The notes: generated by a model not told the origin, from the letters alone. 64,000 nt of DNA from Massalongia carnosa (GCA_965645245.1 OZ287068.1:1-64000), one strand, 5' to 3'; positions 1-64,000 are shown, numbered from the stretch's first letter. Program-made: numbers and translations.

Positions 1-1010
1 GCTAAGATTACTGCGTATGTTTATTTCATCAATATGCGTGGTTTCTTTTTCTTTTAAAATATTGATGATAATTTTTTCGTCATCGTTTAAATCAAGGAAC
101 AACTCTTTCTGTTGTTTCTTATTGATTTTTTTGATTGCCAGCCTAAGCTTTCAGCAAGCTCTTTTGTTTCTGTAAATAAAACTGCCTTATTATTCTGAAT
201 AAGGTAATTGCAGCCTGCACTTTTTGAATCAGTTATTTTACCAGGCAAAGCAAATACGTCGCGGTTATAATTATTAGCAAGTTCTGCGGTTATCATACTG
301 CCACCTTTTATAGCTGTTTCAATTACCACAGTTGCATCAGCCATGCCTGCAACAATGCGATTGCGTTTGGGAAAATTATGTTTATCCGGTTTATCACCAT
401 TGCGAAATTCAGTTAGCAATCCGCCATGCAGCACCATTTCTTTTGCTAAAGCTTTATGCTGATGAGGATATATTGTATGCAATCCATGCGCAAGCACAGC
501 AACAGTTTCAAGTTCATTTTGCAAAGCAACTTTATGCGCAATGGCATCAATGCCAAAAGCAAGTCCGCTAATAATAAGCGCATTAAATTCTTTTAATTCA
601 CTTACCAGTTTTTCTGTTACATGCTTTCCATAATCTGTATTGCTTCGTGTACCAACAATACTTATAATTTTTGAAGTATTTAAATCTGCACTCCCTTTAT
701 AATACAGCATTGCTGGCGGATCATAACAATTTAATAAGCGCTTAGGATAGTTTTTTGCTGGTTATAAAAACAGGTTGTACCTTATATTTTTCAATAAACT
801 TTATTTCACTTTCAGCAGCTTTAAAATCTTCAAACGCTTTTATACTTTTTGTTTTGATAAAACCAATGTTCTCAACATTGCTTAAATCTTTTTCTTTTGC
901 TTTAAAACATTTTCTGCTGTACCAAAATGCTCTACTAAATTTTTTACTGGTACACATCCTACATTAGGGATAAGCGTTATTGCAATTTGATATAAAAGAT
1001 CATTCGTCAT
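1..1010 (-). CDS. dprA: DNA-processing protein DprA (frameshifted in this assembly; 3' end runs off the window)
   Basis: ATG at 1010 (MTNDLLYQIAITLIPNVG). ORF 87..710 has DprA motifs SIVGTR, SGLAFGIDAIAH, NFPKRNRIVAG, GGSMITAELA, VFALPG. Frame breaks near 905, 750 and 120 fall in A/T homopolymers. Confidence 0.9.
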
Positions 1011-1031
1011 CAGATCAAAAATAAAAATAAA

Positions 1032-1056
1032 AAGCAGGTTATGTTAGAACCTGCTT
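1032..1056 (-). terminator. Probable Rho-independent terminator after SIMPL gene
   Basis: AAGCAGGTT-atgttag-AACCTGCTT hairpin followed by a T-rich run on the minus strand, about 20 bp after the stop at 1077. Confidence 0.65.
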
Positions 1057-1076
1057 CCAAGTATATGTACTAAGTA

Positions 1077-1802
1077 TTATTTCAATTCAAAAATCACGTT
1101 TACATTCATCTCAATTTTTATTTTTTTAAAATCAACATTCATTGGTGCTGCTTCATTGTCTGCAGCAACGCCGCCAATCTTGCTTTGTAAAGCAAAAACT
1201 CTTGGCTGCGGATAATCTGTGCTTTCATTAGGGTCATTGATCGTTAACGCATTACCAACATTATCGCCCAAAGCTGAAGCTAAATAAACGGCTTCTTCTT
1301 TTGCATTTTTTACAGCCTGCATTTTTAATTGCTTTTTTATTGAATCAAGATTACTGTGCGATGTTCTGCTGATATAAAAATTTTGCGTAGCCTGATCGTC
1401 AAGTTTATCAACCAGCTTATCCATATCATCAACCGTTTTTAATTTTAATTCGTAAGTAATTCCGGCTTTCATATCAGGGTTTTTCTTTTTATTTTTCTGA
1501 TACCACCAGTAATTTCCATCCCAGCCTGAATAGCTTTGCACTACAACATCTGTATCAGCAATACCCATACTTTTAACTGCTGTAAGAAACTGGTTGCGTA
1601 TAGTTTCAATATCTACTTTATCGTTATTTTTTTTATCGTATTCACGCAGTTCAATATCAACATAAATTTCATCGGGTGTTATTTCAAGTTCTGCATGGCC
1701 GTTCACATTTACTGTGCGTTGTTTAATTGTGTTATCAATTGATTGTGCATTAGTAATAATTAAACATAAACTTGCAGAGAGTGCTAAAATTAATTTTCTC
1801 AT
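1077..1802 (-). CDS. SIMPL (DUF541/YggE-like) exported protein
   Basis: Signal peptide, then TVNVNGHAELEITPD, AVKNAKEEAVYLASALG and C-terminal VNVIFELK, typical of the SIMPL family. Confidence 0.8.
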   Translation of the reverse strand: MRKLILALSASLCLIITNAQSIDNTIKQRTVNVNGHAELEITPDEIYVDIELREYDKKNNDKVDIETIRNQFLTAVKSMGIADTDVVVQSYSGWDGNYWWYQKNKKKNPDMKAGITYELKLKTVDDMDKLVDKLDDQATQNFYISRTSHSNLDSIKKQLKMQAVKNAKEEAVYLASALGDNVGNALTINDPNESTDYPQPRVFALQSKIGGVAADNEAAPMNVDFKKIKIEMNVNVIFELK

Positions 1803-1945
1803 ATTTAAATTGTTTGAAGTATGATGCCAAAACTTAAATATTACATAACCTTTTTTATGATTAACAATCGGTTAAGAAGACGATTTCGATGAGAAGTTAT
1901 AAGCTTTCCAAGTGTACAGATCAACCAACACATAAACTCATTCAA

Positions 1946-2461
1946 CTAACTATTCATAAATAAAGCCTTTAACTCAATTGCATCATCCGGTTTCATTTTA
2001 CCACCTAAAATTAATCGCACCTGCCTTCTTCTTAAAGCACCTTCAAACAACAAAATTTCCTCTTCTGTTTCAGGAATTACAGCAGGTACCGCCCTTGGTT
2101 TATTATTTAGATCCAATGCTACAAAAGTAAAATACGCTTCATTACTTTCATAACTATACTGATGTAAATTATCTTCACCCCAAACTTTTAAGTTAATTTC
2201 CATTGAAGTATTAAATGCCCTTGTAACCCTTGATTCTATTCTTACCACGTTGCCCAGCTTGATTGGATTTTTAAAACTTATGTTATCAACACTTGCCGTC
2301 ATGCAAGGCGCATTACAATGTTTAACTGCAGTCATTGCGCCTGCAATATCCATCCAATACATCAGCCTGCCACCCATAAGATTACCAAATACGTTTGTAT
2401 CGTTAGGCAATACTATTTCATTCATTACTGTAATGCTTTCGTTTACCTTTTTTGCCTGCAT
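1946..2461 (-). CDS. Acyl-CoA thioesterase (hotdog fold, YciA-like)
   Basis: VLPNDTNVFGNLMGGRLMYWMD, TASVDNISF, RAFNTSME and AYFTFVALD motifs. Confidence 0.9.
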   Translation of the reverse strand: MQAKKVNESITVMNEIVLPNDTNVFGNLMGGRLMYWMDIAGAMTAVKHCNAPCMTASVDNISFKNPIKLGNVVRIESRVTRAFNTSMEINLKVWGEDNLHQYSYESNEAYFTFVALDLNNKPRAVPAVIPETEEEILLFEGALRRRQVRLILGGKMKPDDAIELKALFMNS

Positions 2462-2506
2462 AAATTTTTGGCAAATATAGCAATCGTGTTATGGCATGGC
2501 TGAAAT

Positions 2507-2532
2507 AAAAAAGCTCCCGTTAAGGAGCTTTT
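2507..2532 (-). terminator. Rho-independent terminator after TPR gene
   Basis: AAAAGCTCC-cgttaa-GGAGCTTTT hairpin with A/T tails, directly after the inferred stop at 2538. Confidence 0.75.
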
Positions 2533-2537
2533 AAAAA

Positions 2538-4301
2538 TTAAGGTTTGCTGCCGCTACCGGATTTTGACGCGCCTGCCGATCTCGGCTTGTTATAATTATC
2601 AAGTGCTTTCTGCCAACTGGCTCTTTATACCGGCTGCATATTTATTTTCGTCAGAGTTAGGATCAGGATATAATGATGCCATTTCTGTTGCAATGTCTAT
2701 TCCTTTTTTATAATTCTCTGCTTTAGAATTTTGTTTATTATACTGCGCATAATAAACCAACAGGTAAGCATCATTTCTAAAAATTATTTGTTTGGAAGAA
2801 GTTGCAGTATCTTTTGCTTCAAACTGGTTTTGGGCAATGATTGCAGGAATTGCCAACCCTCTTGATGTATCTCTGTCAGAAAATTTTGCATAACGTACCC
2901 GGAAAGAGTAAGGTTGTGGTTTATCAGGATAAGCCGCTGTATAAGATTGAAGTACGGAATCACCCAATAAATATTTTGTAGAATCAAATGCGCCAGTTGT
3001 ATCTTTCTGTGCAGCATCAGCAATAGATTTACCCATCGTAAAATACTGTGTTTCAGAAAGTTTTGCACCACTTACAGATTGCATTGCTTTTATTAACTGC
3101 AACTGCATTCCATAGTTTCCTGAACGTGCAGCTATATCAGCAGCTTTATTTAAAAATCATTCTGATCTGCCTTCACTGTGTCTTTCATTATTGCTCTTTG
3201 TAAAAACATTGCTGCACTATCGCTGCTTGATGGAAATTTAGCCAGCACGGTTCCTGCAAAAGCATAATCATCAGGTTGAATATCTGATGTATCTCCACTC
3301 GCAAAATATTTTTGTATGTATGATCTTGCTTTTAATGAATCACCCAGCCTGTCGTAATCATAAGCATACAATACATTCAATCTTGCATAATTTGCACAGC
3401 CACCTGAAGCCATCGTATTTGCTTGGTTTAAAGATTCCTGATATTTACCTGCACGGAAAAGATAATCACCTAAGTAGTAATCATTAGCGCAACTTTTATC
3501 AGCATTGGCTACAAATTTATCAAGATACTGTTTTGCTGCGTTTACATCTTTTTCTTCATAGTATTGAAAATAGGCAAGATAAACCGGCGCATAAGTTGCA
3601 TCAGCTGCAATTGCTTTTCCGTACCATTCATCCATAGATTCTTTATTGCGCTGGCTTTGATAAATCTTTCCCGTTCTGTAATAAGCTTCTGCATACTGAG
3701 GGTTTATTTGTGTTGCCTGCTGAAATGCAGTAACAGCTTCACCGCCATGATCGCCACCTAATTTTAAATAGCAGATACCAAGATTAATAAATATACTTGG
3801 GTCTTTGGGATTGATTTGCGCAGCCTGCTTCAATTTATCAATACCATAATTAGGATCGCCTTGCGTGCTACTGCCCGCTGCCATTGCGCGACCAACTGCA
3901 TTTAATATATCTGCGTTCGGACCTTTATTTTTTCCTTTATTAGAGGTTGAAGCAGTAATTGCCTGTTCAAATTTTTGTTTAGCGGCGTTTATATCTCCGC
4001 CCTGTAAAACATCTACTTCGCCGCTGCCAACCCAAATCCATGGATCGTTTACGCCGGCGGTAAGTGCGTTTTGATAAACGGCTTTTGCACTGTCAAGGTG
4101 CTTATCACCAATGTATGCCTGCCCTAACCAATAAAGTGCAATGGGATCTTTTGGATTTGCGGCTATAAGTTTTTGCAGGGTTTGTTTTGCGCTGGTATAA
4201 CGCTGATAATACATAAACTTAGTTGCATCATTTATGTTTTGTGCAGCAACATAATTGTAAACAAATACCAAACTAATAATAGCGAAGGTTACTTTCTTCA
4301 T
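2538..4301 (-). CDS. Exported tetratricopeptide-repeat protein (frameshifted near 3150 and 2610)
   Basis: Signal peptide plus TPR units (ALYWLGQAY, IFINLGICY, AYYRTGKIY). ORFs 3150..4301 and 2599..3108 join by a 1-nt shift in a T run; a further shift gives ...QKALDNYNKPRSAGASKSGSGSKP* ending at 2538. Confidence 0.8.
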
Positions 4302-4378
4302 TGTTCTGATGTTTTATTTAAAAGATTTTTGTTTGATTCCATTAAAGATTTTCTATAGCCAAAATCAATTTTGGCGGC
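4298..4378 (-). CDS. C-terminal stub of the upstream bacterial gene, cut by the telomere junction
   Basis: Open frame AAKIDFGYRKSLMESNKNLLNKTSEQ* whose TGA overlaps the TPR ATG (ATGA coupling). No start codon of its own before the junction. Confidence 0.5.
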   Translation of the reverse strand, partial: AAKIDFGYRKSLMESNKNLLNKTSEQ

Positions 4379-4556
4379 TAACCCTAACCCTAACCCTAAC
4401 CCTAACCCTAACCCTAACCCTAACCCTAACCCTAACCCTAACCCTAACCCTAACCCTAACCCTAACCCTAACCCTAACCCTAACCCTAACCCTAACCCTA
4501 ACCCTAACCCTAACCCTAACCCTAACCCTAACCCTAACCCTAACCCTAACCCTAAC
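4378..4556 (+). repeat. Telomeric repeat (CCCTAA)n, about 30 perfect units, left chromosome end orientation
   Basis: Uninterrupted CTAACC hexamers over 179 bp. The C-rich strand on + means the chromosome extends to the right. Confidence 0.97.
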
Positions 4557-4870
4557 GGACTTGCAAAGTCTCATCTTCAGGGCGTGTAAGTCCGGAACGT
4601 ATATTTTTCCTCGATAGTGCAGTCGGCTATCCATCTCTGTGCACTCTGCCAGCGAGGTTTCCTTGGAGTATCTTGCACCTGATCGTAATAATTCCAGAAT
4701 TCTCATCGGAAAGAGGTCCTTTTCCAATGATTCTTGCCATAATTCTTCCAAGGTCTTGATTTCATCCTGATCTGAGACGATTTCCAGAGGTTCACTTTGT
4801 TCTGAGGCTTCAACATTTTCTTCGAGAGGTTCATCTGCTAATCCGTTCGCTAGAAGTTGTGGAATTGACT
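4557..4870 (-). mobile_element. Ty3/Gypsy pol fragment (RNase H-integrase linker) truncated by the telomere
   Basis: EELWQESLEKDLFPMRILELLRSGARYSKETSLAECTEMDSRLHYRGKIYVPD aligns by eye with DELWNQAIQRDHFAPKILVMLQNGTRYHSGIQLAECEDRDGVLYFRNRRYVPK in the Gypsy pol at about 26000-26170. Confidence 0.85.
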
Positions 4871-4924
4871 ATCTACTGGGAAGCTATGCACTAGAAAATA
4901 TCAAAGATGCAGAAAGGAAACAAG

Positions 4925-6605
4925 CAAAAGTCAAGTTTCGGTGACAAGTTCATGAATCATGCTGCGGAATTGCCGCATGCTGAATTGAATTTTTTGGTAT
5001 ACAATCTGATCCCCAATCCAATCAATATAACCTGCACTGGTGGTGTTGTAATGATTTTCAACCCGTACGTGCGTAAATCCAACATCCATTGCATGGGACT
5101 GTGACTGCCCCGAATCATAAATCGATTCATCATGTCTCGAACTCGTCCCAAACATCCCTTGTCGTCGGTCGCGAACCCCTCGTGTTCCGACTCGTCCTCC
5201 TCGTCGCTGGCACGGTTCTCGCTCAACCACTCCCTCATCTGTGACACTGAATCCGGCATTTCTGCTCGTTCCTCCTCGACACTGTTCTCCCATGCATGCT
5301 GCACTACAATCATGCGTGGCAACTTGATCATCCGTGACAATATGGATGGCTATCGATCGGGTCCTAACCATCGATCCTCGTCCACTCCCAACACCGCCAC
5401 CGCGTTCACCAATGGGCTGTCTTATTCGGTGCGTGTGTTTCGTTGATCCAATAACGCAACGCAAAATCCAAACATAATTCATCAACCCGACTCAATCCGG
5501 CCTCTTCATAAATGGGGCGGTCTGTCTCTTCAACATCTGGGATTTCCACCGTTGACGACGTTGATTCGACTTCCTTATTTTCTTCCTCGGCCCTTTCAAT
5601 GGCGGTGCAAAATCCTCTCCATGCTCGTTTCTGGGCTGGCGTGAATCGATATGGCGGGCTACTCTCGCTGCCTTGGGGCCGCGCACGGGTAAAAAACATC
5701 ATTACCTGCTTCCATGGTCGACTGTGATCTTGGATGGATTGATTGTCCATGTATGGTTGCAACGGCGTGTATTCCTGACAGCTGTGGCCTTTGCGCACTG
5801 TTTCCATGCGCACAAAAACCCCCACCCGGGAAATGATGGTTTGCTGACAATGTCTGATCATGCCATCAAATGACGTCCACATTTCAATGCTCGGTTCCTC
5901 TGCTGAGTCGGGTGGAGCCACTAATCTCATCAACGCCGGCCGTTCGAATCCTGTCAAATACTTCAACCACCCAGTTCTCTCCAACCATGGGTTCAACTCC
6001 GTCTGCTCCCCCTCCTGGATCATCCTTCGTTCTTTTTCTTTGACTGCCATCATAGCCTGACTCATGGTCTGTCGCGCTTGAATCTGCACGTTAATTCCAA
6101 CTCTCGCATTCGTTCTGGACGCCGATCCTGTATTAACTATCTCTATAAAAAGTTATCCTTGACTATGAACGAAAAACCACTGACATGTGACGATTCGCCA
6201 TGGCTTGGGAGTCGGGTTTGGCTTGAAAAGCTTACTGGGTCTTCCCTTTCGCGCTTGCGCCGACCATCCATGCTTTTGCTTGCTATGCATTCTCCTGCCA
6301 TTTTCATTGCGACAAATGTATTGACATCTAATCGGTTCTATTTCACATAATATACTATCGGAATACACCGGCAATGTACGGACGGGACTATCGATTCGAA
6401 TGGGCATCTTTAATTCAACAGGATTTTGAATCAAATTGGGCTATGATTGCGCCGACTCCGCGATGAGTGCGGCTTCCCTGCTTTTCATGCGATGCTGCGG
6501 GCCTTAAAAATGGGACTGCACCTGAGCGGGCCAAATGACGTGTTGACATTTGCGACACACGATCATTCGTCACTCGCTCAAATGTTCAATGAGTAATGCG
6601 CTCAT
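4925..6605 (-). pseudogene. Telomere-linked RecQ-like helicase (TLH) gene, N-terminal DUF3505 part only
   Basis: Start MSALLIEHLSE*RMIVCRKCQHVIWPAQVQSH, a C2H2-like CQYIC...MHSKQKH, NPWLERTGW, SPMQWMLDLRTYGLKI-HYNTTSAGYIDW and QFSMRQFRSMIHELV. Contains stops and frameshifts; no helicase motifs present. Confidence 0.7.
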
Positions 6606-7120
6606 GATGATGATGCTGATAATTGCGAATTCGGAGGTTGAATTTTTCATGATATGGGTTCTCGCTTATCCGCGAAGTGCGCGCAAGCGGGATGTCATGT
6701 TCAATGAAGCCGAATTGTTTTATTGGATTTACTACTTCATATTAATGCGACATTGTTAGTTCCTGCAGATTCGGAATCGCCGAATGAAATTGTACAATTT
6801 ATATATACAATATGTCTCGCGGTACTCATCATCTGCTGATGTTGAGAGGCGGCAAGGTTTGATGTTCCTGTACTTTCGCCGCTCAAAAGCTCCTCCAACA
6901 CCCTTTACGCCGCGATTTTCTAAAATCGGCAAATGGTCGAAAGTTTTCCGTTGAAATAATTGTTGAAATTTCGAAGCTGGGCTCCCTGCTCTAAGTTTTC
7001 GGAAGAAATCTGGACGTTTCTTGTAAATTAATTGGTGTGGTCGAAATTAATTGAATAGGACCTCCCCAGATGAGAAGTACGCCGCTTAATTTAAGAGTTT
7101 TATTGAATGGGACCACCAAT

Positions 7121-7800
7121 TCAATTAAGCATATGGGATAGGAACATCCTCTTCATGTCACGGTAGCAGAACCTAAACTCTGCAGGCAGCTTTGCACCTT
7201 CGCGTCTTAGCTCCTTAGTCTGCTTGTTGATCTTGTGCATGGCCTTCCAGATATCTGCGTCAAACTGCTCGAGGTTAAGAACGTGAAGGTACTCCAGCCA
7301 GGACTTCAGCAATCGAGGGTTCTCCTGCACATTGTACGTCTCATACCATGACGCCGCTTGGTTGAAACTAATGAAGGCGTCGCGGAGATCTTTTACTGCT
7401 CTCCACCTCCGCTTATACTCCTCGTGCATAAGCATGTTCCCAACCGGTATATTCTCACCATGTGGTGCTGCTAGTCGCCACGTCTCCCAGTTGATCTTAG
7501 GCTTGAACCACCCTAACCCGGATAGCTCTATACTCTCCTTCATCCCGAGTCCTTCCTTGACGATGGTCTTCCCTTCTTGGACAACCCTCCACCGGTCCTT
7601 AAACAGTAGGGACTCTCGCGCCAGCATATTTCCACCGAAGCAGAAGCGGAGTCCCCGCAGCGCAACAACCATGATGATGGTCTCAGGCAGGGAGTACGTC
7701 TTAGCTGTGTGGGCAAGAACATGCTCGAACAGGAACCAGTATTTGGGATCTGGGCGTGGAGGAGGCATACAAAGTCGATTGTGGGTACAATGTAATATGC
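7121..7800 (-). pseudogene. Unknown protein fragment interrupted by the Copia insertion
   Basis: 215-aa ORF with protein-like composition abutting the Copia LTR at 7805; no motif recognised. Confidence 0.35.
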
Positions 7801-8139
7801 CAGTTATTGTAATAGAAGCTCTGCTGGCATAGTAAAAAGCTCACTTTTGAAACGATTGATATTTCTATCTACCTATCTAAGGACCGTGTTTATATAGATA
7901 GAAAAACATGCCGAAAACCGTTCTCCCTATGACTCACCTTCCTGCTTCCTAGAAATCTAAGATTGGTGATTGACTCATATCCAATTTATGACTCGATAGG
8001 AATGTTCATAGAAGTTTTGCGGTGCTTCTCGAGGTCGTTATGTGTTGCCTAATGTTCTTACCAACGCACTAATCCCAATGCGGTACTATGCGACTCTGAA
8101 CACTTTACTAGGCATCAGCCGGGTGACTTTGCACATTAC

Positions 8140-8474
8140 TATGAAATATAAATTCAATTTGTAGGTATAGTAGCATGATTGTCATTGAAGGTAAATATCT
8201 ATGTGGGCTATTTGTCTGCTTTATATAGCAGTTACAAAACAGTCACATCTAGGAGGTCAGACCTTGTCCCCCTGACGGTCAGACCTTGTCCTCCTGGCGG
8301 TCAGACCTTGTCCTCCTGACGGTCAGACCTTGTCCCCCTGACGGTCAGACCTTGTCCCCCTGACGGTCAGACCTTGTCTCCCATCTCTGCTTGTTTAGGC
8401 ACTTTGCAAGGCACCTCCCGAGGCTCATGATGGATGCCCATGATGATGGTGGCCTCATCATCTAACATCCAACA
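8140..8474. mobile_element. Solo LTR nested in the Copia 3' LTR
   Basis: TATG...AACA segment flanked by a 5-bp TSD ATTAC (8135-8139 and 8475-8479). Removing it restores the LTR end seen at 13341-13349. Confidence 0.85.
8255..8380 (+). repeat. 22-bp tandem repeat GGTCAGACCTTGTCC(C/T)CCTGAC, about 5.7 copies
   Basis: Head-to-tail units starting at 8255, 8277, 8299, 8321, 8343 and 8365, with no spacers. Confidence 0.95.
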
Positions 8475-8601
8475 ATTACAACACTCCCACTGCAAAGTTG
8501 CCAGGTGAGTAATAATATCCTAAACGCCGGTTTCCAATCTGATTTTGTGTGGCCTATGTGGTCAATTTAGGTGGCCTTATGATGAAGCGTCCTCCATCTT
8601 C

Positions 8602-11600
8602 CTATGCCTCTCTTAGGCCTAATTTCTCGCGCAACTTTCGAAAGATAGGTGCCGCCAGTGGTTTAGTAAAGATATCTGCCACCATATCGTGAGTGGATAC
8701 GTGCTATATAGAGGCATAGTTGTCTTCAACGACCTCCCGAAGATAATGAAGCTGAATATCCATATGTTTGGACCGACTATGGTGCTCAGGGTTTTTTATC
8801 AAATCGAGCGTACCCTGGTTGTCGCCATTTAGGATAATTGGTAGGTTCATATCTTTGGAGAAGTTCAACTCTCCGAACCATCTAGTTGCCCACACTATAT
8901 CTTTGGAAGCCTGGCACATGGAAGAATACTCTGCTTCCATGGTGGATGTGACGACTGACCGTTGCCTCTTACTGGCCCATATAACTGCCCCGTTTCCTAG
9001 CATCAGAACGTGGCCATATGATGATTTTCTATCATGGTTATCACCATACGCTGCATCAGCATATCTAGTGGGTCCGGTGTCATTGGGTTCGTAGGTAAGT
9101 GCCAAATTCGTGGTCCCATTCAGATATTTTATGAGATGGTCTACCGCGTTTCGGTGCCTAATTGCTAGATCGTGCGTATATTGACTAAGCTTTCCAACTG
9201 CTTGGGCAATGTCTGGTCGCGTGTTGATCATCAAAAACATCAAACTCCCTATCCGTTCTTGATATTCTAATTGGTTTGTCCTAGGTTCGTTGACGATGGC
9301 AGGACTGCATGCATCATAGTTGATCAAAGGGGTAAGGACTGAATTTGCTTTATCCATCTTATATTTCTGCAGGAAGCTGCGAATGTAAGATGATTGGTCA
9401 ATCATTATTTTGTCTTTCTCGCGACGTATGCGAATCCCTAAGATGAACTTTGCTGGCCCTAAGTCTTTCATATTATATTCCTTTATTAGTAGACTTTTGA
9501 GCTCCTTTATGGCTGTCATGCTTTTGGAAAATATCAGAAAATCATAAACATAAAGGCTAATGATAACGTGGGTAGTGTGATTAACGAACATACAATTGTC
9601 CCTGAGAGCGCTTTGAAACCAATGGATGTTAGATAATTGGTTATCTTTTTATTCCATCCTCGGCCAGATTGTTTGAGACCATAGAGTTCTTTCAGAACGC
9701 GCAACACATGGTTCGTCAGATGTGGGGGAAGCACCAAGCCTTGGGGAGGCTCCATATAGATTTCGTCATCTAGGGAGCTTTGCAAGTATGCGTTTGGTGC
9801 GTCCATTTGCTCAATATGGAAGTTATATTTACATGCGAAATATAGGAGCATTCGTAAGGATTCATACCTTAGGGTGGGTGAAAACGTGTCCCCATAGTCT
9901 GTCCCGGGGATTTGTTTGAAGCCCCTTGCTACTAATCGTGCTTTATAGCGGTCAACATGGTTAGTAGGGGTGTATTTCACTTTGAAGACCCATCTAGCGG
10001 TGATGATGTTCTTATCTGCTGGTCTTTCAACATATTTCCATGTATTATTGGCGGCGAGAGCATTTAATTCGTCTTGAATAGCAATTTTCCATTTGCGATG
10101 GTCAGTGCATTGCATTGCCTGATTATATGAATGCGGCTCGTACACTTTGGATGGTTGTTTTGCTATATTTGCCCGGTCCCGGTCCTTTTTGTTTCCATAA
10201 GAGTTATCGAATTCGTATCGGTTATACACATCTTTCCTGCGGTTGGAACGTCTGGTAGGTGATGAAGAAGGGGTCCTATTTGTCTCCTGAGTTTGGTTGT
10301 TTTGGTGCTGGGCACCTGCATCATCTTGGTGCAGATTATCCTGAGCACCTGCATCATCATCCTGATGCTGAATACCATCGCCCTGGTGCTGATCACCATT
10401 AGTAGGAACTCCCACTTGATCAGTAGTAGGGTGGTTGGTTGGTGGTGACGATTCATTGTCATCGGAAGAGTCATCGTCATTTAGGACGACGGACGGGGAT
10501 GATAGGCCTTTTGTAAGTAAGGATCCCCCCGGTCTTTTTTCATCAAACTTTATTGAAGTCTGAATTTGCACCTTTTTTGTTTCCACATTGTATAACCTAT
10601 ATTGATTGCTTGAATGATATCCGGTGAATATTGCCTGATATGACACATTATCTAGTTTGGAGCGTTTTTCCTTTGGTACATGCACAAAAGAGACGTATCC
10701 GAACGTACGAAGAGTGTTGATGTTAGGTCTTAGCCCGGTCCAAGACTCATTAGGCGACGTGGTGTTGGTGGTAGGTAAGAAGTTTCTGAGGTGGTTTGCT
10801 GCTACTGCTGCTTCCCCCTAGAAAAATTGTGGCAATTTGGCCCATACCAACATAGACCTTACCATTTGAACAATGGTTCTATTGAACCTTTCGGCGACAC
10901 CGTTCTGCTGGGGCGTGTATGCTGTGGTTGGCTCCATACGAATTCCTAATGGCTGAAGTTGCTCTACGAGATATTTATACTCTTTGGCATTATCAGCACG
11001 AAAGCGAATGATTTTGAGCCCCTTTTCCAACTCGACCATTGCCTTCCAGTCTTTTATGATGCGGTATATGTCTGCCCTACTTTTCATACAGAAGAGCCAA
11101 GATTTTCGGGTATGGTCGTCTATCAAAGAAACGAAATAGGTATACCCACCTAAACTGGCCTTCTTATATGGACCCCAAACGTCAGTATGTATTCTATCGA
11201 GTGGTCTATTTGCCTTCGAGAAAGGAATTTTGCTGATTGTACGGGTCATCTTAGTTAAATTGCAAATCTGGCACGGTAGGTCCAGAATTGCCTTTGAAAA
11301 TTTCTTCCCTGTTGCTTGTTGAAGTCGTATATCATTGGGGTGCCCCAATCGTGTGTGCCATAACCAATATTGGGCCTCATTGGTGGCCTCATTGGTGGTC
11401 TCTTTGGGTGCTCCCACAGGATCGCTATCGATGCAGTCAGGGGTAATAGGAGGAGGAGTTTTGGGTTGAATTTCGCCGGAGGAAAGCGAGGTCAGATATG
11501 TGGTTGATTTAAGGTTTGCCGGTGGTTCGGGGCCATCTAAATCATCATTTTCATCATGGGCTTCGAGGGCCACATGAGATGTGTGGAGGAAGTACGCCCG

Positions 11601-12887
11601 TCCCCTAAGAATTCCGGTAGCGACCAAAGTACCATCCCTGAAAATCTCGACACCTCTCCGGTTAAATGAAACGTTCAAACCCTTCCGATTAAGGGCTGCA
11701 ATTGATAGCAAGTTGACGTCTAGTTCAGGCACGAATAGAACGTTTGTCATCCGGATATTTTTCCCATCGATATTGGTGCAAATCGTACCTACTCCTACGG
11801 AGAAGAGTTTTTCGCCGTTTGCAATTCTAATGGTGGTCCGGTATGGCTTGATTTGGGTGAAGATCGATTTGTTGTATGTCATATGCCTGGAGGCTCCTGA
11901 GTCGATTACCCATCCAGGTGAGTGTTGATTATCTTGCGCCATCCACGCACTATTCTCACTATCACTATTCGATTCATCCTTTGCTGCTCGTGCTGCCCTC
12001 CTTCCTCTCGGTTTGTTTTTGGACTGCTTGTTATCACTCTTTGGTTTTCGGTTATTTTCTGGTCTAGGTTTCACCTCATTAGGGTGTTCTTTGACCCATT
12101 TTTTACCTTCATCTGTGTTGTCCTGCCAGTCCCAGCAATCATTGCTATTATGCCTCTTTGGGCAATGTGAGCATTTGGGGATTGCCTTACCCTTGTTAAT
12201 GGCCTTATTGGCCGTCTCGGTCTCTTGCCCATCTTTTAGTCGTTGCTCCACCCGTTTTAGGCTTTCCAGAGTCTTTTCTAATGTGGGATCACCAAGGTCT
12301 TCAAGGATGAACTTCGCGGTGTCATAAGCTGGGTCCTTAATGGCGTTCATGAGGGTCATGGCCACAGACAGATCTGATGGCTGTTCTGAAGTCTTTATAT
12401 CTGCGATTTCCATCGCAAGGTTCTGCAATTCATTGGCGACCTCATCGATGGGTTGATCGACTGACATTTCATATGTATAGAATTTTCTGTGAAGCACACA
12501 TATTCTGCTTTTGGCTTTGACTCCATGGACGTTCCTCAATGCTGCCCAAACATCCTTTGCGCTCTCCTTGTTCCTAACAGTGACATATTGAGACTTTTCT
12601 ATATTGCCCCTGATCCAGAGCTGTGCCTGAGTGTCATCAGTAAACCATTCCTCATAGTCTTTTGGATGGGTGACAGGGTCTGGAGAAGATATGGCCCCGT
12701 TTACTATCCTCTACATCCTTTTAGATTTGAGAAGAAGTTGCATGTCATCGGCCCAGGTCAGATAGTTGTTGGACCCAAGCTTCGGCTCTACTTTATAGTC
12801 TCCTTTTCGAATGGCTTTTGAATATGATCCATCAGGGGTTGTGCCCTCTTTCGCGGGAGCTGCGGAATCGCTCTATTTTCCAGACAT
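8602..12887 (-). pseudogene. Copia gag-pol polyprotein (disrupted)
   Basis: Zn knuckle CSHCPKRHNSNDC, protease WVIDSGASRHM, LWHTRLGH, integrase HTDVWGP/QNGVAER, RT YKARLVARGF and RNase H YADAAY. Stop at 10818, frameshift near 9590, and YVDD changed to YVYD. Confidence 0.9.
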
Positions 12888-13513
12888 GGTCCAATAATAG
12901 GAAAACTGATGGATGATACGAAGAGAATTATGGCTTCGTAACTTTGAAAAACAACAGAATAGATAGATTAATTTATGCGCAAGAAAAAATTGCTTTCCGG
13001 GCTCATAACCTATTGTAATAGAAGCTCTGCTGGCATAGTAAAAAGCTCACTTTTGAAACGATTGATATTTCTATCTACCTATCTAAGGACCGTGTTTATA
13101 TAGATAGAAAAACATGCCGAAAACCGTTCTCCCTATGACTCACCTTCCTGCTTCCTAGAAATCTAAGATTGGTAATTGACTCATATCCAATTTATGACTC
13201 GATGGGAATGTTCATAGAAGTTTTGCGGTGCTTCTCGAGGTCGTTATGTGTTGCCTAATGTTCTTACCAACGCACTAATCCCAATGCGGTACTATGTGAC
13301 TCTGAACACTTTACTAGGCATCAGCCGGGTGACTTTGCACATTACAACACCAGGGTAATCTAAGACCTATATAGGTAGGAAGGTGTGTTACATATGGTTG
13401 TTACCTACTGATGCCGCGTGTGTTTTTGTTTTTAATCATCTAAATTATCATCTCTATCTAAAAGCAATGTGTGGGGCGGCACCCTAGATTACTCCCAAAA
13501 ATTAAATGCAAGA

Positions 13514-13597
13514 AGGAAAAGGAAAAGGAAAGGAAAGGAAAGGAAAAGGAAAAGGAAAAGGAAAAGGAAAAGGAAAAGGAAAAGGAAAAGGAAAAGG
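13514..13597 (+). repeat. (GGAAAA/GGAAA)n purine microsatellite
   Basis: Direct reading. Confidence 0.9.
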
Positions 13598-14300
13598 TAT
13601 TACAAATAGTATAAACGTACTATAAAAAGGGTATATAATCCGTGTCCGTGAACGTGCCAAAGTGGTGTCCGTGTGCGTGTCCGTGTGCGTGTCCGTGTTC
13701 GTATACGTGGACGTAAATAAAAGCTATAATAAGCAATCGTTGAGGACTGAGGAATCTAGAACCGGATTTTCCCCACAACAAAGCTATTATTCAAGCTCTG
13801 AGACCGATTTGCTGCCAGCGTCACCACTAGCCGCATTCCGGCAAAGGTATAGAATAACGCCGGAAACAGGGAATGAACCTATACCTATAAAATTACGGCA
13901 GACCTGGGAACCTACTCTTATATCATCTAGCCCTGTGATTTCCGGCGCAAGTATTACCGCTCAAAATACTGAGGACAGGTCTGCGCTTTCGTCTCAGCCT
14001 GTTGTTGAACCTATTTTAGAGCCGGTTGATCACCAACTTTTCCGCTTTCCACCCGGCTCTATGACCCTTATCGGTGCCGTTACCTTCGCTTGCGCTGGGG
14101 GGGGCTTTTAATTGGATGAATTGATTTGAATGCTTGAATTTGATTGGGCATGGGAACGACACAGGTCAGCCCGGGCAGGCCTAGGCACGTGACTCGGGGT
14201 CGGTGCTGAGGTGAGAACCTCATCTTCTAGGCCCGAGGCGTCTGCTGACGCTCAACGATCCGATAGATGATGCCCGACGGCAGTGCCCGACGGGGATGAT

Positions 14301-15464
14301 CTAGATGGAGGTGCCCGGCGGCGCTCCGGATCGATGCCCTGGTTGACCTGTACGCCCAATGGAATGCCCAATTGAGTAGGGGTAGGAGTTTGTAGGATTT
14401 GTCTCGGCGACGACAGCACGTGGGATTGCCAGAGGGATGCCTTTTTGAAAACTGAGGTTCAAATTGAATAGTGAGGCCTGGGACGTCTGAAAGTATAGCT
14501 GAAACGCGTTTGATGACCATCTTCCGAGTCTCTGAATACTCTCATCCAGCATCCCGTGGTCGGCGGCGTGTAGTGCTGCTCCTTTTCTGAAGCTGTGTCC
14601 CGAGTATGCCGAGTCGTTGATGGCGGCGGCTATCAGTCTCTTTTTCAGGGATGCTATGACGGAGGCTCTGGTGAATGCGGTGCCGAGACGAAAAAGCGGG
14701 GATGTAGATGGCTGAGGATCATTTCTGAAAAGACGCCGTAGTGCTGTCACGGGGCAAGTGCTCTCATTGGTCGCTGCCAGCACTATCTGAACTCCCGAGT
14801 GATTTGTGTCTGTTTTGCTTCTTTTGAGACGTAATGTCGCGTATTGATCGTTCTCGGCGAATGAGATGTCACCTCGTGTAGGTTTCGATCTCTGAAAAGA
14901 TGTCTTCTTACGATCGGCGAGAGTGTAGGTGATTTCCCCGAGTCTGAGGAACCCTGCCCATGCAACTTTGAATGTCGCGTCGATGTTGAGGTCTTCGGCC
15001 GAATGAGCGGGAATACTGGTGATTTTTGTCAGTAATTCTTTTGAAATAGGTAGGCGTCTTCTTTTTGTCTGAGAAAAGATCCTTTTTCCCCCTTTCAGCA
15101 TCAATTGAAGTCTCGGCCCCTCGAATGGAGTGAGGCCGTATCCTCGGTCTACATGGTATGATCTGAGGCCGGCGAGGTAGCTCGCTGCCGTCTCTGGTTT
15201 TATCTTTCCCTGCTTGGGTGTGCCGCCCCCGTATAGTCGACCGGCTAGCCATTCCTCGAGGGACTCGGTTGTTGCAGGCCACGACGTGCGTCCCGTCGTC
15301 GCGCAGAATGCCTCGTATGAGTCGATCGCCGTCCCGTACCCTTTTCTCGTGTCCGCCGAGTGTCCGTGCCAGACGAGGCGTTTTACCAGGGCTGACCCTG
15401 GTGTGGAGGATAGGTAGGTGGAGGGAGGTTCATCGAATTGTATGGGTTCTGCCAATGAGGGCAA
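14301..15464 (-). CDS. Tyrosine recombinase of DIRS/Ngaro element
   Basis: Catalytic set intact: FLRLGE (R), KRSKTD (K), GHSFRKG (HxxR), LGRW and FQLY (Y). Confidence 0.92.
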   Translation of the reverse strand: MPSLAEPIQFDEPPSTYLSSTPGSALVKRLVWHGHSADTRKGYGTAIDSYEAFCATTGRTSWPATTESLEEWLAGRLYGGGTPKQGKIKPETAASYLAGLRSYHVDRGYGLTPFEGPRLQLMLKGGKRIFSQTKRRRLPISKELLTKITSIPAHSAEDLNIDATFKVAWAGFLRLGEITYTLADRKKTSFQRSKPTRGDISFAENDQYATLRLKRSKTDTNHSGVQIVLAATNESTCPVTALRRLFRNDPQPSTSPLFRLGTAFTRASVIASLKKRLIAAAINDSAYSGHSFRKGAALHAADHGMLDESIQRLGRWSSNAFQLYFQTSQASLFNLNLSFQKGIPLAIPRAVVAETNPTNSYPYSIGHSIGRTGQPGHRSGAPPGTSI

Positions 15465-17086
15465 AAGTTAGCCAATCTTTCATCATCAAAACGTGACAGG
15501 GCATCTGCTAGTCTATTGGAAGTGCCACTGATCCATTGACAACGTAGTACGATGTCCCACTTTGCAGCTATGGACAGTATTTCTCGTAGAGGCGCGTTGG
15601 CCGGTCCCTTGAGGGTTAGATTCGTGAATCCTGTGTATGCTGTGTTGCTGTCGGTAAAGACAAGGATCTGTCGATGTCGCCATGGCGGCGCCCATTTCTG
15701 AAGGATTAGAAGGATAGCCTCAACTTCTCGGACGTTTATGCTCGGTGATTCTTCCTGATTGAGGACTAGGGCTCGGGCCCTACATGCGATTTTTTGATTC
15801 ACGAGCTCGTTGTCTTGTTGAAAATAGCCTCCGAGACCCGTGAGGCATGCATCCGTATGCACCTTGATCGTGTCTCGTGTTGACGTCTCGAAGAAGACAA
15901 TACCGTTGAAGTCCACTAAAAGTTTGTTCCACCAGATGAGATCCTGTCTGACCCATGTGGGAATTCTTCTTTTGACCCGACGATGACTGCCCGAGGGAAA
16001 TGAGGCTATAAAATTCCAGAATAATCGTAAGAAGACTCGGCCCAATTTGACTGCCTGTGCGCAGAAGCTTAGGAAGCCCGCTATTGACTGCATGTCGCCG
16101 AGGCTGATTGTCGTCTCGTTTAGTGCCTTTGTAGTGATGATTCTCGCTTTTTCCAGCTTGTCCGCTGGCAGACGAATAAGACTGTTGATGGTGTCGACCT
16201 CGAGTCCGAAGACTGTCGCTGTCGTTCCCTCGGCGTCTTTTGAGTCGTTTCTCGGGATGCCGAGAATGTCGGTGAGAATGTTGTAGGCTTTTGTTTCTTG
16301 GTGCAATCGTTCTGACGATGTCTCGGATGGGAAAATTGCAACGAAGTCGTCTAGATAGTGATGTAATCTCCATTGTAGAAAGGATTCCAAAATCCAATGA
16401 AAGCCTTCCGCAAAAAGATTGAAGATAAACGGGGCCGTCGACAGTCGGAACGAAAGGCATGTCTCGGTGTAGAATTCGTCATTCCATCCGAAACCCAGAA
16501 GCCATTGATGATGAGGTGCGACGGGAACGTTTCGAAAGGCGTCTTTGACGTCTCTTTTCACTATGACAGCACCTTTGCCCTCTGACAGAATCAATTGAAT
16601 AATGTCGTCGAGTCTGGCGTATTGTAATTTGGATGCCTCTTCTGGAATGTTGTCGTTGACTGATGTTTGATTGGGATGAGACAGATGATGAATGCGTCGC
16701 CATCCTCCGTCATGTTTCGGGACCAAGCCGAGGGGGGAGGCCACAAATGGCTGACTCGGGGCGGCTATTCGTCTGACTCGGCCCTTCCTGAGGTCCTCTT
16801 GAAGCTTATTCTCGATCGTTTCCGGGTCCTCATTCGCTGATGTCAGATTTTTTTCGATCCGAAGGATGTCTGTGGGGCCTTCGTATCCGATTTGTACTCC
16901 GAAACGAAGGATCATGGGCAGATGGACTCGGAGGGGGCCCGGATACTCTTGAAGTAGGGTTGCCCATGCGGACGGTACGAGGGGAGATGGGCTGTCTTTC
17001 AAACGCTGACGAGATGCGTCTACGAGTTGAAACGAAGGGATTGTATTTGGTCTGATTGGTGCAGGTAAGCAGGGATGGGACGTCAT
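15383..17086 (-). CDS. Reverse transcriptase / RNase H (DIRS-type)
   Basis: LGLVPKHDGGWRRIHHLS, DVKDAFR, HYLDDF, VHTDAC, INVRE, FTDS and NRLADALSR motifs. Confidence 0.92.
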   Translation of the reverse strand: MTSHPCLPAPIRPNTIPSFQLVDASRQRLKDSPSPLVPSAWATLLQEYPGPLRVHLPMILRFGVQIGYEGPTDILRIEKNLTSANEDPETIENKLQEDLRKGRVRRIAAPSQPFVASPLGLVPKHDGGWRRIHHLSHPNQTSVNDNIPEEASKLQYARLDDIIQLILSEGKGAVIVKRDVKDAFRNVPVAPHHQWLLGFGWNDEFYTETCLSFRLSTAPFIFNLFAEGFHWILESFLQWRLHHYLDDFVAIFPSETSSERLHQETKAYNILTDILGIPRNDSKDAEGTTATVFGLEVDTINSLIRLPADKLEKARIITTKALNETTISLGDMQSIAGFLSFCAQAVKLGRVFLRLFWNFIASFPSGSHRRVKRRIPTWVRQDLIWWNKLLVDFNGIVFFETSTRDTIKVHTDACLTGLGGYFQQDNELVNQKIACRARALVLNQEESPSINVREVEAILLILQKWAPPWRHRQILVFTDSNTAYTGFTNLTLKGPANAPLREILSIAAKWDIVLRCQWISGTSNRLADALSRFDDERLANFCPHWQNPYNSMNLPPPTYPPHQGQPW

Positions 17087-17131
17087 GAATTCAGCTATTG
17101 AAGCTATTCTACTGCCTCCTGCACCAACCCC

Positions 17132-18168
17132 CTATTTCTTCGTTAGGCATGTCTTCTGGCCATGCCCAGCCGCGCCGCACGATTTGCATTTGTGCTGTCG
17201 GTAGCACGACGGCCAGGTGCAGGTGCCGCTGTTGTACTTGTCGCAGATTTCCCCCGCTGCCTTCTCGGCCCTCTCGGCCCTGTCTCCTCTCGGGTCGGTC
17301 GTCGGGACGGCGGGGATCGTGAGCGGCGACGGCGTAGGACTGTGAGGGGGGTGCAGAATCGAGCTTGGAATTCGTCGGGCATTTTCCATTGGGATGCGTC
17401 GGATGGCTGAGACGCGATGATGTGGGTGTGGGTTTCGATGGCGAGGGGGAGGACTGCTTCCTGCCACTCGTACACCTTGGCCAGCGTGAGGATTTTTCCG
17501 TGGAATGCCGACATGGTGGCGTGAAGCTGTTGACTCGATTTCCCGAAAAGACTGACCATGATCGAGGTATAGTTGATGAAGCTCTCGGTCCAGACGTCAT
17601 GAACTGTCTTTCCGAAATCTTTGTAGGTCCCGGATGCCTTTCTCAACCTCAAGGCGCCGTCTTCAATGCCGATGCGGTCTTGATCCTTGTATGACTCGTA
17701 TTGCATGCCGTGCATGTGTCGGAGGCGGGAGAGGTTGATAGCTTTGAATTTATTTGAAAAGATCTTGATGATCTCGTCCTGTGGTAGGCCCGCGAAACGG
17801 GGTGCTATGCTTCTTACTTCGAAAGGGATCTCACCTAGGTCCTCGTCGTCATCGCCGACGACACGACTCGGCTTGCCAGCAGGAATGACGGCCGCTATTT
17901 GGGCGTCAGATTCTCGGCGCATGCAGTCGATTTCTAGCTGCATTTTTTCCACCTCCTTCTCGGCGACCAATGCCTTGGACTCGGCAATTCTAGCCTCAGC
18001 CTCGGCCGCCTTCGCTTCCGCCTCGGCTTTCTTCTTTTGTAGGGCGATGATTTGATTGGATTGGGCCTGCGTCAATCCGACAATCTCCTGGGGGTCGGGG
18101 ACTATGTCGTCCATCAAGGTGCTTTGGGAACGGGTGTTCGTCATTGGGAGGTAGGGGCACCGAGACAA
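17132..18168 (-). CDS. Gag-like ORF1 with coiled coil and C-terminal Zn fingers (frame shift near 17290)
   Basis: Coiled-coil N-terminus in 17143..18168; CDKYNSGTCTWPSCYRQHKCKSCGAAGHGQKTC in the overlapping frame 17132..17467. Confidence 0.75.
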
Positions 18169-18270
18169 CGTGAGGTCGACGACGAGTCAGTGAGATTGGA
18201 AAAGCAGCAAGCACTGACAGCGAGGTAGGGGCACCGAGACAACGTGGGGTCGACGACGAGTCAGTGAGAT
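18148..18270. repeat. 49-bp direct repeat pair at the 5' end of the YR retrotransposon
   Basis: GAGGTAGGGGCACCGAGACAACGTG(A/G)GGTCGACGACGAGTCAGTGAGAT at 18148-18196 and 18222-18270. Confidence 0.9.
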
Positions 18271-21200
18271 GGATGAGGCCGAGTGAGAAGAAGTGAATGA
18301 GGAAAGAATTTTCAGAGGGTGATTTTTAATTTACTTTGACTCAGGGGCCTCACGTGACATAGAACCATCTCATATATTGTACCTGTTAGAATGTATGTAC
18401 AAATCAGGCTACTTCATTTCAGCCGCAAATGGCTAGACGTATCGCTAGTCTAATAATACTAGGATACCGTACATTGTCTATAAATCTAGCTATTCCCACT
18501 ATATAGAACAAAAGCAAGCGTTCTATCTTCTATCTACTATACTCCCTTTTGATGTAGCGACACTTATCCGTTCTCTCTTCTCACTCCCTCCCGTTGTTCC
18601 AACTCCTAGATTTGCCGACGAAAAAAAACTTACTAGATTTCGTCGCGGGGGCGTTGATTTGCTGCATGCGGCCGCACATCAATCTATTGATTTTCATAAA
18701 TCAATAGAAAATGTGCATAGAAGGGAGGGATACGCTCGTGAATTCGCCAAATTCACTGCTATTTTCAATTAAAAATGACAGGATAAGGAGCTGGCGAAGC
18801 CAAATATCCCTACAACTTTCCCCGACGAAACCCGACCGAAGGACAACCTCATGTATAAAAAGAGTAGGAGTCGCGGGCGGGCTTACACTGACCGTGAGGC
18901 AGCTGAGGCAGATGAAGCTAAGCAGCGACGTGCTAAACGTAAGGACTCGATTGAAGAAGGGAGGAGAAGAAGGCATGAGGATGAATTGCGGGCAGGCGGT
19001 GAAGACAAGGATTTGATTGATGATAAAAAACTCACGATATCAGCAAATCGATCGATATCGCGCGGCTAATATTCGGTATAGGTTCCGGAGATGCTATCAT
19101 CGTATCTGACGACGATGACCTGTAATATATAGCAACTCAGCCTACCCCGATCCTCCACTCTCTCTGAATGAGAATGATGATTTTATCCCTTCATCCCCGG
19201 CATCTTCTTCCGATTCATTTGTAGATATTGATGAAGTGCTGGCGAAACATAGCCAAAAGGCTCTTTCCCAGACGGTTCCCTCTCTAAAAGCTCCTTCCCT
19301 TTATAGCCTCAGTAAAAAAAACATCCGCGCTAGCCAGCTACCATCCACATCGTCTGTAACAACAACACGAGGGTCACCGGGTGTGGTAGCCAAAAAATCG
19401 AAGGCTCAGTTGGAGTTGGAGTCTCAGCATAGGGCCGACCAAGCGGCCAAAGAAGCAAGGGCTGAGGAGAGGAAAAACGCAGCTGCAAGAAAGGTTGCTA
19501 AGACTATGAAGCCTAGAAAGGATGATGTTTCGCAATTGAGTGATGCATTTTTGGAATTGAGATCATCGCAATGAGTGGTAGGAGTAGTAGTAATAATAGT
19601 AGTATGAATAGATGAGGATTTTTCAGAATGCGGGGCTAAGCTAAATCAGCTCGAGGAGACGGTGGACGTGCACATATTTAGTATGGGAAGGTGGCTTGTA
19701 GCTAGTCCTAATTTGCAATGATTTTCGCTGGGGGACTGACTGTCCCGAGTTTTCAATAAGGCACGGTAGTCGAATTCCTGGGCATCGAGCTGGACACACA
19801 CCTCATGCAGGCACGACTACCGGCCGAAAAGCTTCAGAAAGCTAAGGATCTCGTCCGAGCAACATTGAATAAATACACGATAACCAGAAACAAGCTAGAC
19901 ACTCTTGCTGGGATTTCTGGGCTTTGCAGCCAAAGTGGTGGTGCCGGAAAGAACTTTTCTCCGACGCCTTTTCAACTGCAAAATCGGGCCCGCGCGCCCA
20001 TTTATGCATAACAATTCGCACATAAAAGCTTATCTTTTATGGTGGCATTATTTTCTTCCATTATGGAACGGCATACACATTATTAGCCCTTCGAGATCCC
20101 TGCTCCGTCTCTGGACGGATGCCAGTGGGGACTTCGGAATCGGGGCATACATACTCTTAGGTGGTCAGACCACACACACACTGCCCGCTGAGCAAGTAAT
20201 GTCTGATCGATACACCACTAGGCTCAGAACCAAACATATCAATGAGAAGGAGATGACAGCGATCCTGCACGCCATACAGCGGTGGCTCCCCCTGTGCAAG
20301 GGAGCCCATCTTCTTCTTTATTGCGATAGCTTCGCTGTAATGTCCGGGTTCAAAAAGACCTCCATTCGTGGAGGGGCCATGCACCCTCTTCGGAATATCG
20401 CCATGATGGCGGCTGTAAATGACATTGAAATCGAGCCACACCGGCTGTCGACCAAAGAAAACTTCTTAGTAGATTTGTTGTCCCGAGGACTATTTGGGAA
20501 AATCGCTGACAATTACCCCAAACTGCAGGGCATTTAATCGGACAAATAACGGCAACACACGCCCGCGACCCTCCAGAAACATGGTACTATGAGGTCCCGC
20601 TAGATCGTCGGGCAGCCAGATATCTATGGTGGGGCATAGCATTAGGACTCGAGGACTATATGATACAGCCCGGAAAAGCTACACGACCCACTGTCAGCTG
20701 GCGACGAATTTTTCCCCCTTCCCAGCAACAATTTGAAGTCTTTCAGCGTGGATAGCTGCTCTAGGCCAACGGGGACTCCATCCCAAAACTATCAAAACTA
20801 TCTAGCTGGGGTGCGATCAAGTCAATGGACATGGGCCTAGGGGACCTGGAGGTTTCCATCATCCAGTCCTAGACAGGATAATAGCAGGAATAAAACGGAT
20901 GCACGGTGAACCCGAAAAACGAGAAAAACTACTAATCACAGGCGACGTTCTGATAAAATTGCTACGAAAAGTAGACACTACTAACGAGGTCCAAGCAACA
21001 CTCCACGCGGCATATAGCATCGCATTTGCCGCCTTCTTAAGAGCGGGAGAATTTACTTACAAACAAGGAGACATGCAAGACCCCAGCTTCGATTCATGGT
21101 ATTTAACCAGGAAATCCGTGGACCTACGAGAACATCGAATGATTCTCTCCTTACCATCATCGAAAACGGACCCTTTTCGAAGAGGTAGAAAAATTTACAT

Positions 21201-21878
21201 CGCAGCAACAAACGACGAAGCATGCTCGGTCGCCTCCACCCGGAACTTTTTTACCCGATTCCCGAAATCAGCATCGTCTCCGCTGTTCCAGGTTCAAAAT
21301 AAGGCCTTCACCTATGATTATTTGGTGCAGGCCCTACGAAACGGTCTCCGGGCGCTTGGAGTTCGAGGTAATTGTCACGGAATCGCTTCGCACCCTCCCG
21401 CTTGTCCTGATCGGGTTAGTATTTAACAGGGCCCATTGCTGTCATCCATCGTGCTCAGGCGTTCTTCTGCCGCCCTCAGCGCACTATCAATCTCCTACAA
21501 TCCGCATCCAATCTCAACGTCTCCACTATCCAGGCTTATGACTGAGAGTGCTTCAGCACAGATAAAGGCGGGATAGGTCAAAGCAATCATGTTAAGGAAA
21601 TTAGTACAGGAACAGAGACGGGGCAAGTCGAGAATAGGAGAGTTGAAAGCCATGGCTATAAAGTCTATGTGGTTTCCCAGGTGTTTAGAGCTCTTCATCG
21701 GACGTCTTGTGTATTATTCTCTACTTCTAGTTTTAGCATATCTATATATCCGTTCTGCAAGATAGAGTCTTGTATCTCTCCAGCCCTCCCCTGACATTAC
21801 GTCCGATCTATATTTTTGTGTTTTTCAAAGCACTATTCTTCCTTTCTCTTTTCGTTTTTTGCCTATAGATAATCAGTC

Positions 21879-23117
21879 ATGTCAAACCAAGATCAAGGAC
21901 AACCTATGCCCGAGCAGCCCATTGAAAGCACAGATGCACAGCTTGCCTACGTGCAGGCCAACCCCCTTCCATTCCTTCAAGAAATGGAGAGATTGCAAAA
22001 CCAAATAGCAAAATTGGAACAGGAAGCCCAAGCACGACAAGCCTCCACCATTGTTACACCACCTTCCACGTCTTCCCCTTCTTCCTCTCTCAGTCCCGAG
22101 TTCCTTACTTCGATCGTGGCCGCCGTAACAGCTGCTATGTCCAAGAACCTCTCCACAGACAAACCGGCCAAGTCAGAAAAGCTGCCGGACATTGCCGAAT
22201 ACGACGGCAACATGGACAATCTCGATTCATGGGAACAGAGTCTGATACAGAGGATGCATGTGAACCATGACCGCTATCCTACAGAGAACGAAAAGATAAC
22301 TTATGCCGAATCCCGACTTACCATCGGAAAAAAAGCACACAACTTGATGAACAGGTATAGAAAGGATAGCTTGTGCGCGCTGACAAGTCTAAAAGATTGG
22401 CGAATGAAATTGCGCCAGGCATGTGGCAATCGCTTTGAGGAAGAAGACGCACGCACCTATCTTCGTGACACCCTCAAACAGGGTACGCTAAGTTTCGAAG
22501 AATACTATAACCTCTTCACACAGAAGAAAGAACGATCGGGAATGGAAGATGCCTCTCTAATCGACGCCATGCGATCAAATGTCAACTACGCCACACAGGC
22601 AGCCGCAATCTCGTGGCGAAAAACCGATGGGTCCAGGCCCGTTACGTTTGACGATCATGTGCAGATGTGGTCCGATACCGACTGGGACCTGAGGCAGTTA
22701 AAACATCGCCATTCTCGCACCACCCCTGCTGCCAATGCCAGCAATTCTCCGACCACTAGACGAGGAAACGCACCTGCCACGACCAGCACCTCCAACACGA
22801 CCACACGCATCACCCCGGCCGTCACCACACCTGCTGCCCCTGTCGCCGCTGCCGGCGGCGATCCCATGGATCTGAGTTCAGCAATGGCCGCCGTTCGAGG
22901 TCATAAGTTGACGGATCCAGGAGTCCGTAAGATCTGTGATGACTGGAAGCTATGCTTCTATTGTCGACGTCAACATCCGGGTACCATTGGTGACTGCCCG
23001 AATCGAAAGACAACCGCGGTTCGCTCCCTTGTCCTATATGAGGGATCATCAAATGCACAATCAACGCCGATATCAACGTCACAGATATCTAAGGTCCAGG
23101 AGGTAGAAAAAGCTTAG
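21879..23117 (+). CDS. Gypsy Gag
   Basis: SEKLPD, LKQG, DPMDLS and knuckle CFYCRRQHPGTIGDC. Confidence 0.92.
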   Translation: MSNQDQGQPMPEQPIESTDAQLAYVQANPLPFLQEMERLQNQIAKLEQEAQARQASTIVTPPSTSSPSSSLSPEFLTSIVAAVTAAMSKNLSTDKPAKSEKLPDIAEYDGNMDNLDSWEQSLIQRMHVNHDRYPTENEKITYAESRLTIGKKAHNLMNRYRKDSLCALTSLKDWRMKLRQACGNRFEEEDARTYLRDTLKQGTLSFEEYYNLFTQKKERSGMEDASLIDAMRSNVNYATQAAAISWRKTDGSRPVTFDDHVQMWSDTDWDLRQLKHRHSRTTPAANASNSPTTRRGNAPATTSTSNTTTRITPAVTTPAAPVAAAGGDPMDLSSAMAAVRGHKLTDPGVRKICDDWKLCFYCRRQHPGTIGDCPNRKTTAVRSLVLYEGSSNAQSTPISTSQISKVQEVEKA

Positions 23118-26100
23118 TCTCTGCGCATAGTCGCGCGCAGAGACAACCTGATTTCTTGATTTCTTCTTGCCTGCTGTCCACATCGTTTACACCGCCGCTC
23201 ATGTCTAGCAATCGTTTTTCGGCGGCGTCTGCTCTTACTCTTTTTGAAACTGATGAGACATTTAGAGATAGTCATATGGTTATCTCTTGTATATTACGTC
23301 GTTTTCAACCCAGAATAAAAGCTTTGATTCTTGTGGACAGTGGTGCATCTGGATATTCCTTTATTGATCAAGATTTCGCGCGTTTTCATAACTTCCCCTT
23401 ACACCAATTGAAATATCCTAGACGACTTTCCGGCTTCGATGGCCAGCCAGCATTGACTGGCAACATAACTCACATCGCCGAAGTTACCATGGACCTAAAT
23501 GGGCATGTAGAAAAGCTCTTTCTTTATGTAACAGGATTAAGACATTACCCCATTGTTTTGGGCCACCCATGGCTTCGCAGACACGGAGTCATTACAAACT
23601 TTTCCAAAAACATCTTGTCCCTATCGTCCCCCTTTTGCCTTGCACACTGCTGTCCTTCACCTGTAATGGTGCAATCAGCCACCACGAAAGAAGAAGAATT
23701 CCTTATGCCTTCCGAAAGTCAGAAGGTATGGCAATCAGAAGAAACAGCTCTGCAGACCAGTCAACCCGAGCTCTCCATCTTTGAATATCAAAAAGAAGAT
23801 GGCCCAAGCCGAATACTCACCGCCATTCAGAGAGGCACAACTCCGAAAATCAGACCACGATCACAAAGCTATGTACGTGTCAGACCCCAATCAGTTCGGA
23901 CACTCAGTCCAATCCAGAAACCCAATCAGACTCAGATATCCAGCTCAGTTCAGACAATCAACTCAACTCAGACATCCTGCAGCAATTCGTCACAAATTTG
24001 CGAAGTCAGCGCAATAACTTTCGATCGCCTTGCTAGAAAGAAAAATCACGAGATATTTAGTATCTCACTTCATGAAATCGATCGCTTTTTAGGAATAAAA
24101 GCACCTCCCAGTCCCAGTCCCAGTCATTCCGACCCTAGCTCATCCATTAGCCTAATAGCGATGCAGGCCTTTCCACCATTGAATCCGAAGGCCTGCCCTA
24201 GCGATAAGGATATGCATATGACCATCTGCAAAATGAATAAGGAGCTAACCTTAGAAACATCCGTAACTCAAGAAGAGCTTGAAGCCATTCGGGAACGAAA
24301 GAACGTTGACCCGAGCACCATATTACCGAAACAATATCACGAATTCCTAGACGTTTTTTCTAGAAAAGAATCTGAAGTGCTTCCAGAGCGCCGGCCCTAC
24401 GACCATGCCATCAATTTGAAAGATGGCTTCCAACCTCCAAATCAAGCGTTATACGGCATGAGCCGCGACGAAATAGAAGAACTCCGTCGGTATTTAGACG
24501 ATAATTTGGTCAAGGGGTTCATTCGTGCCAGCCGTTCGCATGCGGCGTCTCCTGTCATGTTCGTGAAAAAGCCCGGAGGGGGCCTCCGCTTCTGTGTTGA
24601 TTACAGAGGCCTGAATGCCGTCACTATCAAGAATAGATATCCGTTGCCATTGATAGCCGAGACCTTGAATCGCTTGTCCAGAGCTAAAATATTTACTAAA
24701 TTAGATATAATAGCAGCCTTTAATCGCCTACGCATAAAGGAAGGCGACGAAGAACTCACCGCATTCCGCACAAGATTTGGTCTATTTGAGTACCTGGTAA
24801 TGCCTTTCGGGTTGTGTAATGGACCCGCCTCTTTTCAGCACTTTATCAACGATACTCTGCGAGAGTATCTGGACGACTTTTGCACCGCATATTTGGATGA
24901 CATTCTGATATACAGTGACGTTGAATCAGAGCACGAGATTCACGTTAAAAGAATTCTGATCAAACTGCGTGAGGCAGGCCTTCAAGCAGACATCACTAAA
25001 TGCGCATTTCATGTGAAAGAAGTTTCATATCTAGGTCTAATCGTGACCACAGAGGGGATAAAAATGGACCCTGCCAAAGTCGAAACTGTTATTAATTGGC
25101 CCACTCCCCAAAACGTGAAAGACGTACAGAGCTTCTTAGGGTTTGCGAACTTTTACAGACGATTCATTCTGAGGTTTAGCATGATTGCTGGCCCATTAAC
25201 CAACCTCACACGAAAAGACGTGAAATTTTTATGGACTGATAAATGTCAGCAAGCTTTCGACACTATGAAGAGAACCTTCACCTCAGACGTAGTCTTATTG
25301 CACTTCGATCCAGACAAGCCAATTATCGTGGAGACAGACGCCTCTGATTATATATCCGCAGGAATTCTTTCGCAATATGACAAGAACAGTGTTCTAAGAC
25401 CTATTGCTTACTTTTCCAAGAAACACAATCCGGCGGAATGTAATTATGAAATCTATGATAAGGAGTTAATGGCAATCGTTCGGGCTTTCGAAGAATGGAG
25501 ACCCGAATTGGAGGGTTCCGCTCACCCAATCAATGTAATCACGGATCACAAAAATCTAGAATATTTCACGTCTTCCAAGCAATTGAGCCGCCGTCAAGCC
25601 CGCTGGAGCGAGTTCTTATCCCGATTTGATTATAAAATAATCTATCGCCCTGGAAAAGCAGGTGGGAAACCAGACGCCCTAACAAGGAGATCAGGAGATC
25701 TCCCTAAAGAAGGGGATGAAACAGACGAACGCCGACAATTTCAACATCAAACTGTCATCAAATCGCATAATATAGATGAAGAAGTTGCCCGAGACCTGAA
25801 TTTATGCCCTGCTATAAGATTAGCACCCGCTTTCCTAGAACAAGAAGTCATAAGGCTAGCACCTGCGTTTTTAGAACAGGAACACGAACTCGATGAATCC
25901 GAAAATCTAGGCAACGAAGATGATAATCATAACGACGAACCTCAACTCGATCCAGATTCAGATCAGATCGCCTCTGACAATGACCCAATGGATATCCCTA
26001 CCGACGAGCTTTGGAATCAGGCCATTCAAAGAGATCACTTTGCCCCGAAAATTCTAGTAATGCTGCAAAACGGAACCAGATATCACAGCGGAATTCAGTT

Positions 26101-27550
26101 GGCTGAATGCGAAGACAGGGATGGTGTTCTTTACTTCCGAAATCGACGATATGTACCAAAATCAGACAGATTGAGACTCAGGATTCTGCAATTAGCCCAC
26201 GATAGTGTGGTAGGTGGCCATCCAGGACGTGCGAAATGCTTCGAGATTATCGGCCGCTCCTATTGGTGGCCCAGTATGCATAAGACCATTCAGCAATTCG
26301 TGCGAAACTGCCATGTGTGTAAACGGTCTAAACCATCGCGGGAAAGATATCAAGGATGGTTGCGACCGTTGCCTCCGCCAGAACGCCGCTGGCGCGACGT
26401 ATCCATGGATTATGTCGGTCCTCTCCCCGTAAGTACCTTTATGGGAGTCACCTATCGCTACATTCTTGTATTCGTTGATCGATTATCCAAACAAAAGCAT
26501 TACGCACCTACCATAACGATGGAAGTCGAAGAAGCCGCAACAGCTTTTTATTGGTATGTATGGAAACACCATGGCCTGCCAGATGTTCTAGTTTCTGATC
26601 GTGGATCCCAATTCGTATCGGACTTCTGGCAAACATTGTGCAAACGACTAAAGATTGATGCTCGTTTATCAACCAGTTATCATCCTGAAACAGATGGTCA
26701 AACGGAAAGAGCAAATGCGTCAATGGAGCATTACCTTAGGGCTTATGTGAATTATATGCAGGATGATTGGGTCGAGTTTCTTCCTGGCGCTGAATTCGCT
26801 GCCAATAACACTGATTCATCTAGCACTCTGGCATCGCCATTTTTAGCAAATTCAGGGCAACACCCCCGCATGGGCTTTGAACCTGCAGAACCTCTACCGG
26901 AAAATATATCGACCCAGGCCCGGGCAAATCTGATTGCTGCTAATAAATTCGCTGACAGGATGCAGAAATTAGATTCTCACCTGCGTGACGAAATGCTCAT
27001 TGCCCAAGCCATATATGAATCCAACGCTAACGCAAATCGTCGTCCCTGCCCTCGTTATTCTGTCGGAGATATGGTCTGGTTAAACACAAAGAATATCCAG
27101 ACTGCCAGACCTACGGTGAAATTGGACGACAGAAATATAGGACCATATCGGGTGAATCGTGTCTTCCCGAACAATCCTTTAATCGTACAGTTGGAACTCC
27201 CAGAGACTGTCAAGATTCATCCTGTTTTCCATGTCAATCTCTTGCAACACGACCCTGCCGACCCTTTGCCCGGTCAACACCCAGCACCGCGTGATCCTGT
27301 TATCGCAGAAGACGGGCAACGGGAATGGTATGTAAACAGCATTCTGAACTCAAAATACGATCGCCGTTATCAGCCGCCTCTGTTGCAGTATTTCGTCAAT
27401 TGGGAAGGACATACCCCTACTTGGGAACCATTCAACTTCCTAACTAATTGTCAGCAAGCCTTAGACGACTTTCATTCTGCTTACCCTGCCGCCGCCGGAC
27501 CACACATCACCCCATGTACAACTCCCCGCTGTCGTTGCCAAGAAATTTAG
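23105..27550 (+). CDS. Gypsy Pol (PR-RT-RH-IN-chromodomain), in the -1 frame relative to gag
   Basis: LVDSGAS, FCVDYRGLN, YLDDILI, ETDASD, HHCC (AHDS..GHPG..CHVC), SMDY/SDRG/TERAN, GPY and chromodomain (WYVNSIL..YFVNWEGH..TWEP). The frame is open upstream of the gag stop. Confidence 0.95.
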   Translation, partial: RKSLVSAHSRAQRQPDFLISSCLLSTSFTPPLMSSNRFSAASALTLFETDETFRDSHMVISCILRRFQPRIKALILVDSGASGYSFIDQDFARFHNFPLHQLKYPRRLSGFDGQPALTGNITHIAEVTMDLNGHVEKLFLYVTGLRHYPIVLGHPWLRRHGVITNFSKNILSLSSPFCLAHCCPSPVMVQSATTKEEEFLMPSESQKVWQSEETALQTSQPELSIFEYQKEDGPSRILTAIQRGTTPKIRPRSQSYVRVRPQSVRTLSPIQKPNQTQISSSVQTINSTQTSCSNSSQICEVSAITFDRLARKKNHEIFSISLHEIDRFLGIKAPPSPSPSHSDPSSSISLIAMQAFPPLNPKACPSDKDMHMTICKMNKELTLETSVTQEELEAIRERKNVDPSTILPKQYHEFLDVFSRKESEVLPERRPYDHAINLKDGFQPPNQALYGMSRDEIEELRRYLDDNLVKGFIRASRSHAASPVMFVKKPGGGLRFCVDYRGLNAVTIKNRYPLPLIAETLNRLSRAKIFTKLDIIAAFNRLRIKEGDEELTAFRTRFGLFEYLVMPFGLCNGPASFQHFINDTLREYLDDFCTAYLDDILIYSDVESEHEIHVKRILIKLREAGLQADITKCAFHVKEVSYLGLIVTTEGIKMDPAKVETVINWPTPQNVKDVQSFLGFANFYRRFILRFSMIAGPLTNLTRKDVKFLWTDKCQQAFDTMKRTFTSDVVLLHFDPDKPIIVETDASDYISAGILSQYDKNSVLRPIAYFSKKHNPAECNYEIYDKELMAIVRAFEEWRPELEGSAHPINVITDHKNLEYFTSSKQLSRRQARWSEFLSRFDYKIIYRPGKAGGKPDALTRRSGDLPKEGDETDERRQFQHQTVIKSHNIDEEVARDLNLCPAIRLAPAFLEQEVIRLAPAFLEQEHELDESENLGNEDDNHNDEPQLDPDSDQIASDNDPMDIPTDELWNQAIQRDHFAPKILVMLQNGTRYHSGIQLAECEDRDGVLYFRNRRYVPKSDRLRLRILQLAHDSVVGGHPGRAKCFEIIGRSYWWPSMHKTIQQFVRNCHVCKRSKPSRERYQGWLRPLPPPERRWRDVSMDYVGPLPVSTFMGVTYRYILVFVDRLSKQKHYAPTITMEVEEAATAFYWYVWKHHGLPDVLVSDRGSQFVSDFWQTLCKRLKIDARLSTSYHPETDGQTERANASMEHYLRAYVNYMQDDWVEFLPGAEFAANNTDSSSTLASPFLANSGQHPRMGFEPAEPLPENISTQARANLIAANKFADRMQKLDSHLRDEMLIAQAIYESNANANRRPCPRYSVGDMVWLNTKNIQTARPTVKLDDRNIGPYRVNRVFPNNPLIVQLELPETVKIHPVFHVNLLQHDPADPLPGQHPAPRDPVIAEDGQREWYVNSILNSKYDRRYQPPLLQYFVNWEGHTPTWEPFNFLTNCQQALDDFHSAYPAAAGPHITPCTTPRCRCQEI

Positions 27551-28211
27551 TCAACTCGCAGGAGCTCGTTCTTGAAGAGGGGAGCTACTGTCACGGAATC
27601 GCTTCGCACCCTCCCGCTTGTCCTGATCGGGTTAGTATTTAACAGGGCCCATTGCTGTCATCCATCGTGCTCAGGCGTTCTTCTGCCGCCCTCAGCGCAC
27701 TATCAATCTCCTACAATCCGCATCCAATCTCAACGTCTCCACTATCCAGGCTTATGACTGAGAGTGCTTCAGCACAGATAAAGGCGGGATAGGTCAAAGC
27801 AATCATGTTAAGGAAATTAGTACAGGAACAGAGACGGGGCAAGTCGAGAATAGGAGAGTTGAAAGCCATGGCTATAAAGTCTATGTGGTTTCCCAGGTGT
27901 TTAGAGCTCTTCATCGGACGTCTTGTGTATTATTCTCTACTTCTAGTTTTAGCATATCTATATATCCGTTCTGCAAGATAGAGTCTTGTATCTCTCCAGC
28001 CCTCCCCTGACAGTAATTACTCGGGTCATTCGTTTCGATGTGGGGCAGCAACAACGGCCAAAGACTCGGGCTTGCTGGAAGACATTCAAACCTTGGGCCG
28101 ATGGAAATCGGACTCGTATCAGCTATATATCCAAATACACCAGGACCAGCTAAGAACGACTTCCCACAGCAACCACCATAGGTGGGCCATTCCCTGCTTA
28201 GGGTTTGGGAG

Positions 28212-28776
28212 TTTTCCCCTCACCGCTGCCATAAGAAAGCCATTATAGGCGGGGCCCTCAGCAAAACTGAGCGCCAGCATGGCAGCAGCGAGGGGGAGTT
28301 GCCCAAACATAGATAGTGATTATATGATGTTCTGACGACACGATGGAGCCCGCGAATTACTGAGCTATCTACTCATTATATAGCAGTCATATTGTAGACT
28401 TTCCGGCGACCCCTTTTCATAGGGAGTTAGCTGGTCCACTGACTTTCGGTCCCCGGAGGTCACTTCGGCCCCCGTGGTAGGGTCACCGAAGATAAGCACT
28501 AGATGGATGCCTATGATGGTAGTCTAACAGTCTAACACTTACCATCGAACAACTAGATGGATGTTAGATGTTAGTGCTTACCATCTAACAACCCACTCCC
28601 TGATCAGCCGCATAGGTAGATAGAGTTTTTCCCCTCACTGCTACCAAAACAAAGCAATTATAGGAGGGGCCTCAGCAAAATTGAGTACCAGCAGGACAGT
28701 AGCGAGGGGAGAGTTGCCCAAACATAGATAGAAATTATGTATATGTTCAGCTGACACGATGGAGCCCGCGAATTAC
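28212..28776. repeat. Diverged direct repeat pair of about 150 bp (28212-28360 and 28626-28776) around a partial LTR
   Basis: Both copies read TTTTCCCCTCA...GCGAGGGGGAG..TTGCCCAAACATAGATAG...GACACGATGGAGCCCGCGAATTAC. Confidence 0.85.
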
Positions 28777-28788
28777 CATTGAATTTTT

Positions 28789-29160
28789 TGTCACGGTGCG
28801 AGGTAAGGTAGAAATTCAGATGGTGCAAACGTATTACTTGATTGTCTAGCTAGATAGACAAGACGTTCGACAAGGAGAAAAGAAACAGAAAATCCAACGT
28901 GGGCGAGTATAAGACTCTGGCGAACGGAACAAGTCCCAATCCAGCCGTTGATCCAATTTCCCAAGTCCCTGGCATGAAACTATCGCTATGACACTATTGA
29001 CAGTCCGAAAACTTACCTTCAGCCTGAACAGTTATCTTTGCCCTGACTAAACCGGATTAAGCTTAGTTCCTTTCGGATCGGCTAGCCGGCTAGTGCTTCG
29101 TTCAAGCAGCTAAGGTTGGTTCAATGAACTAACTGGCAGGTGCCCAGTCACTCCATGACA
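28789..29160. mobile_element. Solo LTR (372 bp)
   Basis: TGTCA...TGACA termini with TTTTT flanks as putative TSD. Confidence 0.75.
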
Positions 29161-29950
29161 TTTTTGAAGCATTTCATTGCGAATACAAGCTCGAGGTCTA
29201 CAAAGCAATTAAATTTGATGCTCATGAATAATCATGAAACTCATTACACTTATGAGTTTATAAAGCTTGTTAATGAAAATAACATTCGTTCTCTCTTTCT
29301 GATATTCTATCACATCTGATTCATTGTATGCTTAATATGTGAGCGTATTTCAATCTTATAAGCATTGACATGATAATATTATTCAAGTTGTCCTTGCAGA
29401 GTTCAACACCGAGTATTCATTGACTCGATTTTGTCAAGACCTCATCAAAATACGAGATAACACTTTCACAAGCTTCATAATTCGATCTGCTTTTAGAAAG
29501 ACCGGAATGTGACCCATCAATAGAGACTTATACATTAAACAGCTTCAAAAATCCGCCGTCTCAGGCATTGAAGGACTCGTTCAAATGCTGCGAAGTGAGC
29601 AGATGATTCGGAATCATCTGCGGGATCGGAAGCGCGCGAATGAGGATCCCCCCCTTTCAGTGTTACTCGCACGAATTCAACCTTTAATCTTCGATGACGT
29701 TGAAAGGAGGCTGATTGATTGATTGCCAAAAACTCAAAATGTTACGCAGTAGAGTGACGATAATCGGTCAAACGAGTTTGAACAGTTATTGATAGTGCGA
29801 AGCAGCTCGTTGCAAAATCAAATCTCATCGACTTCGAACTGAAAGTTATCCGCAAAAGAAGAAATGATGAACTGCTATTACACAAAGCAATCTCTTGCAA
29901 GAGAATAAGATCTGTCTACTGGAAAGCGTTAGGACTCACAAAGAAGAACG
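29161..29950 (+). pseudogene. Heavily mutated pogo/Fot1 DDE transposase relic
   Basis: Degenerate LMLM(N)NH(E)THYTYEFIKL..ENNI...HC..VFQSYKH and IRSAFRKTG(M), with an excess of A/T at normally G/C codons. Confidence 0.6.
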
Positions 29951-30362
29951 CAGAACGAGCCCTTGTCGAATAGCAATTGCAAATCATAAGGAGACGTCGT
30001 CGCAAATAAGTTGTAAATAGGTGATAAAATTGGTGAAATTGGAAAAAAATATAAAGAATTCTCGGTTGATAAATGAGCAGTTAGGATGTGCAGTTGATAT
30101 CTATGATATGAATAATAACAGCTAACGGTCGTAGGTTGCGGTCGAGAAGTGTCGCTCAAAGCTGCAAAATAGGTGATAAAATGGGTGAATTTGGGACAAA
30201 TCCTGAAATTGAAACTACGCAGATTGCTTGCCTATGCAGACCGCTTTCTCCGACACCTCCTATGGAGGCAGCTAAGCGAGGCCGACGATTAGGAAATAAT
30301 CGAATTAAACAATTTTACCGGAAACCTTTAATCGGATTTTACGTGTAATTCTATATATTAAA

Positions 30363-32750
30363 GGGAACGGATAACAGGACACCACTTTGGTTAGATAAAC
30401 ACCACCTCCGGTTAGGTAAATACCGCTAGCCCAGGTAGAGTAGATTCCTCAGCCCCGCCCGCCTTCATCCCCTTTTAGGTCTAGCAGTCCACATCCCAAC
30501 ATTGACACCTCAAGAAAAAATTCAATCCAGCTTTCAACAATCGATGACTAGACATTGGATTTGTCGATTGGCACTGTCTTCATAAATCGCACCCTTTATT
30601 TGAAGCTTAGTAATGCAAATCAGTTGATTGGAGCCGCATTCGCTGCATCCCAGCCAATTCCATCTGCTGCATCCCCGCCAATCCCGTCTCCCCTTCCTCG
30701 ACCAGCTTTGCCTCGACTAGCCCTAGCCCTAGCTCGGCCAGTCCTTGTGTTTGTCTCAGCTCTTTCACCAATCCCCCCTCCCCCTCCTCTCCCTCCCCCT
30801 CGTTCTCGCTCTCGCCCTCGCCCCCGACGTCCTACCCTGCCTTGTGTAGTATTGGCTCGATGAATAGCTCGTTCCTCCTCCGGAGCTATTGCATCAGCTG
30901 TTTCTATTTCAACCCGTTCGAATTGAGATAGTAATCGATGAGTGGAATGGTCAAATGCCTCCGCTCCTCTTTTTTCCGCTCCCTGAGGGCGACCACGAGG
31001 TCGGGCTATCTCCGGTTCCCTCACTAGAAGAAGAAGATTAATCAAAGCAATCGGAGATGCGCGCTTTTCCAAACTTGAACTTTTGTTAGTAGCTGATCGC
31101 TGACCTCCGATCAGATGACAATAACCTACTTCCAATACGGGTGCACATCTTCCAATTTCAGACTTCCTTCATTCTCGAATAAACGTTGCTGAATCAGATG
31201 ACTACAAGGCAAGCCGGTGATGGTAGTGAAGACGTTGGTACAAGCTGGAATAATAGTCGGTCTTCCTGTTAATAACTCGTATTGGTGTAGAATCTTTTTC
31301 AGGGCATAGGGACTGATAAATGCTCTCAGTTGCTGAAAGATAACTTTGCGAAGATGAAGTGGAAAACGTGTTCTGGCTTCTTCAAAAGCAATCAGATGAT
31401 CATGATACTGATTTTTTAGTAGCAGATTAATGCCGTCAACTACCAGCTTCAAATCTCCGGTCGATGATCCTAATTGACGTTTTAATACTGCATGTGCGCC
31501 TTCCCCTCGCGACGTTACCGTTGTCTCAAAATGCAGCACCTTGTTGGTGTAGCATGCCACGAAGCGATCGCGATAATTATCAATGTAGGTGGACTTCAAA
31601 TATCGAATACAATCTTCATGAGAAGTCATATAGGTAGCAGAAAACTGCTCCCATAGATTCCAAAATTGAGGCTCGGTTGCTGCATAGATCACTGATTTCC
31701 AATCTGACAAAAAGATCTTCCATTCCTCATTGTCGAAATAATTTTTACACTTTGTCAACACATTCTGATTGATGTGCCAGATGCATAGCAAATGATTGAT
31801 ATTTGGAAAGACTATGGAAGATGCCAACATTAATCCTATTTCCATGTCGGACACGAGAATAATCGAATCAGGAAGTTCCAATCGAGAATACACCTCCTTC
31901 AATTGCTGTAAAGCCCAGATGTAGTCCTCTGCTGTCTCCGTGATCAGAAAGCAAAAGGCGACATAAAAGGTAGTATGTAGCGCGGTTTGTCCGCTGATGA
32001 CGAGAAGAGGCATTTTGTATCGATTGGTCTTGTACGTGAAATCCATAATGAGAACTTCATGATTATCTATCAGAAGAGTTTGGGAACTGCCCTTGATGAA
32101 GAAAAGATGCGTAACGTAATCTGCTGATGAATGTCTTATTGAAAGTTGTACACCCAATCCTTTTCGTCAAACTCACGAATCAATGCCTGAATAGGAGTCA
32201 ATGGTCCCAAGATATCACATCTCATCTGCGACTTTAAGTTGTAGATGTCCCGAGGTTTAAACATCGGATTCACAATGATCTCGGCATTGGGATCATGAGG
32301 ACTGAGATCTGCATTCACATTGGGAACACGCAGACTAGACAAAACCATTGACGCCGACGTTTGTACTGTTAACTGTATGGTAACGTCATCCTTTACACCG
32401 GTTAGAGCGATTTTTCTCAAGGCAGGATGAGAGCCAGCAAGACTGGACGGATGATTGTGTGTCCCATTTACCACCTCCAAAAACCACACCTCGTCGTCCA
32501 TTTTGGCTGTCAGGGCAAATGGACAAGCAATTAGTCGACTGCTTGTGTGCCGACGATCCTGACCCTGCGGTTCTCTGACTTTTCCACCTCGGTCGCATTT
32601 TAACCAAGCTTTATTTCTCACTCCCAGCTTGGTTTTCTTGGTTCGAAGAAGCACCACCCGATACATGCTGCTGAGGCTTCCAGCATGCTTATCAAGACAA
32701 GAGTCATGATACCGAGCCAAAATCAACCTGTTAATAATATCAATCAATCT
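30363..32750 (-). mobile_element. Mutator-like (MULE) transposon, 5' end lost
   Basis: FAR1/WRKY-like CDRGG..ACPF..HNH in 32136..32747. MULE core DFTYKTNRYKMPL, LCIWH, TSRGEGAH and SWIM-like GLPCSH in 31126..32157. RG-rich tail and a probable terminus near 30363. Confidence 0.85.
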
Positions 32751-32759
32751 TTGTTAAAC

Positions 32760-35700
32760 CCTCCGGGGGTTTGGGTTTTTGTGGGTACTCTCCATGATAT
32801 CGAAGCACTTTATCCGGTGAATTCTTGAAGTCAGTCCACGATTGCCAGAAGGGATTGGCGTTCCATTCGTCCCAGCTTCCCATGAACGTGGCTTTGTATT
32901 GAACTCCGAATTTTCTTGTCTCACGGCAGTCTACTACTTCGAGGACTTCCCATTCTTCATGTGATTCTTCCTCATCATTTCCTGTTATTGAGATAGTGTC
33001 AGGGTCTCGACACGGGGATGAGGATCCTCGCCTCGATCGGGGACAGAACGTCTAGACCCTGACAACGCGTCATCGGAGTTATCAGGATAGGAATTTCTTA
33101 GGAGTAGGACATCAGAGAGGGGTATATATTAGTCGTTTCGGTTCTTATAGATAGCTAGTTGTCAGTTTATCCATTCTATCCTCGCATGCCATAGCCTATA
33201 GGGCTCCCTCCCATCGCCTATCACAATAACCTTACAGATAGGTGGGCCTGGCGGAAGAACTTGTCCTGGGAAAGGGTTGGACGGCGCGAGGTGGAGTTTT
33301 CATGGATGGAAGATTGGTGTAAGTCCTACGTTCCTTAATTTGTCTGGAATTTCTAGTTCGTATGCCTTATTGTCGATAATTCTGATTATCTTCCATGGGC
33401 CTGCGTTTTTGAATCCTAGAGACCTGCTCGGGCGCTCGGATGCGAAATGTTTAGCATTAACATATACTATGTTTCCTACTTTGTATTCTGGATGCGGCTA
33501 GCGATCTTGGTTCGCATGCCGCGCTTGTTCTTCTTGAGCCCATGCTAACTGATCATTGAGCCATGTTTCCTGACGTTCTATAATCTTATCGGCGTGAAAT
33601 ACTTCGGCCTTGCCTTTCCTTCATAGTGGCCTGGGGGTTCTATCCCACTCCGGGGGTTAAAGCCGTGATCCGTGAAGAAATTTGTCATCCCGGTTGAGAC
33701 GTTTACGTGATTGTTGACGGCGAATTCGGCGTCTGCTAGGTAATCTACCCAGTTATCTTGAGTATAATTGACGTAGGCTCTGAGGTAATTCTACATTACT
33801 TTGTTCGCATTTCTGTCTGACCGTCTGTCTCTGGATGATGCGCTGACGAAAACTTGATTTTTATCCCGTATCTTTCGCAGACTCTTTTCCACAAGTGTGC
33901 TATTAATTGACTTCCTCTATCATTAACCGTGGATATAGGAAACCCATAAGACGAGAATAATCTTCGAGCCATAGCATCCATTAATTCTTCCTAGAAAGAG
34001 ATGTTAAAGGTTCGTATAAACGTATTTTTGTCAAACGATCTATGACTATCAATTTGTGCTGATATACTCTATTTCGTCTGCGGCATTCGGGAAGGAATTC
34101 GATGAAGTCCAATGAAAAATCTGTACATTTTCTGTTCGGTATAACTAGGAAGAGGATTCAATAAACCTTGCTTTTTATCGTTGTACACTTTGGACCTTCG
34201 GCAGACAGAGCAGTTCACCGCATATCGTTTGCAATGATCATTTATTTCAAACCAGAAGTAGTTTTCTCTCATGATTTGCTACATGCTTTTATATCCTGGA
34301 TGGCCTTGTAAGGACAGTTCGTGATGTTTCTTTAAAAGATATAACTGTAAGGGCTCATAGTTTGGGATATATAATCTTCCCTTGACATATAGCTTGTGAT
34401 CTTCCAGCTTGAGGTCTCCCATCGCTAGCTTTATCCCTCTTTTATGAGGTTTGGTGGGAGTTTTCTTACTTCCTTTCTTTTTGCTGATATTATGTCTTGG
34501 ACTACCTCGTCTTTTTCATAAGCTTCTTCTATATATTCTTCTAGAGATTTTTCTTCTATCTCTTTGCCTTCATTTGCGACGAGTTCTTGTTCATTATCGG
34601 CCCTCTCTGCCCTTTCTGAGATGTCCTCTTCGGTGGTTTCACTTTGATTATCTTGATCTCCGTTCTCGTCGTTGATACTAGTGTTTGCTGTATTTGTACA
34701 AAAACCTACGGATAACGCTTTTCGTACGTCGTCGTCTAATTGATGCTCTTGCAACAATGTTTGAAGTTGAGGTTGCTGACGACTATCTTCCAATCCCTTT
34801 AGAGGATCTTGAGACCGGCGAGTTAATGTGTCTGGTTTCTCACCTTGTTTTCCCGGCCGATACGTGATCTTCAAATTGAATTTCGATAGGAATTCCGCCG
34901 ATCTCGCTTGCCTGCGGTTCAGTTGCTTTGTTGTCATGAAGTGTTCCAAGTTCTTATGATCCGTGTAAACCTTTACTGGTTTATCTGGGGCTGCACTGGC
35001 AATCTCGGGTCGCCAGACCTCCAAGCTTTTTACGATGGCTAAGAATTATTTGTCGTATATCATATAATTACACTCGGCGGGTGTCATCTTTTTAGAGAAG
35101 TAAGCCACCGGATTCAATCCTCCATCGTGCATCTGAGAGGACCCCGGCGCTGACGATATCTGTGGAATCCGTCTCTACCCAGGTCTCTTAAGCAGGGTCG
35201 TAATGAGCTAACACTGGTGCTGTATTGAATGCCTCCTTCAAATCCTCAAAGGCTCTCTGACAGTCCTCGGACCAAATAAATGTATTATACTTGATTCGTT
35301 TCTTTTCCGACTTTGTGGTTATTTGCTCGCCTTTGATTAATTCCGTTAATGATCTTGTTCTTTGCAAGAATCTTAATATAAATCTCCAATAGAAATTCGC
35401 AAAACCTAGGAATACTTATACGTCTTTTACGGATTCTGGTGTTGCCCATTTTAAAACCGCTTCGATTTTTCGGGATCCATTTTTATTCCATCGGTGGTGA
35501 CTATCAGTCCGAGATACTTTATTTCCGTCACTGAGAATTCACATTTGTCGATGTCGACTTGAAGTCCTCGTTCTTGCAATCTCTTTAGAACCTTTAAAAC
35601 TTGTCCCGAATGTTCCTCTTCATTTCCGCTATAAATCAAGACGTCGTCTAAATATGCCGTGCAAAAGACGTCCAGATATTCTCGAACGGTATCATTTATA

Positions 35701-37430
35701 AAGCTCTGAAAGGTTCCCGGAGCATTGCATAAACCGAAGGGCATTACTAGATACTCGAATTAGCCGTATCTTGTATTAAACGCGGTGAGCCAGTCAGGAC
35801 CCTCTTTTATTCTCATACGATTGAATGCGGAGATAACATCTAGCTTCGTGAACTTCTTGGTTTGTGAATGCTTTCCGAGAGTCTCGTTGATTGATGGAAT
35901 AGGATATAGATTTTTTATTATAGTCGAATTCAAGGTAGTCTACACAAAACCTCAATCCCCCTCCAGGTTTCTAACTAACAGGACCGGAGTAGCTGCACTC
36001 GAGGAGCTCGAGCGGATGAAACCTTTTCCTAGATATTCATCGATATATTTCTTCACCGCTTCTATTTCTTGTTCGGACATAGGTTTGTAAATTCTTACAT
36101 AAGGAGGTTTAAAACCTTCTTCGAGGTTTAATTGATAATCCTCCTTTCGATGCTTGGGTAATTCGTCAGCTTTAGGTTTCATGAAGACTTCTATCACGCT
36201 GTTGATATGCCGCTGGAACTCTTTTCAATAGCTCCTCGCGAGTGTACTCGGGTTTCCCCTTCATGAAGTTGTCGTAATCTCCTGATGTTACAGCCACTGT
36301 GGTTGTCGCATAACAGGCTTTTGTCATCTCTTGAGGAATCCGCAGATATCCTTCATGATCCTTCCTTTTAGTCATACGAAAGAAGTGCTTCGCGTTAACT
36401 GGGAGAACTTCTATGTCCCCCTTTGGCTCAATCCTGTCTTTGACCTTGCTACCTATGGCAAACTCGGTGCAAGTTATCCCCCGTGTGAGACATCCTTTTT
36501 CTAAACAATCTGAAGAGTTGAACTTTATAGTTTGCTCTTTCCAGTTAATACTCAGGTTGTGGGTTTGTAGCCACCCATCTCCTAAAATAAATGAGTGCGT
36601 ATCAAGTTTTGCTTAATAGTACCGGACTTGTTCTTCATGATCTCCGATCTTTATCTCGATCAGAGCAGCTTTGGTGAGAAGTTGGACTACTTCTCCGTTA
36701 CCAAGAGTAAGTTTCACCTTCTTGTCCAGTTTGAAGGTGTTTAATTTATGAATACGCGCAAAGGATTTGTCAATGAGTTCGGCTTCACTGCCATTATCGA
36801 CAAGTAAGCGGGTTTTAATTCCAGCTATGCTAGTTTCAAATACTAAATGCTTGCCCTCGATTTTCTTTTCAGTATCGCGGACAGCACAAGTAGAGACCCT
36901 AAAACTCTTTATTTCAGCTTCACCGTTCTCATTATTAACATCCCCCTCTGAGAGTCCTTGATCGCGATTTTGATCAAGAACTAAGCTTTCCCCGAGTCCG
37001 ATTCAGAACCGGAATCGGTTTCTATTGTTTTCATGGCGTTAAGTTTCCTCTTTTTGTGCTGAGGACATATTGAATCGCTTCCCCGATGTCCCGATCCCCT
37101 GCAAGCCCAGCATCTACCCTGAGCGGATAGGGTTTCCCGATCGTCGTTCTCCAGTTTCTTTGGATTCGGGTCTGGATCGTACCAAGCACCTGTCTAACCT
37201 GTTGGTTTCACGATCGTCAGGCCGGGTTTGGTGCTGGAGCGATCCTCGGTTTTCTTGATTTGATAAGAGGGGGAGTATGAAGACTTTCCCTTAGTTGATT
37301 GTCCTCCCAAGAAGTTGCTCCCTTTGCCGGCGTTCTTTGACGGAAGTTGATTCTCGGGGCGAGGGAAGTGTTGGGCGACATCCTTTCAGCGATACTTGAT
37401 TCTTCGAGCCTCGTCCAATAGGGGACGGAA
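32760..37430 (-). mobile_element. Degenerate Ty3/Gypsy chromovirus (gag end through chromodomain)
   Basis: Knuckle CWACRGSGH at about 37100, LVDNGSE protease at about 36800, [13 protein letters not shown] (35451..35744), TDHKNL, NDRGSQ/HPETDGQTE and a chromodomain at about 32850-32960. Many stops and frameshifts. Confidence 0.9.
32997..33236. mobile_element. Solo LTR (240 bp) inserted in the degenerate Gypsy
   Basis: TGTCAGG...CCTTACA with TSD GATAG (32992-32996 and 33237-33241). Removal restores LPPGPPISITG. Confidence 0.85.
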
Positions 37431-38651
37431 TTTGATATTGTTGCACACATGAATATTAGTTCAGTTATTCAATATTCATGAGCTCTTGATTGTGTAATTA
37501 TCTATCGAAAATAAAAACGATGTTTTAATAGATGTAAAAGCGTCTAACTTCTTCTCAATAGTGTCGAAATTGATGATGATGATTTTAATGACTTTTGATC
37601 GTTGAAGGGATTTTTTAATCTTAACTTTAAACTGATAATTTTTTATTGCTTCATCAATCTGTATTTGAATTTGAGATTTGAAAGTTCAATTTGAGAGTCG
37701 CTTCTCTGATATTAGATAGTAGCAGTCATTGTAACAATGAACGAATTCACAAAAGCATTTGAAAGGCGTTTTTTGTTCATTAAATGTCGCCTAGTGAAAC
37801 GAAGCTACCTTGTGTTTATTGCTATTCCAGTGTTTGGGCAAAGTCCTGACCCTAGTGTTATGATCTACCTAGAGACTAGTCATAGGGATGCAAGAAACGA
37901 ATACAATCAAGATGAGGAAGAAAAGAACAATTGAAACACAAATCTCGCCCCTATATAGTCCAGCGGCCCCTAGCCCTCAACCGACTCGTGGAAGGATCTA
38001 GAAGGTTCGAGCATTGACCAGCTATGGAAACCGTGAATGCTGTTATGATTACGCCGCGGAATGGGTTGGGTTGGGTTGGGTTCGGGTTGGGTATTCATTG
38101 GGTTACCCAAATCACATGCTTAGTAATGGTAATCAATAACCTTGACTTATCATTGCCTCAGTACCTCAGACGTGAGTGGCTCAATGAGCCGGCTAAGCCC
38201 CTCCGGGTTAGCCTATTTTAGCTAAGCCCCTTCCGGTTAGCGTCGCTGCTGACTAACATCAGTGCGATAGCACGTCTGAGCGCAAAATTCAAAATTACGG
38301 CCAGATCCGCGTAATAAAAATTTTAGCAGTGCAACCATTCCTTTTATGGATTTAATACAATGATTAGGGTCGTATTAGTTTACCAGAGACTGTATTTTAT
38401 ACCAAAAACGCACCTCTCAAGATGGATGACTCGATAATCATGTGTTATAACTACTGTCAGGCTAAGAAAAGCGATGTGAAAGTCGATTAAGTGATAAATT
38501 GTTCGCTTTCGCTCAATTTTGAGGTTGATGAACTGATTATTTTCATGTGGCGCGATTACATTGAGTTACAAAGATCATGATGATATGAATAACGACGGCC
38601 AATCAATGGTATTGTATGATTTATCTAGATTGAAGCTATCTGACGAAAGCC

Positions 38652-41363
38652 ATGGCTCTTGTCGGGGGCCCCTCCTCGCCACTTACCGACCTACGGACAA
38701 GTCCCTTGACTCCCGCCGGTGCGCTCAAGCGGCCCCACCCATCGCCGTCAGGCAGTAATGATAGCTCACCCTCTTCCTCCTCCCCTCCTGCCTTACCTGA
38801 AAAAAATAAAGGCGCGAAACGCCACCGCCGGCGCATATCAGATTACGCCAAGCTGGTTGAGGTGCTTAAATTTCTGAGCTCTCTAAATTGGTCGGTAAAA
38901 GATTTTTTATCAACACTTTGTAAGAATCGAGCCCGTCATAGTATGCGAAAGGCGCAAGGCCAGCTCTTCGATTTTATCTATGTCGATATTGTGCGGCAAG
39001 AAGACTTTTCAAGCCTCATTGGGCCTGGTAGAATATCCACTATCCTTCGCGAGAGAGGATGGGTTTGGGCCGCGGATGTGCTTCGTGAAGAAATCAAAGC
39101 TTTGGCAGATCACGCAGCCTTTGGCCCTTTCCAGCCGCCCTCTGCGACAGTCGAGTTTGGGACCTTGGAGGCTATTAAACTTGCTGCATCTGCCGCCAAG
39201 CAGTTGGCGCCACGATGGCTTGAGCTAATTGATAGTGTTTGTCGCGAGGCTCGCCCGCAGGAACCTCTCGATGTGACGTTGGATTCTCCCAGCGGCCGGC
39301 ACACCGTTATATTGGCAATGCTTTGTCACAAATTGCGACCAAATAAGGCGACCAATATTCAGTCCGTCTTAGGCCTTTATATTTATCAAGGTGGGGCGAG
39401 GCGGCGAGTTCTAAATACACTCTGTCATTTTGACCTGACGATGTCATATACTACCCTGCAGCGGCGCATGTTGTCCTTGATTAAGGAGGCCGAACGAAAG
39501 GTTCAGATGCTAGGACAAGGCTCAAACATGATCTTGACATACGATAACTTTGACTTCGCAGAAGGTAAACGAGGAGAGCGTACGGTGGATAATAGAGACG
39601 TCAGATCAATCACTACCGCTCTAATTTTCCAGGGGCAAGGATTCGATGCCGGCGCTTTGAGGCAGGATATGTGGCGCCCCGCCACGCATCTTTTATCAGC
39701 TGAAAGAATTGCGCGAAAGCTAGAGACTGGTGATCTCGAGATGCAGGTGAGTTCAATACAGGACGAGGTGTATATACCGCGCTCAATCGCTAATGCACCG
39801 CGTACCTAGATTCGTCTTCATCATCTAGAGTCAGCGATTCGAGCGCTTTATGGCCCAGAGATCGGCGACGTTCAACTTCCTTGGTCGACTGCAATGCCCG
39901 TGCTGAATAAGATGAAAAAATACAAGACCAATTACATTCCTATCAAACCAGTCATGAAGGATGAGAGCACAACATCTAATAATATTCAAATATTGGAGGA
40001 TATATTTGTGCGACAGTTCAAGTTCAAGGAGGATGACTCGACGTTTGCGAGCGTCATTCGGCTTATCTATGGTGACCTCAAGACATAGTCGAGAATGCAA
40101 TCTGTCAAGGAATTACGTCGTGGGATATCGGAGCAATCTTTCGATCGGTTCGACTGGATTTTACCGGGATTAGGGTTATGGCATCTTCGCTTTAACATGC
40201 TGCAGCTTATTCATAAAATACATTGGGGAGAGGCCCAGCCGGTTGATCCTTCGACTCTTCAATATGCCACCGATCGGTGGGGCCGCGCTCGTGTCGTGCA
40301 GCCGAACGATTTCCAGGCCTTAGAGGATCTGATCATTCAGAGCTATCAAGCTAGAATCGTTGGGACGTGGATTAGGTTTTTACGAAAAGATGGATATGCT
40401 CCGCAGCGAATCGAAGCAACTATTTCGTCGCTCACAGCGCAGACTTGCGGGCAGGATGGCACATGGATGAATATGTTGGGCAGGATATCTCGCAAACTTC
40501 ACGCGGAATTACCCTCAACGTCAATAGATATGCTTCCTCCAACGCTTGATCAACAATTTCAGAATCATCAGAACTTCTGTGATCACGTTGAATCGTATCT
40601 AACACTTCGATACGCAATCAAATATGCGGATATTGGACTACTTCGTCACGCATTGCGCCACGCAACGGTGATCTTTCAGGCAAGCGTAGCTGGCAACCCG
40701 AAATATGCGCAAGCTCTTCTATACACCCTTCATGCAATTGATTCTTCCGCAGCGACCATAAGGCTACAGGAAAGTATTTTAATGAATAGTCTTGTCAAAT
40801 TACGCGGTGACGAAGAGTCGAGTTTTGAGACTGATCGGCTTTTAGAGATACTAAACAATAACCTCAAGACGTTCCAGCACGAGCGATCTTATTTTTCAAA
40901 GTATAGTGATACCTTGCTCGAGAACTGGGCACTCAACGGTCCATATCTTATGAAGCTCAAAGAAATCGTTGAGTTTTACTTTGGAAGAGTCAACTCTTCA
41001 AGGCATCCAGCAAAATCGGCCGCAGAGGATGTGTGGGGCATGGCTACGGCACTAGCGCATAAATCACTCTGTAAAAGAAGCTATGATCGATTTTCAACTA
41101 ATCCAACAGCTAATCTTTATGTTGAGGGATTGAAGAAACTTGGAGAAAATGTATTAAAATACAATCAGCAGTATCTTTCCGAAGAAATTTCAAAAGAAAT
41201 TTCAACAGACGACCTTGAGGGTAAGTATGAAGCCGAGCCGATTTTGTCAATGAAACAAAGCAGGTCCCCGACAGCCCTGTCATTTCAATGGCCCGTCTCG
41301 AGATATCCGGCGGTATGTTTTTTGATTAAATCATCGATACCACGAGATAGCCTAGTCATGTAA
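38652..41363 (+). CDS. Academ-type (DUF6589-like) transposase, one intron and one premature stop
   Basis: YDNFD, GDLKT, PGLGLWHLRFN and DRLLE motifs. Intron 39747-39809 (GTGAGT..GCTAAT..TAG); in-frame TAG at 40086. Confidence 0.8.
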
Positions 41364-41427
41364 ATCCGCGCCGCGCGGCTTTATTGAGTCAGAGGTAGCG
41401 GACGGGGCACTTTCTTTCTTGTCTAGA

Positions 41428-43633
41428 TCATGTCGGAGGAAGGGCCATAGGTACATTCAGCGACAACGCTTCCATAGGATCTCGAGGCGCTTTTTTGGTC
41501 TTTGATGCCTTCATCGATGATTTAAGAGCATCAACATTGTCAACAACGAGCGCCGCATCGGAGATATTGTGATTAGGCGCAGGATTCTCGCCCGATGGCT
41601 CCGTGCTCTCGCTTTCCTTCGAGACTTCCTTCTTGACCGCATTTCGCTTTTTAAAAACCTTTCTCGACATATATCCTTGTTTGATCATCCAGTTTTTCCT
41701 CCGTTCCTCAAATTCAATACTGGCGGAGTTGCATGTTAGGCTGGGTAATCGTTTTCTCTTTATGTCGTTGTGTCGTTTCCATTCCTCGAACATGTCTCCC
41801 TCGTCTAATCTCATTGCTTGACCCCGCTTTAAAATTTCTAAAAGCTCGGCGCCGTAGGGCCTAATACCAGTCCATGTGTTACCAATCCATCGCCGCATGG
41901 TGGGCTCGTCCACAATCTGATCCGCCCAAGTGGTCAAAGAATTCAGTACCTCATCGGGCATTATCAATGATGGGAAGTATCGCATATGTGAATTTGGGAA
42001 CTTTTCCTGCGCCTTGGCCTCCCTCCATTCTCGAAGTTTAAGGGTGAACCAAGGCCGCCTAGACGAGTCACGCTCGGCCGTTCTATTTAAAATTTCATTG
42101 GCGGCTGTTGATGTCTGAAAACTTGGATCGCAAATTGAATAGCAAGGTTGCGGCTTAACATAGGCCGACGTTGGATACACTTTATAATTGAAGAAATTCA
42201 AGCCAATACCTCGAACGCAACCATCTAAAGGCACATTGATTATCTCCCAAAGACCCGGTGGCATATCTCGTCGCCGATCAGCATACTTTTGATTGATGCG
42301 GCGTTTACTGGCCTTGGATTCAATCTCGATTCCCGCGTCATATCCGTCCTGTTCGTCCATTTTTGATCCGCTTCTTGGACCCATGCACCAAGAAGGATGC
42401 AAAAGAGTAAAATGCGCCTGTTCTCGACCGCAACGTAAAGCACGACCTAAACGTTGGTATAGCTTCGCCATTGACGAGGGTAGCAGCCATTGCGTAACTC
42501 TCATAACGTCTGGATTATCAATACCAAGCCCGTATGCATCCGTTGCGATCAGGATTCGAGGAAATTTACATTGATTCGAGGGCATTTCGAAGCGGGCCGC
42601 AATCCTTTCTTTGTCTTGGGTGGCCATGTCGGAAAAGAAAGGCGCGACCCAACTAGCAGCCTCAATTGGATAGGACAATAGATTCATCCATACTTTTATT
42701 AGCGCACACGCCTTTTTGATAGATGAAATTGAATCCATGAAGATAATCGTTTTCGGAATATCAAAAGGACTCTCAGCCCGTGTTGGTAAAAGATATTGAA
42801 GATCGATCATGCTGTTCATAGGCCGCTGTAGACTGCTTGTCTGTATGTATATCTCTGGACGATCAAGCGCTGTTTGAATAACAGTACTTTCGTTATCAAA
42901 GCCACAGCGATCTTTAACGCTCTCTAGGGTTCTTGGATCCAGCGTTGCAGACGCACCCAGAAAAGGAATACCATCTGGTAATCATGTACGAAGCACACCG
43001 AGATTGAAGTATTCGGGTCGGAAATCTCGCCATTCGGATACAAGATGTATCTCATCAAGAGCTAAAAGACATAAATTCAAGAAGAAACTTGGATGCCTCA
43101 GAACCTCCTGATTAAACAGCTTTGACGTCGCTATCTCTGGGCTAGTAAAAACTATTCATATTAACGAGTAAGTTTTTATATTTATCTCAATCATAATTTG
43201 AATACACACCATGCGTATAATTGTTTTCACGAATTAACTTTAAATTAGACGAATTATTACTATCACCGTCCAACACGAAAGGCTTGCATCCCTCGATAAC
43301 GCTCAATTTCTTGCACTGTTGAGCTTCTAAGGTCTTGAGAGGCATGATAATTAAAGCGATCTTAAGACAAGAGAACATTAATGGCATAGCTTGAAAGATA
43401 ATACTCTTTCCAAATCCAGTCTTGGCGATAAATATCAGATCCTTTTGATCTTGTGCTAAAGTCATGATAGCGTCAACTTGCTCATTCTTTGGATAAAAGC
43501 CGAATTTACTTAAAATCACGGTCGTCACCTGCTCGCGAGTTATTGACGCTATAGGATCGTCCATTTCGATGTGTTCGCGAGCGATATTCGACGATTCGCG
43601 AGTTGGATTCTTAGCCCGCAAAACGCATATCAA
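41428..43633 (-). CDS. RecQ-like SF2 helicase of the Academ element, one intron and one premature stop
   Basis: AKTGFGKS (I), DEIH (II), FRPEY, SAT (III), ATDAYGLGID (V), QRLGRALR (VI) and an HRDC-like LREWR..LIMPD segment. Intron at about 43152-43207; TGA at 42982-42984. Confidence 0.88.
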
Positions 43634-45661
43634 GCAAGTTCATCACATTCAACGATTATAGGCTTTCGAAAACAACGCTCGGAGGATCAGATTAAAGATC
43701 AGAAGCGCCGACAATGAAAAACTGGAGCTAGTGACCCGTTGAGTCTGCTGTGGTGGTGTCGAAATTTCGAGTCAAAGTCGAGTCCTCGTCGCGAGATCGA
43801 TATTGCGACTCAATTTTGCATCGATATGTAATTAAAATATTGATTAATCGATAGAATGTATATCAAAACATCATTTCTATTATTACATAATTTATGAAAT
43901 GTCGTTGCGCGTTGTTGATTCCGCAGTCAACTTGATTCTTGATGATTTTTGAGGTTAAGCCAAAAATTTGTATTAGCGCGCACCAAAATAAGCCGGATCT
44001 GACAAAAATACAGAGTTTTGCGCTCAGACGTGCCGCCCGTAGCTTGCGTAGTCAGCTAAAGGGCCGCTAACCCGAAGGGGCTTAGCGAAAATAGGCTAAC
44101 CCGGAGGGGCTTAGCCGGCTCATAGAGCCACGCACGTCTGAGGTACTGAGGCAAACTTATCAACGTGGCGATCGGCGTTAGTATCTTATGTATTCTCAAC
44201 TATACCATCTACTTACCACCAGGCATACTCTTCCTGGTGGTTGGTTTTCTTATCGCACCTGTTCTGGCACCTGGTCCGGGTATTCTGTCGAGTGTTCGGT
44301 TTGGAATTCGCGCAGGTTTGCGCGTACGCTTGCGCGGAGTCTTCGGTGCCATATCTAAAAGCAAACAGGCAAGCAGACAGGTTATCAGTGGTCGAGCGTG
44401 GCAACTAGGTTAGGGTGGGTAAGGTTAGGTTCAGTATGACTAGGTTGGGTAGGCTAGTTTAGGTGGAATATGTATGCATGCGTTGGATTTGACTGAGTTT
44501 TTAGAACGTAAATGTTGTTATTAATGCTTTATCGCAGCATAATGTAGTCAATAAAGTTACATTCCTACAGATACATTCCTACTGCTACATCCTATATATA
44601 CATTCCTATATACAATCCTCGTCATTCGCAACAATGAGCAGCTCGCAGATGATAGATTCAGAGATATACGATCTTCAAGTTGTGGGCAAATCCACCAGAT
44701 GCTACGCATATGTGGCCGAGAAGAGCGAGGAGTGTATGGAATGGTGTCGAAGTACGAGATGGCATTTTGCTAATGAAGGGAAGAGTAGAAAGGCGATGAA
44801 GAAGATCGATTGGGGATCGACCAAAAGAGAGGCGGCGGAATGGAAAGAGTTTCAGGAAGGCGCCACTGTGGGCGATGGTAATCCCAAAATAATCTGCTCG
44901 CGATGCTCCCTGGTCTTGACTCATCCCTCACTGGGCTCCGGAAATAACTGCATGACTATTCTAATCACTTAAATTCCGAGTCCTGTAAAAAGACGTCGAC
45001 ATTGAAAGGAATGAAGCAACTTTCCTTAAAGGTTGGATATCGTGCCGAAGTATGACTACTACAATGATTACCACATTACGTGCTTTGCTAATCAATATTA
45101 GATTGAAGCAAAAAGACAAGAGGCCTTAACTCTCAACGGGCGTAGACTAAAAAAGGATGATTTCACGCCTCAATTGCTTCGTATGATTGTTGCTCTTGGG
45201 CTACCGTTACGAAGTGTCGCCACTAATCGAATTGCAAAGAGCGTTCAACTGTCTGCTCGATAATGTACAATTTCCTTCACTATCGACAATCAAGAATCGC
45301 TTGATTACCCGAAGTCAAGAGATTATTCCGCTTTTGCTTGAGAGGCTACCTAGGGTAGTTCAAAGGTCTCTCTGGCTTTGGATTGTTGGTCGTTATTTAA
45401 TCGTCAAGGTTATCTGGCATCAATGCTTACAGTCGACTGCAAAAGGTTGGTCGCGACCCTGAATTTGGGACCACAAATCAAATATTTATGCGAAAATGGC
45501 AAAATGCCGGCAAAAATCTGAAAACTACCCTCACCGCCTACATGCCAATGAAGTCGTACTACTGGTCAGTATTGAAGCGATTTGTAGATTAGTATATGTA
45601 GATGCCATTCCCCGTCTTTTTTCCCTCCCCCCTCTGCCATTCCCCATTTTTTATCTCAGAT

Positions 45662-47794
45662 ATGAAACTTCGTGAACCGAGAGCAAAAAGATCAAATTCC
45701 GGCCCCCCCCCGGCTGGAAAAGAGCCTTTCAAAGGTAAGAGAATCAAACTGACTTTGGGAGGGCCGAGAGCCAGAGCCATTGTCGCCGCCGGCATCGATG
45801 AAGCCTCGCCGGAATCGACGTCGGCCCCTCCCAAGCCAAAGCCTCCCCTCAAGTCAAAGCCCCCCTTCAAGCCAAAGGCCCCCCTCAAGCCAAAGGCCCC
45901 TCCCAAGCCAAAGGTCCCTCCCAAGCCAAAGGCCCCTCCCAAGTCAAAGGTCCAGCCTCAGCAGTCAAAGACTTTCGAATCGAATTATTATAGTCCCCTT
46001 GTCATTACGGAGGATTCCTCCGACGACTGGACGGATGAAGACGAGAAGCAGAGGTGGCAGGGTTAGTGGAGAAATGAGAACGCGATGAAAAGCTGTAGAT
46101 GCCGAAGATGATGCCGAAGATGATGCCGAAGATGATGTCGAAGATCTCAATGTGCCTAGTAACTCGATTGTCAGTAAGAAGTCTAGAAAACCAAGAAGAA
46201 AGGAACCCTCCCGTTTATCCCCTTCGCCACTGCCTCCGATGGTAATCAAATATCTACTAAATGTGAAGATGTCGTATGAGAAGCACGTCGTTTTCGAGAC
46301 GGTGATTCCATACGAAGTCAATTCAACTACGTCGAAAAGATTCTTTTTGAGAAGCTACACCGGGGACATGAGTTTGAAAGCCGAGACGTATGCGAATTCC
46401 AAAATGTATGCTTGTTATTTGGTCGATATCAAAGCGACCGTGTTATGGAATGGAATCAAACCGCATGATAAATCAGCTCTCATGTTGATCGAATCCTGGC
46501 AGCCCATTGAGGAGGTTCTAATTCATTTAGAAGATAGCAGCATTCGAAAGAAAAGCTTCGCGGTTAAGCTTATTTTCAACTTCAGTCGTACCAAAGATGG
46601 CGTCATTCCTCCCGATGATCCTATTGCTGCTGCCACAGCTGTCGCCACCAAGAAATTGGGAACCGCGACCATGAAGCTGCAAAAAGAGATGGAGAACGAG
46701 CCATGTTGCAAGGCATGACGGCCGAAAGAATGTCCGAATTGCAAAGTCTGCATCTCTGTGAAAAACGCGCATGTAGGAATTTCGGACAGTACTGTTGGAA
46801 TGATGAGACGAAGAATCAGCATTATCCTCTCAACAGTGCTCATTTCGTGACCTGGAATAAAGCACTAGATGATGGAATTTCAGGCGTTGATTCTCGAACA
46901 CCTCCACCGAAGATCAGAGAGAATTTATTCTCCCTGAATAAAGGTAAGAAAAAGACTGAAACCTCGTCTCAGGAAATGCCCTTTGGAGGTGGGCATTCCA
47001 TTTATCAACATCCCATGTATCAACACCACTCGTACCAAAACCCCCACTCGACATTTCCCCCCTCGTCATTGGCATTCCCCTCGACATTTCCCTCGGCATT
47101 CCCCTCGGCATTTCCTCACTCGGCATTTCCCCCCTCGGCATTTTATCCTTCTCAGTATGCTCCTTCTACATTACCTGACTCGAGACGAGCCCGTGAGGAA
47201 ACGCCGTTGGATTGGAGAGATTCGAGATCATCCAGAAGCAGTCGAAGCGTGAGTCGATTTCTCCCTCTCCCCTCCGTCGCCCGCAGCAGTCCAGTGGAAG
47301 AAGATCTGGAAGACTATGTCAGTTGGCTCGTTCAAATGAAGCCTCATTTGAAAGGAGTGCTCACCAACGCCTGCGATCGATTGATGGAAGGTGGGTACGA
47401 TCTGATGACCGTTCAATCCTTGAAAGGCATCGAGCATCAGACGTTCTGGCAGGAACTAGGGATTCCTCCGGGAATCGGGATTCAACTGGCGCGAGACGTC
47501 AGTAAATTTGGAAGAGAAATGTCTCGGCAAATGCCTTTGCAAATGTCTCGACAAATGTCTCGACAGATATCTCAGCAAATGCCCCCGCCTCCCCCTCGGC
47601 GTCAACGCCATTTACCGACATCGCAAATGGCCACTCAGGCGGTCACTCAGGCGGTCACTCGGGTGGATAAGGGGATGGAGGATAGGGAGGTGGACGGGGG
47701 CGGGGAGGTAGGATCTGGAGTGAGAGATACAATTGAGGAAGATGAGACGCATAGTCTAGAATACGATTATGCCGAAGATGAAGATGAGGATTAG
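45662..47794 (+). CDS. Uncharacterised cargo gene of the Tc1 element (split over ORFs 45602, 46152 and 46703)
   Basis: K/P-rich N-terminus (18-bp repeats 45828-45950), an acidic DAED run, a Cys/His cluster CEKRACRNFGQYC..H, PSAF repeats and a SAM-like WQELGIPPGIGIQL. Exon structure uncertain. Confidence 0.6.
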
Positions 47795-47809
47795 ATACTA
47801 TGTATCTCA

Positions 47810-48854
47810 TCAGATTGAAATGGTTGGATACTGAATGCCAGCCAATCTAAATAAATTTCCCGGGTCTCCCATTCTCAGATCTTTGACTGCATCCCGAAGA
47901 AATTGTCCGAATCCCCCATACTCCTCCGTGTACGAAAGACTCATTTCTCCATTCCGTCGAATCCATGCCTTTAGCAATGCAAACGACGTTTCAATTGGAT
48001 TGAAATCTGGAGAATAAGGAGGTAATCGTGCCAAGGTGACGTTGGCTGTCTCGCACATCTGAATAAGCTCCTGATTCCAATGAATGCTGGCATTATCTAG
48101 TACTAAAACAGATCTAGGACCTCCATTGGCAGTCGTCTGAGGAAGAACCTGATTTCGAACGAAGTCGTTGAATATTTCGGCAGTTATGGAGCCCTGATGC
48201 ACCTCCCAAGCTATATATCCATCGACGGTAAATGCAGGAAGAATGCTCCATCTCTTTGACCTTTTCAAATCCTGAATCATGATTGGAGGGACGCCTGCCT
48301 GAGCCCATCCGTATCGTCGGTCACCTAGTCAGAAAGTCAGAAAAATGACGAAGATGGGATGAAAGATGAGATAGGAAATAACCGGTTCTTTCGCAAGCTG
48401 CACTTTCGTCCAAAATGATCAATTGCTCTGCAGTCCATTCTCCGAGTCTCTGCATGCATCCATCTCGAAGGCCTTGATTTCTTTGAGCTGCTTGTTTGAT
48501 CACCTTCTTTCGATTCCAACCAAGCCTTTTTAGGGCACGACCAACGGTGGTCTCATCTGCAGAGATCTGAAATTCGTCCCAAATGATCCAGCACATTTCA
48601 TCCAGATAGGCATGCGGACGTTGCTCCAGATATTTCAGAAGTTCAATCTCATGAAATTGACTGAGTTTACGAGGGCGATGTCCAATTGACAATTGAGGTA
48701 GAACCACATCTCCAAAATGAGTCCAATTACGTCTCATTCGTTGAATCTGTCTGATGCCAACACCAGTGACAGATGCAATTGTCTTATTGCTGTCACCTCG
48801 TACAAAACGAAGCGTGATTGTCTCACGAAGGGTCTCACTGAGAGGGGGGGGCAT
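47810..48854 (-). CDS. DD34E transposase (IS630/Tc1), apparently intact, one intron at about 48326-48382
   Basis: HTH N-terminus, ILDES...DRRYGW, VLDNASIH and LPPYSPDFNPIE, with 34 residues between D2 and E. Confidence 0.88.
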
Positions 48855-49435
48855 TTTGGGAAAATGGCAGAGGAGAGAGGGAAAAAAGACGGGGAATGGC
48901 ATCTACATATACTAATCTACAAGTCGCTTCAATACTGACCAGTAGTACGACTTCATTGGCATGTAGGCGGTGAGGGTAGTTATTCGGATTTTTGCCGGCA
49001 TTTTGCCATTTTCGCGTAAATATTTGATGTGTGGTCCCAAATTCAGGGTCGCGACCAACCTTTTGCAGTCGACTGTACTTCATTGACGATAAAAGGAATT
49101 ATCACGAAGTGCGTCTTGCCTTCGAACACGTTGAAGGCTCACACACGGGAATAAAACTTGGTGAAGTATTGAACAGCGTTTTAACTAGACATCCTATTGA
49201 AGATCGTGTTTTGGCATTAACCACGGACAGTGCATCTAATAATACAACGATGGTAGATGAGTTGCGACGAATGATACGAAGCAATCGAGCCTTGGCACTT
49301 CTACACACTGATGCTAATGAGATACAGCGAGTGCCTTGTTTATCACATGTAATTCAACTTGCCGTGAAACAGCTACTTAGGTGTATTCACATTAATCCCA
49401 AAAATGCCGATTTCAAAACTAGCTGGGATGATAAG

Positions 49436-52400
49436 CCATAATTATCGCCCGTGACACTTGGCGGCGTTTAAAATCCTAAATTCCGCGATTTTTTCTTGTC
49501 ACGCCAAATAGCTTTAGTAACCCGAAGTTGTAGTCTCGCGCAGCGAGAAAAAATTTTATTTTGAAGCAATTTAAACCGTCAAATAGAGCATCCTTCAACG
49601 AGTAGACCCGTGCCTGAATTGTCCGATTTAATGTGCTGTGAAGTGTAGGATCGCCGTGCAAAACCGACGCCCTGCTTGGCCCTGGTCGTTGCGAAGGTCG
49701 ACATTTGCGCTTCGCAATCGAACCACAAAGGGATTTTGCTAGAATTTTGAAACTGGGATTGCTGAAAAGAGCTACTTCTGGATAGAAGAAACATCTTACC
49801 CCGAGTAGAATTAACGTAGCGCTGATGGCGGGATATGTGGTGCAGTTGCACGCCTCGTCACAAGATGTCCCACCCAGTCACAGGAACGAGAAGGAGGGAC
49901 TACGGGCACATTACGAGTGATCGCTTCTTAGTAGAAACGGTGTTACAGGCCTCCATGACTAGTACTCGTAGAGAGAAAGAGACGTACCATTGGCCTATCT
50001 ACGAAGCAGATCCTCTCCAGCGTCAATACGCTTAGAGATCTGATGTCCGGAGAGCCCCAAACTGTCAACTTCCCGCGCAATATCCCACGGATCCCTCCCC
50101 TGCTCATTCGCCTTCCCCTGAAGGTACCGACGGATCCGTCTCTTGACGTAGAACCGCTGCCTCAGGGCAGGAGTGTACGTCCACTTAGCCCCAAAGAGGC
50201 GGTCCAACTCGTCGAGAGATGCACGCTGGACCCCCTCCACCAACGTCCCCACCGCGAATTCCTCCAACGCCGCCTCCGCCGAGGTCACGCCGCCGAGAAT
50301 GGGCTCCGCCGGGCAGCCAGGAGGACGTTGAGACGGCCCCTCTTGGGGGAGGGAGCCACAGGGCGCAGAGACCGTAGACGTCTCTCCGGGGACGGAAGTG
50401 AGGACGACAGAAGGTGTAGGAAGGAGAGAAGCGACTGCGTCGATGTACGAGGACGCCGACGCAGCAGGCTCTTCACCAACGGAGTGCGCCGCCGTCGCAA
50501 GAGCAGTCGCCTGCCCTCGCCAAGAAGCCTCGTCCAGCAGCCAGTCCCTCCGAACAGCCTCCACAGGAACCGTCAGAAAGGATCGAGGCAGCGTCGAGAC
50601 CGTGGCCTGCAATTGTGAGAGCTGCGAACCCAGGACTCGAGCTATCTCCTGGGCATTTGCCGCCGGCAGCGCACTCAAGGTGGTCGTCAGCTGGCTCTGC
50701 CCGGAGAGCAACCTCTCCACAGCGTTGAGCGTGCGATCTTGCTTGATTGCAACACCGCTGACCTTGTTACTGACGCCATCAACGGAGTCAGCAACAAGAG
50801 GCAGCACGCCGTGGATGGCCACGTGCAAAGGTTCCTTTTCTACAGCCTCCAACTCCCGTATCTTCGCCGCGAACGCAGGCCAAAGGGGATCTCTGAAGAC
50901 TTGGTGTCTCCAGAGCGAAAGCTCAGGAAACTGAGGCTGTAGAAGCGCCGCGTCTTGCAGGGAAGACACAACGCAGCCGCAGCAACATCTCCAGAACCTT
51001 CTTCCCTGCCTTATCCGCATCAGGAAAAAGACCGCCTTTGTACGCCGCCAGAGCGTCATCCACCCAAGGCCACACCTGCCGCTGCAGGGCCAGATCCGGT
51101 AAGTGTCCTCCTCTTCTCAAAAAGTAACTCCCAGGGGAGTTGCCAAAGCCGGCGGCGCGACGCATGTAGACACGCGGCAGGCGAGTGAGTTAGTTAGTGG
51201 CCCAGACGCCACGTTCTCATCCGCCTGCTCTCATGATTTGTAGTAGTTGATATAAGGGTAATGCTAGTAAGTATAAGGGGCCATGAATCGTAGAGTACTT
51301 ACCTGGTCCGCGGGGACCTCCCACATATCGGCCAGCCGTGACGAGGACTGCCGCATGGTGTGGACCGTCTTGGAGCTGTCGACGCCGACAGCATCCAAAG
51401 CCGGCTTGATCCATCGGGCCTGTTTTTTGTCGGAGATCTCCTCCTTAGATCGCGCCAGGCTCCCGGAGATGACCTTCGTGAAATACCACGAAGATCGATC
51501 CCGGAAGTCCGGCCGCTTCTCCAGGAGGAGGTCCCAGCGCAAGACGAGCCAGTGGGCGAGGGCGCCGAGAGGACAAAGGACGACACCTCTGCTCCGCAAA
51601 GCACCATGATAATGCTGGCGGTGCGAGTTGCCCCCGTCCGCCAGAGGAATGCTCTTGCCCTGGCCAATTCGAAGGATCAACGCAAGGCATTCGGACCCCT
51701 CGTTAGGGAGGTCGTAGGCGCAGAAGTCAGGTAGCTCAGCCCTCCGCGTTGACTCCCTCCGCAGCATCATCGAATGCATTAGGAGGAAGTCGAGGCGAGT
51801 CCGCAGTAGGTGCCACTCGCCGCCCGCCACGCCCTCCTCCCCCAAAACCTTGCCCCCGGCGAGCAGCATTGCCGACAATTGAGCGGCCTGCTCAGTCGTG
51901 TAGCCGTCGGTGAGGCCGTGGATCGCGCGATCCTCGAACGAGGCCCGCTTGAAAGCGCTCCAATCGATGCGTAAGCGCGTCATCAGGGCTTTCGTGGCCT
52001 TCCCTCTGGGATGGGGCACCACCAAATTCTCTTCGAGATGCTGGTCATCGAAGAGGGCGCAGAGGGCAGAGACGTAGCCAGATTCCACGCTATCGGGCGT
52101 CAGGGGCCGGGATAAAGGGTCGTCGGCTTGCTGCAAGACGAGTCAGTAAGCTACAAAAAGATGATTCTATCCCTGAATTCGAGTTCAGGGGCCGACTCAC
52201 CGTCTCAACGAGCTCCTCGCCGTCGGAGAATTCCTCGAATTTTTCCACCTCCTCCACCTCCTCTCCCTCTACCGCTGGCGAGGCTTCCACCGCCTCCATC
52301 GCCTTCCCCTTCCCCCTCTTCAACGCGCGGCGCTTAGCCTGCCGTTGGCGATTCTGATCCCGCCGCCTGGCCTGCGCTGCTGCGCCTGTGAGCTTGGGAC

Positions 52401-52969
52401 GTGGGACGAAGCGCAGGCGGAGGACGACCTCTTCGAGGAAGAGGAACATCTTCCGTTCCCACACAAGGACGCCGTCAGGAAAATTGCGACGTCGGCACCA
52501 CTTCTGTAGGATGTTATCGTAGGCCCAAAGTTGCAGGGCATACCTATCGTAGTCAACTCCCACAGATGCCAGCACTTGCGGTACGTCTTAAGGGTGTTGG
52601 CCCTCCGATCCTCCTCCCGCATCCCGCGGACGCGCCTCATGGTGGCGGCCATGGCGGCCTCGTTGTTGCCGTGGGTGGCATAGGCCTGAGACTCACGCTT
52701 GACGGCGTCGACATCAACGTAAGCCTCAGGAGGAGGCCAAGAAAGAGGCGCCGCCGTCTCCGGATCTGCGACAGCGGGGCCTGCAGCGGAGGGGCCAGGG
52801 TCCATTGTGCGGCCGCCAAAGAGGGTATCCGTGGTATGTAGAACGCTCGTTGATCAGCAAGTCGCTCGCGGCGCAAAACGGGGACAGGCAGGCTTTTTGC
52901 AGTTCGACTGAATGGGTCGAGGAGAGAAAATCGTGGTATGGAGCTTGGTCACGGGCGATATTGTCCATA
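49436..52969 (-). mobile_element. CryptonF tyrosine-recombinase DNA transposon (inactivated)
   Basis: YR core RTRLDFLLMHSMMLR..R, GKS, CPLGALA, HTMR; exon IMRAGG*ERG..N*LTRLP..RRAAGF; C-terminal GCR1_C-like domain (EEFAVG..SLDELDRLFGAKW..RRI). GC-rich block. Confidence 0.85.
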
Positions 52970-53279
52970 TACAGCGTGACGATTTTGCAAGGTAACGCCT
53001 ATAAGTGGGTTTATACCCCAAAGTCACAGGCAAGGACCGCCAAGCCAGCATTTTTTACGCTAAATCTCAACCCCGCGGCCCCAAGAAAAAAATCGGCCTC
53101 GGATAAGCCACCCATTCGGGCCAGCCACCCCCATCAAAAATATCCTGGCCAACTATCCCCCTCCACCAAAAGCAAAACAACATCACCACGATGCTTCTAC
53201 CATCCCCAAAATTAACTAAAAATTATCACTATCCATACGTATTTCTTTCCAGATGGCCTTTGCGAACTTCACTTTACCA

Positions 53280-54499
53280 TTAAAAGCATGATATCGCTCC
53301 TTTTCTCCGGCTAATGTTTCCTCTTTTTGCTTTTTGTTCACCTACAGTTAGCACCCTCGCTTTATCACACCCCTTTCTAGACGCCTTTTGGCGTCGCTGA
53401 GCCTGTATTTCAACTAGTTCCTGATTGGTATGCCGTTGGATAACTCTATCAGCCACGGCATTCAATGCGGTTGTTTGAAGTAATTCAACATGCGCGCGGA
53501 GAGATGGAGTTACACGGGTTTACAAAGCATCGCTAGCTACCTGAATGCGTTTGTTCGTTGTGGGGGTAGTGGTGACGATGTCGCGAGGTGAAGGAATGAT
53601 AGATCTAGGCAATGTGCCTAAAACATGCTCAGGATTGTATGGAATAAGACCTCCCCCCCGCCATGCATTCATGATATTGATGAACTTCATAGCTTGCTCT
53701 CTAGCCTCCTAAATAAGGTGTGGGAACTCCAATTTCGAGACATTTACGGCCCCGTAACGAGACCGCGCAGAAACAAGCGTCTTATAAGCCTTAGATAGCG
53801 GGCCAAAGACACCCACATCTAATGGCTACAATAGATAAGTAGAATGAGGTGGCAAACAAAGGGCTATGATTCTCTCCTGGTCGCAGAACTTAATAAAGTT
53901 CATGGATATATGACTTTCATAACCGTCCACAATCAACATTTTATAAATCCCCTGTGTGCGTTTTGTCTGCGGATGGAAGACATGTTCTAGCCAATGAAAA
54001 CCTATCTCTGCATCTGTCCAACCATTAGGGCTGACTTGCAGAGTGGTCAAAGGATCAGCAATAGCCTCTAACCAATCTTTTTGAACCTGACTACCCTGGA
54101 AAATGATATAGGCAGGGAGAACTGTTCCGCGAGAGGATATGCATTCGACTAAAGAAACCCAGTCCCTATTCCCTGGATGCACATTGAATGGGGTTGTTTT
54201 CCTCTTGACTATCACTTTAGAACTATCCGCAATGCCCATGGCAAAACCCTTTTCATCCATATTGTAAATATGTTCATCTGCGACTCCATACTTTGCTTGG
54301 GTGGTCATGTACAGTTCAAATCATTCCTTCAGAATTTTGGGATGACATGCGTCTTTTCTCTATTGTTCCAAGTTTCTTTTGAATTTAGTTTTGAATTGGA
54401 GATGTCTATTCATGAAGTTTTTATACCAATGATGTCCTAGGGGTTTTGAGTTCCCTTTTGCTTCCAGCAGACTTTTAGTCATGCTCTCGAGGTGTTGAA
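53280..54499 (-). pseudogene. pogo/Fot1 DDE transposase, disrupted, 5' part replaced by a Tc1 insertion
   Basis: IYNMDEKGF, SPNGWTD, IVDGYESH, LPPHSTYLL*PLDVGVF. Confidence 0.85.
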
Positions 54500-54501
54500 T
54501 A

Positions 54502-55730
54502 CTATTATGCGGGGTCAGAAGTTTCCGGATAGATGAGAATTTTTTTTAGTTTTGAAAAGTAAAAAACCACCTTTCAATCCATAATGCCACTACCACGTAG
54601 CTCTAAACAGCCCAAAACTACGCGCAAAGAAGTGCCCGTCATAATCAGAGCTGAAATGTACGGTATGGGTCTCGCCGGCGCCTCCGTTAGTACTATACAC
54701 GAAAAGTTTCCGCAATGGGGTCGTTCCAAAGCACGGGAAGATTGTCATTTGATACGAGCAGCGATTAAATCGGGGTCAAAGGGTCGTCGACAGCCTCTAG
54801 GAGTTGCAAGCTAACATTATGCCCGGTGTTTCTCGAACCACCGTGAAACGACGTCTTCGAGATCAAAACGTTCGTAAATGGCGCGCAGCTAATCGTACGA
54901 TGTTAACGGAAGCTCATATTGGTGATCGGCTGGGCTGGGCACGTCAATATGAGGATGTTTCGGAGGATGAGTGGGTTCAAGTGTGTTGGTCTGATGAGAT
55001 GTCAGTTTGCAAACAGGATGGGAGTGAGAACGTGTGAGTTTTTCGACTTCCAAATGAGAAATGGGATCACGAATGCTTCGAACCAGTCAACAATGGATCG
55101 AGAGTCACAAAGATGTTCTAGGGCTACTTTGCAGGCAATCGACGGGGTGGTTTGACCTCGTTGGAGCCCGATCTAGATCCTACGGGAAAGAAAGGTATCA
55201 CAGGGTTAATTATACTCGATGCTTATAAAGAACGTCTTCCCACCATGCTCGATGACGATTCGGGCATTGTTTTTATGCAAGATGGAGCTAAAACACACAA
55301 AATTCGAGAGACAATGGACTGGTTCAAAGAAAAGGGGTAAACGGTCTGGATTGGCCGGCCTACTCCCCCGATTTGAACCCCATCGAGATGGTATGGAAGA
55401 AAGTGGAGAACATAGTCTTTAGAAGATACCCCGAATTACGCATTCTGTCAGCAAGTGCCCCAAAAATTCAAGAGGCCATTGTTGATGCTGTCTTGGAGGC
55501 ATGGGACTACATAACGGAGGCGTTTTTGGAAAGTTTAATGCGGTCAATGCCTCGTCGAGTGCAAGCAGTCCTGAATGCAAATAGAGGTTATACTAAATAT
55601 TAGTTATATGTAAACAAACAATCGCATCATTTTACTGAAACGTTGATTTTGTAATAGCTACAATAGATAATTCATACTGCTATGAAATTCGTTTAAATTC
55701 GCCTATCCGGACACTAACGACCTACCATAG
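54502..55730 (+). mobile_element. Degenerate Tc1-like (impala-type) transposon
   Basis: WSDE, FMQDGAKTH, SPDLNPIE, SMPRRVQAV..GYTKY with stops and frameshifts. Imperfect TIRs (CTAT..GGTC..TCCGGATAG) flanked by TA. Confidence 0.8.
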
Positions 55731-57424
55731 TAGAAAGAAACGCGTCAATAAACAGATTTCACTCCACGACCCGGCTTCTCGGTGTCATTTGAGGAAGTGG
55801 AACGGGATGAGTGGAAGGAGGAGAGCACAAGGAGTGATGCGAACCGTTGCCGGATAAGATTCAACTGCGAGAAACTCAAGCAGTCCGAAAAGCCAGCTGA
55901 CAAAGATTGGCAGTGACAGGCACCCCTTTACTGGTTGTCCTCTCCAATTGTGTCTTGAGAGCGCGCGCCCAGTCCGTTTGCGGCCAAACTTTCTGAAGAT
56001 TTGCGAGAGCATGTAAAATCCGGCTCGAGATGTAAAGAGAGTTGATCCCGGTAGAGAAAGCCGAGAAGATGAAAAAACATGTCATAGACGAGTTTTCATG
56101 TCATTGAGTACCTATCCTATCACGATATAAACACCTTACCCATCTTGTCGGCCCTACGCTTCTTTCTCCACTTCTGGCCCGCTCCTCCAGCGACGGCTTC
56201 AGACAGTCATTGCCTGGTCCATATCCACCTCTCGAAATCAACAAGTCCTGATGTTATGATCTCCCTTCTCCACAGCTTGAGCAACCCTGCCTATCATAGA
56301 AACTGGTATGTAGTATTTTTTCTACTCCCTTCGTTTCTTCTGAGCATAATCCTTTAAAATGCAATGCCCAGGAGACAAAATTATCGTAAGTAGTAGATCT
56401 TTCAGCAACACTGGGCGCATAGACTCATGAATGATACACCGTTCCGATGGCTCGACTGTACTCACTTCGACTTAATTCGATTTTCGCAACTCTCATCAAA
56501 GCATGAGCATGCGCATATAAAAATATCATGTCTTGTTATCGCAGATAGCTACTTAGGGGTGAAGGAAGTGCTTCGGGCCGAGAAATCATGAGCATTCGTC
56601 GAGCATTCCGCGCTTTAAGTGAAATTACGAGACTGAGGATTCAGGACTCACTCTTTCATCAACTCCAGATTGTTGCAAAGTATAATGATCCAACGATTGT
56701 TGATAGCGATTTTTATTCTGCATCAATTTATTGACCCATGAAGTACATTTCTCATATCATGACGAAAAAGTTCATCCGATTGCGCAAGCCTTTGTCATCG
56801 CTGTTCTGCTCTCATGTGTTAAATGCTGATTCTTGTCAAAACATGCCAACCAGCTAATATTGGACTTGGTGATTGCGTGACTAATTCATGTTTGTGTTAA
56901 AGAGCAGAAAAATCGTTGCACCCGAGGTAGATGCTGGCCAGCAAGGAGGAAACCAGCGGGGACTGGGTTTGATATATCTGTACCGTGTACATGTGTCTCG
57001 AGACTTCGTTAGTCAGACTTGTTGCATCTAGGCCGAGGTTGAAACTCGTTGTTTGGTTATGTTTCAGGGACTACTTACCTTCTCAAATGAAAAGTCCCCT
57101 TATCGCAGTTCTTCTTTCACTCCGCTTGATTCATTTACCCTTTCTGTGCTGTTGTCGGGTTATTATGCTTTGTATCGTTTGTGATTGGTTGCTGACCTGT
57201 TCTACTATCGTCTTTTCCTCTGAAGCATTGCCTGAGATGCAAATATAACATCTCTCTCTCTTACTGAAGACAACATATTAATAATGGTGAAGTTTGCATT
57301 ACTCTACGCTACATCATATGATTCTGCCTATGCTTCTCTTCCGAATATCTCCCGGTTAATATTACTCTCATTGCTTTAACTCCAACATTGATTTTTCGAA
57401 CTCGTGATCTCTGAACTACGTTAG

Positions 57425-60400
57425 ATTTGATTTGATTATTCTTACGCCGTTGTGTCACCAGCCGAAGGCCGGCCCATGCGGGAGATGCTATATAAGCTAT
57501 GTACTAAGTAGAAAACCCAAAGGTGAAAAACTACTCCTGCGTATCCGCTTCATCGGGGGTTCGCCGCTCCCGCGGATTGATTCCTGTATCTCGAAAATCT
57601 GCGATACCTGTTTTTCAAACTGAAGAGAGACTGCCCGGCTGCTGTTCAAGCAGTTGCGTGGCAATGGAATACTGTGTTAAAATACCTGTGCGCATGAGCC
57701 ACGCGGTTACTACTTTGAGAGCTTTGGGTTCGGTGATTAGCTTGCGGTAGTCTGACGAGCCTGCCGTTCGTAGCATGTGCGTTCTGTGTTCGTGCAGTCT
57801 GCAGAACATGATTACATGTTTGGCTGTTTGTAAGAGGCTTCCGCAGGGACATGCCGCCGAGTTCACACCTGGGACCTTGCGCCGATATAGAAAGTTGGCC
57901 AGTCCGATTTTTTCCGTTCTTAGCTGTGTTGCTAGTGAGCTTTGCGCTTTGTCTAGTAACTTGTGTGCGTTAAGCCTTTTCCTGTGTATAGGCGCCTGTT
58001 GTGCGATCGTGGGATATAACGTGTGTTTTGCTTGATATGCTTTCCACTTGTTGATCCACTGATTCTCAAAGTGCTTCTTTATTATCCCGTCTCGTTGGTT
58101 CTGCGTCGTTACTTGCGCTGTGCGTTGTCTCTTCTGTGCCTCGTCGATCGTTGTCTAGGGAGGGGGAGAGGGTTGATCCAGTTTAACTGTTTTCGGTGCG
58201 TCTTTCGTCATCTTTGTTACCCAGTCTCGTTTACGAGTTCCCGGTCCTTTCTCTGCGACTCGCGATTGACCTCTTTTACCTCTGAGTTTCACTTGAATTC
58301 TATTGCATGCCTGCTTTATTATTTTTTCCTGTTCGCTGTTCGAGATTCTGGATCTCGTTTTTGCTTGTAAGCGGTCTAGATGTTACGTTAAGGGAGGGAT
58401 GTGGGTTTCTGCCTGTAATACTTCAATTGGGGTAGCCCTGTACACTCCGGCTATGACTCGTAAACACTTGTTTTTGTATGACTTCGAGTTTGCTTCTTGA
58501 TTCGACTTTGGCTTTTCTTGGTTGCTTCGGCTGGCATGTGCCATGCTATCGAGCCGTGCGATATGGCGGGGCGTATCACTGCTGTGTACACGTGGCGGGC
58601 TCGTAGGAGGGTCGCCCCCCAGGGTGAGGCTGCGATTTTGGTCAGTGCCATTGTTTGTCTCGTCATTTTCTTCTGAATTTCCTTGTAATGCGCTGCCCAA
58701 TCGAGTCTAGTGTCAATGTATACTCCCAGGACTCTTATCGAAGTCTTGATCTTCAGGATCTTGCCTCTTACCGCGAAGGATGCGTCCCAGGTTAAATTTC
58801 TTTTGATTCTTTGCCAGGTGTATCAGCTCGTATTTGTGTGGCGCGAATACGGAGCCGTGGCGAGCGGCCCATCATTCGCAGTCGTCGTGTATTTTTTCCA
58901 GCGTTTTGCAATTCTCTTTGGTGGACTTTCCGTACGCTAGTATATTGACGTCATCTACGAAACCCATGCCCGCTGCGTTGGTACCTGGTCTATTGCAAAT
59001 ATCGAGTGAGTCTGCATTATAAAAGAGATATAGAATGGGAGACACAGGAGATCCTTGCGGAATTCCTATACTCAGCTGGAATGCGTTGGTTGTTCGTTGA
59101 TTGATTGTGAGAGTGGTTTCTCTTTCCTTGAGGAAGCTTTCAGTCCATTTCGTGATCCATTCCGGAATTTTTCTCTTTCTCAGATTATGAATGAGCCTAC
59201 GATGTGACACCGTATCGAAGGCGCCTGAGACGTCGATACTAAGAAACGATACTACTTTGTCTTTCCCTTGATTCCAGACCGTGTGTACCTGCTCCGTGAG
59301 TAGTTCGAGCGCTGTGTCCGTTGCGCGGCCTGGTCTTGCTCCCATTTGCGTGTCTGGAATTAATCTGAGTTTTTCCGTTAAATAGCTTATTTTCCTTGCT
59401 ATAATGGATTCTAGCATTTTTCCAAGCGTGTTTAGGAGCGCAATGGGTCTCCACGCCTTAGGATCCGCGTAATTACTCTTTCCTGGTTTCTTCAGCGTGA
59501 TGGTGTTGGCGGTTTTGAACGCTCGAGGATGATAACCCTGCTCTGCGCAGGCCTGGAACAGTGGTGTCAGCAACTTGATCAGATTTTCCGAGCATGCCTT
59601 GAGAATTCTATTTGTGATCCCGTCCGGACCGGGTGCCTTGTCTGGTTTCGGCCTACGAAGCGCTGCCGCCACTTCTTCTTTCGTGATCAGGATGGGGCAG
59701 TCTGGGGTTTGCGGGTACGTGTATCCTACGATGTCGCTGAGATCTGCGTCCGGGTGTGGGGGGAAGAAAGATTTCTTAAGCATTTTCACTTTCTCTTCGA
59801 AGGTATTGGCTATCGTATCAGGGTCCTGGGCTGTGGCCAGGGGGGGCATTTTTGGAATTTCTCTGGGGGCGTCACTTTTGTTTTTACCCCACTTTGCTAG
59901 ACGGAAGAGTCCGGATTGGGAAGTTGTGATTGTGGCTATTTGCTGTTTGAAGCAGAGATTTTTTGCTTTACCGATAATTTTTTGTTTCTTATCGTTAACT
60001 TTAACGTAGTTTTTCCAATACGCTAGGTTTCTTTCCGCGGTCCAGATTCTTCGTAGCCTACGAGTCTCTCTTGTTGCGTCGTCGCATTCCTTATTCCAAA
60101 AGGGTTTCGCCTCCGGGCTTGGTCTGGCCCATGGTACTGCTTTATCTACGATTTCCTTGAGGTAATCCTGGATTTCCTTGGTATATTGATCGATTTCCTC
60201 GATGCTGTGCGGCATGCGTGGTGCGGGGGTTCTTTTCTCGATTTCTTTTACCTTGTCCATTTTTAGAAGTTTCCAGGCCCTTCGTGGGAGCTTTGTCAGG
60301 GGTTCGCAGGAGAGCCGCAGTCTCGTTGAAATCGGTATGTGATCGGAATCTTGATTCATCTCCGGGACCGTGGTGCAGTGTTCCAATCTCTCCGTTAAAT

Positions 60401-62520
60401 CTTCTGTCATGAACACCAGATCAATGGTGCTGGTCGAGTTTCTTGCTTCCCATGTAATTGTTCCTCTTGGAAGTGTGAGAGTAAGATTTTATATTCTATA
60501 ATGTCTAGCAGTTGTTCGGACGCCTCGTGCTGTCCTCGTACCCCTGCTCCACCCCAGTAAGGGTGATAGAGATTGAAGTCTCCTAGAAGAATATGCTCTC
60601 CAGGGTCTTCTAGTTGGTGTAATACGGTCGCTAGGGTGGACGGGCTAGTTATCGAGGAAGTGGATAAGGGCGATGGATTGTATACGTTGTGTATGTGAAT
60701 CATTTTCGTTCCGTTTCCGATTTTTACTTTTATTTTCAATGTGCTCATATCCTTTGACGAGTATTCCACTTCCCAGCTTTCTGGGTCTACTTTGTTATTG
60801 ATATAAAAGCAAACTCTCGTGTCGCCCCCTGGTTTATAAAGAAGATGGAACCCACTTTGATAGGGGTTAAGAAGTAGGGACGTCGTAGGGTTTTTCCACG
60901 GTTCTTGAATAGCTATGATGTCGAAATCCTGTGTTCTTTTATCTGACAGCAAGATTATCAGTGTGCCTTTTGCACTTTTCCTGACATTGTACTGCAGTAT
61001 CGTAAGGGTTTCTGTGTTCTTCATAGCATTCTTTCGTTGAGTTGTATCTCGTTGGTGTTTCTTGCTCTAGTCATCGGACGTCCTCTTTTCGGTTTGGCGA
61101 AGACCGACTCTCTTTTTTCTGGGTTCATTATTTTTGCCCTCGTCGACCCCCATTCTTCCCTCCCTCGTAGAATCCTCCGTTCTTGTGCTTCTTGTGGTGA
61201 TAACGAGCGCGATCGAGTGACTCTCAGTTCTCTAATCGATCTCGCACTTTTTTTTCTCTTACTTATCGTCTTCGTGGTTTCTGTCATTTCCACTTCGTTT
61301 TCCGCCTCTTCTCCTTCCTGCGGCTCCGCCTCGTTGGTGATGTGTGTCGATAGGAACTCGTTTTGTGAGGCGTCGGTGGGTTTGTTTGATTGGTCTTGTT
61401 GATTCCCATGACCTGCTTCGGTTTCGACCTCGACTACGACTTCCATACGCCCCCCCTGCGCTTAGCTGAGAATTGCTTTATTTCCTTTGGGTGGGGGCGG
61501 CACTGCGTACAAGCGCCGGCGTGATTCTCTTGTGATTTCCGTGCGGTGTTTTTTCTCTTTCCTGATTTGGCATTCCGCTGCCCACGCTGGGTGTCCCTTG
61601 TCCCCGCACACTGCGTATCGTAGGGACCTTCCGGTTCTGCTGCATGGGCAGTTTCTGCTGTCGTGCCTTCCGACGCAGTACCCGCAGACGGTGGGATTTT
61701 TTGCAAAACTTCGCAATGTGTCCGTATTGCTGACAATTGAAGCATTGCGTGAGCTTGCAGCCGGCTTCGAAGAGCTCGCATGTTTTTATTTCCCCTTCGT
61801 CCGCCAGTCCTACGAGGGTCAAACGATTGGCCATTTTCTGCAGTTTCTACCTCGATGTGTAACGAGGCGTAGCGTTTGTTTTGTTTGCGGGCTCTGGCGG
61901 TCCAGGCTACTCGATTGATTTTCAGTCCTTCATGCAATCCTGCGTTTTCCTTTGTCAAGTATTCCAATACTTTCGCTTGCTTTGACCCTCTCACTTCGTT
62001 CATTTTTACTCCGTGAGCTAGAACTGCATAGCCTTCTTTGCGTATCGTCGCTGATGCAGCAACTCTCTTTATCCATTCCGAGTGTGCTTGCAAGGTTTCC
62101 TTGACTTCCGGTGTTTTTACGTGAATTTTTAGATCTCCACTTGGTAGTCGTCGGATGCCCGTCACCTCTTCGTTGGAGACTCGTAGGGCGTCTACTATTT
62201 CCTTTGTGGTCTTTTTACCTAGGGCTTCCTGCTCCTTGGGGTCTTCTACTCTCACTATGATTTCCTTCATTTTTCTCTTCTCTCTGAGGGTGTTTTCCTC
62301 GTTGAAGCCTTGATTCTTCACTTCGGTTTCCTGTCCGCTTTTACGCTTTCCTGCTGCGACCGCCGCGTAGCTGAGAGCCTTGCCGTTATTCTCGCCCTGT
62401 TTTTCTATCTTCTTCAATCTTTGCTGAATATCCTGTAATGTATCTTGAAAATTTTCCTTCGTCGACGCGTCGAGCGCGTCGCGTTCCGATGAAGTTTTTT
62501 CTTTGAACTCAACAAGATCG
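57425..62520 (-). mobile_element. Tad1-like LINE, 5' truncated and frameshifted
   Basis: ORF1 with CCHC knuckles (CFNCQQYGHIAKFC etc.), AP endonuclease (ILQYNV, IQEP, GDFN), RT (KAPGPDG, WRPIALL, GIPQGSPVSP, FVDD), C-terminal CPCG..HV..C and an (ATCAA)n 3' tail. Confidence 0.92.
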
Positions 62521-63218
62521 AGTATCTGTCAAATTATAGAATAACTAATCCTAAATATCAGTGGTAACTCAGGATGATATATCCGAAAGGTTATTCCGGT
62601 CCGACTAGACACGTGGCCTCCCCCCTTAGATAGATTCCCACTTTTCCGCATCCTCCACAATACAATCAACATCTACCCAATTCCCTGATTATGCCTTTTG
62701 ACCCTTATATGTTTAACAGTATCCAACGCCTCGCCTCCGCGCCGGCTACAATCACATCTGCTCTTTCCAGAAATTCTCTTGCTTTGCTTGTTAGCTCGTG
62801 AGTTTCACTTATCTCTTGCCATTGGGCGTCGACACTCGTTGTCGTATTTATTTTTCTGATATTACATTTGTGAGGATTGTGTTAAATGAATTATTTAATC
62901 AAGTGAAAACTAACAATTCAACTACATTAGATAAAACATTAAAAACTAACTCTTTCTTTTACTTCAAGTCCTTATGAAAATTTCAACGCGAAAAAGATAC
63001 GACAACCTTTAGGAAAAAATGGCCAGAAATTAAGCAGATCGAACGATAGAAAAGCAATGATAATCTACTACGCTAGGATTTCTCAATTACAATCTCCTTC
63101 ATCTTAAATTGTGTCTTGCATTCCGCATATTTCTTTTAAGAAGAAAATAGAAGACTATTTGAAAGCAACTGTAAATGAAGCATCTCTATTGTATTGATGA
63201 TTGATGAAGGACTTGATA

Positions 63219-64000
63219 TCAGCAAGGTTTCATGGCTGCCTCCAGCAACTGCAAAACCCTCTCGTGAGATTTCCTCAATGCCTGCAGCGAGCTGTCTTTC
63301 ACGTACATGTTCTCTCCTTCATCCAACAACCACTGCATCGTCTTCTCGTAACCTTCCCTTGATGCCTGCAGCGAGCTGTCATTGACGTTCACCCCGTTAT
63401 TCAACAAAAATTGCACTGCCTTCTCGTGATATCTCGATGATGTAGTCAGTAATACGATATCGTTAATTTCCCATTTTTCCCCTAAGCTGCTCTGTATTAT
63501 CCTTATGTGACCTTCCGACAATGTCATTACCAGCAACTTGTCGTTAACTTGCGCTCCATTTTTCAACAAAAACTGCATCGTCTTCTCTTGACCATATATG
63601 CATGCCTTCTGCAGCGCGCTGTCATTTACTTCCGCTCCATTATTCAACAGCAACTGCACGACTTTCTCGTGACCTTCGGACGATGCCGCCTGCAGCGCGT
63701 TGCCATACTCTCCGCCTTGCGCGTTTATGTTCGCTTCGTTGTTCAACAGCAATTGCACGATTTTCTCGTGACCTCCGAACGATGCCGCCTGCAGCGCGTT
63801 GCCATACTCTCCGCCCTGCGCGTTGACGTCCGCTTCGTTTTTCAACAGCAACTGCACGATTTTCTCGTGACCTCCGCACGATGCCGCCTGCAGCGCGTTG
63901 CCAAAGTGTCCGCCTTGCGCGTTCACGTCCGCTTCGTTGTTCAACAGCAACTGCACGATTTTCTCGTGACCTCCGGACGATGCCGCCTGCAGCGCGTTGC
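63219..64000 (-). CDS. Ankyrin-repeat C-terminus, probable NLR-like (NACHT-ANK type) fungal protein; 5' part outside the window
   Basis: 33-aa repeats NAQGGEYGNALQAASxxGHEKIVQLLL, near-identical as 99-bp units at 63640-64000 and degenerating toward the C-terminus. Confidence 0.8.
   Translation of the reverse strand, partial: NALQAASSGGHEKIVQLLLNNEADVNAQGGHFGNALQAASCGGHEKIVQLLLKNEADVNAQGGEYGNALQAASFGGHEKIVQLLLNNEANINAQGGEYGNALQAASSEGHEKVVQLLLNNGAEVNDSALQKACIYGQEKTMQFLLKNGAQVNDKLLVMTLSEGHIRIIQSSLGEKWEINDIVLLTTSSRYHEKAVQFLLNNGVNVNDSSLQASREGYEKTMQWLLDEGENMYVKDSSLQALRKSHERVLQLLEAAMKPC

Follow-up and report, generated by a model that had tools for sequence, protein, structure and literature searches.

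The AcademH DNA transposons were reportedly defined by Kojima 2020 (Mob DNA 11:15). They are TIR elements of fungi which encode a transposase together with a helicase of superfamily 2 (DEAD/Helicase_C; excerpts of PMC10045372 and PMC10799480). The excerpt of PMC10045372 gives their target-site duplication as 9 or 10 bp and reports that a sister lineage encodes a structure-specific nuclease of the XPG type. In a full-text search whose reach ended short of the defining AcademH paper, no description was found that links Academ elements with folded or hairpin ends. Furthermore, we know of no biochemical study of Academ-type transposition, and to our knowledge nobody can say why these transposons carry a helicase or, in the sister lineage, an XPG nuclease.

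Here we analyse a TIR transposon of 6,002 bp which occupies positions 38153–44154 of the window, that is, of the whole stretch of 64,000 nucleotides from Massalongia carnosa (OZ287068.1:1-64000). Like AcademH, it is a fungal, low-copy TIR element with a transposase-like gene, an SF2 helicase gene and a long target duplication. It also fits the AcademH host range of fungi and animals, its named homologues being from the lichen-forming fungi Teloschistes exilis, Icmadophila ericetorum and Xanthocarpia lactea. The target duplication of the window element is 8 bp, whereas 9–10 bp is given for AcademH in the excerpt of PMC10045372; a related family, termed E below, has 9 bp. For the transposase-like gene of the element Pfam names only DUF6589. 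With this and with a duplication of 8 bp instead of 9–10 bp, the membership in AcademH is probable but not established.

With respect to the ends described below, the element can be compared to several other systems. Transposons of the bacterial IS200/IS605 family (e.g., IS608) have subterminal imperfect hairpins at both ends which serve as recognition elements, differ between left and right and count by structure over sequence; in the window element such a recognition is our proposal. However, these transposons use an HUH Y1 transposase on single strands, create no target duplication and have neither TIRs nor a helicase, whereas the window element has TIR tips (95-nt TIR, 94%), 8–9-bp duplications, no HUH domain and a RecQ-type helicase. 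Helitrons are likewise eukaryotic transposons with a helicase and a subterminal hairpin. In their case a Rep (HUH) protein is fused to a Pif1-like SF1 helicase, there is one 3′ hairpin, and TIRs and target duplications are lacking; none of this holds for the window element. The T- or Y-shaped ITRs of parvoviruses and AAV resemble the ends of the element in that an outer stem surrounds at least two small hairpins, in that each end comprises ∼120–145 nt and in that the linear genome encodes a helicase. On the other hand, the viral fold includes the terminus, primes replication and exists in flip and flop orientations, whereas the window element has a tip of 12–13 nt outside the stem and is integrated with target duplications. 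Flip and flop forms were not seen, as all 15 left-end and all 11 right-end copies of the E family (E-left and E-right) have a single orientation.

The ends of the hAT element Tam3 are hairpin-rich, and blocking of gap repair has been proposed as their role. This eukaryotic cut-and-paste element is similar to the window element in having subterminal regions rich in short inverted repeats and potential hairpins; it differs in being without a helicase gene. We know of no report of a single anchored closing stem in Tam3, and the literature passages found on DUF6589 and on Tam3 hairpins contained nothing relevant to DNA end structure. Judged from comparative evidence, the end architecture of the window element is unusual for a eukaryotic TIR transposon.

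Insertion site and state of the element

The ends of the element are inverted repeats of 95 nt at 94%, which are followed by a divergent stretch and by 40 nt more at 80%, and on either side of the element lies a perfect direct repeat of 8 bp, ACTTATCA (Table 1). Contigs of four public runs (X2–X5, labelled as four organisms) were compared to the window over positions 38000–44300; as these are contigs, depth and copy number are not readable from them. Empty-site contigs in X4 and X5 join position 38144 directly to 44155 with 8 letters fitting either side, which confirms an insertion with an 8-bp duplication. In the contigs of X2–X5 several different flanks abut exactly 38152/38153 and 44154, and thus the element is present in several copies. 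Runs with four different organism labels contain near-identical copies, and two of these runs also have the empty site. One run carrying the element is labelled lichen metagenome.

The copies in X2–X5 differ from the window mostly by A>G and T>C, and it is in the window's copy that G>A and C>T changes have built up, in a RIP-like pattern. At 40087 and 42984 the other copies have G (TGG and, on the coding strand, CGA), and therefore both nonsense codons described below are private to the window's copy. Internally deleted derivatives are represented by a 1.58-kb element with a 9-bp TSD and by a contig joint of 40695 to 43459. Some further joints are weak: one of 38274 to 44045, which resembles a miniature derivative, has a short side of only 26 letters, and those of 44086 to 44134 and 44086 to 44132 come from one run only.

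Outside the element, a short GGGTT/GGGTTG repeat runs through 38058–38095 just beyond the left target duplication, and several run contigs part from the window sequence around 38040–38083. The GC content is 0.61 at 50001–52000 as compared to 0.42–0.53 elsewhere in the window.

Table 1. Features of the element, its ends and its insertion site (positions in the window)
Feature	Position	Strand	Basis
Target-site duplication, left copy, ACTTATCA, 8 bp	38145..38152	.	sequence and empty-site contigs
Left tip TTGCCTCAGTAC, unpaired, holds first CCTCAG	38153..38164	+	sequence, fold
S1 tip-side arm, left, CTCAGACGTG	38165..38174	+	fold, covariation
Hairpin 1, left, GGCTC-AAT-GAGCC; right copy differs only in loop	38178..38190	+	fold
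Hairpin 2, left, first 21-nt near-palindromic unit	38192..38212	+	fold, repeat count
Hairpin 3, left, second 21-nt unit, 29 nt after first	38221..38241	+	fold, repeat count
Hairpin 4 region, left, 9-bp interrupted stem, contains GCTGACTAAC; alternative pairings exist	38243..38267	+	fold
S1 inner arm, left, CACGTCTGAG	38271..38280	+	fold
Post-stem TIR segment, left, 80% matched to right end	38281..38310	+	alignment
Transposase-like gene, Pfam DUF6589 (3.7e-45)	38652..41363	+	Pfam match
RecQ-family SF2 helicase gene	41428..43633	-	DEAD (3e-07), Helicase_C (1.3e-11)
Post-stem TIR segment, right	43994..44022	-	alignment
S1 inner arm, right, 11 nt	44023..44033	-	fold
Hairpin 4, right, sequence unlike left, also 9-bp interrupted stem	44035..44064	-	fold
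Hairpin 3, right, better paired than left copy	44065..44087	-	fold
Hairpin 2, right	44095..44115	-	fold
Hairpin 1, right	44117..44129	-	fold
S1 tip-side arm, right	44132..44142	-	fold
Right tip, reverse complement of TTGCCTCAGTAC	44143..44154	-	sequence
Target-site duplication, right copy, 8 bp	44155..44162	.	sequence and empty-site contigs

Encoded proteins

The two genes of the element are convergent, the transposase-like gene lying on the plus strand and the helicase gene on the minus strand. The transposase-like gene is one reading frame broken by an intron of 63 nt (39747–39809, GTGAGT...CTAAT...TAG). The acceptor of this intron accounts for the first apparent in-frame stop, and the intron is also supported by an alignment gap in the L001 homologue. 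A nonsense TAG at 40086–40088 replaces a tryptophan conserved in 27 homologues (YGDLKTW). AcademH transposases would have a catalytic core of the DDE/RNase H fold, for which the conserved motifs YDNFD, YGDLKTW and RLLEx(6)K are candidates. The AlphaFold model of a homologue of 838 aa (P0045) has a mean pLDDT of 60.6, with the N-terminal half below 50, and a Foldseek search of the PDB with this model, poor in its N-terminal half, gave no match at E<=0.001. A transposase profile search against PDB sequences returned one weak, irrelevant row only, and the atlas neighbours of the transposase are DUF6589 clusters, mostly from Basidiomycota.

The helicase contains the Walker A motif GFGKS and, at about 43009–43056, the RecQ motif II signature DEIHLVSEWRDFRPEY; its best PDB sequence matches are RecQ4, BLM, RecQ5 and WRN with E about 1e-4. 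Helicases of the RecQ family act on branched and hairpin DNA. A nonsense TGA is present at 42982–42984, where other copies read CGA. An HUH/Rep domain is absent from every ORF scanned. The transposase ORF starts ∼340 bp inward of the left module and the helicase ORF ∼360 bp inward of the right module.

Predicted folding of the two ends

Folded as single-stranded DNA, both ends consist of an unpaired 12-nt tip, an outer stem (S1) of 10 bp in the left and 11 bp in the right end, and four hairpins inside this stem. An earlier sequence-only reading had described the ends as nested multi-hairpin structures, and its coordinates were all found to be correct when both ends were checked. The S1 arm CTCAGACGTG is the exact reverse complement of CACGTCTGAG, hairpin 1 is formed by GGCTCAATGAGCC, which sterically allows a 5-bp stem with a 3-nt loop, and the two GCTAAGCCCC..GG(G)TTAGC hairpins are present. 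Each of the latter units forms a 5+3-bp stem with one bulged base, the second unit being weaker in the left end. This 21-nt hairpin unit occurs four times in the 64-kb window, always within the two ends, with 0.00 occurrences expected, and CTCAG occurs three times per end. Within the left hairpin 3 lies GGTTAGCG, which is the cross-family motif CGCTAACC in reverse complement.

In the right end (43994–44154) the modules are arranged in the same order. The claim that the two ends differ in loops and spacers only is true for one of the 4 substitutions found in the first 103 aligned positions, namely the one in the hairpin 1 loop. The remaining three, however, add or restore a base pair in the right end that the left end lacks, and hairpin 4 is essentially replaced between the ends, with both versions able to form a 9-bp interrupted stem. 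A conserved GACTAAC loop of hairpin 4 on covarying stems was also considered and was dropped, as the local folds are ambiguous and alternative pairings compete.

The minimum free energies, calculated with DNA parameters, were compared to those of 200 dinucleotide shuffles per end. The MFE is -29.6 kcal/mol for the left end (158 nt; mean of shuffles -19.6, z -3.3) and -38.8 kcal/mol for the right end (161 nt; mean of shuffles -22.8, z -6.0), and in both cases 0/200 shuffles were as good. For the interior without S1 the z values are -3.9 (left) and -4.1 (right), with 0/300 shuffles as good for each end. A search of Rfam at a relaxed threshold gave no match at the ends.

Relatives and the conserved tip

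A protein search found 44 homologues; the nearest cluster, with 72 members, shows 98% identity. As the comparative set we used 37 metagenome loci (L numbers) which encode transposase relatives at 25–65% identity; the transposase–helicase pair is also found in L002, L007–L010, L016, L018, L025 and L031–L033. The tip pattern CCTCAG, 2–5 nt, CTCAG detected 26 exact ends in the window and the 37 loci, and a fuzzy version of the pattern gave 58 candidate ends, some of them spurious. Across families with only 25–65% transposase identity the tip TT[AG][CT]CTCAG-N3-7-CTCAG is kept; it reads TTGCCTCAGTAC in the window and L001, TTACCTCAGCAAG in the L007 group and the large E family, and TTATCTCAG... 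in L035. In the group of L003–L005 and L012 (39% identity) there was no recognisable tip and no helicase match within 10 kb. A 15-kb TIR pair in L005 was rejected as a related element end because its terminus is unrelated.

The complete elements of the E family have 9-bp target duplications, which are exact in 5 cases and have one mismatch in 2. There is no ORF of at least 120 aa in L031 and none of at least 150 aa in L034, because these copies are heavily decayed. From start to start, the two CTCAG repeats of the tip are 8 nt apart in the window family, with its TSD of 8 bp, and 9 nt apart in the E family, with its TSD of 9 bp (38153–38169 and, e.g., L034:189-206); this match of spacing and TSD length, seen in two families only, may be a coincidence.

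Several loci show particular arrangements of ends. At L018:17990-18040 two right-type ends of two elements stand head to head with 8 bp (GTCTAAGT) between them, which could be due to a further insertion, at an existing end or next to it, or to an arrangement resembling a junction. L025:6892-19400 is a unit of 12.5 kb with two inverted right-type ends, an exact 9-bp duplication (CTACTTGCC) and a left-type end inside at 8255, which suggests that two right ends are usable together. The 1.58-kb non-autonomous derivative mentioned above (L032:538-2172), with a left-type and a right-type end and the 9-bp TSD CCTTTTTTG, lies inside a T-rich hairpin of the left end of another copy; this outer copy has lost exactly the CCGCAAGCGG hairpin, between short direct repeats. 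In L001 (3050-8406 and 11225-11250) a perfect palindromic motif with arms of up to 21 nt and the core CAAAGCCGCGC.GCGCGGCTTTG is present three times. Two of its copies bracket the 5.36 kb separating the left end of the transposon (2580) from its transposase, and this stretch is probably a nested insertion of another element. At L010:7236 and L008:972, in the same orientation as the left end and ∼1.37 kb upstream of it, there is one more terminus-like tip, whose interior is different and weakly structured. A similar arrangement, over 807 bp, is formed by the L026 tips at 7476 and 8283.

The outer stem across families

The partner of S1 lies 64–131 nt further in from the second CTCAG. The score anchored at this position is at least 9 in 20 of the 26 exact ends, as against 123 of 18,817 random anchors in the same DNA (0.65%). 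Matches to the identical 18-nt tip in prokaryotic (25) and viral (7) contigs were rejected as real ends, being chance matches, and were used as a negative control; 0/32 of these reach a score of 9, the maximum being 6.5.

S1 always starts at the second CTCAG, across 7 distinct S1 sequences. After CTCAG it continues with ACGTG in the window, GCCCTGGACGACG in the L007 group, ACCATAGAATCAA in E-left, ACGTGATTCTG..GGTG in E-right, ACCACATATTC in the right end of L034, and CTGCTCC and TCGGCAAGGGCAG.. in L035. Among 12 sequence-distinct end types, 9 have an S1 with matched changes in the partner arm. An ungapped S1 score of at least 9 is reached by 7/12 types; L035+6532 and L035-9343 score 7.5 and 8 without gaps, but their MFE structures contain clear gapped stems, 11 to ∼25 bp long. 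No S1 was found in three of the 12 types (L010+7236 with L008+972, L035-7294, and L028+6425). When arms are combined in a cross table, own arms pair at 10–16 of 16 Watson–Crick positions and arms of clearly different types at 5–9/16; E-left and E-right arms pair at 8/16 positions.

Two elements with exact 9-bp duplications are informative in this respect. L031 has an E-left and an E-right stem, which have only CTCAGAC in common and are each self-matched, and L034 combines the E-left stem with a third stem type, each again matched by its own partner. Thus, one repeated binding motif for one transposase is insufficient to account for the different, self-matched stems at the two ends of one element. 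The complementarity of S1 extends up to 18–25 bp. Its spans of 64, 71, 73, 89, 92, 101, 116 and 120 nt show no helical phasing, and such a variable, unphased span would be tolerated by a hairpin, but not by a fixed protein-held loop. In all types a tip of 12–13 nt remains outside S1.

In the 15 E-left copies 96.8% of the cells are paired in the proposed structure as compared to 30–39% in slid registers, and one S1 pair is A-T in 12 copies and G-C in 3 and is broken in none. Covariation within the E-left and E-right families is essentially nil, with 0/40 and 3/26 predicted pairs changed on both sides, and shuffles match the observed covariation score. Since a palindrome receives RIP-type C>T/G>A changes symmetrically on its two arms, double changes are weak evidence and can mimic compensation.

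The sequence-only reading would have been called into question by related elements without palindromes. We find that relatives have a self-complementary module at the same place, with S1 covarying across families and between the two ends. The module is real and non-random, and relatives have it at an equivalent position, where S1 persists through changes that match each other in its two arms.

Interior hairpins, short motifs and strand

The interiors are significantly structured in the window, in L007-type ends and in E-left (z -2.75 to -4.1), and they are unremarkable in E-right (z -0.9 and -1.2), F (-1.5) and G (-1.5). L001 is the closest relative, its protein being 65% identical and its tip and S1 being the same as in the window; its interior is no better than shuffles (z +0.4). 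The view that the nested hairpins as a whole are a conserved structure can thus be maintained for S1, which is kept in relatives, but not for the inner hairpins, which are not conserved even in L001. These small hairpins appear to be exchangeable filler or accessory sites.

The motifs CGCTAACC and CCGCAAGCGG are each present in 21/36 good ends, with 10 and 5 matches, respectively, in 556,619 background bases, these counts being inflated as the copies are related; GCTGACTAAC also recurs across families. This recurrence suggests that parts of the interior may be read by sequence, CGCTAACC and CCGCAAGCGG possibly in a sequence-specific manner.

The predicted folding has no strand bias: of 36 ends, 14 are more stable when the top strand is folded and 21 when the bottom strand is, with a mean difference of 0.5 kcal/mol. 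Therefore, folding of a single strand, a cruciform and a double-stranded palindrome are inseparable on these grounds, and no single-stranded intermediate is singled out. The earlier suggestion that the ends fold as ssDNA or cruciforms gains from the covarying S1, which favours a fold over simple repeated protein-binding motifs; it does not gain from strand preference, which fails to single out the single-strand form.

A proposed folded module and its alternatives

We suggest that the ends constitute a cis-acting folded-DNA module which is unwound and recognised during transposition, a reading to which we assign a probability of roughly 45%. The best explanation of the comparison is that each end is a three-part cis element comprising the tip, the self-complementary module of ∼65–130 nt closed by S1, and a family-specific post-stem segment. 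The tip of 12–13 nt, being conserved across families, is probably the site of cleavage and recognition.

The palindromes might instead be protein-binding sites in double-stranded DNA. The hairpins would then be operator-like dyads for a dimeric transposase or a host factor, the S1 arms would be inverted CTCAGAC cores bound by two subunits which loop the end, and the DNA would not fold. Subterminal direct or inverted binding repeats are common in TIR transposons, for example, in En/Spm, Ac and P. The threefold CTCAG of each end, the conservation of CGCTAACC and CCGCAAGCGG across families (inflated by kinship) and the lack of strand bias would fit such duplex sites, and inverted repeats would likewise covary if both of their arms were read by a protein evolving along with them. 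Nevertheless, we regard this explanation as rather unlikely, as one protein cannot read different S1 extensions of 10–20 bp at two ends which are each self-matched, as the S1 span is not helically phased, and as the complementarity goes far beyond a plausible 7–8-bp site. Another view would accept the fold and deny it a role in the chemistry of transposition: it could be a by-product of fold-back or template-switch synthesis in gap repair, or a passive stall of gap repair which protects full-length copies. The interior is indeed plastic, with modules gained, lost or replaced between close relatives; one copy is without exactly one inner hairpin, and contig joints weakly suggest variants without hairpins 1 and 2. 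Random fold-back synthesis, however, would not reproduce a stem which is anchored at the same base, the second CTCAG, in 7 sequence versions, and the existence of internally deleted derivatives means that a blocking of gap repair is not complete. Taken together, we consider a fold without such a role distinctly unlikely.

Since both genes are read inward from the ends and their ORFs start shortly inside the modules, the latter might act at the level of transcription or RNA as promoter elements, 5′-leader structures or sources of hairpin RNA. We judge this to be very unlikely. There is no G-T versus A-C asymmetry marking a transcribed strand and no Rfam match at the ends, and among the public runs containing the sequence 0 are recorded as RNA. 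In addition, the short non-autonomous derivative keeps both ends, as expected of cis-acting transposition signals. The probability that the structure is chance self-complementarity in a GC-rich terminal repeat is negligible: short palindromes are in general easy to find, but 0/200 and 0/300 shuffles were as good, the module has the same position in related families and the stem is absent at the 32 chance tip matches.

Proposed mechanism and implications

Under the preferred reading of a folded cis-acting module, the S1 arms, being 64–131 nt apart, cannot extrude spontaneously from duplex DNA, and the terminal ∼100 bp must be opened first, which is an activity of a helicase. We propose that the RecQ-type helicase would open this region, perhaps after the transposase has nicked the tip, and that both opened strands would subsequently fold back to give a four-way structure similar to a cruciform. 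The closing of S1 should place the tip beside the post-stem segment and thereby create a branched junction, on which the transposase might assemble or might complete the cleavage of the second strand. Both the RecQ helicase and the XPG-type nuclease of the sister lineage would fit a step on branched DNA. That the fold involves the helicase and a non-standard mechanism, as also raised in the sequence-only reading, is something that we only infer.

More generally, and tentatively, helicase-encoding Academ-type transposons may recognise or process their ends as folded DNA, with the helicase extruding a four-way or hairpin structure closed by S1, the transposase acting on the junction, and the XPG-type nuclease of the sister lineage being a structure-specific alternative for the same step. 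We hold this generalisation to be somewhat doubtful at present. If it is true, these transposons would be the first eukaryotic superfamily with TIRs and target duplications in which secondary structure of the DNA is needed for recognising the ends or for processing the second strand, and it would explain why they carry a helicase or a flap/bubble nuclease.

The anchored, covarying stem provides a concrete cis element and leads to the hypothesis of helicase-dependent end folding. Together with the tip it is also a simple computational signature for the poorly annotated ends of such elements in fungal genomes. If the structure is functional, it would link eukaryotic cut-and-paste elements to hairpin-reading systems which are known only from HUH transposons and parvoviruses.
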